Positions 1 through 64,000 of a stretch of 64,000 nucleotides of DNA are shown in pieces; within the stretch, counting starts at the first letter, position 1; each line of letters opens with the position of its first letter. Below the pieces are notes generated by a model. The model made no database searches. It was given only the letters and a program-made list of their open reading frames with translations, and was not told the origin of the DNA. Source of the DNA: Blastocladiella emersonii ATCC 22665 (taxonomy: Eukaryota; Fungi; Blastocladiomycota); contig JANHCV010000005.1 in NCBI GenBank assembly GCA_025594325.1, positions 1,798,001-1,862,000 on the forward strand. The letters run 5' to 3'. A program made the translations under genes and the position numbers.

Positions 1-3000
1 GTCTTCTTCCGCATCACCTTCTGGACCGCGCTCGGCGAGTCGACCGACCCCGAGCGCACCCAGGACCCCGTTCGTGATTTGGGACCGGCGCTCACCGTCC
101 TGTGGACGCGGCTCACGTCCGACCTGCGCCGCGGGCTCGCGGGCAACTGGGTCCCGCTCAAGAGTTCGGCGGTTGCGCTGCAGTGGCCCACGGCCGCCCC
201 GCCGGGTGAACCGACATTCTCGCCCATCCTCCCGTGGCCCGTGCGCGTCCGCGACGAGGCTATGATGGCGACCCGGGACCGCCCGTTCGCCGCATGGTCC
301 ACGTTGTGTTTCGCGTCCGAAGTCCTCCTCCGCACCAACATGCTGCCCGCCGCCTCGGTCGCCGCCATCTCGACGCTGCCCGTTGAGACCATCACCCAGG
401 CCGCGCCCAAGCGGCTGCGCCGGTTGAGTCCCCTCGAAGAACTACTCAACGTACGTTCGCTCTTCTCACTTGATACCATGCGTCTAACCCACAGTGCCCC
501 GAATAGGACGACGGCGTGCAGGCCAAAGACCTCGAGTTCTGCCAGGTCTACGCGGCGCAGCTCGTCTTCTTCGCGTCGATGCGGTACCGCGACGCGTGGT
601 CGGCGCAGGACATGATCGCCATCCTGTCGGCGCTCGGCAAGCAGCTGCAGGCTACGAGCCACGAGGTCTTCTTCTGGGCGTGCGTGGCGCTCGCCGCCGT
701 CGTGCGCCAGACCAACTGCCTCGCCATGCGCGCAGACGACCCCGCCGCCGCCGCCGAGCGCACGCAGTGGGTCCAGATCACGGGCACCGTGGTCCGCCGG
801 CTCGCCTCGCAGGTGTGCGCGCCCGCGTTCCACCTGCTGCTCGCCATGGAGCTCGCGGGGATCACCGCGGCGCCGAGCATCGCCGCCGAGCTCGACGCCA
901 TCGTCCCCGGCCCGCTCGCCCTGTTCTCGACGCAGGGCGCGGTCCCGACCGGCCCGCTGCTCCGGTACGCCGTGCACATGGCGACGACCAACCGCCCGAG
1001 CTGGGCGTCCGTCGACTGGACGCCCGCCGCGCACGCGTGGCTGTTCGCCGACCGCGCGGCCCTCGACGCGGCGGCGACAGACGACCCGGATGCCGTCGGC
1101 GCGTTCCTCGCGGCGATCGGCGGCGACTCGGCTGGCGCGTACGACCTCGCGCGCGACGTCACATTCCCGACCGCGTGTGCGTCTGACGAGGTCATCTTCG
1201 AGCATGAATTTGTCACGTTCCACGCCGTCGGACGCGCGCTGTTCGAGGGCGAGCTGATTGAGCCGCGGCCGTCAAAAAAGGAGGTCGCGTATCGTGCAGC
1301 GTCCACGGCGACGACCAAACCCAACTTCATCCTCGCCGCGACCGTCATGGGCATGCTCGACGCGTTTGCCGGCGTCATGGCCGGCCCCGCCACTTCCGCG
1401 GGGCACGTCCGCGTCGCCGCGCACCTGCTCGACCTAGCACAGCGGTCCGGCGTCGTCCCGCCCGGCGCGCTCGAGTCGCACGTGCTCCTCGACGCCGCCA
1501 AGACCATTGCTCGCGCGCTGTTCGGCGAGACCGCGCCGCTGCCCGCGGGCAGCGACGACGAGGCGCACCGCGCCCTCGCTGTGAAACTGCACCAGCTCGC
1601 GCGCCTCGTCGGCGTCACCGGGTACCTCGCCGAACACTACCTCGGGTTCGGCGCCGTCGTCGCCACCGACCTCGCGCCGATCCGCGCCCCGCCCGTCATG
1701 TTCTCGTCGTCCATGTGCACGTCCATGGTCGACGTCGCGATCCGCGTGCGCGAGGTGATCCTCGCCGGCCGCGAATACGACGGCTCGGCGGCGACGATGA
1801 CACGCTCCGGGTCCGCGCGCGCGCCGGCCGTCCTAACCACGGCGCTGTGGAACGTGGCCGACGACGAGTTCCCCGCGGCCGGCGTGACGGTCGCCGCGCT
1901 CGTGTTCCGCGCCACGCTGGTCCAGGCGTCGCGCAGCGCGTACTTTTCGATCGAGGAATCCGCGCTCGGGCCCGCGCTGCTGCTCGATATCAGCAAGCTG
2001 ATGATGCTCGCGAACCCGGCGCTGTCCGTGTACACGCGGTACGCGACGGAGGACGCGCCGCACCTCGTGAAAGCCGCCAGCGCGGTCCCGCTCCTCGACG
2101 CGGCCTTCTCGCAGCTCCTCCTGCACCAGCGCAACCCCGTGCCGAGCCTCGCGTGCCTCGAGGCCATCACCGTCATCGCGCCCGCGCTCGCCGCGCACCT
2201 CGTCGACCCCGACGGGACGTTCGGCGAGGTCGTCGACTACTGCGTCCGCCGCTGCGCCCGCGTGTTTGTGACGCCGCGGTACAAGATCGCCGCGCTCCGC
2301 CTGTTCCACGCGGCCATCACGATGCCGCAGCTGTTGGGGGATATCGTCGAGCCCGAAAAGGTCCTCAAGGCGGTCCAGGACCTCGCCCGCGACTCGCTCG
2401 CGACCGTCCAGCTCGCTGTGATCGCGGACCTCCCGCGGTTCCTCGACCTCGCGACCACACGGGCCCTCGTGCGCACTTTCGTCGAGACGCTCGCGCCCAA
2501 GGGCATCTACGTCGAGAGACCGATCAAGGTCAAGGCTGAGGTCGGCGAGGAGGTGGACGAGCTCGAGGAGGTGGACGAGCTGGCGACGCAGCAGCAGCAG
2601 GTCAAGCCGCCGTCGCTGCAGCCGCCCGCAGCCGACCAGTCCCCGCAGCCGTTCGAGGCGGACGTGATCGCGCTCCTGTTCCTCGCGCAGCTCGCCATCA
2701 AGTGCGAGTACCTGCGCGTCGAGGCGCTGGCCGACCTCGTCGACCGGCTGCGCCGCGACGCGCTCGCCATGTACGCCGACTCGACCATGGCCATGATCGC
2801 GCGCCACACGGACAAGTCGGTCGCCGACTTCCTCGCCGACTACGTCCCCGCGGTCCTGTACCTGCAGACCGAGCGCGGCGCCGGGATCACGGACCCCGGA
2901 TTCCCCTTTGCGGCGCTCACGCAGTGCGCGACCCGCGAGGAGTACCTCGCCGCGTACACCAACGAGATCGTGTTCGCCCTCCTCATGCACTGCCGGTTTG

Positions 3001-6000
3001 ACGCGTTCGCGCACCTCGCGCAGGAGCTCCGCGCGCCGCCGCTCAAATTCCTCGCGCGCAACTTCACCGCCGTGTTCGCAGCCGCCATCCCGCTCTACTA
3101 CACGGGCGTCGCCGAGGACGCGGTGCGCGCGCAGCAGATCGTCGACTACCTGACCCGGTCGATCCACAAGGAGACGTTCCGCGAGCTGTACATGCACGGG
3201 CTCGACGACATGGCGGCGTACCTCCTGCTGCGCATCGCCGACACCGAGCACGACCCGGGCGCGCTGTTCCAGGGCATCGCCAATATCATGCTGACCAAGG
3301 AGGAGGAGGCGCGCGGGTGCGACCCGATCCCGGAAATGGGCCGCCTGTACGCGACGGCGCTCGGGCTCACGCCCATCAACGGCATCGAAGGCGGACCGTT
3401 CCCCCCATTCACGCGCACTTGTCTCCACGCCAAGGACCTCCCCGTGTACCCGACGGCGCAGTCGCTCAGCGCGCTGCAGCACCTGGCCGCGCAAAAGTGC
3501 GACCCGAACGCGACGGAGCCGCGGGATATCAAGAAGGACGGGCCATGGATGAGTATCATGGGCATCGTCGACGCTGGCATCACGCTTAGCGTGCTGCGCA
3601 ACGCCTTCACCGCGCTCACCGCGTGCTACTCGGTCGTCCACGAGCAGCACCACTGGCTGCACGTCATCCGCGTCCTGCTCTCGCTCATCCCCGACGACGT
3701 GTTCGAGACCCCGCTCGTCTTCGCCACCATCACCGCCGGCGCCCTCGTCGTCGCGCGCCGGTCCACGGTCTCGGCCGACGACGCCCTGCACCTCATCAAC
3801 ACCGCCGCCCAGGTGTTTGACCCCGAACACAGCACCGCCAACGCCGCGATCGTCGCGCAGATCGTGCTCCCGAAGCTCGCCGACGTGGTCGTCGGGCGGC
3901 CCGATCTCGCCGACGTCGCGGCCGGCCTCATCACGAGCCTCCTGCACATGTTCGCCGGCAAGACCGCGCCCGTCGACCTGCTCGTCCCGTTCAAGGACCA
4001 CCCGAAACTCGCGGCGCACGAGCACATGCGCCGCCAGCTGCAGGCCAGCCGGGGCGTCCTCGTCACGCCCGACCTGCTCATCTCGTACCTCGCCGTCGAC
4101 CCGACGCGCGACGCGCTCAAGACCAGCCTCGACCACATGCTCCGCGACATGTGGCTCCACTCGCGCGTGTACCCGGGCGCGCACGCCGCGCACGCGACCG
4201 CGCTGCTCATCGACACGGCGGGGGCGATGCCCGCCGGGCTGTCGGCCGCGGACGTGACGCTCATTGGGAATCAGTTCCCGGCGCTCCTCGTGCACAGCGC
4301 GCGGTCGTCCGCGTCCTCGCTGCCGCTGGGCGATGCGCGCGACCCGAGCCTTGCGAAACTGCAGCCGTGCGCCCGCGCGGTCCGCCGCGCCCTGCACGCG
4401 CTCGCCGGCGACGTGATGCACCTCGTCCGCGAGCTCGATTCGATCAAGGGCCTGCTCGAGCTCGGCCGCATCATGGCCAAGATCCCCGGGTCCGAGGTCG
4501 TGCCCTTCACGGGGTCGAAGCTCATCCAGGAGTTTTTCGCGATTGCCAACGGGCCCGCCAAGGTCACGGCCGAGACCAAGAAGGGCGCCGCCAAGGCGGC
4601 CCTGCCCGCGTCGCTCACGGACGCGGCGCAGTGGAGCTCGGCCGGGTGCGAGTCGCTCGACGTGTGGCTCGCGGCGCGGGTTCCCGCGCTCGCCGCGCAC
4701 CAGCGCGCGCCCTTTTTCCAGTCGGCCACGCGCCTGTTCGCCGCCAGCACGCATCTCGCCGTCAAGGTGTTCCCGTACCTCGTCGAGTCGTTTGTCGCGT
4801 CGGGCACCGACCAGTGCGCGGCCACCGCCGCCGCGCTCTCGGCCGTGTTCCGCAACGCGGACAACGAGCGCGTCGACGTCCTGCACCTCTGCATCGACGC
4901 CGTCAACCACGTGCGCGCCGAGTTCCAGGCGACCCAGGACCCGACGCTCGACCTCGACATCGAGCCGCTCCCCGCCGCGCACGCCGCGCGCCGGTGCGGC
5001 CGCACGTTCGACGCCCTGTACTTTGCCGAGCGCGCGCTGTCCGCGCTGCACGCCGAGGGCGCCGCGGACCCCGCCGTCAACGCGCTGCTCGTCGACCTGC
5101 ACAAGGATCTCGAGGATCCCGACGGGTTCGCGGGCGTCAACCGCGGCACCGGGTTCACGGACCTCCTCGCCGCGTACGAGCAGGCCGGCGACTGGGGCAT
5201 GGTCCTCGACGCGTGCGAGACCGAGATGGCCGTCGCCCCGCGCGGCGCGCCGCGCACCGACCTTTACCGCCGCTGCATGGCCGCCATGGATAAGCTCGGG
5301 TTCCACCGCCTCCTCGCCGACGTGCACGCCTCGTCCTCGTCCTCGTCCTCGGGTGCGCAGACGCAGTCGCTCACGGGCGTCGCTGAGGACCAGTACCACG
5401 CGCTGTGGCGCGACCAGCGGTGGGACCTTGCTGCCGCGCCCGACGGCAAGCTCGGGTTCCACGGGCACGTGTTCGAGGTCGGCAAGGCGCTCGGCGCCGG
5501 CCGCATCGACGCCGCCGCGCAGTGGGTGCAGTCCGGCACGCTCGCGGTCGCCTCGAGTCTCGCGGCCCGCGCGGGCGCCGCGGCGCGCCTCCTCGCGACC
5601 GCGCCCAAGCAGGACGTCCTGTTCCAGGCGCACGTCATGGCCAAGCTGCCCGCCGTCGTCCAGCACATCGCGCACCTCGCTCACCAGCCGCCGCTGCAGC
5701 AGCCCGCGGACGGCGAGCAGCACCAGCTGCCGTCGGCCGACGTGATCTGGCCCGTCGACCTCGCCACGATGCAGGACCACCTCGCCTTTGACAAACTCGA
5801 CATGCTGCTCGGGATCCGCGCGACCGTGTTCACTGCCGCGCGGCTGCCCGCGTCCATCACGCTGCCGGCGCTGCTCGACCACGCGACCGTGGCGCGCGGC
5901 GCGCGCCAGTTCCACGTGGCGGCCACGGCGCTCGCGCACGCGCGGTCGCTTGCAACGGCTGACGCGGACCGGTGGACGGTCGCGACGAACACGGCGAAAC

Positions 6001-8316
6001 TGCACTGGCTGCGCGGCAACGAGCGCGCGGCGCTCGGGATCCTGGACGCGGTGGTCGCCGAGACGTCGCCCGGCCCGCCGCCGCACGTCGCGGCGAAGCT
6101 GCTCAAGCGCGCGGGCAAGTGGCGCGCCGCGACGAAATCGCTCCCCGCGGACGTGCTGCTGCGCGACTACTTCGAGCGCGCGGCCGAGCTCGACCAGTCC
6201 AACGCCGGGATCCGGTACACGCTGGCGCGGTTCGCGCACGACCAGTTCCTCGCGATGCAGGCGTCGGAGCTCGTGCAGCGGCACCGGGTGCAGCGGCAGG
6301 CCAAGCAGCGCGACCTCGAGCTGGTCAAGCTGTCGCTGACGGCGATGGGCGAGCCGCGCACCACGAACCAGGTCACCGAGTGGAAGCGGCTCGAGATCAC
6401 GCGCAAGCGGCTGCGGATCCAGATCGCGCACGACGACGAGGTGATCGGGCAGCACGCGCAGCTCGAGTCGCAGTGCGTCCGCCGCGCCATCGAGAACTAC
6501 CTCGCGGCACTCGCGCTCGGCGATAACGCCAAGCACGACATGGCCGTGTACGCGGCGTGCTCGCTGTGGCTCGCGCACCCGACCGACGCGAGTGTCACGG
6601 AGGCGTTCGAAAAGGCGGAGAAGGACGTGCCCGCGCGCAAGTTCCTGGCCATGGTCACGCAGCTCACGGCGCGGCTCGGGTCCCGCAGCGACCTGGTCGC
6701 GTTCCAGCGCACGCTCATCACGCTCGTCTACCGCATGCTCGAGTCCCACCCGCACCACGTCATGTACCCGCTCATCGCGCTGTCTAACGGGAACGTGATC
6801 GGGTACGAGGGCAGGGGGTTCAAGTACGAGGCCAAGCACGACGACTTCACCGCGGTGCGCATGAGTACCGTCAGGGAAATCATGACGTCGTTCCAGACCA
6901 AGGCGCCCGAGCTCATTGCGCAGTACTACCGCCTCGCCACCGCGTACATCCAGATCTCGTACCGCAAGCACCAGGGCAGCTCGACCGGCACGTTCAAGCT
7001 CCCGCAGTCGACGCTGATCCACGAGATCAAGGACCTGACCGAGGTGCCCGTCACCACGGTCGCGGTGCCGTCGACCAAGCCCGGGATCGGCGTCCCCGAC
7101 GGCGTGCCGTTCGTCCGCGGGTTCGTGCCCGAGTACAAGGTGGTGGGCGGGGTCAACCTGCCCAAGGTGCTCAAGTGCGTCGGCAACGACGGGCGCGAGT
7201 ACGTGCAGCTGGTCAAGGGCAACGACGACCTGCGGCAGGACGCAACGCTGATGCAGGTGTTTGGCGTGGTCGACCGGCTGCTCGCGAAACACGCGCCGAC
7301 GCGGCGCCGGCTGCTCGGCGTCCGCACTTACCGCGTGGTCCCGCTCGCGCCCAAGGCCGGCCTTCTCGAGTGGGTCGCGCACACGTGCCCGCTCGGCAAC
7401 ATCCTGACCGACCTCCACGCGCAGCACACGGACGGCCGGCGTGACCAGTGGACCGCCATCAACTGCCGCCAGGCCATGCAGCGCGCGCAGGACCAGCCCG
7501 GCGCGACGGCGAAAACCAAGGCCGACTTTTTCACCACCCAGATCCTGCCGCGGTTCCGGCCCGTGTTCCACAAGTGGTTCGAGGCCCAGCCATCGGCCGA
7601 GGCGTGGTACCGCAAGCGGCTCGCGTTTGCGCGGTCGTGCGCCGCGTCGTCGATTGCCGGGTACGTGGTCGGGCTCGGCGACCGCCACTCGCAGAATATC
7701 CTCGTTGACGAGGCTAGCGGCGAGGTGATCCACATTGACCTGGTACGTGCTCTCATTCCTCGCGTGACCACGCAATCACTAACCCGTTCACGTCTAGGGC
7801 ATCGCCTTCGACGGCGGCACGTACCTCCCAGTGCCGGAACTCGTGCCGTTCCGGCTGACGCAGGAGCTTCGGGACGGGCTGGGCCCCGCGGGCGGCGGCG
7901 GGCGCGGCGAGGACGGCGTGTTCCGCCGTTGCTGCGAGGAGACGCTGGCGGTGCTGCAGGCCGAGGCGCACGTCATCATGACAATCCTCGAGGTGTTCCG
8001 GCACGACCCGCTGCACTCGTGGGCCGCCGATGCGGCGCGACTCGCCAAGGCGCAGCGCGAACACGGCGCGCCCGCCGCGGGCGAGGACAGCGACGGGGAC
8101 GAGGCCGTGGCGGTGGGCGCGCCGAGTGCAAGCGAGGGCGGCAGCGAGGAGGCGGACAAGTCGAACCGCGAGGCGGAGCGCGCGCTGCTGGGCGTCCGCC
8201 GCCGGCTCGCGGCGCAGGGCGTCAGCGTCGCGTGCCACGTCAACGAGCTCATCATGCAGGCGACGAATCCCGAGAACCTCGCGGGCATGTTTGTCGGGTG
8301 GCAGCCGTGGCTCTGA
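1..8316 (+). CDS. TEL1: ATM/Tel1 PIKK-family Ser/Thr kinase, 5'-incomplete; exons <1-450, 507-7742, 7798-8316
   Basis: Kinase motifs YVQLVKGNDDLRQD, GLGDRHSQNIL and (spliced) [25 protein letters not shown]; FATC end NLAGMFVGWQPWL*. Introns 451-506 (GTACGT..CTAAC..TAG) and 7743-7797 (GTACGT..CTAAC..TAG) join the frames correctly. Confidence 0.95.
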
Positions 8317-8418
8317 ACCGGTGTGGACGGATCAGTTTTGAAAATATATATCACGCAAGATGGATTGGTTGGATGTATTTCTATGTGCTAAATGGTGTGC
8401 ATGCGAGGGAGGGAAGGA

Positions 8419-9694
8419 TCAGACGCCGAGCCGCGTGTACGACGCGGCAGCAGGCGCCGTCATCATGGCCGAGGTCGCGGCGGTGACACGGCCACGGCGG
8501 CCGACGTTGCTGCGCCACCACGCGCCGAGCCCGCGGAGCGACCACCGCGGCGGCGCCACGTCGCTGAGCATCGACGACGCGGCCGCAATATCCACCACGA
8601 CCGACGATGCGGCGCCCGCGCCCGCGGGCACCGCGGACGGCCGCGCAAAGTGCCAGTCGTGAATGCCGACGCATAGCGGGCTGCCGAAGCTGGCCGACAG
8701 CTCGGCCTCGGACATGGCGGACGAGATGACGGAGGCCGAGGTCGGCATGCGCGAGCGCGGGCCCGTGCGCGAGATGAGCGGCGGGAGCGGGTAGTGCTGG
8801 TGGTTGTGGTGGAAGGTCTGGTACATCGCGCCGGTGCCGCCGGCGGAGGAGGGCGGCGGCGGGTGCAGAAAGTCGGACATGGAGCGGCGCTTTGGGCGCT
8901 GAACGAGCGGCGGCGCGTCTGGGATGTCGGCGGCGGCGGCGGCAGCGTGCGCGGGCGAGGAGAAGAGGTACGGCGTGGATGCAGTGCGGGCGGCGCGGTT
9001 CGAGAAGGCGGCTATGGGCGAGGAAGAGTCAGTCGGCGCCTCAACGAGAAGGGTGGCGAAAAAGCGCGTACAGTTCATGCCGAACGCGGCGTGTGCGGGC
9101 GCCGTCGGATGGCGAGACCGCGGGACCGCCGACGGGAGCGCGGGGAGGCACGGCACTGGCGCGGGCCGCGGCGGCCGTGTACCGGAGACCTTGCGCGAGG
9201 CAAAGGCGCGCAGCATTTCCTGGTCGGGGAGCTGGACGAGAGCGACGTCCCACTCGCCGACGCTGCGGTGGAGGCCCTTCCAGCACACCTCGCCAGTCAA
9301 AAACTCGGCGAGGCCGCGGTGCTCGACGTTGCGGCGGACGAGGACCGAGAGCAGGTTGTAGGCGGCGAACCAGGCGACGAGCAGCAGGCCGATCACGGTG
9401 CGGTAGTTGGTGACGGACTGGAACAGCGCGACGACCGCGGCGCCCGCCGACGGCACGCCGAACAGCGGGGCCGAGGCGGCGGCCACGACTGTCAGCAGCA
9501 CGAGGACCGTGGGCGCCACGAGCGCGGTGATCTTGAGGACGAGGACCGCGTCGTCGCCGTGGTCTGCTACGCCGCCGTAAAATCAGCGGTCTGATCAAGA
9601 TGCGGGTCGCGTGGGGAGGGCACGCACCCGAGTGGAAGTCGATGGTGCCGAGGGCAATGTTGCTGAGCCGCGTGAGCTCGTAGTAGACGTGCAT
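8419..9694 (-). CDS. Hypothetical membrane protein with two or more hydrophobic segments and a Ser/Pro-rich C-terminus; at least one intron (donor at 9627)
   Basis: ATG at 9694 (MHVYYELTRL...). A GTGCGT donor, GCTGAT branch and TAG acceptor splice into the 8419-9519 ORF. Hydrophobic stretches TVLVLLTVVAAA and TVIGLLLVAWFAAYNLL. A further intron near 9015-9180 is possible. No family recognised. Confidence 0.6.
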
Positions 9695-10070
9695 GGTTGG
9701 TGCTCGAGCAGGGGCGGTTACTGGGTGATGGTGTGGTGGGCCGCGCAGAGTGCAGTTGCCGGCGCCGGGAGCGAGCAGTGCATGAAAGCTTCGTAGCAAG
9801 TGCGAACTAGATCGGGGTCGAAGGAGAGAAGGCGAGCGGCGAGCGGGCGGAAGGCGAAGCGAAAGTGTCTCCGCGCCGAACACGCGTGAGAGCGCGGCAA
9901 CGCGTCTGTCACGTGCGCGGCGGGAGACGCGTGCCGATCGCGCCTCGGTCTCGCGGTCATCTCGCGCCGCGCACCTTCCTCGCCCGTCGCAGATCGCGCG
10001 CGCTCTCCCCATCTCTGCTAATTGTTAGCCCTAGCAGCATCGCGATACCCCCGCACTGCCCCGCGCGACG

Positions 10071-13020
10071 ATGCATCAGCGCCACCACCGCGGCGGCCAC
10101 CCGCACGCGCATCACCCTCATCCCCACCACCCTCACCAACCGCACCATCCGCACCTCGCCGCCATGGCGTCGGACCCGATCCCCGGCACCCGCGCCCCCG
10201 TGCGCCTCGAGCTCGAGCACGACGACGCCGATTTCGCCGACCCCGATGCCGACGACGGCGACGACCGGTCCATGGGCCACGAGCACGAGCAGCACCACCT
10301 CTCGCAGCACCCGCAGCAGCAGCCTCACGCCCCGTTCGGCGCGTACGTGCTGCTGCAGCCCGGCCAGCCCATCCCGTTCGCCGTGCTCGAGGGCGAGCCG
10401 GCCCGCCACCACCATCATCATCACCACGCGCATCACCACAACCCCGGATACGACGCAGCAGCCGCCGGGTACGCTGCGCCCGGCGGCGCGCACGGCGGCG
10501 GCGGCATCTCGTTCATGGACCCGCCGTCGTCGCCCGAGCCCGGCGACCCGGGACCCGTCATGATGCGCGCGAGCGCCGCGGCCGCCGTCGCGGACCCGCA
10601 CCAGCAGCCGACGTCGATCATGGCCTCGGACCACCTGCGCCACGCCGCGGCCCGCCATCGCGGCGGCGGCGCGCGGTTCGCCGACGACGTGCCTGCCGCT
10701 GACGCGTCGCCCGCATCGCGTCGGCCGGGCGACGTGCACGTCGCGTTCGCCGAGGGCACGCGGGCGGGCGACGACGACGAGGACGGCCGGTACGCCGACC
10801 GCATGGACCTGGTCGACTCGTTTGCGCGGCTGTCGACGCCCGACGTGGCGGCGGCGGGGTCGGCGCTCGCGCCCGCGGCCGAGCCGCACGAAGTCGACCA
10901 GGGCGGCGGTGCCGGCGAGCGGCACGCGCGGCAGCGGCGGCCGACGGGCATGGCCATCTCGATCCCGGGCACGCTGGCGGCCGAGGCGCGCGACCTCGAG
11001 GGCTTCCGCCTCGTCAAGAAGATGGGCGAGGGCGCCTTCTCGAAGGTCTACCACGCCATCGACGTGGCCACGGCCGATCACGTCGCCATCAAGGCCGTGG
11101 CCAAGACGTCGCTGTCGCCCAACCAGCGCAACGCGATCCTCAAGGAGGTGTCGGTGCACGCGCGCCTGCACCACCCGAACATCATCAAGCTGCGCCACCA
11201 CTTTGAGACCCACAAGCACTACGTGTTCGTGCTCGAGCTCGCGCCGGGCGGCGAGCTGTTCCAGCGCATCGTCGAGCTCACCTACTTCTCCGAGGACCTG
11301 TCGCGCCACGTCATTGTCCAGGTCGCGCGCGCCATCGAGTACCTGCACCACGCCGTCGGCGTCGTCCACCGCGACATCAAGCCCGAGAACCTGCTCTTCA
11401 CCCACATCCCGTTCCCGACCCGCGGCGCCATGGTCCCGACGGGCCGCACGCCCGGCGAGGAGAAGATGGACGAGGGACCCTTTACGCCGGGGCTCGGCGG
11501 CGGCGGCGTCGGCGTCGTCAAGCTCGGCGACTTTGGGTTGTCGAAGGTGATCGGCCGTGACGGCACCAAGACGCCGTGCGGCACCGTCGGGTACACGGCG
11601 CCCGAGATCGTCACGTCGCAGAGCTACACGGCCAGCGTCGACCTGTGGGCCACGGGATGCGTCCTGTACACGATGCTATGCGGGTTCCCGCCGTTCCACG
11701 TGCGTTTCTTCTCGTGAGAGCCTGATCGGTGCTCGCTGACGCTCACGTCGTCGGGGAACAGGACGAGGACCAGAGCATCCTCACGCAGAAGGTGGCCCGC
11801 GGCGAGTGGACGTTCCTCGCGCCTTGGTGGGACCGCATCTCGCCCGAGGCCAAGGACCTGGTCGCCAAGCTGCTCGAGGTGCGCCCCGACAAGCGCTACA
11901 CGATCGACCAGTTCTTCACCCACCCGTGGTACGTCTCCCTGCTCTGATCACCGGCAGCGCTTGTCGCTGACCTCTCGCCGCGGCACTCAGGGTCAACCAG
12001 ACATCCATGCCCGCGCGCCCGCTGTGGGACCCGCAGCTGCCGACGTCGACAGCCGCGTTCGGCGCGCCCACCACGGCCACGGTCGGGTTCCGCGACCACG
12101 TCGAGGTGCACGAGCCCGCCGCGGCCGCCGCGTCGGCCAGCGACTACGACGCCGAGCCGCCGCAGGACGATTCTGCGGGAGGCGGCGGGTGGGGCAACTT
12201 CCACATCCCGCTGCTCAAGACGCCGGCGACGGAGCGCGGGCCCGCGGCTACGGGGTACGACCCGTTCGGCGCGCCCGTGACCGAGGCCGAGCAACCCGCG
12301 GCCGCGACGGCCACGACGCCGAGCGCCAAGACGCCGTCGCAGCGCAACTTCAAGCACTACTTTGACCTGTCGTACCGCGCCGTCAACGACATGCTCGACA
12401 GCGCGGCGCCCGCGGAAGCGGCGGCCGACGCGGGGCCCGACGCGGGGCAGACGTGGAGCATGCTCGGCGTGATCCCGCGGTTCGCGCCCGCCGCTGCCTC
12501 GGCTTCGTCGACCAGCGGTAGCGGCACCGGCGCCGGGACCGGGTCGCGCACGAGCCGCGTCGGCCGCGCGCTCAGTCGTATGGTCCGCGGGACCGTCGGG
12601 TCCGTGGCCAAATCGTCCGGCTCGGGTTCGAGCTCGGGCACGGGGACCTCGCCGCCGTCATCTACCGCGACGACGGGCTGGCCCGCGTCCGGCGGCACCG
12701 CGTCGGCGGTCCCCGCGTCCGCGTCGTCGCTGCGCCACGCCATGGCCATGGCGTCGCCGCCCGTGAGCCCGACGGTCGGCACGTTCGCCGCGGCGTCGAG
12801 CGCCGGGTCGAGCGCGGTGAGCAGCCCGCTATCCACGGCGCCGTCCTCGCCCGCGCGCGGTGCGAGCGGTGGTGGTGGTGGTGGTGGGTTCGCGCTCGAT
12901 CTCAAGGAGTCGTCGCTGCTCAGCAAGCGGCGCACGCCCAAGGCCGGTGCCGGTGCTGCCGCGGGTTCGGCGGCGGCGGGCGCGGCGAGCGGCGGGAAGA
13001 CGGCGCGGTTCGAGGAGTAG
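10071..13020 (+). CDS. SRK1: CAMK-group MAPK-activated kinase, Srk1/Rck2-like; exons 10071-11699, 11762-11928, 11991-13020
   Basis: MGEGAFSKV, VAIK, HRDIKPENLLF, insertion ending GGGGVGVVKLGDFGLSK, TPCGTVGYTAPE, GFPPF|DED, WWDRIS. C-terminal LDLKESSLLSKRR is typical of Rck/Srk1. Introns 11700-11761 and 11929-11990 are canonical. Confidence 0.85.
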
Positions 13021-13172
13021 TTTGTGAGAGGACGGGATTCATGCAATGTAAATATACCGCACGCCAAAGGAAAGACTGGACTGGGTTGGACACGAGTTGT
13101 TGTATGAGGTACACGAACGAATGAATGGAACACAAAGGGAAGAGACACAAAAGGAAGACTCTGCGCAGCCAC

Positions 13173-14975
13173 CTACTGCTGCTGGTAGTGGTACTGCTGC
13201 TGCTGCGGCTGCTGCGGCTGCTGGCCGTAGTACTGGTGATGCTGCCCGTTGAACCCGGCACCGCCGAGCTCGGCCGACATGGCCATCATCGACGCCGCTG
13301 CGCCGTTGTCGTACCCGGGGTTGTTGAACGACAGGTGCCGCGCGTCGGCCGACACCGCTGCTGCCGCGGCAGCACTCGCCGCGGCCGCGGCCGCCGCCGC
13401 CGCGTTGACGGACGCCATGTCGAGCGACGACATGCTCGCCGACAGGTGCGGCGACAGGGCGAGGTGCGGCATGGCCGTGGGGGAGACGGACGACTCGGCC
13501 ATGGACGGCGAGTAGTGGCCCATCGCTGCCGCTGCGGCTGCGGCTGCGGCAGCCGCGGTCGTGGGGTTGGGCGAGTTGGACGCGCTGGACGCCATAGCGA
13601 GGGCGGCGGCGAGCGCCGCGGGGCTCACGGCGCCGCCCGTGTCCGAGTGCTGGTGCGGCGACGAAGCCGACAGGAGCTCGCCGGCGGGGCCCGTGACCTG
13701 GAGCGACGGCTGCGGCGGGTAGTAGTTACCGTTGCTGGTTGGAGGTGGGCCGAGGAGCGAGGCCGGGTCGACGCCCGCGACGCCGGGGACGGGCGGGAAC
13801 GAGGTGATCCCCTGGGCCTGGATCCACTGCATGATGGCGGTGATGGCGTGCGCGTGGCGGTCCGACTCGCGCTTCTGCTCGGCGAGCTGCAGCGTCAGGT
13901 CGTTGATGCGCGAGTGCACGTGGACCAGGTGCGCCTGCACCGCGGCCGCGTCGGCGGCGCTGCTGGTGCCCGTGTGGGGGCTGGTGGTGCCGTTGGACGA
14001 CGTCGGGGTGCCGGGGACCGCCGTGGTGTCGAGCGAGTACGGCGACAGGAAGCCCGGGTCGAGCGCGGCCATGGGCAGCGGGGACGCGGGCGCCGGGGCG
14101 GCGCGCTGCGCGGGGCTCGCGGCCGCGGACACGGGCTGCTGGTTGCCCGACGCGGAGCTCTCGTTGGTCTTGCGGCGGATGGTCTCGAGCAGGTCGGGTC
14201 GGCCGCGGAGGAACGAGGCGTGGGCAAACTCAAACTCCTGCTGCGCGGGCTGCTGCTCGCCCGCGGCATTCCGCGCGTTGCCGCGCACCGCGCGGTTGGT
14301 CTTGTGGAAGCCGTACATGTTGAGCTGGCGCACGAAGCTCGAGAACTGGCGGTGCTTGTAGTAGCGCGGCAGCACCTTCTCGAACTCGGGCACGTCCGTC
14401 ACGACAAACGACTCGCCGTTGGCCGTCCACCGAATCAGCGCGTCCGTCGTCGGGTCGTTGACCAGCTTGAACAGCTTGTGCACGAACGAGCCGGCGGACG
14501 TCGTCGGGCTCGGGCCCATGGTCGGCGTCAGCAGCGGCGACGGGTTCGGCGATGTTGAGGATGCGAGGTGCGGCGACTGCATGGGCGACGGCGGCGCGAG
14601 CATCCCGGTCGACGAGGCGGCCAGGAGCGACGGGCTGCCGAGCGCCGGCTGCGTCGATGAGGTGGCGGTGGACGACGACGAGTAGACGGCGGCCGACGTC
14701 GCCACGGCGAGCAGGCCGTCGCTCGACGTCGCGTAGTGCGGGTGGTGGTTCATGGGGCTGAGACTTGATGACGTTGCAGGTAGAGAGGGTGGGGAAGGTA
14801 GTAGAGTGGAGCTCGCCGCGGCCGCGCCTGGTTGCAGCAAGTCAGCGGCGGGCAGAGGGGCGGTGGAGCGGTTATAATGTGGCCGATGGGGAGCGAAGAG
14901 GGGCGGGGCGGAGGCGGTCGGTGGCGGCGGCGGTCGGTCGAAGAAGCCGCCGCCGCGTTCATCACGGCGCGCCAT
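13173..14975 (-). CDS. HSF-type DNA-binding transcription factor with a coiled-coil segment and poly-Ala/poly-Gln C-terminus
   Basis: HSF domain SFVHKLFKLV..IRW..GESFVV..EFEKVLPRYYKHRQFSSFVRQLNMYGFHK..EFAHASFLRGRPDLLETIRRK. Start is uncertain (ATG at 14975 or 14752). No receiver domain seen. Confidence 0.9.
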   Translation of the reverse strand: MARRDERGGGFFDRPPPPPTASAPPLFAPHRPHYNRSTAPLPAADLLQPGAAAASSTLLPSPPSLPATSSSLSPMNHHPHYATSSDGLLAVATSAAVYSSSSTATSSTQPALGSPSLLAASSTGMLAPPSPMQSPHLASSTSPNPSPLLTPTMGPSPTTSAGSFVHKLFKLVNDPTTDALIRWTANGESFVVTDVPEFEKVLPRYYKHRQFSSFVRQLNMYGFHKTNRAVRGNARNAAGEQQPAQQEFEFAHASFLRGRPDLLETIRRKTNESSASGNQQPVSAAASPAQRAAPAPASPLPMAALDPGFLSPYSLDTTAVPGTPTSSNGTTSPHTGTSSAADAAAVQAHLVHVHSRINDLTLQLAEQKRESDRHAHAITAIMQWIQAQGITSFPPVPGVAGVDPASLLGPPPTSNGNYYPPQPSLQVTGPAGELLSASSPHQHSDTGGAVSPAALAAALAMASSASNSPNPTTAAAAAAAAAAAMGHYSPSMAESSVSPTAMPHLALSPHLSASMSSLDMASVNAAAAAAAAASAAAAAAVSADARHLSFNNPGYDNGAAASMMAMSAELGGAGFNGQHHQYYGQQPQQPQQQQYHYQQQ

Positions 14976-15043
14976 CACCTCGCTTCCTCTGCCCTCAGCG
15001 CTGCGCTCAGCCTTCGATTCGACTCTACCCCCTGCTGCCCCCT

Positions 15044-15092
15044 GCGCCCTGGATGAAGGCCGGCGCGCCCTGGATGAAGGCCGGCGCGCCCT
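15044..15092. repeat. 21-bp tandem duplication (GCGCCCTGGATGAAGGCCGGC x2 plus a partial copy)
   Basis: Read directly; lies between the APM1 stop and the HSF start. Confidence 0.9.
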
Positions 15093-15277
15093 AGAATACC
15101 GCCGTGCGCACCCGGAACGGAGCGTGCGCCGCATGGCGGGCTTCGATGCGTCCCTCGCGGGCTTCGAAGACGGCGCGCGGTCGACGGCAAGGAAAGTTCA
15201 TTCATTCATTCGGGCACGGTATTCACAGGGCAGGGGAAGACGAGAGGGAGGGAAACAGGAGCACGATGACGAGCAGC

Positions 15278-16597
15278 TCACAGCGGCTGCATGACGCGGT
15301 TGCCCGACTTGACGGGGTCGGGCATGCGGAGGTGGTAGTCGCCGTTCTGCGTAATGTAGCGGACCCACGGCAGCGCCTGGTACCCGGACTTTTCGACGAT
15401 CTTGAGGTAGCGGACCTGGATCCCCGACACCGTGAAGTAGGGGATCTCGAACTTGACCGAGATGGGCGGCCGCTTGTCGAGGTCCTCGTTCTTGACCGTG
15501 GGCAGGCCGAAATGCGCGCGCATGAGGAACTCCTTGCCGCCCTGGAACTGCTTGATCTTCCACACGACGGCCGACTTCTCGGGCACGTACTGGGCGCTGC
15601 CCGCCGACACCTTGAACTTGGGCGAGTCGGCGTCCTCGGGCACGGGGACCACGATCTCGACGTTGTTGGCCGTCGACCGCCGCTTGAACTGGGCCTTGGC
15701 GCGGATCATGTACTCGATGCGCGTGCCCGAGTAGTTCTCGACGGCCGCCTCGCACAGGATCAGCGGCTTGAGCTGCGTGCCCTGGCGGTAGCTCATGAGC
15801 TCGAAATCGCCGTCGGGCGGGATGAACGAGATGGTGCGGTCGTTCTCGAACCGCGACAGCCGCACGCACTGGTGGAACTTGACGTCGTCCATCTCGATGG
15901 CCTTGCCGCGCGGCGTGCGCCCGCTCGCGTCGAACATGACCTTGTCGTTGAGGCCCAGCCGCAGCTCGGGCATCCCCGACAGGTAGCACCGCATCTTGAT
16001 GGCGCCCAGCACCTCGGACCGCAGCACGTTGCCGTTGGGCGCGACCAGCATGTTGACGCTCTCGATCACGTCCAGGAACACCTCGTTCTTGCGGTACTTA
16101 ATGCCCTCGGGCCGCCACGACACGGCGTTGGTGACCGCCATGGGCGGGCGCGTGCCGATATCGAGCTTGTGCGACTCCTGGGTAATGTACTCGCGCAGGA
16201 TCTTGGACTCGGTGGTCTGCGGGTACCCAAAGTCCATCATCTCGTCAAGCAGCTCGTAGATGATGACAAAGTTGTCGCGGATCGACTCCTCCTCCACCTC
16301 CTTGAAGTACTCGGTGAAGACCTCGGTCAGGCGCTGCAGGAACAGGAACACGGTGGCGGCGTTCGAGTTCTTGCGCGTCAGGGCGACCAGGTACAGGTTG
16401 TTGTACTTCATGTACAGGTAGTTGACGCCCGAGTCCGCGTCCGACACGACGGGCGCCTGCTCGCCGCCCTCCTCCTCGGTCTCGGTCACCAGCGGCAGGA
16501 ACTTCTCGATGGCGTTCATCGGGATGTCGCCCCGGAAGTTGCGCGCGATCAGCACCTTGCCCTTGACGTCGAGGATGAACACGGCCGACGCGACCAT
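15278..16597 (-). CDS. APM1: AP-1 adaptor complex mu subunit (mu1), intronless
   Basis: MVASAVFILDVKGKVLIARNFRGDI, ESIRDNFVIIYELLDEMMDFGYPQTTESKILREYI, VSWRPEGIKYRKNEVFLDVIESVN, SGYQALPWVRYITQNGDY. Confidence 0.97.
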   Translation of the reverse strand: MVASAVFILDVKGKVLIARNFRGDIPMNAIEKFLPLVTETEEEGGEQAPVVSDADSGVNYLYMKYNNLYLVALTRKNSNAATVFLFLQRLTEVFTEYFKEVEEESIRDNFVIIYELLDEMMDFGYPQTTESKILREYITQESHKLDIGTRPPMAVTNAVSWRPEGIKYRKNEVFLDVIESVNMLVAPNGNVLRSEVLGAIKMRCYLSGMPELRLGLNDKVMFDASGRTPRGKAIEMDDVKFHQCVRLSRFENDRTISFIPPDGDFELMSYRQGTQLKPLILCEAAVENYSGTRIEYMIRAKAQFKRRSTANNVEIVVPVPEDADSPKFKVSAGSAQYVPEKSAVVWKIKQFQGGKEFLMRAHFGLPTVKNEDLDKRPPISVKFEIPYFTVSGIQVRYLKIVEKSGYQALPWVRYITQNGDYHLRMPDPVKSGNRVMQPL

Positions 16598-17083
16598 GGT
16601 GGATCAGTAGGTTGATGCGTTGCAATGAGTGGGTTTGTCGGAGAGCAGCCGATCGCGACCGGGAAGGGTAGAGGGGAGGAGGGCGCGGCCGAGAACAGAG
16701 CGACGCGTCGGCCGCGCTGGGAGAAAAGGTGCTCGTGTGGCGCCGCGACTTTCCTCGCCGCCTCACGCGCGCGTCACCTGATGCCGCTCGCGTCTCTCGT
16801 TTGCGGGCCTTGCCGATCGCTCTCGCTTTTCTCTCTCCGTGCAACGTATCATGATGGAGCCCATGAAATCACCTCTTGCAACCTTACCCGTCGAGCTCGC
16901 CGTCCGCGTCTTGCAGTTTACGGCACCGCGGCCCGCCCTCGCTCCCGCCTCGTCGATCTTTGCTGCGAGGGCCCGCGACCGATGTACCACCACCTCTTGG
17001 GCCTTCGCCTTGGCCGCCCGCTATCTCGCAGCTTCTGATGGTCCCGACAAGTTCGACCTCTGCTCGTTCCTTCCCGGTAAATA

Positions 17084-17349
17084 GTTTATTCCGAGGGATT
17101 TATGGGACCTGCCGGCTAAAAAAGCTGAGCTGCCGAGGGGATTTTTCCGCACCTGCCGACACTCCGTGCGGACGCGCCGAGGGAAGGAGCGGATCGGCCG
17201 AGACGCGGGGCGGGCTGGCCGTGGCCCCGTGCGGACCCGCCGAGGCTTCGTGCGGATCCACCGAGGAACTCGCTTCGCACGCTCTATCTCCCTCAGTTTG
17301 CGCCCTCCTCACCCGTAACTGCACACGCACGCTCGCACCACTCCCTGCA
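17084..17349 (+). repeat. Left terminal inverted repeat (266 bp)
   Basis: Reverse complement of 23337-23602 by eye; the ORF track shows the same peptide from both copies on opposite strands. Confidence 0.95.
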
Positions 17350-17371
17350 TCGTGCCCTGCCCAACATTGCG

Positions 17372-20300
17372 ATGACGGCACCGCCCTCGTCGTCTCCCGC
17401 CCTTCACGGCGGTGGCGGTGGCGCCAGGCGCGCGACGCAAGCTGCCGTTCGGACCACCGCCAACCGCGGCGGTCGCCCGCCCAAGTTTCCCGACCCTTCT
17501 ATCGCCGCGGCGCGTGTTCCCGAACCCCGTGCCGACGACGTGTCGTCTGACTTTGAGGAGGAGGAGGAGGAGAAAATGTGGCGGGCCATGAAGACGACGG
17601 CCTTGACGAGATCGACCGCCTCCTCGCCGCTACCGACGCCAACACGGCCGTCGGCCGACTATCTGATCATCTCGGCCAGATGCTCCTCATGGGCGGCGAC
17701 ATCATGAAGGCGCACATGGACCGGTCTGTCGCAAGCGCCGTCGCCCCTCGGCCGCCCCAGCGCGAGGACATGACCCGCTCGTTCAAGGCTGTCGCCTTGA
17801 GGGACACGACCAAGTCTAACAACCCAACGTAAGCGATATACCACGCCTGCACATCGTGTCGGCCGATCCATGGGAAACTCACGTCCGCTTGCATCGCTCG
17901 TAGCCGCACGTTCCGCGTGCCCGTGTCCGACATCCCGCACTTCTTCAACACCATGCACCAGGACTTCACGTTCGACAGCACCGACTTCTCGCCCGACGTC
18001 GTTATCACGCAGACGTCCAACATCCCGCACCCAGATCCCCGCATCTCGATCCCGTACATCTCCTTCGCGGTCCCCTACCTGCCCGACAACGACAATCTCG
18101 TCTACCGCGCCCGCTACGGTTGCCTCAGTCGCCCGTCCTGCCCGATCTCCGATGACGACGCCAAGGCAGTCGCCGAGTGGCATGCGCTACCCGTCGGCAA
18201 GCGTGGCAACGCCCCGCGGCGTACATCCCCCGTGACGATCTCCATCTACATCTACGCCCGCGACCTCAAGACCGCGCTCGTCCGCTTCTACGACGACCAC
18301 ACCGACGTCATCCCGCTCAAACAGCTCAAGATCTCCCCGCTCGTCGAGAAGTTCATGAACCGCCGCAAGCTCGACTTCAGCCTCACCCGACGCGCCTTGA
18401 TCAATGGTACGATCCGCCAACGCGTCCCCGCTGTCCGCGTCGCGAGTCTAACGAACCGTCCGCCGCCTCTTGTAGAGGTCCTGTTCTTCTGCAAGGAGCG
18501 CAACATCCCCGAGTACCGCCGCCCAAGCGAGAAGCAGATCGGCGACTGCCATAGCCATGCGCACTCGAACAAGTTCAAGCTCATGCTCGACGTCGTGGAC
18601 AAGATCGTCGCCGACAACACGGCCAAGGTCATCCACTACACCCGTGCGCCATTCGCGGTCGCCTTCATGACCGACAATGCCGCGCTCTGGTGGCTCGCCT
18701 ACCATCGCGGCGCGCCGACGGGAATCGACAGCTCGCACCGGCACAAGAGCTCGGGCTCGATCCCCATGACGATCCTCACGATCTTCAACCCGCAAGGGTG
18801 CGCGCCCTCCCTCTCTCTCAACGCGCCGCGCGACAGCGTTGTACTGACCCAGCCGTTGTCAAATTGTGTAGCCGCGGGCTCCCCGTTGCCGTCCTCGTCT
18901 CATCGGACATCAAGACGGAAACGCTCGTCGCGTTCCTCAAGGCGTTCCGCGAGCGTGTCGTGGATGTCCTCGTCGACCTGGTTCGCGGTAACCGTCGCTC
19001 GCTCTCCTCGAGCACGAGTCCTGGGTCGAGTACTTCCAGCGCTACTGGTTCTCGCCAACGTGGCTGCGTACGTTGTTTGCATGGGTAACACCACATGTGC
19101 AAGGCAACTGACCATGTGGCTCCTGTGTAGCGTACATCGTCGACGCAACGGGCTCGACTGAGATCGCGCCTGCACTCAGCAACACCAACAACATCACCGA
19201 GGCCATGTTTCGCACGTTTGATCGTGTTGTGCTAAAGTACGCTGCCCGCGCCGTACAGCACGCGCAACTTGGGACTAATGCAGCTCCGCGCCGCGCGAAT
19301 CTAGTAACATCGCAGGCAACCGCCTCGATCTTCTCCTTCACCGAATCCTGGAGCTCATGTTCCCGTACTACGAGCGGATGCTGCGTGAGCGAGGCGATGA
19401 CGACCCGCGCTTCACCATGGACCAGGCCGCCCATCGTGCGCACGGCTTCGATCTTTGGCAGTTCGGCCTCGTTGCGCGCGTCACCGACGTGGAAACGGTG
19501 CGCAAGCTCGCCCGCGTGGGCGGCGATCCGTCGCCGTCCATCTTCCTCGTTGTCAGTTTTGAGGAGTCGGGTCGCAAGCACTACGTCTACCTCGAGAAGC
19601 ATCGGTGCACCTGCCGCGCTTCGCGTGACCACAACCAGGTGTGCGCCCACCTCATCGCCGCGCACCTCATGTTCAACCACGGTCGCCGGCAGTGCGAGCC
19701 CAAGTCGCACAGCAAGAAGCGGGCGTCGGTGCCCGAGGTCGTCTCGCTGCTCGACGCCGACATCCCGCTCCCTGCGTGGATGCTCGACCTCCGCCAAGCG
19801 ACCACCGAGTTCCTCGCCGATCTGGACGAGCTCGATCCAGTGCAGGTTGCCGATTTCGACAACCTAGAGTGGGGCAACCCGCTTGCGTGCAAACCCAACC
19901 GCCGGCGCCGCGAACGCTCAACCGTTGCACCCGCTCTGTCCCGCTCGACCGACGGCGACAGCGGCACGGGTTCTGTCGTGTCGGCTCGCGTCGCCGCGGC
20001 GTCGTCCTCGCGCGAGGCGCGCAGCAGCACCTGCGACGAGAACGACATGGACCTCGACGAGCGGTTTGACGCCGACCGGTCGTGCGTGGGCGACGGGTCC
20101 AACGGCGATGACGACCGCATGCTCGTTGACGGCGAGAGATCTGGCTTTGAGTCCGACTCAAGCGCCGCCGCCGCGCCTGGCACTCGCGACGACGACGGCG
20201 GGCTCGACTCGGTTCCGTGGATGTTTGGCGACGCAGCAGCCGACGAGGGCGCCGCGAAACTGTTTGCACTCGCCGAGGCGGCGGCCAGCGGCGAAGCCCC

Positions 20301-22224
20301 CCAACGCGACGCGGCGGACGACCTTCGGCCATCGCGCGGGCGGCCCGCGCGCGTCATGACGATGCAGGAATGGCGGCCCACTGCTGCCAACACTACGAAG
20401 CGCGCGCGTAGTGTCAACGCCTCGACCAGCGAGCAAGCCGCGCCAAAGCGCCGCCGGCCAGCTGCTGCGCCCGCGTCACCTCCCGCGTCACCTCCCGCGT
20501 CACCTCCCACGCCGCTTCCGGCGTCGCCCCCTGCGCCATCCCCGAGCATGCCGCGGCCGCCGCGACCCTCGCGCGCGCGTGCTGATGCCGCCCCGCTCCA
20601 GCCGCCCTCATCGTCGCCGTTCGCGTCGCGGCTCGTGTCGCCGAAGATCGCGGTTCCGCCGCGCAGTCGCGATGCCGCTGCAGTCCGCCCGCCGCCAGCC
20701 GCAAGTGCGCGTCCAATCGAGCGCGGCGCTCCGGCCCCGCAGCTCGTGCAGGTTGGCCAAGGGCTCGGCAAGCACTCGCATGCGGCCACGCTCAAGACGA
20801 TGCCCGCGCTCGCCGCCAGCAACGCAGCTGCGTGGGCCCGCAGCGCATCAAACAACGCGACGCAGCCGCGGCCTGCTCAGCGCGCCATCCTCCCCGTCAA
20901 CGTCCCACACGGCCCGCCCAACACGGGCTCCATCGACGTCTCGCCCAACTTCAGCTACGACCTGTTCTACGCGTGCCCGTTTGACGCGCTCTTCACGGCG
21001 CTCCTGTGGGTCATGGTTGACACTCGGGTAATGGACGTGTTTGCGCCGTCTGAAAGCACGTCGTGGGACATGGCGCGCTTCCCCGAGGTGCCCGCGCCGC
21101 GCGACACGATTCGCGACGTGTTTCGCCTTCTGCGGGCAGGCGAGTACGACCGCGCCCGCTTCCTGTACGCGCACGTCTTCGCGAATAGGACGGGCGGACG
21201 CCTGCCGGGTGGGTTTGACGTGCACAGCAAAACCGACGTGTCTGTCTCGTGGGTCGGCGATGTCGCCGATCACGTCTTCGAGATGTACAAGGTCGACATG
21301 GCGCAGCTGGACAGCGCGCGCGCGACCAACACGCTGCACCGCCCGCTCCCCGCGCTCGAATACCACCCGGAAGACGAGCGCGCGTGCGCGCACTGTCTGA
21401 CCCCAACAACTTCAAGGCGATTTGGGACGCGCTCGTTCAAGAACAGACGCGACTTCCCTTCCTCCTCGGCGTCCATCATCACGCCGTACACCCCCAACAT
21501 CGAGCAGGCGGTCAAGAGCTGCCTCGATCCGTGCGACGCGTGTCCGTGCCGCGCGTCATCGCGCCACGAGTCCTTCGAGGACAAGAAATTGGTCGCGAAG
21601 AAGGACATGAAAAAGTTCGCCACCTCGATTGATCGCCTTCACCTCGCTTGCATCGCTTGACGTGATACTGACTGATTCGCTCTTGTTGCGTCTAGATGCA
21701 TCTGTCCTCGCTTCATTCGCGACAACCTGATCGTCCCGTCGGCGCCGCACTTTCTCGCTGTTTCTCCAATGCGCGACCATACTGGACCGCTGTCTGACCC
21801 TGTCCCCGCCATGATCACGACCAATGGGTACGCGCCAACTGCTCTCTGTCTCCTCCTACTCAACTCACGTGTGAACGCCCACTCACGTAGACTCGCGCTT
21901 CGCCTCTGCGCCGTCGTGTACTATCACCCAAGCGAGCGGACCGCGCACTATACGAGCGCCTTCGTCTACGGCGGCTCGTGGTGGTACTTTGACGACATGG
22001 GCGGCGGCAGCGCATCCATCTTTGAGCCCTACAAGTCGAGCGCACGCAAGTCCGTGCCTGTTACTGTAGAGAAGAAGGCTACCTACGGGCTGCCCAATCC
22101 GTCGGTGCCCGCCGTCCGCCTTTCCGTCCCTCGCGACCAAGTCCCGATGTTGCGCAACGCAGCGGGGACAGCGTCCAACATGATGAAGTCCATCTCGCTC
22201 GCCGTGTACCGGGTCCTGGGCTAG
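17372..22224 (+). CDS. Multi-exon MULE gene: DDE transposase (internally deleted) + SWIM zinc finger + low-complexity linker + USP/C19-like protease
   Basis: First-Asp motif GIDSSHRHK..PMTILTIFNPQG.GLPVAVLVS (D at 18727). YFQRYW..W..NTNNITE (E at 19199). NRLDLLLHRI. SWIM CTC..CAH (19606-19650). YACPFDALFTAL (C 20974), AHYTS (H 21946), WWYFDD (D 21991). Introns include 17829-17903, 21615-21695 and 21828-21890; others near 18410, 18800, 19070 and 19240 are less exactly mapped. Start codon uncertain. Confidence 0.8.
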
Positions 22225-23336
22225 TCCAAAGTTTTTTGTTCCTCATATATTTTCGTTTGTCTCTAAATCCGCTGGTGGATCAGTCGCGCAACTCGTTGAT
22301 GGTGAAGGAGACGCGTTGATCAATCATGTGACGTCGCCTCGTGAGACGTGAGACATGATACTCGGGACAATACAGCTGTTTCTCTTACCGCCCATAGCGA
22401 CGGCAATTCTGTATCACCGGGAGCAGTCTGCTCCTCGTCTCGTGGCGAAACAATCGACGCGATCGAGGCGCGAGCCCAAAGGTCCGCGGCGGTTCCTGAC
22501 GCAGCGGACCACACCACCCTCCATCGTGAAGTAACCGGTAATGCTGAGGTTGAGCGCGGCAATGCGACCGACCTAGTGCAACGGATAGTGGTACAGAAGG
22601 TCAGTAGCGAAGGCGAGGAAGCGGAACGACGTCGTCTTGCGATGTCCGCGAAGTGGATCGGCCGCTGCGCGTCTCGGGTCGCTCAACGCGCACTAGAAAC
22701 AATAGCGCATGGTCTCCGTTGAGAGGAGCTTCGCGCGCGCGACCAGATGGCGACCTGAGAGCAGGATCAAGTGTTCAGCGTGATCCCTGTAGCGATCTTG
22801 GACGCGGCGACGAGAGCCGTGTCGATTTTACTGCGCATCAGCGCATGCTGCCACCACGGCAGCTGCACGGCGACGATCTAGCCCATGTTCCAGTCGGCAG
22901 TGCCCGCGGCGGCCGCGTCGCGCTTTCTAGCGCGTTGCGTCCGTTGGACGTGAAGAGTTGGAACGATCGTCGCCCGCGCGGTCAGCGTGGCGCAAGCGCT
23001 TGGTGGACGCGGCAACGACAGCTACTCACCCACTCGAGATGATCCGAAACCCGGCGGCCTGCACTAGTACGGCAGGACTCGCGCGGCTCCGCGCGGCGAG
23101 CGGCAGAGTGTGGTCGCGGCAGAGTGTGGTCGCGGCATGTGGAAACCGAGCAACGGCGGCAGCCCAGATCGACGACTCACATCGGTAGATTGTGCTCGTC
23201 AATCAAGACATGGTGACACGGGTGGCCCGCGCGACAAGAGAGCGGACGAGAGCGGATCGACATGGCGGGGGGCTGAGCTTTCCAAGGTTCGCGCACGGCG
23301 AGTCGTATTTTCGTGGAACTGTTCATATATTATCAT

Positions 23337-23602
23337 TGCAGGGAGTGGTGCGAGCGTGCGTGTGCAGTTACGGGTGAGGAGGGCGCAAACTGAGGGAGAT
23401 AGAGCGTGCGAAGCGAGTTCCTCGGTGGATCCGCACGAAGCCTCGGCGGGTCCGCACGGGGCCACGGCCAGCCCGCCCCGCGTCTCGGCCGATCCGCTCC
23501 TTCCCTCGGCGCGTCCGCACGGAGTGTCGGCAGGTGCGGAAAAATCCCCTCGGCAGCTCAGCTTTTTTAGCCGGCAGGTCCCATAAATCCCTCGGAATAA
23601 AC
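23337..23602 (-). repeat. Right terminal inverted repeat (266 bp)
   Basis: Inverted copy of 17084-17349. Confidence 0.95.
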
Positions 23603-26600
23603 AAAACACGCCGTTCCTTCCCTCCGCGAGCAGAATCGAGCCGGCCCACGAGCTCATCGTTACGCACCTGCTTCTTCGCCGTATCTCCGCAACAGACGCG
23701 TCCCAAGTCGAAGAAAACCTCGCAAATTACCTCCTTATACCGACACGGCCCATCTGGAGCCGTGAGCTTGTCACGCTTGTCCAGCTGCTCTGCCAGGCCG
23801 CGGCGCTCAACTGCAAACCTCTCTTGATGCGCCTTCTAGACCGTACCTCAACGGTCCGGCCCCAGCTCTTCAGCGCGTGTCTCCACATCGCCTACTGGCT
23901 TGTTCTCGCCAACAGGGCGTTCATTGGCGATCGCTTCAAGTGGCACCACACGGACGACGTGGACCAGGACCCACTTTCGCTCGCCGAGTTCCTCGCCTTC
24001 ATCGCTTGCTGGTGCGCGAACACACGGCTCCTAGCTCTTCTACTTGGCGATCGCGATGTCCAGACGAGCAAGGCGCGCGTTGCCGCCATCCTGTGCGGCG
24101 GGCACTCAGCGCCGGTCATCACGACCACCCTCCGCACTGCTGCACTTGAGAATCCCGAGGTTGTCGCCCCGGTCGTGGACGTGCTCGCACTTGCGCTCTC
24201 GAATGCCGCTGGCATGTTGGCTTTGGTTCGCGCGCGGCACATGGACTGTGCCGTCGCGCTTGGCCCACGGTGCTTCCGCCCGCTTATCAATTGACTGCCC
24301 GATCATACCAAACAAGCAATCGCCTCGGAGTCGCCGCTGCTTGACTGGGCAGTCGGTTTCCAGTAGCTTGACGACCCTCATTATCAACCGCGTCTCGGTC
24401 CCGGATCTCGAGCTCCCCGAGTCGTGCAGCGTCATGAACCGCGGGCTGTGGGCGTTTACGCGCGCGACTGCCGTGGCGCGGCGCGATAAGGAGACAATTA
24501 TCCCTTTGCGCGACCGTTCACTGGAGCAGTGGAGGCAGCTCGTCCTTGATGGCTTGTACTGCGACTCTTAGAGGGCCCTGTGTGCGACCAGCTGGCTAAA
24601 GTATTGAGTTTGTAGGCTTTTGTGCGAGCATCCCCAAACATGGACCAGGACTGCGACTTGAACTGCGACCGAGCAGCGATGACCTACGGCGGTACACGTC
24701 CGCGCAGCTTCTACTTCTTTTTGCGTTGGGAATCGACACCATGTCCGCGGTTGACTTGGCCGACCTGATTCAAGCTTCCATCGACTTGCATCCAAGATTC
24801 GTCACGGACAGCTTGCTCGACGGAAATCTTGCTCTGGATCCCGTGCACCTCGTTGCTCTGCTCGCCCCGCGCTACGACAAGTTCGAGCGCCTTGCTCGCC
24901 ACTTCGTTGGGGCTCCGATCCTCGCTTGCTTGGTCATGGCCGCGCTCAGAGATCCCGGGACTTGCAGTCGCGCGCTCGACACGATTCGGCTGTCGCTTCA
25001 GAACACGGTCATGAGGATCATGATCGACTCGGTGCTGTGGCCGGCTCCCTGTCCGTTTTGGAAAACCGGCATACCTGATCTCAACATCTGCAAGGGTTGC
25101 CCCCTCGCCGGGCAGCGGCTATTCTGTGACACGCTTAAACTGGTCTTTGAGTCGTTACCCGATGCGCTCTTTGCCTACCTGCGGGAGCCGGACGAGCACC
25201 TGTGGTCCTGCCTCAGCAGGGACTTCAATGAAGATTACATGAAGTTTCCACTGTGCCGGGCTGGCAGCTGCGACCACATGTTTTATGGGGGCTCGCCTGG
25301 CGGTCGCCCATGCGCGTTTCGGAGCGGACCCATCGCTCGCGGCCGATAGCTTCTTCAGACAACGCAGCTGCCATAGACGACGTCGACCGCGCGCGGGACT
25401 TGAGACACCTCGTCCATTTCCAACGATGGGAGTCCAGTTCTTCGCTCGACCAAATCTTGCACGACGTGTGCCGCGTTGCGCCGCGACTCGTCGACACACG
25501 TGAGTTTATGGAGGCGGTTCCGGGATCGCGCACCGGGACCTGGTGAGCGAGCGCGTGTTGACGCCTGCGTTCAATCAATACACGTCGTGCGTTGGCGAGA
25601 TCGTTACGGAACACGTTCTCGATGGCTGTGGCCAACTTGAACTGAGCGGTTGAGGGATCAGGGAATGCAAACGCGCGCCAGCGGTGAGTGTCTCCAGCAA
25701 TTGTGAGGCAAATAAACACGTCTCGCACCACGACGCGTGACCCGCGACGCGTCCCCTCTTCACCGCCACCTGTGAAAGACCGAGGCGCCCACTTCGCGCA
25801 ACTTTCGGCACGCGGGAGCATCAATCTTGGCGCTCCGAGGGATCCGGCGGAACAGCACCTGTGACGTGGCACGCATGCACGACGACGCGGTGGGCGACAA
25901 CCGCGTGTTCGGGCAACCTTCCTGGCGCTCTCGATGCAGAGTTTTGCTGGTTGCACAGAGTCTGGCCACAGCGCCGCGGTCTTGGCGCTCGCCGTGCTCA
26001 TCGTGTGTCACGCTCCTCCCACCGCGCGGCCCACGCCGTCTCCCTCGGCCTCGGTGCGCGCAAACGGTCCCGCCGTGCATTGCTGACAAGGGATGGCGCA
26101 TGAGCGGTGGGAGAGCCAAGCCTGATACGTCTGGCCGCAATGCCCGCGGAGCATTGTTGCTCGCGGGACGCGTCGCGCGCCGCGCCACCGCCACGCTCAG
26201 CCACCGCCACGCTCCCTCGCGTGCCCGGACCTATAAAACCGGGCAAGATCCCCGCTCACCCTCTGGCTCTCCGAACACGAACGCATCGCCCCCCTCCCTT
26301 GACCCACCACCACGCGCTCTCGCCTCGCCCGCCGCCTCGCCCGCCGTGTAGGCACCATGGAACCATGTATCGACACACCCCGAGATCCTCTCGAGCACTC
26401 AAGTACACGTCCCGTCCGGGCGCTCACGGCCGGGCCATTGTGGTGAGTGCCGCGGTAGTCGCCGATGCTGTCCACTCTCGTCCAACACGATCACCCGTGG
26501 GGCAAATGCCTATACGGACGGTGACGCCGGATCGTAGCGAAGTGGACGGTAGTCTGGGTCGTCGCTGCCGTCGTCGTCCCCGTGTTCGTCGCGCCCGTGG

Positions 26601-28175
26601 ATGATGGGTGAGTGGGCGGACGGACGCGGGGTGCGGCGCACGGCGCGCGGCCCGGACTAGGACCAGACCGAGATCAACACGAGTCGCACCAATCTCGCGC
26701 TCCCGTGTATGGCCTTCTACCCTCCGCTCCCCTGAGCGCGACCGGGTGCCTGCGGAAGGCGCTGTTTCGTGTTCCCCCCTCCCCTGCGCTATCCGTCGTG
26801 GCTACGTGGAACCAGTCGGTGTTGGCCCACTGAAAACCGGAGCCACGGCAGCGGACCGTTATCCTTGGGCGGGCCGTCTGTAGGACGCAAGGACGCAGGG
26901 AGGGGGACTCGTGCAGCGCGAAGCCTCTCCTACTACTCTCCACCATCCTCGTCGACCACCAGCTCCTCGTCCAGAAACGGCTTCGACCGCGACTCTCGAC
27001 CACTCGACGCTCGACCCCCTCGACGCTCGAGATCGTCAAGCTGCTCGAAGATCTCGGTGCCGCCGTTCGGTTTGCCACGGTACGCTTTCTCCCGCACGCA
27101 CGCCCGCCCTCGCTCGCCCTCCCGACTCGCACCCCACTGCCCATCCCCGCACGCTCCCCGTCGATGACCGCCACGTCGTGCCCTTGCAAGGGGTTTGTAC
27201 CATGTGCAGGCGAGATTGACGCACATGCTCCGCATGTGCAGCGTGACTCTCGTTCCGTGCGTTCGCGCGCGGGATGATTGTGCGTTGCTACTTTATGACC
27301 CGCTGCCCGATCGATCGGTGAGTCGTGGCCAACCTCGTTCCTGGCTCTAGCCGGAACATGCGTTGCTACTCTTATGCGTCTCCTCGAACGAGCTCATGAG
27401 GCATCGCGCGCGTCGGAGCGGTGCGAGACGCCGACGCGTCCATCACGTGCGGCTTGCGAGACATCGACGTCGCCGTTGAGCCCCTGCTTCTTCTTCTCCC
27501 TCACTTCTATGCAACGAATGGATTAATGCAACTTGCCGCAACGAGCTCAAACATTGGCGATAATGTCTTCTCAACCGTAACTGCGCCGAGGGTCGGCTCG
27601 GCTATTGGCCAGGGCCAACACGACTTCCGTTGCCGTCGAGTCTCTCCGCGAGTCCGTTTCGAAGACCGACCGGCTTGGGCCCCGACGCTCACAACGACGA
27701 GCTGCGGCTCGACTCGGTCCTCGTTCGCATGCTCAAACGCGGGAGCGTGGGTGCTGCTTAGAGCACGGCGAGAGCTGCTCGGCCCGAATCAGCCCACTGC
27801 GCGATCGATGCCTCCAATCTTCTACAGACCAGCTACTTTCGCCCGAGCTTGATTACATGGTGGCTCGCATGCTCGCTGAGCGGGCTGCATCCGCTTGGTG
27901 GTACTCGTCGATAGAAGTCCTGCCCTGCCGCGCAGCGCCGACCGCTTCCCGTACCGCAAGGCCTCGACGTTCTCGAGGTCGACGTCGCTTCCTGGATCTC
28001 CTGCAAGCGGTTCGACCAATGTGGTACGGTTCTCAAGCGATGCCGCAAATTCTGAACGGTTCGGCCGACAACCCAGTCGTTCCGCACCCCGCTCTTGGCA
28101 CAAGTGCAACCAATTTATCGCAGAACTCGACTCGCCCGCGCCCTACTCGTGTCCGTCGCGCATCATTCTTGGGAT

Positions 28176-30000
28176 CTGCGGGAACCTCTCGCTCATGGCG
28201 CTGCAGCACCGCGAGGGACTCATCACCTCGCCGACCGCCACGGCGACGCGGCTACTCGCCCTGTTCTTCGTGGCCCGCGCGCTCGTCAAGCACGCCGACC
28301 TGGCCCGCACCAACGCCAACGTACAGGTCGTGCTTCCGCGGTACCTCGCGGGGCTTTCCAGGCGCGCTGGTGACGGGTTCTGCTTCGCGTCGCTCGCGTC
28401 GCTCGCGTTACTCGCGTCGCTCGCGCGTTACTGGAACGGCTCGCTCCTGGCGCTCCAGCTCGGCGCCCGCCTCGTGTTCCAGTGGGCTGTCGCGGCCATG
28501 TCCGCCGATCGGATCCATCAGGTGGTCCTGTACGGGGCGTCGCACCTGCTGACTTCGGGTGCTGCCGCGGCTGCAGCGACGGGCGGTGGATCCGCAGCAT
28601 CGTCGCCCGGCGGGACCGTGGTCATGTCAATGCCGCAGATCTTGGCTCCGGCGATCTCGGCCAGCGGCGTAACCTAGACCATGGCTCGCGCGACCATCGT
28701 CCTCGGGGTCATGGAGTGCGAGCGGCCGGGCCTGCTGCCGATCGGTATCACCAAGGAAGTGGCGCTCTCGCTGACGCTGCTCATGGCCGACCAGGGCGGC
28801 GCGTCCGTGGGCGCGCAGGGCGAGTCAGCCGGTGCCAGCGGCGGTGTAATCTTCGTGTACCGGATCAGCGCACTCGAGCTCCTCGGCCGCGGGTTCGCCC
28901 ACTGGTAGCCGCACGTCCACGGTGCCGCCGTGGTCCGCACACTCGTCGCGCTCGGGGTGCAGCTGCCCCTGCTGGCCGCCGCGGTCCAGGACCACCACCA
29001 CGGACACGGGCATCACCATACCAACTCGTCCGTATCGTACGCGGGGGTACTCGCAGCAGCCGCAACAGCAGCAGGACTACCACAAGCTACCGCCGGTCCC
29101 GCCGGTCCCCTCGTCCAGCGCGCACCCGGGCACTGCGGTGGACGCTATGTCACGGCAGGCGCTCCTCGCCGTCGCGACGCACAACCTGCGCATGGTCGTG
29201 CAGACGGTCACGACGGACCTCGAGCACGGGCAGCCGCTGACCAACCAGTCGATCCTCGCGGCCCTGTCGGCGGTCGCCTTTGGCAACGCGGGCAGTCTCG
29301 CCGGTCTGTCGGCGGTGACAGCAGGCAGCGGGACCGCGAGCCACGCGGCGTCCGGGCTCCTCCTGCCCTCGAGCGCGGCGGGTGCGGCGGGTACCGGTGC
29401 AGCAGCGGGCGTCGTGGCCGTCGACAAGGCGACGATGCTGCGGCTCGTGTCGTGCCTGGTTCACAAGCTGGCGGCGGCGCGGGCGACGTCAGGCAGCGCG
29501 CCGCGGCTCGCCGAGGCTGTGGTGGCGGTGCTCGATCCGGCGCACGCGGTGCAGCGCGACGTGCCGCTGCAGCCGGCGACGGCGACGGCGACGCTGTTTG
29601 AGATGGTGCGGCGGTACCCCGTGGTGGCGTTCCACGCGGCGGCGCAGCGACTCGCGACGGGCGGGACCGACGGCCGCGTGGTCGCGTGAGACATGCGCAC
29701 CGCGACGCGTACCCGCGCAACGCGCCCGAGTCGGCGGTCGCGTACACGCCCGACGGGCGCAGCGTGGTGAGCGCCGCGCTTGGGGACCCTGGCGGCCGCG
29801 GTCAAGGTGCGGTCGCCGCCGTCCGGGCTCATGTACCTCGTCGGCGCGGTGGCGGGCAGCAACTCGCTCAAGGCGTTTGCTTACACGAGACCGTCTCGTG
29901 CAGCAGCGGCGAGCGGGTGGATGATGGTGCAGCTCGCTGTGTCCAAGCACGCGATCGAGCTGGCCGAGGGCGGCAACCGCGTCCAGTTCCAGATCTGATG
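28176..30000 (+). pseudogene. WDR7: 5'-truncated, decayed copy of the WDR7 / rabconnectin-3 beta C-terminal region
   Basis: ISALELLGRGFAHW*PHV resembles the WDR7 motif AIDLIGRGFTVWEPY. SRQALLAVAT, YPVVAFHAAAQRLATGGTDGRVVA*DMRT and AVAYTPDGR follow in WDR7 order. Stops at 28675, 28906 and 29687 plus frameshifts. Confidence 0.8.
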
Positions 30001-30696
30001 CTTTGGCGATGGTGGATGGATTACGAATACATTGGTATTGACCACGAACGCCGGAGCAGTCGCCACGCTGCTCAAAGCACTCGATCGAGCGCAAAGAGGG
30101 ATGGAGTGAAAAGTGTCTCGCACCCGCCGCGTGACTGGGGCGCAAGCCACTACGCGTCTTCACCTCGCCCATATCAAAGTGTCTCGCACTGAGTAGACCA
30201 TGCTGCTCGCTCACACTGGCTCACACCTCACCGAAGCTAACGGAGTACAGAGGAGTGGAGCGATCCGGGCAGAAGCGCTGTGCGGCTCCACTACTCTGAG
30301 CGCCAGCTGCTTGCGTGAAGAATATGAACCTTTTGAGAGGAATACCTCGACATGACCAGAGGTCTCTTGAGCCGAACGGCGAAGGAGAGAAGCCCTTGCT
30401 GCATCATTAGCAGGCTCGAGACAACGAGTGGGATGTAGGGCAAGCCAGTCGAGAGTGTGTATGCATGTCCGCTGCGGCCAGCCTCGACCGAGAGGGAACC
30501 CTACAAATGCTCGAGCCCGCCCCGGTGCCCTCCTCTCGTTCTCTCGACCTTGCCCCGCCTTGGTTACCCGGTACTCCCAAGTTCGCTTTCAACACGCAAG
30601 CTTCCCCGAGTACCCCCTTGTACAGTCTCGTACAAGCTTCCCGCACGACGTACCACACACGTTTGCACCCGCGCACCTCGTACCACCGCCACCATG

Positions 30697-31962
30697 TCGC
30701 TCCTCGCCAAGCTCTCCATGGTCTCGTCGTCGTTCCCGACCGGTACCCGCGCGCGCAAGAACGTTTTCTCGTCGCCGACTCGCACTGCTCCGATGGCGGC
30801 CCATGTTCTCTCCAAGGACTCGGCTGCCGCCTCCGATGCAGTTGCACCTACTCGCCCCGTCTCGGCCGGCCATCCCGCCATGGCCACCTCGACCGAGACT
30901 CGGCCCCAGCCACTTCCGTTCGCGCACGTCGGCAACCTCGCCGACTCGGGCATCGTGGCTTCCACCCCGTCCGCCTCGACCGAGCGCATCCACTGCGCGT
31001 CGGCGTCGTCGGGCCCCAAGGCCGCCGCCGCCAAGGCCGGCGCGCGCGCGCATGCGGCGGCTGCCGCGGTTCGCCACGCGGCGCAGTCGGCCTCGTGTGC
31101 CGTTCGCCGCGCCGCCCTCACCGTTCCCGCCGCCGGTACCATCGCGGCTGCGCGGTTCCGCAACCTGTGCAGTCGCCGTAGCAGCCACCAACAGCAGCAG
31201 CCGGCCGCCCCGCTGACCGGCGTCGCTGCGACCCTCGACTCCATGGCGCGCAAGGGCGACCCGCTCGCGTGCCCCGGCGTTTGCGGCCCTCGTTGAGCGG
31301 ATCAGGAGCTCGGGTCGGCGGTGTACCTCCCGCGCGACGGCGAGAAGCCGTCGTGGCAGTACGAGACGCACGTCCATCTCGAGCGCCACATCCCCGGGCT
31401 GCTCGTCGACCACCTGCGTCCCGAGGTTGGCGAGTTCCGGTGCCGCCAGTCGCTGAACGGCATCACCGTCAAGCACATCGCGCACCTGATCCGCACCGAG
31501 AATCGCGAACTCGGCAACTATGTTGCGCTTCGCCTCGACGCCAAGAACGACGCGACGCTCCCGCGCGAGGTGCCCCGCGAGACGCTTACGCCGTCCATGC
31601 GGTCGGCCATCAAGAAGCTCGACGGAATGATCACGGGCTTCTTCCGGCACGACCCGATCAAGCCGCACATTGCCATCTTCTACACGCAACAGCACGCGGC
31701 CGACTTCAAGGACTACGTGCGGTACATGGGCCGCGTCCATGACTCGCTGGTGCGGCTCGAGGGGTCGGGCGGCCAGGGCTTCACGGCGCGTGCGCTTGCG
31801 GCGCTGGCGGTGCAGCACCTGGCGGGCGTCGATGTCCACGACTCGAAGCACAACGACTGGGAGAAGCCCGCGGTCATGTCCAACCGCGAGGTGGACGAGC
31901 TCAACCGGGACTCGCTGGTGGTCATGTACTACCTGATCGCGCTCAGCCGCAATGGATTTTGA
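30697..31962 (+). pseudogene. Orphan gene: Ala/Ser-rich N-terminus plus a globular C-terminal domain, interrupted by one in-frame TGA at 31294
   Basis: ORFs 30457-31296 and 31321-31962 share a frame and both have strong C/G-ending codon usage. No intron signals seen at the junction. No family recognised. Confidence 0.5.
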
Positions 31963-32099
31963 TGGCCTTTGCATTTACATACATGTACCCTCGTCTTCCT
32001 CATTGTTTGCGACGGTCAACAATCTGCCACTGAGGGGCAGGAAAAACTAGAGGCGCCGAAAGCTTGAGCACGATCCTGGTCGTGATTCGAGCGTTTGAT

Positions 32100-32800
32100 T
32101 TCGTTGCCTGCTCAATTCACTCGTTCATATTCAGCTCCTCTCACGACGGAATCATTTCAAAGCGCTCGTTCTCAGTTGCCGCATCATCGAGCGTGCGGAT
32201 TGCGTCGGGAGTGAGTAGAGTATTGCTGATGCACGGTTTGATCAAGTTCGTTTGACGACCGATGAAGTTGAGGAGTAAAGCAAGGTAGGCATCCGAGATC
32301 GGGTTCTCGGCCAGGGCTAACACGTGCACGGCGCAAGAGAACAAATCCAAGCACTCCAGATCGGCGTCGGTCCGACCCAACCCGAGAAGCCCAAACTCTG
32401 CGGATTCGAGGAAGCTGGGCAATGTCGAGGACAAGTTCGCGGCGGTTCGGGTTGTCCGCTCGCTGCAGGATGGCGTTGGGTACGCTGTCGTAATAACTCA
32501 AGGGAAGACCCGATTGACGCCACAAGTCGAGTGCAGCAACGTGTTCGCGAGCGCTTGCTTCGTCCATGGAGAGCAGCGGACAGCGTCGTAGGATGGTGCG
32601 CGTGACGTGCGGGACGTCGGCACGCCCAATGACCCGCGCGTACTCGGCGAGCCCGCGCAAGTCGTTCGGGTCGTCGTGCGCCGCCACGACATGGCAAAGC
32701 GTTCGCTCGACGATATGCAGCAAGTGAAGTCCTGCCTCCATTGGTTCCCATTGCTTGCGAGCAGTCGACAAGGAGCGGAAGCGGCGGGAGCGTCGCATCG
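32100..32800 (-). pseudogene. Degenerate fragment with an ankyrin-like motif and an LRR-like motif
   Basis: HVAALDLWRQSGLPLSY in one frame and VLALAENPISDAYL (LxLxxNxIxD) in another; frames are broken. Confidence 0.35.
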
Positions 32801-32916
32801 CGGTGACTTGTTCGGGTGTGCGCGTGCGGCGCTCCCCACGAGCCGACCACGTCCGGCCCGCCAACTGGGCACCGAGGCGATCCTCCTCATCCTCCCACCA
32901 TCCCCAGCGAACTGCC

Positions 32917-34060
32917 ATGATAGACATGATGCAAAGCGAGGCTGATCCTCCACCGCTCACGCTTGCGAGTTTTCCGTCCGGCGTCGTTGACCTGGTCCTT
33001 GCGCTGGCTGAACCGCTCGCCACTCTCTGCCCCGCTTCGACGTGCCTTGGTTCCGTAGCTCGAGAGGCGATCGAGTCCTTTTGATCAGCGGATCCGTGCA
33101 TCAGTCCGCTCTAACAGCAGCTGCGACCCTCATGCAAGTCGATGCTGTGCCTGCCGCTTGAGCCACTTTCAACGACGACCACCTAGCGCACTCGCCGACG
33201 GGAAACGATCATCCCGATCCCGGAAAAGACTGTTTGGAACCACCGCTGCTCGCTCTTCGCATCTCCTGCGCGCTGCGTGTTTGACCGGGTCCAGCTTGAC
33301 GGGCTCGACGCTCCACTCTTGCAGGAACGGGTCCGGTGCCGCTGTGTCCGGTCACTTAACTACCCACGCCTTCACACATGCTATCGACTCTTCTTCACGT
33401 CAGGCTCGGAGCGACGGCGACGGGCCGGACTGAGCCACCCCATCGATTTCACGCTTGCGGCCTTTCCCAAGCATTTTGACCTTCCCGCGGGAATCGCTGT
33501 TTGGTGCTCGCACTGTCAGTACTCTTCGCTGCATACGCTCCCACGAAACAGCCAGTTTGCCTATTCTCGCGCTCAAGTATGCTTTCCACTGACCCGTGAC
33601 AGCTTCGCTGACGGACTCAGCCGCCAGTTCGGCTCGGCTTGCTTGAGACCATTGATATTGCGCTTCGCTGACGTGCTGGCAACTAGCTCGATCATGAGTC
33701 CCACGAGCTCGGCTTCCACGGTTACTTGCCGCTGCTTGCATCGCGTACCGCTTCGTCCGCCTCATCATACGAGGCCCAGTTTGTCCGCCAACCTTTTAGG
33801 AATCGGCATGACCGCACTGGATTCTCGCTTGATACCGACGCTTCGGGAACTCTCAACACCTTGGGCGTCGTATGTCACTTATTGCGTAGGCACTCGCTTG
33901 AATAGATGCCGACCACGGTGCTCACGTCGGTCGTCGCGGCCATCGTGGCCCAGCTTCCCATGGCGCAGCCCTAATCCAGCTCATGACCATTCTCTATACA
34001 CTCTCGCCTCGCTCTATGATTACTATTTACACTCTCTCCCACGCCCTTTGAGACTTTGTT
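32917..34060 (+). pseudogene. F-box-like family copy B, highly degenerate
   Basis: MQSEADPPPLTLASFPSGVVDLVLALAEP matches copy F (EPPHLTLASLPFELAVRVIQF). Stop at 33084. The 3' extent is approximate. Confidence 0.55.
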
Positions 34061-34141
34061 GAACCGCACCCGCGCGGTTTGTGTTGTTGATTTTCGGTGA
34101 TGGCCAGGTGGCCGACGGCACGCGCCGCGGACGTGGTGCAC

Positions 34142-36081
34142 TCACGCCCGCGACGACAATGCTCTGACCGAGGCGCTAGCTAGCACTGGATGCGCGTCGG
34201 GAAGAACTGGAGCCCGCATGTCAGTACACGTCGGACAGGTTTTCAGGACGACCGAAGAGGGAACGCGTACCCGTGCCGCGTCGGTGTGGTGCTCGACCCG
34301 CGAGGGCACCGACTTGACGGACACGCGCGACGAGGCCAGCTCGCGCGGCTGCTGGTGATGGTGATGGACCGACTTGACGGATTTGATGGTATGGATCTAC
34401 ACAGTTGCGCGAGTCAGCCGAACGATGGACACGGACGAGGCGAGAACCGCAGAACGCACCAAAGTGTTTGACTTGGAGCCGACGACGGCCGACTGCTGAG
34501 CAGGTTCGGCGGCGGCCTTGGCGCTGCTGGTGCGCAGGCCGAGACGGTTGAGGATGCCCTTGGCGAGGCGCACGGGCGCCGAGGAGCGCTTGTGCGGAAC
34601 ATGCTACGGGTTTCGGCGGTACGAGCGTCAGAGTCGAATTTTGTGGACGCGTAAGAGGGGAGCGTACCGAGATGCCGCAGAACTCGACCGCGATGGTCGA
34701 CTTGTCGTGGCCCGTAACCGATACGGTCGGCGCGGGCTTGATGATGGCGGCGAGGACGCCGGGCTTGGTGGCAGTCGTAGTTGCCGCGGCGGGCGGCATG
34801 GTGGCGGCGTCGACCTTGACGCCCGAGTCCACCTTGACGAGCGCGGGCTGGGCCGGCTTCTTGACGTCGGCGGCGGTGGTCTGCGCCGCGACCTGCTGCT
34901 GCTGCTTGGCCGGCTCGTCGATCGCGGCGGCGAGTGGGGCCGGGAAGTCGACCTCGCCAAACGCCGACTTGACGGCCATGTCGGACGGAATATCGCGCTC
35001 GATCGTATCCTCGTGGGGACCGAGGTGGAATGCGCGGGCGCTCGTGTTGGCGGCGACGGAGGACACGCTGTTGCACGTGTCGCTGAGGGCCGAGTGGACG
35101 GCCTCGCCCGACTCGACCGAGATCTTGAGCTCGTCGTTGATCGGGTACATGGCGACCATGCTGGCCGAGCGCGACTTGCGCACGGGAACGAGGTCGCGGG
35201 ACAGGTCGGCGGCCATGCCGAGCGAGCCGGCAGAGATGGACCGCGACAGGATCGTGAGCGCACGAGGCGCGGGAGACTACACGGAGAGCAGGGGTGAGCG
35301 ATTGCCCGCACATGTCTAGTATCAAACGATATAGTACCGAGAAGGTGTTGCCGAGAAGTGTTGTAGGGCAGGCGGCGATGAGGTTGGAGGATGCCGGCTT
35401 GCAGCCGATCAGGTTGATAAGGTACAGGCTGCCGTCGTCGGAGATGCCGAAGACGATGTTGGTGCCGGTGAACGTGATCGAGTAGAGGCAGACGGTCGCG
35501 TGCGAGCAGAAGATTACGATGGCGGTGGCCGAGACGCGCAGGTGCAGGAGACCGCCGTGAAAGTACGCCGAGCGCGAGTTGCGGTACTCGGCGAGCGAGA
35601 GGGTGGCGATGCCGTGGGCCTGGAGCCAGCCAGGGTGCGTGGAGATGAAGAAGTCGAAGCGGAACACGAGCTTGGCGACCGGGCGCCGGGCGAGTGTGGC
35701 GAAGATCGAGTCGATGGACGGGAGCAGGTGCATGGCGAAGAGACGCGACGCGAAGTTGGTGAAGACGGCGGCCAGGTGGTCCGCGTGGTAGTGCGAGACG
35801 GCCGTGGTGATGAGCAGCGAGTAGTAGCCGTGGATGCGCGAGGGCTTGGCGAGCAGCGAGGCGATGGCGACCGTGGTCGTGGCCGAGACAGAGTACAGGT
35901 TGACGGTGGCGAATTTGCGGGTGGCGAGGTTGCGCGTGGCGGTCGACGCGATGATGAGGTCCGAGGACGAGCAGGCGGTGGCGGTGGCGGGCACGGCAAA
36001 GTTGGACCCGGCGAGCACGACGGCGCTGAGGCCGATGATGGCCGCGAGGGCGAGCGCACACAGGATCATGAAGAGATCCAT
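34142..36081 (-). CDS. Hypothetical multi-exon protein with an N-terminal signal/anchor sequence and an Ala/Pro/Lys-rich C-terminus
   Basis: MDLFMILCALALAAIIGLSAVVLAG at 36081; strong codon bias; GT..AG introns near 35330, 34660 and 34460. Last exon uncertain. Confidence 0.65.
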
Positions 36082-38359
36082 GGTTGCGGTGGGTCTTGGA
36101 CAGGTCGGTCGACTCGATGGCGACGTGGTACTGTCGAGGACGGGGTCTGCGGCGAGCGGCGGCAGGATACCGGGTGTACGGCTACGGCGAGGTGCGTAGC
36201 GGTGGGTGGCGACGGGGGCAGCGAGGCGATGAATACTTGAGTTCGTCGACGAGTGTGCAAGAGGAGAGAGCAACGTCGTACTGCTCAGCGCGGACCGCGG
36301 GGCGCCGTGCCGCGGGCGGCCACGATTCAGAGCGAATGGGCCAGTAGCTGCATCAAGTGCGAGACGGGTGGGAGGCGTCGTAGATGGTGTCGGGCAGAAG
36401 CGAGTATGGCTGGATGCTCGAGCGCGGTAGCGTGGTATTCAGCGCACGTGAGGTCGCGGCGAAGGGCCAAGGCCAGGTCGGCGGCCGTGTCCCCCACCTC
36501 CTCGCCCTCCCGCATCGCACCCAGCGCTTGATCATGTATCGATGCCACTTGCATGCACTCGATGAGACTCGACGCCGCAAGCGCGGGCCGGGCGGCCGCC
36601 GTGACCGGCGTCGAGTCACAGCAGCGCGCAGTCGCCGCGGCTGCCGGCCGACCATGGATCACGGAATGCAGTCTTTTGATGGATGGCGCGACTCGGTGCA
36701 AGCTGACCGTGAGCTGGCCCAGCTCGCCACCGCCGGCAGCGCGGGGCGGCCAGTGGAAGTGTGGTTTGGGCTGGCAGTGCGCGCGTGCGGTCTCGCTCGC
36801 CGCGTTGGTCGGCCCGCGTACGTCGACCGGCCGCACCTTCTCAGGCCCCTTCTCGCCTGCTCGACCACAACAGCTCATCGAGCGCATCAAACTTGGCTGC
36901 CCGTAAGCGCACTCTCATGGTGACCGTCGCCGCGTGGTCGCGTTCCGAGACACCAGCACGGGACCAAGTTCGCGCTGGGCGTCCACGCCCGCGGTTGAGC
37001 CCCTCATCCAACAACCGACGGCGCCCTTTATTGTGCGTGTGTGCCCGACTGCATTCCGAGCACGGACCGCGTCCGCCATTGGGATCGACCGCCACCTCAT
37101 CGTTGAGTGTGCCCCGACTGCTTCCGGTGCTCGGCATCCTGTACTCCACACCCGACCTCGTCGATTGCTCCATGATTCACTTCCGCTGCCTCGACGCCAT
37201 TACTCGCGCTCCCGGCCTCACAACCTTCGCGGTTGAGGAGCAGGTGCGCGCGCGCGCGTCGCGACGCGTGGAACACGGCCGCGTGATCGCCCCGAAGGCG
37301 GCTTCGGCATCGGCGGTCGCTTGTCCGGTCGCTCGCTCTCGTCGACGCTTACACCATACCGTTTCGCGGAGTACGACTTGATGCAATGCTATGATAGCCA
37401 TGGATCCAATGAAGACTAGGTGCCTCATCCCCGCGTCCTTCCGGCGCCGACTCGGACCCCTTCGCCGCCCCCAGCGAGGCTCCCCGCTGTCCCAGCGACT
37501 CGGCCTTCTTCTCATCGCAAACGCTCTAAACTGCCTTAGCTTGACTGCCGACCGCATCAACACCCGCTCCTCGGACGTTTGCGACAAGTTTTTAATTGCT
37601 TCGTGTGGCGGGACCGCTTCCGCTACGTCGGCTTCAAATAGCGTGAATCCTCTCGACCGCCATTCTCTCATGGCACCGCGTGCTCGTTGCTGACGCTACG
37701 CCGAACGTGGCCGTCCGAGCTGGCGAACGTCCCGCGGCCTGCCCAGCCCCCTCGCCTTGATAACACCGGACAGCCCTCCAACCGAAATTACGCTTGTTCT
37801 CGCTGTACTGAACATCTCTCCTCTCGAAGGAGTCCTTGCCTAGAGCATTTCGGTCTGATTTTGCACATCATGGCCGAGCTGAACACCAAAATCAAGAGCA
37901 AACGAGGACCTGCCCTGAAAGTAGGTGCTCGGCATGGCCGCCGGGCGGGTGCGCGATTGCTGCGGCCGCGACGTAGGCGAATCGGACCTGTATCGTAGTA
38001 CTCCTGACCCGCGATGGCATGGTTCGGCTCCGGTTCCTCTGTTTCATAGCTTTGACTCTCCGGTCTGCTCTACAAAAGGCCCATGTGTATACATGGTTTT
38101 CTCAAAAAAAAATGGATTAGCGTCGAGAAGGCGATAGCTGGTCGTGGTGGCCGTGACGAAAGACTCGAGGCGGTCGCCGTGCTTGAGCAGGAAGTTGCCG
38201 ACGGTGCGGCCGATCCTGTACTGCTTCGCGGATGTCTGGTGCAGCGGTCTCTGTGCGCAGAGACGAGGTGCGCTTGCACGTTGTGAGCCACCCGCGCTGC
38301 GGGCCCGCGAGGTCCGCGGCGCCCATGGCCTCGTCAAGTGACTGGAGAGAAGACCAGCT

Positions 38360-39451
38360 GCGGCCTTGCCGGCGGCGCCCTTCTTGCCGCCCTTGGCCGG
38401 CGAGCCCGTAGCACCAGCGGGCGCCGCCGCCGCGGCACCCTCGGCGGGCGGCGCGGGCGGCGATAGCGTGAACTTGGTCTTGGCGGCCGATGTGCGCGTG
38501 AGCTTGAGCACGCGGGACCGCGGGTTGAGCGCGCCGCGGTGCTTGGCCGTGACGACGAGCAGGCGGACCATCTTCTCGAGGCGGATCAGGTCGCGCGGCA
38601 TGAGCTCCTGGGTGGCGGGCGGCATGGCGCGGCCGAGCACCTCGCGCGCAAACTCGACCATGGGCAGCGGCTTGTAGAAGGCCGTATACGCCGTGTCGGT
38701 GTTGAGCGTCATGGTGCCGACGCCCGGGCGCACCGACATGAACAGGCCCGACAGCAGGTTGAGGCCGCCGCCGAGGTCGACAGGGCGCGACGTCGGGTCG
38801 AAGAACGACCGGCCAGCGGGCTAGAGAATGGGCGGTGTCAGAGTCGGTTTCTGACACGGAGGCAAGCGAAGATAGCGTACCAGCATGCGCTTTAGAGGCG
38901 ACTGCGGAACACGACGTCGAGCGCCATGATCGAGGTCAGGACGTTGTTGGGCAGCGAGGTGTGCTTGGCGAGGAACGAGGTCAGCTCGCTCACTACACGC
39001 GCAAAACGAGTCAGTAGCGGATCGGCGAGGACGAGCGCAGGGAGAGAGAGAGCGTACGGTTGATGGTCGAGGCGAGCTTGACGGTCATCTTGAACTCCTT
39101 GGCGCGCTTGCCTTCGGTCGTGGCGGGCAGCACAACGTCGAACTGCATGTGGTCCTGCGGGAGCGGCTTGGGCGCGAACAGGTTCTTGACGCCGTCGTAG
39201 GCGGCCATGACGCCGAGCTTGGCGCCGTGAGCGCGCTCCCACTCGGCCCACACCTTGCGCGCGAGCGACTTGGTCGGCTCGGGCGAGATGACCACGTCGT
39301 AGTGGTGCACGGTGATGTTGTTGAGCAGCGAGAGCGCGTAGTGGTTGGCGACGACGCGGACGGGCGTGCCGACCTTGCCGACGGCGGGGCGGCCCACAAA
39401 CGTGCGCGTCGTGAAGGGGGCGGGCCCGAGCGTGAAGCGCGTAGCGGATAT
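38360..39451 (-). pseudogene. AGO: 3'-truncated Argonaute pseudogene (N domain, L1 and start of PAZ; no MID or PIWI)
   Basis: GRPAVGKVGTPVRVVANHY, HHYDV.ISP, AYDGVKNLFAPKPL, ALDVVFR, GRSFF..LGGGL..GLFMSVRPG..LNTDTAYTAFYK. Two introns retained. Start position reads ATA (39451). A one-base frameshift lies near 38900. Confidence 0.9.
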
Positions 39452-40155
39452 GGTGATGGTGTGTGAGGTGAACGTCTATGGCGACTCGTGTCCGAAGCGC
39501 GTGCGGGTACGGGGGGGGGGGGCGAGTGCGGAGGCCTCTTCTACGGTCGGCGCGCCCGATGAGACCTTTCGCGAACCGCGCCGATCTGGATAGGCAAGAT
39601 GAACAGGACGTGGACAAGGCCTATCCCCCAGCATCCGCAGCGCGTTCCCATGTTTTCGGGCGCGGCAACGTGTCCCGCGAGACTTTACATTCAGCTCGCG
39701 GACGCGCCGAGGTCGGAGGTCGGGGATCGCGCGTCGTCAACGCGGGTTGAGGAACGCCGGCGGACCAACTCGGGGAGGTGCACGAGGGGATCTTGACATG
39801 TCAAAGTCAGTTTGCATCAAGTCATGAGTGATGAATGCAGGGAGAGAAGGAGTGCGGCGGCGTTCATCCAAAGACTTGAAACGCGTCTCACGGAGTGTCT
39901 CGCACCTCACGTGATAAAATTACGCGTCGTGGCGTCGACCATGAGCTCAGGTGAGTTGGGTGTATGCATGAGGTCTCGCTCTGCAGGCCTTTTGGTATGC
40001 ACTCTGGAGCCTACAAAAGCCGTGGGCCGCCCCGCAAGCCGCGCTCTGTCTCCTCACCGATAAGCAAGACCTCAACATGTATGCATCTCCTCGCTCAGTT
40101 ACTTTAAGGGCGCTCCTGACTCTTCAATCCGCCACGTAGTCAAGACATCGACACC

Positions 40156-40863
40156 ATGGCCACCTCGACCATTTTCAACACCACCCAGGAATTCATCCTC
40201 GCCTCGACCCCCACTGTCGAGGCCACCACGTACAGTGTTATCGCCGCCTACTCGCCGCCGACGACGAGCGGCCGCACCGGCTACACGTACACGCTCGACG
40301 GTCAGCCCCTCGCCGTCTTCCCCGCGACCCGCTGCAGCCGCCACAAGCACCACTCGGCCCCGCGCGACGGCCACGGCCTTGCGCACAAGGTCGCCGCCGC
40401 CCCGGCCAAGGTCGCGCGTCGCTGCTCGACGGGCGCCAAGTCGCTCAAGCGCCGCATCGGCGGCATGTGGCCCGAGGCGACGCTCACCGACAAGGACAAG
40501 GAGCAGAGCAACCAGTTCGCGCTGTACTTGTCGGACACGCAAAAGTACCGCGCCGAGATGATGCAGCTCATGATGGACCTCCAGTTCGAGGAGCAGCAGG
40601 CGCGCAAGGAGAAAAAGGAGCGCAAACAGGCGGGCTTCGCGGCCAAGACCAAGCGGTGGGTGGCCGGTCTGGGCCACCGCCGCAGCCCCGAGGATGCGGC
40701 CGTGTCCCCGTCGGACATTGCGGCCAAGGGCGAGTCGGGATCCGATACGACGCTCGTCAACGCTGGCGTTGCGAGCGAGTCGTGCAAGATCTCGTCGCAC
40801 ATCTCCGCTTCGTGGAAGTCGCTCACGTCGCGCATGACGTGCCGCAAGGCTTCGAACTTGTGA
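40156..40863 (+). CDS. Hypothetical 235-aa protein with a short coiled coil
   Basis: Intact intronless ORF with ACCATGG start and strong codon bias; QFEEQQARKEKKERK. No family recognised. Confidence 0.75.
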   Translation: MATSTIFNTTQEFILASTPTVEATTYSVIAAYSPPTTSGRTGYTYTLDGQPLAVFPATRCSRHKHHSAPRDGHGLAHKVAAAPAKVARRCSTGAKSLKRRIGGMWPEATLTDKDKEQSNQFALYLSDTQKYRAEMMQLMMDLQFEEQQARKEKKERKQAGFAAKTKRWVAGLGHRRSPEDAAVSPSDIAAKGESGSDTTLVNAGVASESCKISSHISASWKSLTSRMTCRKASNL

Positions 40864-41344
40864 TGTTATTGTATACCCATGAAAACAGAAAAACCCAAAA
40901 ACATTGATAAACATTTAAGCCCTCAACCTTTGATGCCTTGTGAAACTTGTGAACTCGTCAAGAGTAACACGCTGCAAATTGACTTGGTTTGGAGCCGTTG
41001 TTGCGAGGGAGGTATGGCTAGACGCGAACTGATCGACTGGAATCGCGGCGGCCAATCGGCGTTCGCCGTGGTCACGGTGTGGCGCAACACGTTTCCGTTC
41101 GCGCTTTGGAGCCCTCGGACAACTTCAAACGACTTTCTCCGCTTGAAAGAGTGCAGTATAGAATTACTTTCAAGGTAAGCGTGTACCAGCAACGCACACT
41201 AGAACTCTATTACAGGGACCAATGAGCTGACCAGCCTCATGAGCTTCTACTCCCGAGTGGTCTGTGCTAATGCGAAACTACTATATTAATTCAACCAAGG
41301 CCTCAAATTATCCATTGTTTGTTCTTCTTTGCCATCGTGTTACA

Positions 41345-43400
41345 TCAAGTCGGGAACGACGCGGTGAACTTAAACACTTTTGATGCCGCGGGAGCTACTC
41401 GCTCAAATTCGCGGGCCCAACACGGATGAGTAGCGCCTTCGTGCGTGGAGAGTTGGCGCACGAGATCGGCCAGATCCTTCGGGGAAGCGCAATAGTCCAG
41501 CGCGGCATCGGGAAGCAAGCGCAGGGCGGCCGAGGTGAGCCCACCCGCGTTGACCTCGCCACGCAGCGCTTCGAAAGTCTTCTGTCGGTGGGAAACGAAT
41601 AACAAGCGAACGACGAGCTGAGCTGACGCGAACTGGTTGCAAGTCCAGTTTGCAGCGTGGTCCGAGGAGTCCTGTCTGCCGCTGCCGAGTTTGGCGTGCT
41701 TGCACAGGAGCGACCACAAGTTTTCGACGTGCGGGTAGGGCCACGTCAGGCGTTGCGACAGGCACAGATTATGCAGTGCCGAGACAAGGTTGCGCCAAGG
41801 CTGCTGTGCCGTCAGCGGGCAGGTCGGGCATATCCCAAAGACAACGTCGTCGTAGTAGTCAAATCCGATCACTGTACCCTCGGCTTGACACGGCGCAAGG
41901 ATGGCCCGGATCACAGCGTGGAGAAACAAGTGTGCGCCGCCAGATTGATTGATCGCGGAAATTGGCCAAGTTTCAGGCGTTGGGTTCAACCGCTCAGCTA
42001 CAAGCAGCCGGGTCACTGCTTTAAGTAGTCGGTGTTAGCGGCAATAAAGTCAGCCAGTACAAGCCGAACGTTGCCCCCGTTCCAGGGACCTGGGACAAGC
42101 GCGTAGCGAAGCACTGCTTGACCAATCCCCTGCTGATGGGTTCGAAGTAGTCCGCGACCAACGCAAAACGCTACAAACATACACGTGGCGCGGGCGTTTC
42201 GTGAGTTGGCATACGCTCCACCCTGAGTTTAAACAGATATGTGGGCGAATACGCACCTTCAAGGATCATATCCTGCCACTCCTCGTCGTCGTACCAACCG
42301 TTAAGCCACTCGACAAATTCCGAGTCGTCTCGAGCGAGAGCCGCGCCAAGAATCGAGCTCCACCACCGAGGCGCAACTAGGCCGTGAGCGTCAAGCAGCT
42401 TGACGTGCTCGACTGACAAGCCCTTGTCAAATCAGCTGACGATATTCAACCCGAGTCGTCCGTGTTCCAAAACGCCCGGGGTACGCAACGGTACGATGCG
42501 CACATCTCCGAGTCCGGAGTCAAATTCAAGTGCAGGAAGCACCTGGTCTGGAAATTGCGCAAGAAGCGGGATGAAGTGCTCGTGGCCCAGGATAACCGCG
42601 GCGTCAACGTAGATCTTGCGCACAGCCGCGGACATCAGCATCGCAAATCCGGGCCTTGCGAATTTGCGGCCAATTTACACGGTTTGGAGGCAAATTTTAA
42701 ACCTGAGCAAATAAACACCAAATTGAGCGGCGGCCCGCGGGTCGGCTCGGACAGCGAATTTGCAACCAATTGCCGTCCAATATGCTGAAAGTTGATGGGA
42801 GATTTGATGGCCAATTGGCGAGACGAGCGACCCGGTTGGCGCGCGAATTGATGGCAAATTTACACGATGGGGACTGCGTTTTGGTGCAAGTTTGCGAGTG
42901 TATTGCGTACAGGGAGATCTCAGATACAGGTCAGGTCGCCACCGCCGCGGGTCGCGTGGCATGCGAATCGGAATCCCGGTCCTCGCGCGACGACGATGCA
43001 CGACAAGCAGGTACACGAGCGGACCGCAGACGCCGTCGCCAGCACCAGGTCTCCGCACTCGGAGCCGCCGCCCGTGACCCGAACCGCGTGCGCGTCGCAC
43101 CTATTGCGATCCGCGGTCAGGTCGCACCACGACCCCGAGTACAGAAACCGGCCGGGCGAGATGGTCGTCAGAGATCGCTGCTACAAGCAAGAAAGGTCCG
43201 AGAGCTCATGTGAGTCGCGCTGCGCTTCAAGCGGCGTGTGACGAGGGCGTACCGAGTCGCCTCGAATACGGCGCCGTACAGCTTGCGGATGCTGCGCGCC
43301 AGTTGTTCATCCGTTGAGAGGTGGCGGTTCGATGGTGCAGCGAGAGACCAGTGGATCACGAGGGGCTACGAGGAGCAATGCGAGCGAGCATGTCAGTCGC
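41345..43400 (-). pseudogene. F-box-like family copy C (long class, inverted), degenerate
   Basis: Fragments in family order: WSLAAPSNRHLSTD, VRKIYVDAAVILGHEHFIPLL, LLDAHGLVAPRWW..EEWQDMIL, CPTCPLTAQQPWRN, FERVAP. The 5' end is approximate. Confidence 0.65.
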
Positions 43401-45199
43401 GCGCCAACTCTTGCGCAGCGACGAGAAGTGTCGAGCGTACCTGCGACTGGGACTTGACGCACGCGGTGGCCGCGGCCGAACCGCTTGATCGAGCCTGTCG
43501 GCGCTACTGGCGCGAGCGTGCAGCGTGAGTGCATGAGACACGCGGTGGTGGTGTGGCGGAGACGGTGTACCGTCGCGAGCGAGGCTGGCTCGATGGTCTC
43601 AGGTCCATGAGTCTTCAAAATGTCGAGTCCCTGGTGGCGGACGCGCGCCGGCGGCTACATGGGCACCGCACAGGTGTCAGCACCTTTGACGAGCGCGCAC
43701 GCGGCTGGTAGCCCGGTGGGGTCCCCTTGCGCTGCGCCGTGCTGCGCCCGAGGAACGAGCGCGGCGGAGCCCGCGTACGACTGTAACGACGAGGGACCAG
43801 GGGCGGGTTGATGAACACGAGGCGCAATTAATCGCGTGATAAATGATCTTGTTCCGTGGATAGCGAGAGCCGGCTGCACCGCACTCCACGCTGAAATGGG
43901 GACAACAGTGAACGGGGAGCGGGGAATCCTGGATCGGCAAGTCGCGCCACGCCACGCGTGAACGCGACGCGCCACACCTGTCACGCTGCGCCGTGACAAC
44001 GACGGTGCGCACGCGCGGCAGCGACGACACCGCTGGTCTCACAGCGCGTCGTCGACGTGCCAGAGCTGAGTGTGAAGGGCACCACACCGGGCGCACCGCC
44101 ACGGGAGCGCAACACGACGGTCGGCGCGATGGGAGCCAAGCGCGGGGCGGCGGGCGCGGCAGCGGGACGCGACGCGTACCTGTTGACGGTCGCCGCGTGG
44201 TTGCCGTGCATCGAGATCGTAGTGTGTTTCGTTGGCGGACGGGTGATACATTGCAGCGAGTGGTGATGAGCAAGGGAGCGTGGACCGACCGCGGCGCGGC
44301 GAAAGAGTCACTCGGCCGCCCGACGCGCGCTCGCGGCAAAGTCCACGCCAAGCTGTGTCACGTGCGGGTGACCGCACACGTGTTTTCGCGACGCGTCTCG
44401 CAGCCCGTCTCGCAACCCGCCGTGCCACGACTCTCGCTCAGTTTCGCTAGCCTTGAAACGCGCGGTTAAAAAAAAAAGAAAACGACAAGCTGCACTTGAA
44501 AGCAGGACTGCGAGGGGAGGAGGGAGGAGGGAGGAACTGGCAGGGCACGGCGCGTTCCGGGTCGTGACGCGGCCGCGCGGTTACCCCCTTTGTTCTCGAG
44601 TCGATGAAAGCTTAGATGTTGGTTAGGCTTCGGAAGCGACGAGACCCTTGTCATGACAGTTCCTGGGGTCTCACCTCGCCGTTCCATTCCGCGCATTCGT
44701 GTCCACAGCGAGCGCCCACCGTTTCCTTCGTAAACAGGGGCCAAGAGGCGAGCCGGGTCTGATAACCGTGTCACAGTCGTACGGACAGACCAAGAGCGAG
44801 CTCATGCCTTCGGCTCTCTTGCCCGCGCGACGACAGGCGAATATTGCTGATGTGGCCGAACTCTGCTGTGTGAGAGCGAGTACCAAGCACATCGCAGCGG
44901 CCGGATCGCACCGCAGCTCACGCGAGGTTCTCAAGCGAGCCGCAAAGGGCATTCATCGCGTTTTGAGGGAATCTTGCGCCTGAACGAGCTCGCAGGCCAA
45001 GCGTGAACGGACGCGGCCAACGTGACCCTGCGGTGGCGTCGGGCGGTGGAGTTCACACGCCTGCCACAGCTCACTCAGTTGCTCCCTCCACCTTCCGGGC
45101 ATATTTTACGTATGCTGCAGATACCACTTGATGTAATGTCTTAAACCCATGGACTTCTCTCAAATTGCGCTTAGTTTATGTCTTCTTGCGCGATTCGAG

Positions 45200-46929
45200 C
45201 GCCGCGCCGAACCCGTAACACAGGCATCGCCAGCCGCTGACGAGCCGCGCCTGTCGCTCCCAGCGCATCAGAAGTCATGTCCGCGTTTGAGTTGACCGCC
45301 GGCAGCTTCAGCTAGTTGATAGGGCCGCTCGCCAAGTCGGAGACCCGCCCTTGAGTGACGAACAGAATGTCGCCTACTGATCCATGACTCTACCATGAAG
45401 CTGGAAACGTTCACGTCGCGTTTCAACTCTAAAAGCGTCGCGTGGCAGATAGTGAAGCTCGATCACGCGGTGTTACATGTTCTACCAGCGTCAGAGGCAG
45501 CTTGAGCATGGCCGTTCCGCAACCCTGTGTTCAAGCAAAGGAATAGCACCATTCGCAACTCTCTGAAGTGGCCTTTGATGCGTTCCAGGCGCTCAATCGC
45601 ACCGACTGGATCGCATGCACCTCATTCAAGTCTGGAAAGATTTGCAACGTGCCGGTTCAGCGCCGTGGACGTGCTTCACTGGTTGAGCGACCGTCCCGCG
45701 CGCTCTCGCAGAAGCGCTGACTTGTGAGCAAGCTAAGTACCAGGGCTCACCAGCTTTACTCGAGGCTGGCAATTGTTGTCCATTCGTGCTAGCGGAAGCG
45801 GTCCTTCACTCGCTCGCTCTCGTCAACTTGTACGAGTTAAACCAGCATGCGATCACGTTCAGACAGATGTTGAAGAACTCCGAACTCTTCTTGGCCGCTT
45901 GGCTCGCCGCGCCGGTAGGCGTCCACCTAAAAAGCTCGATCCGCAAGCGCAATCCGCAACAGCATGCGTGCCGCAAACCCCTTCAGGCGAACATAGGTTT
46001 CGCCCTCTGTAAACTGCAATCCCAGCCAGGAAACCAAGTTTATCTACCGAGGTAGAGGTAGTTGACCAGTTTGCCGCCAGGAGAAAGCCTGTTTACCCTC
46101 TGGATTGGATGATGTACTCGATTCGCGACCCCATGAATTCAAACAGTGTCTATCGTTTCCGTGCTCCTCTGAGCGCTATGTATATTTCCGCGAGTCACAT
46201 CTTTCACTCCGTTGCGCAGGAACGACTTTCGAGGTTAGCTCCTCGAATCAACCCCGGCGGTGTGTTAGCGTTGAGAATCCGATCGCCATTTTTTTCTTGA
46301 CACCCGGCTTCCAACCACCCCAACGCTTAAATAGCTCTTTTGTAGCTCTCACCACGATCAGTTCATCACCGTCAAGAACAGTGCAATAGACTGAGCCGTT
46401 GTGGTGAAAAGTCCAACTTTCTCCAAGGGCAACTCCGACCACCGCGACCACCAGCGAAAAATCCCCCTGACCTCCCCCATCACACTCAGGTATTGCATTG
46501 ACCGGAAATCTTTGTTTGCGATTTCGACCCTCGCCCGACCCGGCCCAAGAATTGAGTGCAAATTTGCAGCTGGCCGCACAATTTGTGATCCGCGATTTCC
46601 GATGTACCTTGCGACCGCGCGTATTATCGCTCAAGCCATGCTTGAACAGGACCCGGCCGCCACTTTCAAACGCCTTCTGCTCGAAGCGGCCAGTATCGCG
46701 ATTCGCATTCCGCACACGGCGTGGCGGCTCCTGGCCGAGGATACCTTGAATAACGTGGCCCGCCCGCGGGATTTTGGCGCGCATTGTTCTTGCACAAGTC
46801 CGAAAGACCGGGGTCGCCCTGGATGTGGCCGTGGATGCTGTTCGCCGAGTCGCTCCGCAGCTGGTCAAGTCGCGCGAATTTACAGAGGAGCTGGCGCGGC
46901 CTCCGCTCTCATTTTCGTCCCTGTCCTAA
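45200..46929 (+). pseudogene. F-box-like family copy D (long class), degenerate
   Basis: YLATARIIAQAMLEQ and VRRVAPQLVKSREFTEEL match copy F (LATARLIAQRLLE, QRVAPRLVGATRFTEL). The 5' boundary is uncertain. Confidence 0.6.
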
Positions 46930-47220
46930 GCCTGGTTCCGGGCCACTAAAGCATATCCAATCGCTTAACTGTCGAGAAGGGATGGGATCTCCCTCAACCT
47001 CATTGTTAACGAATTGCGCCGTGTTGCTCCTCGTTTGGTGGAAACGCAGCATTTCGCTGATGCGATCGCGCGCCTGCCTCGTCCGTCGATCAATCGTTAA
47101 TTTATTTTCCTCATCACAACGCTTCCATACGAATAAATTTCTGCTTCAGTGCTCCCGTTTGGTAGAATTCCCGGAACTGACGCCCGAGGGGCGCGTTGCG
47201 CCACACGGTGGCGCTCACGC

Positions 47221-47231
47221 GCGTCAGCTGA
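47221..47231 (+). promoter_or_regulatory. Long-class upstream motif GCGTCA(G/C)CTGA (also 16771-16781 and 49663-49673)
   Basis: Found about 70-100 nt upstream of the starts of copies A, E and F. CGCGTTGCGCCAC is also shared by E (47192) and F (49632). Confidence 0.5.
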
Positions 47232-47303
47232 CCTAGCTCCCATGCGCTTGAGCGCTGCGCGTTGCCGATCGCTTCGTCACGGTCCTCTCAATCTTCTGCT
47301 CCT

Positions 47304-49520
47304 ATGAGCGAGACCAAATACGCGATGAAAGCAACTACACATGATGCAATGGAGCCCGCGGGGCAGTGTCCTGCGTTTTTACCGACCGAGCTTGCCATAG
47401 GCGTTCTTCAGCTCGCTACGCCACGCTCAGCTCTCGCGGCCGCCTCCTCGTCCCTCACGGCGGCTTCGCGTGACAACGAGACATTCTCATCGTGGATTCT
47501 TCACCTTGCTGCGCACCATCTCGCCCTCGCCGACGCGAGCCGAGACCATGACCCCTCCACGCTTCTTGCGTCTATGACCGCCTCTGGGCACGATCGCATC
47601 TTTACCGCAGTCGCGGCTCGACTGCTTGAACGTATCCCGGTCGCCCATTCGGAGATTTTTTCGAGGAGTTACGCGACTACTTCCCGGCCCGAGACCGGTC
47701 CCCGATCACGCACCCACTCATTGTATACACGCGGCTTCTGCTCCACGCAACGGCGCTCGGGCGGACCAAACTTGTGAAACGGGCACTTGATTGTGCGGCC
47801 GCCACCCGCCCCCAGCTTCTTGCGGCCCAATGTCCACTGTACGTGTGGAACTTGCTCGCGGATACTCCGAACGTCCGTTGGCTCGACTCAGACGCTTACA
47901 ACATGCCAGCCGTCCCGGTCACCTTTGGTGCTTTCCTTGGGTTCGTCGCTTGTGCTTTCTTCCAGCCCGATCCTCTCAAATTGCTCCTCGGCGATCCAAA
48001 GTACCACGCATGCGAGGCCACGGTGGCTGCCCTGCTAGGCGAAAAAAGCCCCTCACAAGCCGTTATTTATGGATTCTACCGCCGCGGAGGCGGGCTCATC
48101 GACACCGATTCTCAACTCGAGGAAGTTTTTGCCCTGGCGCTTGCCCACGCAGCCGATCTGCCTGTGTCCATTCGCAACACGTACGTTAACTTGGCTTTGC
48201 AAATGGGTCCGCACTGTTTTTTGTCGCTCCTTGGGCGGCTGCCGCGCCACGCCAAGTCTGCTCTTGCCGCAAACTCACCGCTCGCTGACGAGGAAAACGA
48301 CGACGATATCCGGACCAATCTGGCAAATTTTCTCATCGACTTTATTTCGCTTCCCAGCCTCGAGCTACTGATCGCGTGCGGACTCATGGACGAGCAACTT
48401 TGGCCTCACGCGCTCGCTGCTGCCGCTACGGTCAGTGACCACGCGGTCGTTTCGGCTATTCACATTCAAAGTCCCGGTGAGCAGTGGAAGCAGCTTCTCC
48501 TCGACGTTACGTGCAGTTTTGTTCATCCTGATCCCCGCGCGCGCACTGGTTAACACACGCGCGGCTGCGTGTAAAGCGTTCCGGCTCACGCTTCTCAACC
48601 ACGATACCTTTTTTCCTCTCGAGGAAGCCTCGGCACAACGAGTTCTTCACCTTGCGCTCCAAGTTGAATCCGACAGCGGGCTCAGCGTCGCTGACTTTGA
48701 GCGGCTGTACCGTGAGCTTGGCTCTAGCCCTAAGACTCGCTCCCTACTTGCCGGCGAGCTCATTGTGGACCCAATGCTGCTTTTGAAAATACTTGCTGTG
48801 CTGCCTGACAAGCAGCAAAGTGATGTACTCGTGCCATTGGACCCGCATGTCGCACGATTCATTGTTGCCATTGTGGCGAACCGAGCGACTCGCGCCATGG
48901 CACTCGACATGGTCCAGCACTTGTCTCTTCAAAGACTTGTGTTGCACGCCGTGTTCACGCATATTAGCTTGCGCGCGTCCTTGAGCTTGCTCGGCCTTCC
49001 TGGCCTTTCCGGGCTGACCTGCTGCACTGAGTGCCCGCTGGCTGCCCAGCAGGCGTTCCGCGACACCCTTGAGCTGCTGTTTGAGACGTTCGCCGTCGAC
49101 ACTGCTCGTTATCTCGAGAATCCGCCCCCTGACACGTGGCGCTGGATTTGCGAACTCGCCAAAGCGTCCGACAAGGGTCCGTGCGCGGATTCGCGCGCGT
49201 GTTCCTGTGACGGCCTGGCCACGGCGCAGCTCTATGCCAAGTCGCTCTTCAAGGCGGACCCGATTGTCGCTCTGGATCGCTTTATGGAGGTGGCGGGGAC
49301 CACGGGCGTCCCGTTGTCTGTCTGGCAGCGTCTGCCCGACGCCGCTGTCACTGACCCAGACCGCGGCTGGAAACTGCTTCTCGTGGTGGTCGGGCAGTGC
49401 AACGGAGCGGGTCCGATGATTAATCCGGTTCTTCGCCAATTTCGCCGAATCGCTCCACGTTTGGTTGGGGCACCCGGATCTCTTGAGACGTTCGCCAACG
49501 AGCTCGCTGCTGCTCTCTGA
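47304..49520 (+). pseudogene. F-box-like family copy E (long class), two frameshifts
   Basis: FLPTELAIGVLQLATPRS; frameshift at the T6 run near 47655 and again near 48540; LIACGLMDE, CCTECPLAAQQAFRDTL, CSCDGLATA, RRIAPRLVG. Confidence 0.85.
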
Positions 49521-49761
49521 TTTGTGATAAGCACCCCTCACGCGATGAGGTAATTTATCAATGTATTCTCATCTTCTTCGTGCCCGAAAGTGACCCATGT
49601 AATCCAAATTCCATGAAGGACGGCCACGAACCGCGTTGCGCCACTCAGCTGAGCTCGCGCCTGCGTCAGCTGATGCAAGCCATGCGGTTGTTCCGCCACG
49701 CCCTCAACGCCACTCCTCTCCGCGCTCCCTTGACTTGCCTCCGTCCACATGCAACAACACC

Positions 49762-51932
49762 ATGGATGACACAACACTTGATGCAATGGAGCCGCCGCAC
49801 CTGACTCTTGCAAGTTTACCCTTCGAGCTGGCCGTCCGCGTCATACAGTTTTCGGCAGTTCGCTCCGTCCCCGCAGCTACCACAGGGCTGCTTGCAACAG
49901 CTTCGCATGACCAATGCGCGCTCTTGTCTTGGACCTTTGCGGTTGCACTTCGCCATCTCGCCACTTCAGACGCGGACGACGAATACAAGCTGCACGGCCT
50001 CATGGACGTGGTAATGAACGACCCGATCCACAGCATGGTCATTGTCCAGGTTGGAGACCTTCTCTTGCGCCGGATCCCGAAGACAGTCACACTCCGCGCA
50101 GATATGGAAGAGTGGTTAAATGACTCAAGTCCGCGCAGCTGGTGTCCTCGCTCCAGCCGCCCTTTCGTTGACTTTATGCGACTGCTAGGCAAAGTTATAC
50201 ATCTCAATCGCCTTGAGCTCCTGGAGCGGCTCGTCGATCAAGCGACAAAACTTTGCCCACAGATGTTTGAGCTGCGCTTCTTCAAAGGCGAATGGGTGCA
50301 TCTAGCTGACGCGGATATTGAAGCCGACTGGACCGCACCTCCGCTTTTATCCCTGCCTCAATTTCTTTGCTTCATAGCATGCGCGTACGCCCGCGTCGAA
50401 CTGCTGCACTCGCTTTTGGGCGATCGCAAGTACCAGTTAAGCATGTCAGACCTTGTTGCGCTTTTATGTGCGGAAGGTCTGCCGTGACGATCGTCAATTC
50501 TTTACGTAATTCTATGGGGAGCCCAGCCCTGGATGATCCGATTGGCGACATCGTCTCTCTTGCTCTTTCGCATGCCGCTGAAAGGCCCGCCTGTATTCGT
50601 GCCCAGTATATTTCCTTGGTCGTGGAGTCCGGCCCGCGCTTAATTCGGCAATTTCTCATGCAACTTCCGCTTGAAGCCAAAGCAGCTCTCGCTCGCGAGC
50701 CACCGTTGCTTGACGATCAGTTTGGCTCCACGATTCGCGAGCAATTGGTTGAGCGTCTTAGCAAATGCCTTTCGCTCACAGAGCTCGATCTCCTGCAGTC
50801 GTGCGGCCTCATGGACAATCAGCTCTGGGGCATCGCGATTGCCATGGCGGTAGCCGAGGACGACCGCGAAATTATCGACCTCATCCGTTCCCGCTCGCCA
50901 GGACAGTGGAAGGATCTTATTCTCAATGGTGCGCCGATGTCTTTGAGGCGAGACAAATGCCAGTTTTGACGCGTCGATTGTAGGGTTTCGCGGGAGTTTT
51001 TTGGAGGTCTACGGAAAACCACCCACGCAACGACTGCTTCGCTTTGCACTCAAGGTTGACACATCTAGTGGTCTAACCATTGCCGATTTTGTGCGAGTCT
51101 TCGTTGGGCTGCCCAGCCACGTGTACAATTGCCTCCTCACTGGCGAGGACCTTGTGGCGGACCCTATGCACCTTCTGGCGCTTACAGCTGCACGCTGCGA
51201 TAGCGTCGACAACAAAGATTTTGACAAGCAGATTCCACCGTCCGATCTGTTTACGTGCGTGCTAATTGCAACCACTCTCAGCCCGTCGACCCGTAGCGGG
51301 GCGCTTGACTTGATCCAGCAATCTTCGCTTAGACGCGTCGTCCTCAAGACCATGGTTGAGCAGATAGGACGATTCCATCTCTATCCCTACGAGGAGAACA
51401 TCCCTACGAGGAGAACATCCCTGGCCTCACGTTCTGCATGCACTGCCCACTCGCCGGCCAACAGCTGTTTCGTGACACGCTTACCATTCTCTTTGACGCT
51501 CTCAACCCTTATGTTTGGAACTCATCCATGGGCCTTGGTAAACATCTGTGGCGCCGCCTCTGTGGCTGTATCGGTACCAATGCTTACCGGCCGGACTGCT
51601 CATGCGATCGACTCGCGACCGCTCGGCTGATTGCACAAAGGTTGCTTGAGGCGAGAGCATCCTCTATTTCCTACTCCATATTTTCCGAGGCTACCTCTGA
51701 GAAGGGGTATCTCCCGCTCTCCGTCTGGGAGCTCATCCCCGACGGCGTATTTGACAGCGGTTTCAGCAGCAAAGCAATGGCCGAGTTTGCTGTCGATTAC
51801 TCCCGGAAAACCGGTGCATCGCTGGACACCGTTGTTGAGATATTGCAGCGCGTAGCCCCTCGTTTGGTTGGAGCAACCAGGTTTACTGAATTGACCCAGC
51901 GTCCCCCGACTCGGCTGCCGATCGATCTCTAA
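49762..51932 (+). pseudogene. F-box-like family copy F (long class), three frameshifts
   Basis: LTLASLPFELAVRVIQF; shifts near 50475 and 50965, and a 17-bp tandem duplication at about 51385-51418; CMHCPLAGQQLFRDTL, CSCDRLATA, QRVAPRLVG. Confidence 0.85.
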
Positions 51933-54258
51933 GCTCGACCATTTCGCGATTGCATCGATCTCTCCTCGTATAGAATTAATGGTTTCGTTCCTAACTTCGC
52001 GAGAGCCGAAGCCTCTCTGCGGCCGCTGAACGGATCAGTCCCCCTTGGTCGCGCGAAGCCTCGCCGTAATAGAGCCGCCCGACTGAAGAAAAAATGCTGT
52101 GTAAAATTTGCAGAGCGAGGCGGGACAAGTGCGGGGCTTTGCCCAAGCTATAGTGACCGCGACCTTGAAGCTCTCGTTTCGTCACATGACCCGATCACGT
52201 TGCTCCCGATGACATCACTCCCGTGTCGCGTTACGCCACTTCACTTCGGCCCTCGCTTCCGCTCTGTCCTCCTACCGTATGCTCCCCTCAATCAATGAAG
52301 CTGAGTTACTCCATGCAATGAATCTCATAAATCATGAAATCGACGGCGGGCTGGTCCCGTCTCTCCTGCAGCGCTTTGGGTGGCGCTCGCGCGGCGACGT
52401 GCTGTGCTCGACTCGACCGGTGACTTGAGTGTTCCGTTAGCATGGCTTTCGCACTCTGCTCTTGCGACTGCACGAGCGCTGCTTAGGCGAGCTCGCGAGC
52501 AGAGAGGCATGTCGCGAGACGCTTTCGCGTCGCCTGAGCTTGCAATATCTGGCGTCGCAAAGCGACCCCAGCTCGAAGTTGATGCTATTTGTGTTCTTAT
52601 TCTCTCTCTTGCGTCCATGTACTCGCTGTTCTTGCGTTACCGCCGCCGCCGCTGCACCGCCGTTGTGCCCGCCAGGCGTCGCGTCGCGTCTTGCTTCCTT
52701 GCCGCGGGACGTTGGGCTGAGCGAAGCGGTACGACGAAGTCGGTCGAACCCTTACGACGAGTAGCTACGCGGTATCCCTGCTTTGGTGGCGTGGGATGCG
52801 AACTTCATTACAAGCGGAGCGCGCATCTAGCTTTGCTCCGGCGCAAGCACGCGCGTCTCATCTGCTGTGCTGATGACCACTTCTGGGCCCGACCTCTGCC
52901 ACCTGCACGGCGGCGGCGGCGGAACGTGCGATCGATTCGCTAGAGCTCCTTGTCGAGCTCGGACGAGCTCTATTCTATGCGCGCCGCGAACCATCATTAC
53001 TTTCAACATCGTTGACAGGCTTCCCGTGCAAAATTTGTACAAGTCGACCACCGCGCAACTGGAGGCGAGCGTAAGTCGGCTGAGCAGGGAGGTCGTCGCG
53101 GGCGCGGTCGGGAGTGTCTCGTGTCGCTGTCAGCGACATGCCGTGGGCACCGTAACGCACGTCAATCCTTCGCGATCCTTCCACCGTAGGTCCGCTTCAT
53201 CCGAGCTCTCTTGTTCCGTGCCCAAGGAATCGAGCTCGCTCAAGGCCTCAATCTGGATCATAGCGTGCGACGCGAACGCCATCGTCGTCAGGTGCTTTCT
53301 TGGCGGAAAACCAACGCGTTGGTCGAGATCGAGTCGCCGCGCGCATTCGTTGTGCTTAGTTTATTCATGCCCTTCGCTCACGATTGCCAACTACTTCCAT
53401 ATCGGCTTGCCAAGAATACCAGCATTCTGTTGTGAGCGAGCGGCTCACCTCGACGCGTCCGTGACAAATCTGATCTAAGTTGCCTTGAGCGCGCTAGAGC
53501 TACGCGCTACGTGCGCGTATGCTGCAGTGAGGCGCTTTACAAGGTACTCGGCGCCCACAACCAAGGCGCGCTAGGGCTCCATCAAGAGGACCATCACCAA
53601 ATCGTGGCTGGCCGCGATTGTGCGCGCGTGAGCGCAGTTCGCTGCACAAGGAGTCGCTGCACAGGATGGAAAGGCGATCCGCCCGGAAGCCTCCAGCTTG
53701 CGCCGCTTCATCCGTAACCGACTTGATCTAGCCCATGAGCAGGAAGGCGAGCAAAAGCGAGAAGTAGGCGTGTCGGGACAGCTCCAACGCGCGGTACTGA
53801 CGCGTCGCGACCCATTCTCTCGTGTCCCTCCTTGTAACGCGGATCCGAAGCACGGTCTCAGCCAGCGCTACTACACCTGAAGCGAGTTCCGTGTGTTCCA
53901 CTTCATTTGTGCAGTTACTTGAATCACGCGTCGCGGACGCTTCAGTCGCGCCAGGTGATTGCAGCGAGAGGGCACTTGGGCAAAGCCCCGCACAGTTGAC
54001 ACCCGAACGGAGTGAGTGGTGGAGGTACTGGCAATTGGGAGACACGGAGCGTGCCGCGGGACGAAAAACGTGAGGCGCGTCGGGAGACAGTCTCCCGGGC
54101 GCGTGACTTTCAGCTGACCTCGCCGCGACGCGTCGCTCGGCGTCGCCCGCGCCCTCGCGCCGTTCGCCCCGCTTCCCCCTCAAGCTCTCCGCGCTCGATC
54201 GCCCCTCCCACTTTCTGCATTCACGGGCTCACGCAAGTAGACATCCACGACACACACC

Positions 54259-56251
54259 ATGCAATCGACTCCCAGCTTCACCATTGCGCATCCCCTCCTG
54301 CCGACTCCCACCTTCACCATTGCGCCGCCCGTCCTGCCGACTCCCACCTTCACCATTGCGCCGCCCGTCCTGCCGACTCCCTCCATCGCCATGGCGCAGC
54401 CCATCCAGTCGACTCCCACCACCACTCCTACCACCACCACCACCGTGGCGCAACCCAACCAGCCGCACGGCTACAAGCACTTCCCGATCCTCGTGGCCGA
54501 GGAGATCCTGCTGTACACGGTGGCGCTGCACAAGAAGTGCGGGATTCACGACCTCGAGTCGCTGCTGCAGTACTCGCGCGTCATGCTCCGCGGCGACATC
54601 CCGCGCGTGCATCGCGCCGTGCTTCTGTGCCTGTCGCGGCCCGTCGACATGGCCAAGATGACCGAGAAGGGTCTCGTCAAGTACCTCGGCATGCTCGCCG
54701 ACAACGGCATCAAGATGACCTGCTCGACCTCGGCCATGCGCAAGGCCATGTGGTTCCGCCACCTCGCCACCATCGAGTTCTGGCGCGACCGCGGCGGGCT
54801 CGCCATGGCCCAGCAGCTCATGCGCATCATCGGCAAGGCGTGCGCCCGCAGCACGGTCAAGCTCGGGCCCGACTTCTTTGAGCCGCGGGTACGTCTTTGT
54901 GCGCGTCATGTGGCACGAGCCGAGAACTTATGCGCATTCACGCTCGCTCCTGTAGACGACCTCGAAATCCCCGCCCGACGTGACCCAGAAGATCCTCGAC
55001 GCGTGCGCCGACTTCACGACCGGCAAGTCCAAGGAGGTCAAGCTGTCGTGCCTCGCCATGAACCGCGACTCGGTGTCCGTGTTCAACGCCGCCGTGGCCA
55101 ACGGCACCGACCCCGACGAGTCGCCGCTGTTGACACCACCGCCGCAGCACCAGCTCGCTAAGGTCGTGCTCGAGCACTGCACGATCGACGCGGAGCGGCT
55201 GCTCGCGTTCGAGTTCCCGGACTCGGTCGACAGCATCGAGCTGTCGTCGCACTGGCTCAAGTGGGTCCCCACGGAGCTGATTGGCTCGGTGGTGCATTGG
55301 CCCGCGGGTCTTCGCTCGCTGACGCTGACGGTCGTGTGGCTGCGGGAGCGGCTCGTCGAGTGCATGTTCCCGTCTGACGGCAGCGGGTCGCTCCTCCCGC
55401 CGCTCACGTCGCTGCGGATCGAGGATTGCGTCATGCAGAACCCCGAAGCGGCCCTCGCGCTCGCCAAGGGGCTCCCGCCCACGATCAAGTACCTGAGCCT
55501 GCGCGCCTCGGGCCTCAAGTCGCACATGCTCGCGGCCATGGTCCCGCACCTCCCGGCCTCGCTGCACACGCTCGACATTGGCGGCAACGACCTGTGCCTC
55601 AACAGCACAGCCGAGACCAAGCCGTGGATGCTGCCGGCCGGGCTCAAGTCCCTCTCGCTGCAAGCGTCCCGGCTCGACATTGGCGCGATCCGCGCGCTCG
55701 GCCCGGGTCTGCCGTGCGACCTCGAGCAGCTCGACCTCGGCTTCTGCACCATCAAGTCGTACCTCGAGAAGTACATGTTCCCGACCGACAAGTTCGGCCC
55801 GCAGATGGCCAACTTCTGGCGCACGACCCACGCACAGGTCACCGAGGAGCAGCTCCTCGCCTTCTCGTCGCTGCCGCGCGGCCTCAAGTACCTCAACCTG
55901 ATGGGCCATCCCGACACCCCGCTGACCGACATGGTATTCCGCGCGCTGTGCTTGTGGCTGCCGCGCGACATCGAGCGGCTCGCCATCGACGGGTTCGAAA
56001 ACACGCCGCGCGGGCTCAAGACCCTGCTGCCGAAGCTCCCGCCCAAGCTGTGGCAGCTCGACCTCGGCGCGACGTTCGTGAACATCGAGACCGCCAAGTC
56101 GCTCGTCGATCATGCGCCGGTGACGCTCAAGTCGCTCGTGGTCCGCCAGGCGGTCGTGGCCCCCGACGCCAAGGAGCACCTCGACAAGGCCCACGACCGG
56201 CCTACGCCGCCGCTGACCCAGTCTTTTGTGCGCGGGATCAAGTACGTTTGA
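54259..56251 (+). CDS. Leucine-rich repeat (RNI-like) protein; exons 54259-54888 and 54956-56251
   Basis: Intron 54889-54955 (GTACGT..TAG) joins the frames. Repeats LTSLRIEDC, IKYLSLRASGL, LHTLDIGGNDL, LKSLSLQASRL, LEQLDLGFCTI, LKYLNLMGH, LWQLDLGATF. Confidence 0.85.
54265..54420 (+). repeat. 36-bp coding minisatellite (about 4 copies) encoding PTPTFTIAPPVL
   Basis: Units start at 54265, 54301, 54337 and 54373. Confidence 0.9.
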
Positions 56252-56589
56252 GTTCATTCGACTATAAACTACAATTTGCATGAGTAAAAGTACAATCTGG
56301 TCCTCGATGAGTGATCTTCAAGTGGGAAGCGCGTCGCATCGTCGTCGCGTAACACCGCGCGCGTCTGGGCAGCTCGATGGTCTCTCAACCTTGCTTCAAG
56401 GTTCAAACTTGACGCCGCTGGTCTGCCTATAAGCATACATAGCGCGCTGAGGCTCACGTATCCGAGCATGCAAGAGCTGCTTTGCAAGTCAAGCCTGTGC
56501 GGAGGGCCGTCGTCGCGTTCGCACGCGCTGCGCCTTTCGAGCGCGAACCCACATCGGTCTCCGTCCAGCAGACGCTAACGTCAATCACA

Positions 56590-57972
56590 ATGGATCACTT
56601 GATGCAACATGAGAACATGGATCTCCGGCAGCCATCTCTTGCAGATTTACCCACAGAGTTGATCTTCCATGTGTTGCAGCTCGCGGAGTCGCGCTCGATC
56701 CTTGCGGCTACCTCCACGACTCTGTCCGCGGTTGCGCGCGACCATGCCGTTCTCACATCGTGGTCTCACACAGTTGCCTCTCGTCATCTCGCTGCCGCGG
56801 ACCTACGCTACCGCTACGACCTGTGCAATTTGGTAATCCGTCCGCTTCCTTGGCCACTGTCGAATCCGTATATGACTCAAACTCCTGCTCCGACGGAAGC
56901 CCCGACTCGAGCGGAAATCATCGAGAGAATTGGGATCATCTTGCTGCGCCGGACCCCCATTGGCGACTTGAATGACGCTCAGCTTCGAAAATGTATCGAT
57001 GAACGCTATCGGGTGGAAGAAGATTCCTCGGGGTTTTATCGCATTAAAGTAGGCGGCAAATCGTCCCCGAAGCACCCGTTAATCACGCTTCTCTGCATTC
57101 TCGTCAATGTTGCTGCATTTGGCAATGCGGAACTTTTGGTACAGCTCCTTCGCAAATTTATGCGCGCCCAGCCGTCGCTACTTCAGCTTCGCCTCTCGTT
57201 GCTGCACTGGGGCCTGATTGCTGAATCTGATCCGTTCGAATTGGTGGATGTAGTTAGCCGTAGCACTTTGTCCGCTGTTCCGCTCACAATTGCAGAGTTT
57301 CTCGGCTTTGTCGCATGTCTCTGCTTCCGCTTCGAAATCCTGGAGGTTCTTCTCGGTAACAAGGAATACCAGGCGAGCAAGTCGGCCGTGGTGGCACTGC
57401 TTCGCAACTCCAAACTTGCCGAAGGAGTCGCGCTAAATTATTCCACCTCCGACACAAGCCTCGGCGAAGTCGAAACCGACGTTGGCCGCAGCACGTCAGC
57501 CATCCTTTTGCTTGCCCTAGCGGACACGTCACGCTGGCCGGCCTCTCTCGCCGCCGAGTATATTTCCATCGCGGTCAGCTTGGGCCCCGACTCCTTGGTG
57601 TCGATCTTGGAAACTTTATCACCTCAAACTAGGTGGTTTCTCCTCCAAAACTCGCCGCTTGTCGACGATCTGTACGGCGAGTCCATTCGAAACGACCTGA
57701 TCGCACTGCTTCCTGAACTCAATAGTTCGGTGAACTTGATCCTGTTGCTTGGGCGATGCGGCCTCCTGGACAAGGATATCAGGCTTCACGTACTAACTAC
57801 AGCGGCCATGAGTGCACTGGATCGCAGGCTTGCGTTGCGCGAGCGACTGGCTTCAGATGCACACCACAAGGCGAAGCGTGGAATGTGTTATATGCTTATC
57901 AGAGGGCTCACAGGGATCGTCGTCGTCTGTTTTTGGCTGCCCCACTTGGTGATTTCGCTCTTCGACGAATGA
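56590..57972 (+). CDS. F-box-like family copy G (short class), intact, with a C-terminal hydrophobic helix
   Basis: SLADLPTELIFHVLQL; HPLITLL; IAEFLGFVAC; LLGRCGLLD; ends LTGIVVVCFWLPHLVISLFDE*. Confidence 0.8.
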   Translation: MDHLMQHENMDLRQPSLADLPTELIFHVLQLAESRSILAATSTTLSAVARDHAVLTSWSHTVASRHLAAADLRYRYDLCNLVIRPLPWPLSNPYMTQTPAPTEAPTRAEIIERIGIILLRRTPIGDLNDAQLRKCIDERYRVEEDSSGFYRIKVGGKSSPKHPLITLLCILVNVAAFGNAELLVQLLRKFMRAQPSLLQLRLSLLHWGLIAESDPFELVDVVSRSTLSAVPLTIAEFLGFVACLCFRFEILEVLLGNKEYQASKSAVVALLRNSKLAEGVALNYSTSDTSLGEVETDVGRSTSAILLLALADTSRWPASLAAEYISIAVSLGPDSLVSILETLSPQTRWFLLQNSPLVDDLYGESIRNDLIALLPELNSSVNLILLLGRCGLLDKDIRLHVLTTAAMSALDRRLALRERLASDAHHKAKRGMCYMLIRGLTGIVVVCFWLPHLVISLFDE

Positions 57973-58430
57973 AGAGCAAGCTGTCCCGCGCCGTGATTCT
58001 TCCAAGCATGTCTCTCTGCAGCGAGCCCCTGCAAAAAAAGGCCCTCGCACTCGCTATTTCGCGCCCCCATCCACGGAAAACACTTGGATTCTCATAATTT
58101 CATTCTGCGCTCGCCTCGGTTTGGCCAAACGAACAGGTTTCGCATTTAATTCCTCTGACTTTGGTCGGGAACGGCGTCGGGGTGCCGTCTGGCGACAAGA
58201 CGCATCAATTTAGTGGAACAAATAGCTATATCTTTGTCATGTGGTTGTTATAGGCCATGGATTCCTGCTCGACACGAGATGGGCAAAGCAGCCCCGCACA
58301 CTTTGACCTAATGCATTTCTCCCTGCTCCGCCGACCGCTATAACAATCCGCATTCCATGTTCAATCTTGTGTATGCTTCGTCTATCCGTGTCGCTCGATT
58401 TTCCTAGCCTCGGGTTCGCATCCGCGTTGC

Positions 58431-58463
58431 GACGCGTCGATCAAATCACGTGGTCAGGTGACC
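58431..58463 (+). promoter_or_regulatory. Short-class upstream module GACGCGTCGAT(C)AA(A)TCACGTG (also 60088, 61908, 63466)
   Basis: Four near-identical copies, each about 110-140 nt upstream of a family start codon. Contains ACGCGT and TCACGTG. Confidence 0.65.
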
Positions 58464-58560
58464 TGAGTGCGTAAGCGGCGCTTGCCGCTTGCGGCCGCGG
58501 AGGCTCGCGTCCTTTCTCCACCAACCGTAGCTCCCAGCACTCATGATCGTCAACGACTTC

Positions 58561-59900
58561 ATGCAACGCAACACCATGGATCACCGGAACTCTGACCTCG
58601 CCCGTCGGCCGCCCGACTTGGTCGAGCGCGTTTTGCAGTTCGCCGAGCCTCGCTCGGCCCTTCCCGCGGTCACTTCCATGTTGCGTGCAGCTGCGCAAGA
58701 TCAGTGCGGCCCAAATCGTGGAACCACGTTGTTGCTGTCCGACACTTTCATGCCGCGGGCGCGCAAGGCGGTTACTTCCTTTGCAATCGCGTAGGACCAG
58801 CTCCAATCTCGATTCCGACTCGGACCTCGTCTCTGGCCCCGCTTCCAGACCGTGTAGCCGAGCGGATTGCCATCATTTTGCTGTGCGGCGCTTCAGCTGA
58901 AAACCTCATGGACACGGTGCTGGCAAACCGAATTTCTCACCATCACGCCGCCGGGAATCACCACCGCCTTTCGTCCGAGTGTCCAACCGTCACTTTACTC
59001 CGCACTCTCGTTCGCGTGATCGCCTTTGGGAGCTTCAACCTCGTGACGCGCCTTATCCACGACACCATGTGGATTGAGCCACTGCTGTTCGAGACTCGCC
59101 TCCCGCTCACAACCTGGAGTCTGCTCGCAGACACCGAGACAATTCAATGGATTCGGGTCAAAAGCCAGCAGTTTGCCACCTCGATCAAGCTCGCCCAGTT
59201 CCTCGCGTTCGTTGCTTGCACCTTCTTCCGCGTCGAAGTCCTGGGGTTCTTTGTCGGCAACAAGTCATACCAAGCGAATGAATCGGAGCTTACCGCCGTC
59301 TTCCGCGGCCCAAAGGCTGCCGAGACGGTTTTCCAAGGGTATCACAGATTGTGTCTAGTCGACCGAGACGTGCAGGACCGCGCCACGGCCATTTTCCCGA
59401 TCATCCTTACCGACACATCCAAGTGGCCCGCCTTCTCGGCTGCCTTTTGCATCGCTTCCGTGGTGCGCTTGATGTCTGACGAAGTCTTGTCGATCCCCGC
59501 AGACCAAGGCCTCGCTCGTGCGCAGCTCGTTGTTCAAAGACGAGACGCGCAAAACGGCCAGCTCATCCGCGTCAGCGTTTCCAGTCTGTTCCCCGAGTTT
59601 ATGGCGGAGAACGCGGTCGATCTCCTCGAGTCGTGCGGGCTCATGGACGCGGCAATGCGGCGGAGGGCAGAGCATTTCGGCGACATGCAGACCGCCAACG
59701 AAATCATGGCCACGTTCTACCGCTGGGGCCTCGAATCACGCCGTAAAAAGTACAGCGTCTCGCGTGTCTTGAAGACCATCGTTGCGTATTCGCCCTTGCT
59801 GATCTTCTTTGCGATCTTGGCGATGGCGGGAGGGCTCGCTTGGGCTATCGTCCGTGTCGTCCTTTGGGCGTGTGGGTGGATGTGGGCCCTGCTGGTGTAA
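58561..59900 (+). pseudogene. F-box-like family copy H (short class), single frameshift near 58712
   Basis: MQRNTMDHRNSDLARRPPDLVERVLQFAEPRS, then the 58704-59900 frame; two C-terminal hydrophobic segments. Confidence 0.8.
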
Positions 59901-60216
59901 GGAGAAGCTAACTTGAGTTCCCTGTCGCCTGCTTTGATCAAGAGACTGCAGCGCGCCGAGTGTCGTTCACGGTTGTCGGACGTATCAATAATATGGCCAT
60001 GCAAACACTCGTCTCGGTGGCAGGTAGAGGTAAGAACCTCTCAAGCATGATCCGACTGGAACACGTCGAGGGGATGACTTTGCTCTCGACGCGTCGATAA
60101 ATCACGTGGGGGCGCGACAAGCACGCGTTGGCAGCGCCGCCGCTGCAACGGCCGCAGCTCGCTTCCTCTCCCCGCCAACCTCGCAACGCTGAAGGCCCGC
60201 CATCGCCAACGACTTC

Positions 60217-61560
60217 ATGCAACGCATTACCCTGAATCTCGATACCGGTAGCCTTGCAATTTTACCCGTCGAGCTCGTCTCGCGGGTCGTGCAGTTTGCC
60301 GAACCACGTCCGGCGCTTCTCGCAGTTTCTTCAGTGCCGTGTTCAGCTGCGCAAGACAAGTGCGTGCTTGAGTCATGGAACCTCATCGTTGCGTCTCGCT
60401 ACCTCGTTGCCGCGGACGCGCAAGGCGGTCACGACTTTTGCGATCGCGTGGGAACGCCTCCGATTCCGGCTCCAAATCAACCTGTGTCTCTGATACCGCT
60501 TCCACATCGAGTCTCCGAGCGGATTGCCATTCTTTTGCTCCGCCGCGCCTCGGCTGACCACCTCACTGAGACTGTGCTCGCAGAGCAGCTTCCTTACCAT
60601 CGCGTCACGGAAAACCAAGGCCGTCCTACCGAGTTTAAGACCATCATGTTTCTCCGCATTTTCGTCCGCGTGGTCGCCTTTGGAAGCTTCGATCTCCTGA
60701 CGCGTCTAATCCGCGACACCGTGCGGATTCAGCCGCTGCTCCTCGCAGCCCGACTCCCATTTGCGTCATGGACTTTGCTCGCTGATACCGAGCCGGTTCA
60801 GTGGATCAAAGTCGGCTGCCAGCATTTCGACACCTCGATCAATCTCGCCCAGTTTCTCGCGTTCTCTGCCTCTGCTTTTTTTCGTGTCGAAGCCCTGGAC
60901 CTTTTTATCGGCAACGAGCCGCACCAGTCCAGCGATTCGGGCATTGCCGCCGTCTTTCGCGAGCCCACAGCTGCCATGGCGGTTCTGAAAGGGTATCACA
61001 AGTTGTGTAAGGTCGACCGAGGCGTCCGAGACCGCTCTGCGGCCATCTTTCGACTTGTCCTTACCGACGCGTCCGAGTGGCCTGCCCCTGTGATTGTCGC
61101 GTATGTTGTTGGCGTGTTTTCCTTGGGCAACGACGAAGTCTTGTCAATTCTTCGTGGTCTGACGCCTCTTACCAAGTCCTCGCTCGCCCGTCACTCGCCG
61201 CTCAACGACCAAGCAGCCGGTAATGTAATTCGCCGCTCCGTGTCAAACCTGATTCCCGAGTTCATACTAGAAAACTCGGTCGACCTGCTTGATTCGTGCG
61301 GCCTTATGGACGAAACTTTGCGCCAGGCGGCTGATGATCTCGTCTACATAAAGACAAGCAACCGAATCATGGCCAATCTCTTCCGCTGGATCGTCCTCAA
61401 AAAGCGCAAATCGGCCAGATTAACGCAAGTGCAGTGGACTGTGATTGTACTCTGCGTCATTGCGGCTTTCGTGGCGGTCCTGGTAATGCTTTGCACGTAC
61501 TCTTGGCGATTCCTCCTATTTTTGCATGGATGGCTTTGGGCACTGCTGAACCGTTGGTAA
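60217..61560 (+). CDS. F-box-like family copy I (short class), intact 447 aa, C-terminal membrane anchor
   Basis: SLAILPVELVSRVVQFAEPRP; LAQFLAF; LLDSCGLMDE; KKRK followed by VIVLCVIAAFVAVLVML..FLLFLHGWLWALL. Confidence 0.85.
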   Translation: MQRITLNLDTGSLAILPVELVSRVVQFAEPRPALLAVSSVPCSAAQDKCVLESWNLIVASRYLVAADAQGGHDFCDRVGTPPIPAPNQPVSLIPLPHRVSERIAILLLRRASADHLTETVLAEQLPYHRVTENQGRPTEFKTIMFLRIFVRVVAFGSFDLLTRLIRDTVRIQPLLLAARLPFASWTLLADTEPVQWIKVGCQHFDTSINLAQFLAFSASAFFRVEALDLFIGNEPHQSSDSGIAAVFREPTAAMAVLKGYHKLCKVDRGVRDRSAAIFRLVLTDASEWPAPVIVAYVVGVFSLGNDEVLSILRGLTPLTKSSLARHSPLNDQAAGNVIRRSVSNLIPEFILENSVDLLDSCGLMDETLRQAADDLVYIKTSNRIMANLFRWIVLKKRKSARLTQVQWTVIVLCVIAAFVAVLVMLCTYSWRFLLFLHGWLWALLNRW

Positions 61561-62037
61561 TGCTTGAGCGAGTTCCCTGCGCTGCACTTGTCCCCGAGCC
61601 CTTGCGTTATTGGTGCGACAAGCTTGCTATGTCCCGTGAGCACGGGCCCGCCTCGTACTGTGCTGCAGTTGGAGGACGAAATGGTTTCATGTATTCGATG
61701 CAATTGTTCTCGAGCTGCATTCCCTTGGATGCTCATGTGGTAGGTGGTCCGGGCGCGCTGCTTGTCAGCGAACGTGATACGGCTTCCGTGGTTAGACCTG
61801 ACGAAGCGCCACGGCTGCACTTTTTCAGCGTGTTTTGATGGAAAGCGATGGCCACGACCCGGAGGCCCAGCTGGTGCCCGAGTCCGTCTGCTCCGACGTT
61901 CAGGAAGGACGCGTCGATCAATCACGTGAGGGCTTGATGAGGAAGGCGGCTGCCGCACCGAGCCGCGGCGAAGTCGCGCTCGGTCGATCCATCCCTCCAG
62001 ATCTGCAGTCACAAGTCCCGAAATCATCTATGACTTG

Positions 62038-63365
62038 ATGCAACGCAACACCATGGATCGATGGACCTCAAGTCTTGCAATGTTACCTGTTGAGTTGGTC
62101 GCGCGGTGCTTGCAGTTTGCCCAGCCGCGCTCGGACCTTCCCGCGACCTGTACCGTGCTTTGTGACGCGACACGCGAGCAACATGTTTCCGCATTGTGGA
62201 ACCACCTCGTCGCTCGCTGGTACCTTGCTCTCGCGGCCACGGACAGCGATTACGACCTGTGCAGTCGCATTGGCGTGGCTCCCATTCCGGTTCGAGGTCT
62301 GGCCCCGGCTCCGATCCCGACGGCCACTCTTGGGCGCATCGGAGTTCTTCTTATGTGCAGCGTTTCTCCGGAACATCTCGGAGACGCCGTGCTTGAAGAA
62401 CAAATTATCGAGCTTTACTCGCCAGACGCATTTCAAGTCCCCTTGCATCACCCGTTGATCACGTTCCTACGCATTCTTGTCCGTGCCATCGTTTTCGGGC
62501 GCGCAGATCTGGTGACGCTCATGATTTCCGAGGCCATGCGTCTTCAGCCCCTTCCCTCAACAGCCTGCCTTCCGCTGGCATACCGAAGTAGTGATTTGGA
62601 TCAAAATTCGCTTAGAAAATCCCTCTGCGGCTCCAATCAAGTTTTTTCCAGTTTCTTGCCCTTGTCGCGTGTGCAAGCTTCCACACCGAGACTTTGGACT
62701 TGATTCTCGGCAATGACGCGCTGCAGACGAGTCGAGCGGATGTTGCGGGCGTATTCTGTGACCCAGCAGTTGCCTCCATTATCGGTATTGGTTATCTGCT
62801 CCTAGATACGCGGATGAGCGGTGCCAAAGAGCACGCACAAGCCATTTTTTCGCTTGTCCTCACTGACGTGTCAGATTGGCCGGCGTCGTTTGTTGCCAGA
62901 ATTGTTGTCATTGCGTTATCCCTGCCCCAGAAAGCATTCGTGTCCATCTTGCAAGGCCTGTCGGATCGGACAAAGTCTGCTCTGATTCTCAATCCGCCAA
63001 TGAGTGACAAGTCATGCGGCAAGCTCATTCGCAAGAGAATTTCGGCGCTGCTTCCAGATCTCGTTCGGGAAAACTCGGTCGACTTGGTCGAATCCTGTGG
63101 CCTGATGGACGAGCGGATGCGACAGGGCGCTCGATCTGCCGCAACGATGGGCGTTTTGCCCGGATGATGGCAAGGTTCCGCAAAAGGTTCCACAGGGCGC
63201 TCGATCTGCCGCAACGATGGGCGTTTTGCCCGTATGATGGCAAGGTTCCGCAAAAGGTTCCACAAAGCGTATTTGAAAACTAAGTACCAGCAAGTCTTGT
63301 TTCTGGTGGCCATCTCGTTTTTAGTGTGGCTGCGATTCCTGCCGCTCCCTTCGAGGGGTCGTTAG
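62038..63365 (+). pseudogene. F-box-like family copy J (short class), frameshifted
   Basis: SLAMLPVELVARCLQFAQPRS; shift at the T6 run near 62645; 70-bp tandem duplication near the 3' end; hydrophobic tail VLFLVAISFLVWL. Confidence 0.8.
63122..63264 (+). repeat. 70-bp tandem duplication with one mismatch
   Basis: Units start at 63122 and 63192 (CGGA versus CGTA). Confidence 0.92.
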
Positions 63366-63605
63366 TCGAGCTACATTTCATTTTCATCGGCATTGGATCA
63401 ATCTCAAAGTCTCGGTGTGAGGCAATAGCGATCATCTTTCAGCTCTGAAACTATCCCCCGCAACTGACGCGTCGATCAAATCACGTGGTCAGGTGACCAG
63501 CTTGCGTTGGCTGCGTCGCACGGCGTCGCGTCGCACGTCCTTCTCCCTTCAACCTCCCACCCACGAGGACGTATCTCTGCTAACGACTTGACGCAACGTA
63601 TTACC

Positions 63606-64000
63606 ATGGATCAATGGACCTCTGGCCTTGCGATTTTACCTGTCGAGCTCGTCGCGCGCGTCTTGCAGTTTGTTGAGCCACGCTCGGCCCTTCCCGCGGC
63701 CTCCTCCATTCTTCGTGCAGCTGCAGGCGATCGTCTTGCTTTCACATCGTGGAATCACATTGTCGCTACTTGGTACCTGGCCGCTGCGGACAATCACGAC
63801 CTTTGCGACCGCGTGGGAACGCCTCCGATTCCAACCCCAAATCAACCTCCGTCTCTGCCCACGATTCCAGATGCAATTCTCGAACGGATCGGGGTTATTT
63901 TGCTGCATCGCCCTTTGGCAGAGAAGCTTGACGAGACCATCCCGGCAAACCGCATCTCTAGTGATCACGTCGCGGACGTGAACCGGCGCTCGCCCGAGTG
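63606..64000 (+). CDS. F-box-like family copy K, runs off the window end
   Basis: MDQWTSGLAILPVELVARVLQFVEPRSALPAASS..HDLCDRVGTPPIP; open to the edge. This frame is absent from the ORF track because it has no stop. Confidence 0.8.
   Translation, partial: MDQWTSGLAILPVELVARVLQFVEPRSALPAASSILRAAAGDRLAFTSWNHIVATWYLAAADNHDLCDRVGTPPIPTPNQPPSLPTIPDAILERIGVILLHRPLAEKLDETIPANRISSDHVADVNRRSPE

Follow-up and report, generated by a model that had tools for sequence, protein, structure and literature searches.

The window, i.e., the whole 64,000-nt stretch of DNA analysed, contains a young, internally deleted Mutator-like element (MULE), the one spliced gene of which would encode a MULE transposase, a SWIM finger, a long disordered linker and a C-terminal domain of ~400 amino acids, probably a ubiquitin-specific protease (USP) of very divergent sequence. 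We consider it fairly probable that this explanation is correct as a whole, including a role of the domain as a deubiquitinase acting in cis, which is proposed on the analogy with the Ulp1, OTU and VTD modules found on other transposons.

Structure of the Mutator-like element

The ends of the element and the duplicated target site are the following:

17065..17075, no strand: left target-site duplication (TSD), CGTTCCTTCC(C), 10-11 bp, the same 11-mer being found at 23612-23622
17076..23611, + strand: Mutator-like element of about 6.5 kb, having terminal inverted repeats (TIRs) and a TSD
17084..17349, + strand: left TIR, 266 nt, with 21-nt internal sub-repeats
23337..23602, - strand: right TIR
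23612..23622, no strand: right TSD, matching the left 11-mer

Both the long TIRs and the ~9-11 bp TSD that serve as criteria for the Mutator superfamily are present. The TIRs are perfect, 17084-17349 and 23337-23602 being 100% complementary over 266 nt; the sub-repeats of the left TIR belong to two families, D1 and D2, and the outermost 8-9 nt of the element differ between its two ends. A DNA contig of the same sample has another sequence before 17075, i.e., a second flank for the element, and it is because this flank differs before that point that 17075 is identified as the left end. No further copies of the element are found in the 64,000-nt window, and three further internal-deletion derivatives are present among the DNA contigs of the same sample. 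The Mutator-type assignment holds on the strength of the TIRs, the TSD, the SWIM motif, the language-model neighbours and these derivatives, and the copy is a young, non-autonomous DNA transposon, recently inserted into a GC-rich genome and internally deleted.

As to the site of insertion, the proposal made from the letters alone that the element sits inside a cluster of F-box genes is unsupported, since the host ORF that it interrupts gives no F-box match in Pfam. The claim that excision restores a host gene was not adopted: after in-silico excision only about 57 more codons, of low complexity, are open.

The transposase and its damaged catalytic core

The transposase part of the gene, up to the SWIM motif, is composed of the following segments:

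17680..18990, + strand: transposase N-terminal exons (17680?-17828, 17904-18797 and 18872-~18990), with the first-Asp region
18990..19014, + strand: internal deletion junction, with a change of frame and the second catalytic Asp region missing
19004..19605, + strand: post-deletion transposase exons (19004-19067, 19131-19236 and 19305 onward), open when spliced
19606..19650, + strand: SWIM zinc-finger motif CTC...CAH, a regex match to CxCx(n)CxH

Once introns 17829-17903 and 18798-18871 are removed the N-terminal part is open over 387 aa, and its exons have a GC3 of 0.87. The language-model neighbours of this piece are MULE families (score 0.91, 144 shared features); Pfam, the MULE core families PF10551 and PF00872 included, gave no match to it, and a word-based protein search returned 0 homologues. 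The first-Asp and Glu regions of the DDE core are recognisable by eye alone, and the TNNITEAMF motif within 19004..19605 is what we take, by eye, to be the catalytic-Glu region. The SWIM motif matches Pfam PF04434 weakly (E 0.1, under the family cut-off).

That the DDE core is damaged, as the sequence-only reading had claimed, is borne out by two observations. The frame of the transposase shifts between ~18990 and 19004 and, in a contig from the same sample, the 216 letters before 19015 are unlike those of the window, the last 30 of them leading in frame into ...EEF-ESWVEYF. An internal deletion has taken out part of the DDE core in the window copy.

A single frame from transposase to C-terminal domain

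Downstream of the SWIM motif the gene continues as follows:

19801..20889, + strand: low-complexity Ala/Pro/Ser/Arg linker (about 360 aa); a 12-nt unit is repeated in tandem over 20458-20517
20890..21614, + strand: N half of the USP-like domain, with the putative catalytic Cys (20974-20976), CAHC (21385-21396) and CDAC (21532-21543)
21615..21695, + strand: putative intron of 81 nt, GTTCGC...TACTGAC...TAG, with two in-frame stops
21696..21827, + strand: middle exon (CIC; IVPSAPHFLAVSPMR), which a low-stringency collinear alignment pairs with P.VLII.LKRF in the USP profile
21828..21890, + strand: putative intron of 63 nt, GTACGC...CTCAC...TAG
21891..22224, + strand: C half of the USP-like domain, with His (21946-21948), Asp (21991-21993) and the stop TAG (22222-22224)

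With the predicted splicing, the ORF 19004-22224 is open throughout for 981 aa up to the TAG at 22222-22224, in agreement with the earlier claim that removal of 21615-21695 and 21828-21890 carries the SWIM-containing ORF into the domain. Both putative introns have GT..AG ends, a branch-like CTGAC or CTCAC and a length divisible by three. Furthermore, the two large exons of the domain have GC3 values of 0.85 and 0.83 and the short middle one has 0.67, compared with 0.56 in 21615-21695, 0.52 in 21828-21890 and 0.60 past the stop; high values in the exons that fall in both introns and after the stop indicate that the frame is coding and that the introns are not. The linker displays a weak codon periodicity (GC1/2/3 = 0.73/0.65/0.78) and its opposite strand contains a 422-aa ORF; because the linker is so GC-rich, open frames within it constitute weak evidence.

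The frame beginning at ATG 19357 had been described as unbroken, and the ORF 19357-21660 is indeed open (767 aa), but this ATG is not the start of the gene. From 19279 onward there is an open frame, which introns 19237-19304 and 19068-19130 connect with the transposase exons lying upstream, so that ATG 19357 represents an internal Met and its candidacy as the start of an independent SWIM-protease gene is unsupported.

Resemblance of the C-terminal domain to ubiquitin-specific proteases

The domain extends over ~400 aa behind the SWIM motif and the ~360-aa linker, without a stop or a frameshift in about 400 codons. Its motifs occur in the order Cys, CxxC, CxxC, His, Asp, which is that of the USPs, and the positions at which they had been read from the letters (Cys 20974, CAHC 21385, CDAC 21532, CIC 21697, His 21946 and Asp 21991) are exact. 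The profile used as reference (A2) comprises 27 compact giant-virus USPs of about 330 aa, all verified as Pfam PF00443. The sole match given by hhalign against these 27 USPs is the His box (P 0.0035), whose H, Y, W and two Asp align to H287, Y288, W300, N304 and D305 of the profile, the H, Y, W and D falling on invariant USP columns. In hmmsearch with the same profile, the score of the real sequence was equalled by 0 of 2000 shuffles. The likeness of the His box to USPs thus appears modestly above chance (P about 0.003), weak but specific, and the alignment pairs the His and Asp of the proposed triad with those columns of the verified profile that hold the catalytic His and the catalytic Asp/Asn.

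When the spliced domain is aligned at low stringency, the collinear stretch takes in the P.VLII block as well as the two CxxC pairs (P 0.009), with CAHC 21385 and CDAC 21532 on the two CxxC columns that correspond to the zinc ribbon. Language-model searches point in the same direction for either half: UCH families dominate, at low scores, the named neighbours of the N half, and the top neighbour of the C half is a UCH-containing cluster (score 0.93, 175 shared features). On the other hand, Pfam searches of both halves with E up to 10 gave no family matches, including UCH PF00443, UCH_1 PF13423 and Peptidase_C48. The USP identity put forward by the sequence-only reading is partly supported, by the His box and the collinear order of the motifs; the Cys box scores at chance level and Pfam is silent. 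Based on the weak His-box match and the language-model features, a USP is still the best interpretation at hand; the domain would then be papain-like, of the USP (MEROPS C19) type, with a nucleophilic Cys from which a helix sets out, followed by a zinc ribbon of the form CxxC...CxxC and by a His box providing His and Asp.

Relatives of the domain are extremely rare. When 1.84 billion representatives were searched exhaustively with the N half by phmmer, one true homologue emerged, a 100-aa metagenomic fragment (P0002) that is 35% identical to the N half and in which the most conserved block surrounds the Cys; two other matches, P0001 and P0003, were discarded as repeat artefacts. P0002 is a singleton in the cluster look-up, and the ORFs of the window are absent from that collection. 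Word-based protein searches with the N half and the C half gave no matches, and neither the metagenome scans nor the viral scan contained relatives of the domain, which is nearly an orphan with 1 homologue in 1.8 billion representatives.

The Cys box of USPs, N.GNTC[YF].N, places the nucleophile at the N-terminus of a helix, with the oxyanion Asn five residues before it. At this position, which is invariably Asn in the USP profile, the element has Asp and P0002, in which the Cys itself is conserved, has Gln. No match was obtained by hhalign of the Cys box against the USP profile, and a Cys-box PSSM devoid of pattern-biased columns ranks the segment around the Cys 1 of 373, yet 105/300 shuffles score as well, so that the likeness of the Cys box to those of USPs does not appear distinguishable from chance. 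The lack of a canonical GNTCYMN-type box with its invariant Asn, together with the silence of Pfam on the domain, is what would be expected if the domain had a USP-type fold and yet were a pseudo-enzyme or a decaying remnant, capable at most of ubiquitin binding or scaffolding, or idle in this copy. The DDE core of the copy is already broken, and all five of the fixed positions at which window and read contigs disagree carry non-synonymous changes, consistent with a copy in decay. Nevertheless, Cys, His and Asp are all at the expected positions, the about 400 codons free of stops and frameshifts have retained a GC3 of 0.83-0.85, and it is precisely the Cys block that is most conserved with respect to the distant homologue P0002; we regard loss of activity as unlikely.

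A second alternative would deny the USP relationship altogether and see in the tail a lineage-specific Cys/His-rich MULE domain, e.g., zinc- or DNA-binding, the likeness of its His box being coincidental. Indeed, the profile support for a USP consists of one short motif with a P of about 0.003, and the N half is without profile similarity. A phmmer search of PDB sequences with the domain found no USP, and the top matches for the WYFD motif were antibody CDR3 regions, an indication that the His-box motif is easily matched by chance. AlphaFold2, with each half modelled separately, gave no fold, both models (pLDDT 32.3 and 36.3) being unusable; at this low confidence (pLDDT 32-36) a helix starts just after the Cys and the His box is drawn as strand-turn-strand. 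A coincidence of this kind would, however, have to account for the separate searches of the two halves both pointing to UCH families, for the collinearity with USPs of the entire succession Cys, CxxC, CxxC, hydrophobic strand and His/Asp, and for the presence of four His-box residues on invariant columns, and we judge it slightly less probable than an inactive USP. Finally, capture of a host gene fragment in Pack-MULE fashion, or a second gene of the element distinct from that of the transposase, could appeal to the GC-rich linker as weak evidence for one protein, and is very improbable considering that a single frame runs through 793 codons without a stop and that coding GC3 resumes in that very frame, that no cellular USP or other protein among the 1.8 billion representatives is alike, and that upstream of the domain in L001, the only homologue, more than 110 low-complexity codons are also open and devoid of Met.

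Comparison with known systems

Ulp1 (C48) proteases are described on Arabidopsis Kaonashi/KI-MULEs, on melon CUMULE and on the MuDR elements of hydra and lancelet; these share with the present element a Mutator transposase-associated ORF bearing a protease that is papain-like at the clan level and belongs to the ubiquitin/ubiquitin-like system (PMC2836005). Unlike Ulp1, which has the order His-Asp-Cys, the domain of the element displays the order Cys...His...Asp with a putative zinc ribbon in between and a His box aligning to USP (C19), and it has no match to Pfam Peptidase_C48. MULE transposases of Medicago truncatula have a C-terminal protease of the OTU superfamily, located, as in our element, behind the transposase core and the SWIM region (PMC1702500); they differ in protease class, OTU as opposed to USP-like, and in host, a plant as opposed to a fungus.

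The closest precedent as far as the enzyme class is concerned is Trichomonas vaginalis XP_001314237.1, in which, as cited in the same source (PMC2836005), an IS4/IS5-type transposase (pfam01609) is fused to a Peptidase C19 domain. The combination of a DDE transposase with a C19/USP domain is common to both, whereas the transposase superfamily is another one and the Trichomonas C19, unlike the putative one of the element, is seen by standard profiles; with this fusion, as reported there, the general concept of a transposase bearing a USP has already entered the literature. Helentron/Helitron elements also encode deubiquitinases, namely OTU and VTD domains, the activity of the latter having been shown biochemically and its proposed role being the protection of transposition proteins from degradation (PMC9741609); they differ in being rolling-circle transposons and in their Asp-x-His active site, which is of a kind unrelated to that of USPs. 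The compact giant-virus USPs, in turn, are collinear with the element in His box, zinc-ribbon CxxC pairs and order of motifs, but possess a canonical Cys box and a QND..EF box, with scores against Pfam UCH of 1e-47 to 1e-65, whereas the domain of the element, which contains insertions and exceeds them in length by about 70 aa, has no Pfam match. No report of a MULE+USP architecture was found in the literature. Transposon-borne proteases of the deubiquitinase type are not new in kind (PMC2836005, PMC1702500, PMC9741609).

Possible function and significance

In an intact member of the family the module would remove ubiquitin, or else a ubiquitin-like modifier, and may act in cis, with the transposase itself or chromatin or repair factors in its vicinity as targets, thereby favouring transposition. 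The more specific suggestions of the sequence-only reading, that it shields the transposase or opposes host silencing, are unsupported. Proteases directed against ubiquitin or SUMO have been acquired independently by several transposon superfamilies, Ulp1 being present in MULEs and Ginger, and OTU and VTD in Helitrons. It is conceivable, even if we would stop short of calling it probable, that an active Mutator family of a blastoclad-type fungus carries on its transposase a functional, extremely divergent USP, a nearly orphan branch of C19 that spread only with the transposon and a further independent recruitment of a deubiquitinase beside Ulp1, OTU and VTD.

The value of a USP on a MULE is limited by the fact that the principle has already been published and that the enzyme class is putative. 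If true, such a USP-class protease would represent a further independent recruitment and would strengthen the case that removal of ubiquitin-type marks generally aids DNA transposition. Likewise, the USP identity, if correct, would show how far a USP sequence can drift, to the point of being invisible to Pfam and of having 1 homologue in 1.8 billion representatives. Finally, since the element has apparently been mobile in recent times, it would lend itself to excision assays carried out with and without the catalytic Cys.

Boundaries and copies of the element

The protease-like finding sits within a DNA transposon, a Mutator-like element of ~6.5 kb (17076-23611) bounded by terminal inverted repeats (TIRs) and flanked by the repeated CGTTCCTTCCC, which is a target-site duplication (TSD) of 10-11 bp; between each TIR arm and the duplication lie 8-9 bases, unlike at the two ends.

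Ends of the element
17065-17075, left TSD, 11-mer CGTTCCTTCCC
17084-17349, left TIR, 266 nt, 100% complementary to the right arm (repeat search)
23337-23602, right TIR, 266 nt, 100% complementary to the left arm (repeat search)
23612-23622, right TSD, the same 11-mer CGTTCCTTCCC

A 21-nt sub-repeat (GCCGAG.../CTCGGC...) is present four times in the TIRs, at 17155-17265 and 23421-23552, and its copies could be transposase-binding sites. No second copy of the element is found within the 64-kb window. The contigs of three DNA runs of one sample were aligned to 17000-22999, and one of them matches from 17075 onward with 255 differing letters before this position, a foreign flank that points to a further insertion of this family and fixes the left end of the element. 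Other contigs display joints that skip internal stretches.

Contig joints
17437/22969, skipping 17438-22968 (5531 nt), DNA contigs of the same sample
18612/22308, skipping 18613-22307 (3695 nt), DNA contigs of the same sample
19657/21652, skipping 19658-21651 (1994 nt), all three DNA runs

Thus, the sample contains several internal-deletion derivatives, one of them without the linker and most of the N half of the putative protease (20890-21614), a pattern expected if this cut-and-paste family was active recently. All five fixed differences between the window and the read contigs (18056, 18061, 18227, 19888 and 21350) are non-synonymous (Y>C, S>P, S>C, C>R and P>L), a result that, small as the numbers are, agrees with constraint being relaxed between copies.

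Gene structure

The frame with codon starts at 1 mod 3 stays open over four long stretches (17557-17829, 17833-19158, 19279-21657 and 21676-22221) and its breaks fall at short stretches endowed with fungal-type splice signals.

Putative introns
17829-17903, 75 nt
18798-18871, 74 nt
19068-19130, 63 nt
19237-19304, 68 nt
21615-21695, 81 nt, proposed by the sequence-only reading
21828-21890, 63 nt, proposed by the sequence-only reading

The donors are GTAAGC, GTGCGC, GTACGT, GTACGC, GTTCGC and GTACGC, the 3′ end is TAG in all six, and a branch-like CTGAC, CTCAC or CTAAT shortly precedes it in five, AAACTCAC being found instead at this position in 17829-17903. The exon/putative-intron model is also supported by the pattern of GC content at third codon positions (GC3).

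GC3 along the gene
First transposase exon, 0.87
SWIM region, 0.85
Protease N half, 0.85
Protease C half (21891-22224), 0.83
Linker, 0.78
Putative intron 21615-21695, 0.56
Putative intron 21828-21890, 0.52
Sequence past the TAG at 22222-22224, 0.60

With the putative introns removed, 19004-22224 reads through as one open frame (981 codons), preceded by a second one of 387 codons (17680 to about 18990) from which it is separated by a frame shift; ATG 19357, previously taken as the start, turns out to be an internal methionine (...ILELMFPYYE...) of the former. A contig of run X3, one of the three DNA runs, has 216 unlike letters before 19015, reading in frame into the downstream protein, and 6 substitutions clustered just past this point, at 19057-19087; it probably represents a more complete family member that still has the DDE-core part absent from the window copy. 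The frame change and the divergence of this contig right before 19015 indicate that the window copy lost an internal piece, the one expected to carry the second catalytic Asp, and bear out the earlier description of the DDE core as damaged.

At the 5′ side, an ORF starting at ATG 17372 (17372-17707, 111 aa, with a poly-Glu end) is in a frame different from that of the following exon (17557-17829), with no obvious intron between the two; the GAG/AAAA run near 17556-17577 may contain a frameshift. The linker contains, at 20458-20517, a 12-nt tandem repeat coding for (PASP)n. Past the stop codon, the ~1.1 kb up to the right TIR (22225-23336) display no coding periodicity (GC3 0.60), and a 3′ UTR and a remnant of a second gene are the candidate readings.

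Assignment to the Mutator superfamily

The Mutator reading of the element is sound, the hallmarks present being long TIRs, a TSD of 10-11 bp and a CxCx(n)CxH SWIM motif at 19606-19650, whose Pfam match (E 0.1) is below the family cut-off. Pfam finds no match to the MULE core in the transposase, nor does a word-based protein search find relatives of it. By eye, we take the first-Asp region (GIDSSH...), the E..E..Y/F..FL region and the Glu region (TNNITEAMF) to be MULE-transposase-like, and the language-model neighbors of the 442-aa N-terminal piece are the MULE, FAR1 and ZSWIM families (best 0.91, 144 shared features), a lead to, not a proof of, MULE identity.

Nature of the tail domain

The sequence features observed in the tail are real, the coordinates reported for Cys 20974, CAHC 21385, CDAC 21532, His 21946 and Asp 21991 being exact; the two zinc-ribbon-type pairs, CAHC and CDAC, lie between Cys and His. 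By sequence the domain is almost orphan: Pfam gives no family at E up to 10, a PDB sequence search no USP, and an exhaustive phmmer search of 1.84 billion cluster representatives with the N half a single genuine relative, P0002. This 100-aa fragment, from a 947-bp metagenome contig, has 35% identity to the N half, the Cys block (SY.L.YAC.FDA.FTAL) being the best-conserved part. On its contig, the P0002 domain is preceded by >110 open low-complexity codons without Met, consistent with a module at the C-terminus of a larger protein.

A USP reference was built from 120 giant-virus loci (of at least 120 found) identified by a degenerate Cys-box DNA pattern; their ORFs were extracted and the 27 kept, having <45% mutual identity over long matches, were aligned to yield A2, all 27 members of which match PF00443 (best E 4e-65). 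Such compact USPs (~330 aa), in which 8-20 residues separate the Cys box from the N-terminus, abound in the giant-virus metagenome bins of IMG/VR (at least 120 loci).

With hhalign, A2 and the C half give a single alignment, located exactly at the His box (P 0.0035, probability 9%), in which ALRLCAVVYYHPSERTAHYTSAFVY--GGSWWYFDDM is paired with the consensus Y.L.gv.nH.Gs..GGHY.A.ckn....Wy.fND, so that H, Y, W and the two Asp fall on columns H287, Y288, W300, N304 and D305. Asp 21991 sits on the column expected to hold the third triad residue of USP7. At low stringency the spliced domain is collinear with A2 through CAHC, CDAC and IVPSAPHFLAV, the counterpart of the USP P.VLII.LKRF block, to the His box (P 0.009). 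In hmmsearch with the A2 HMM the real domain ranks first (2.5 bits, again placed at the His box) vis-à-vis 2000 shuffles, none of which reaches this score (best 1.6). On the other hand, hhalign with A2 finds no match to the USP Cys box in the domain; the Cys-29 window is the first of 373 by position-specific score, yet its score is matched by 105 of 300 shuffles, and the invariant USP Asn five residues before the nucleophile is Asp in the element and Gln in P0002.

Partly independent support for the USP reading is provided by language-model features. UCH members occur in the best cluster for the C half (0.93, 175 shared features, recognition 2436), whose structural neighbors are nearly all UCH; UCH sets account for 72 of 100 neighbors of the C half and, at lower scores, for 60 of 100 of the N half. 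The AlphaFold2 models of the two halves, made separately, have pLDDT of 32 and 36, too low for a fold search; in them a helix is predicted to start right after the Cys, and a strand-turn-strand at the His box.

The USP reading is the best explanation of the tail, with support at the motif level only. That the tail has a USP-type fold seems quite probable; the full statement, that it is a fused, USP-type and originally catalytic module, is favored with less assurance.

Genomic surroundings

The left part of the window holds ordinary core genes (GC3 0.91-0.98):
507-8483, PIKK kinase, open frame of 2659 codons with PI3/PI4-kinase and FATC domains at its end
15281-16603, minus strand, AP-complex (adaptor-complex) mu subunit

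The F-box context previously attributed to the host gene was not confirmed: neither the interrupted host ORF (16839-17075, continued from 23623), which carries the motif LATLPVELAVRVLQF, nor the next ORF gives an F-box match in Pfam, only an LP.EL-like motif being visible. After in silico excision of the element the host frame is open for only ~57 more, low-complexity, codons.

Comparison with known transposon proteases

Mutator elements with Ulp1 domains are known from plants, hydra and lancelet, Ginger1 carries OTU or Ulp1, Helitrons carry OTU, and a Trichomonas protein joins an IS4/IS5-type transposase to Peptidase C19 (PMC2836005); Medicago MULE transposases carry a C-terminal OTU domain (PMC1702500), and activity has been demonstrated for the VTD deubiquitinases of Helentron (PMC9741609). 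The words protease, peptidase and ubiquitin are all absent from the text of a broad survey of Mutator diversity (PMC6446971), and full-text literature searches on Mutator-like elements with a deubiquitinase and on DNA transposons with peptidase C19 found no description of a MULE-USP fusion. The functional inferences for the putative protease are speculation. If true, a MULE-USP fusion would be a new combination that extends a principle already known, that of a protease on a transposase (PMC2836005, PMC1702500, PMC9741609), rather than founding a new one.
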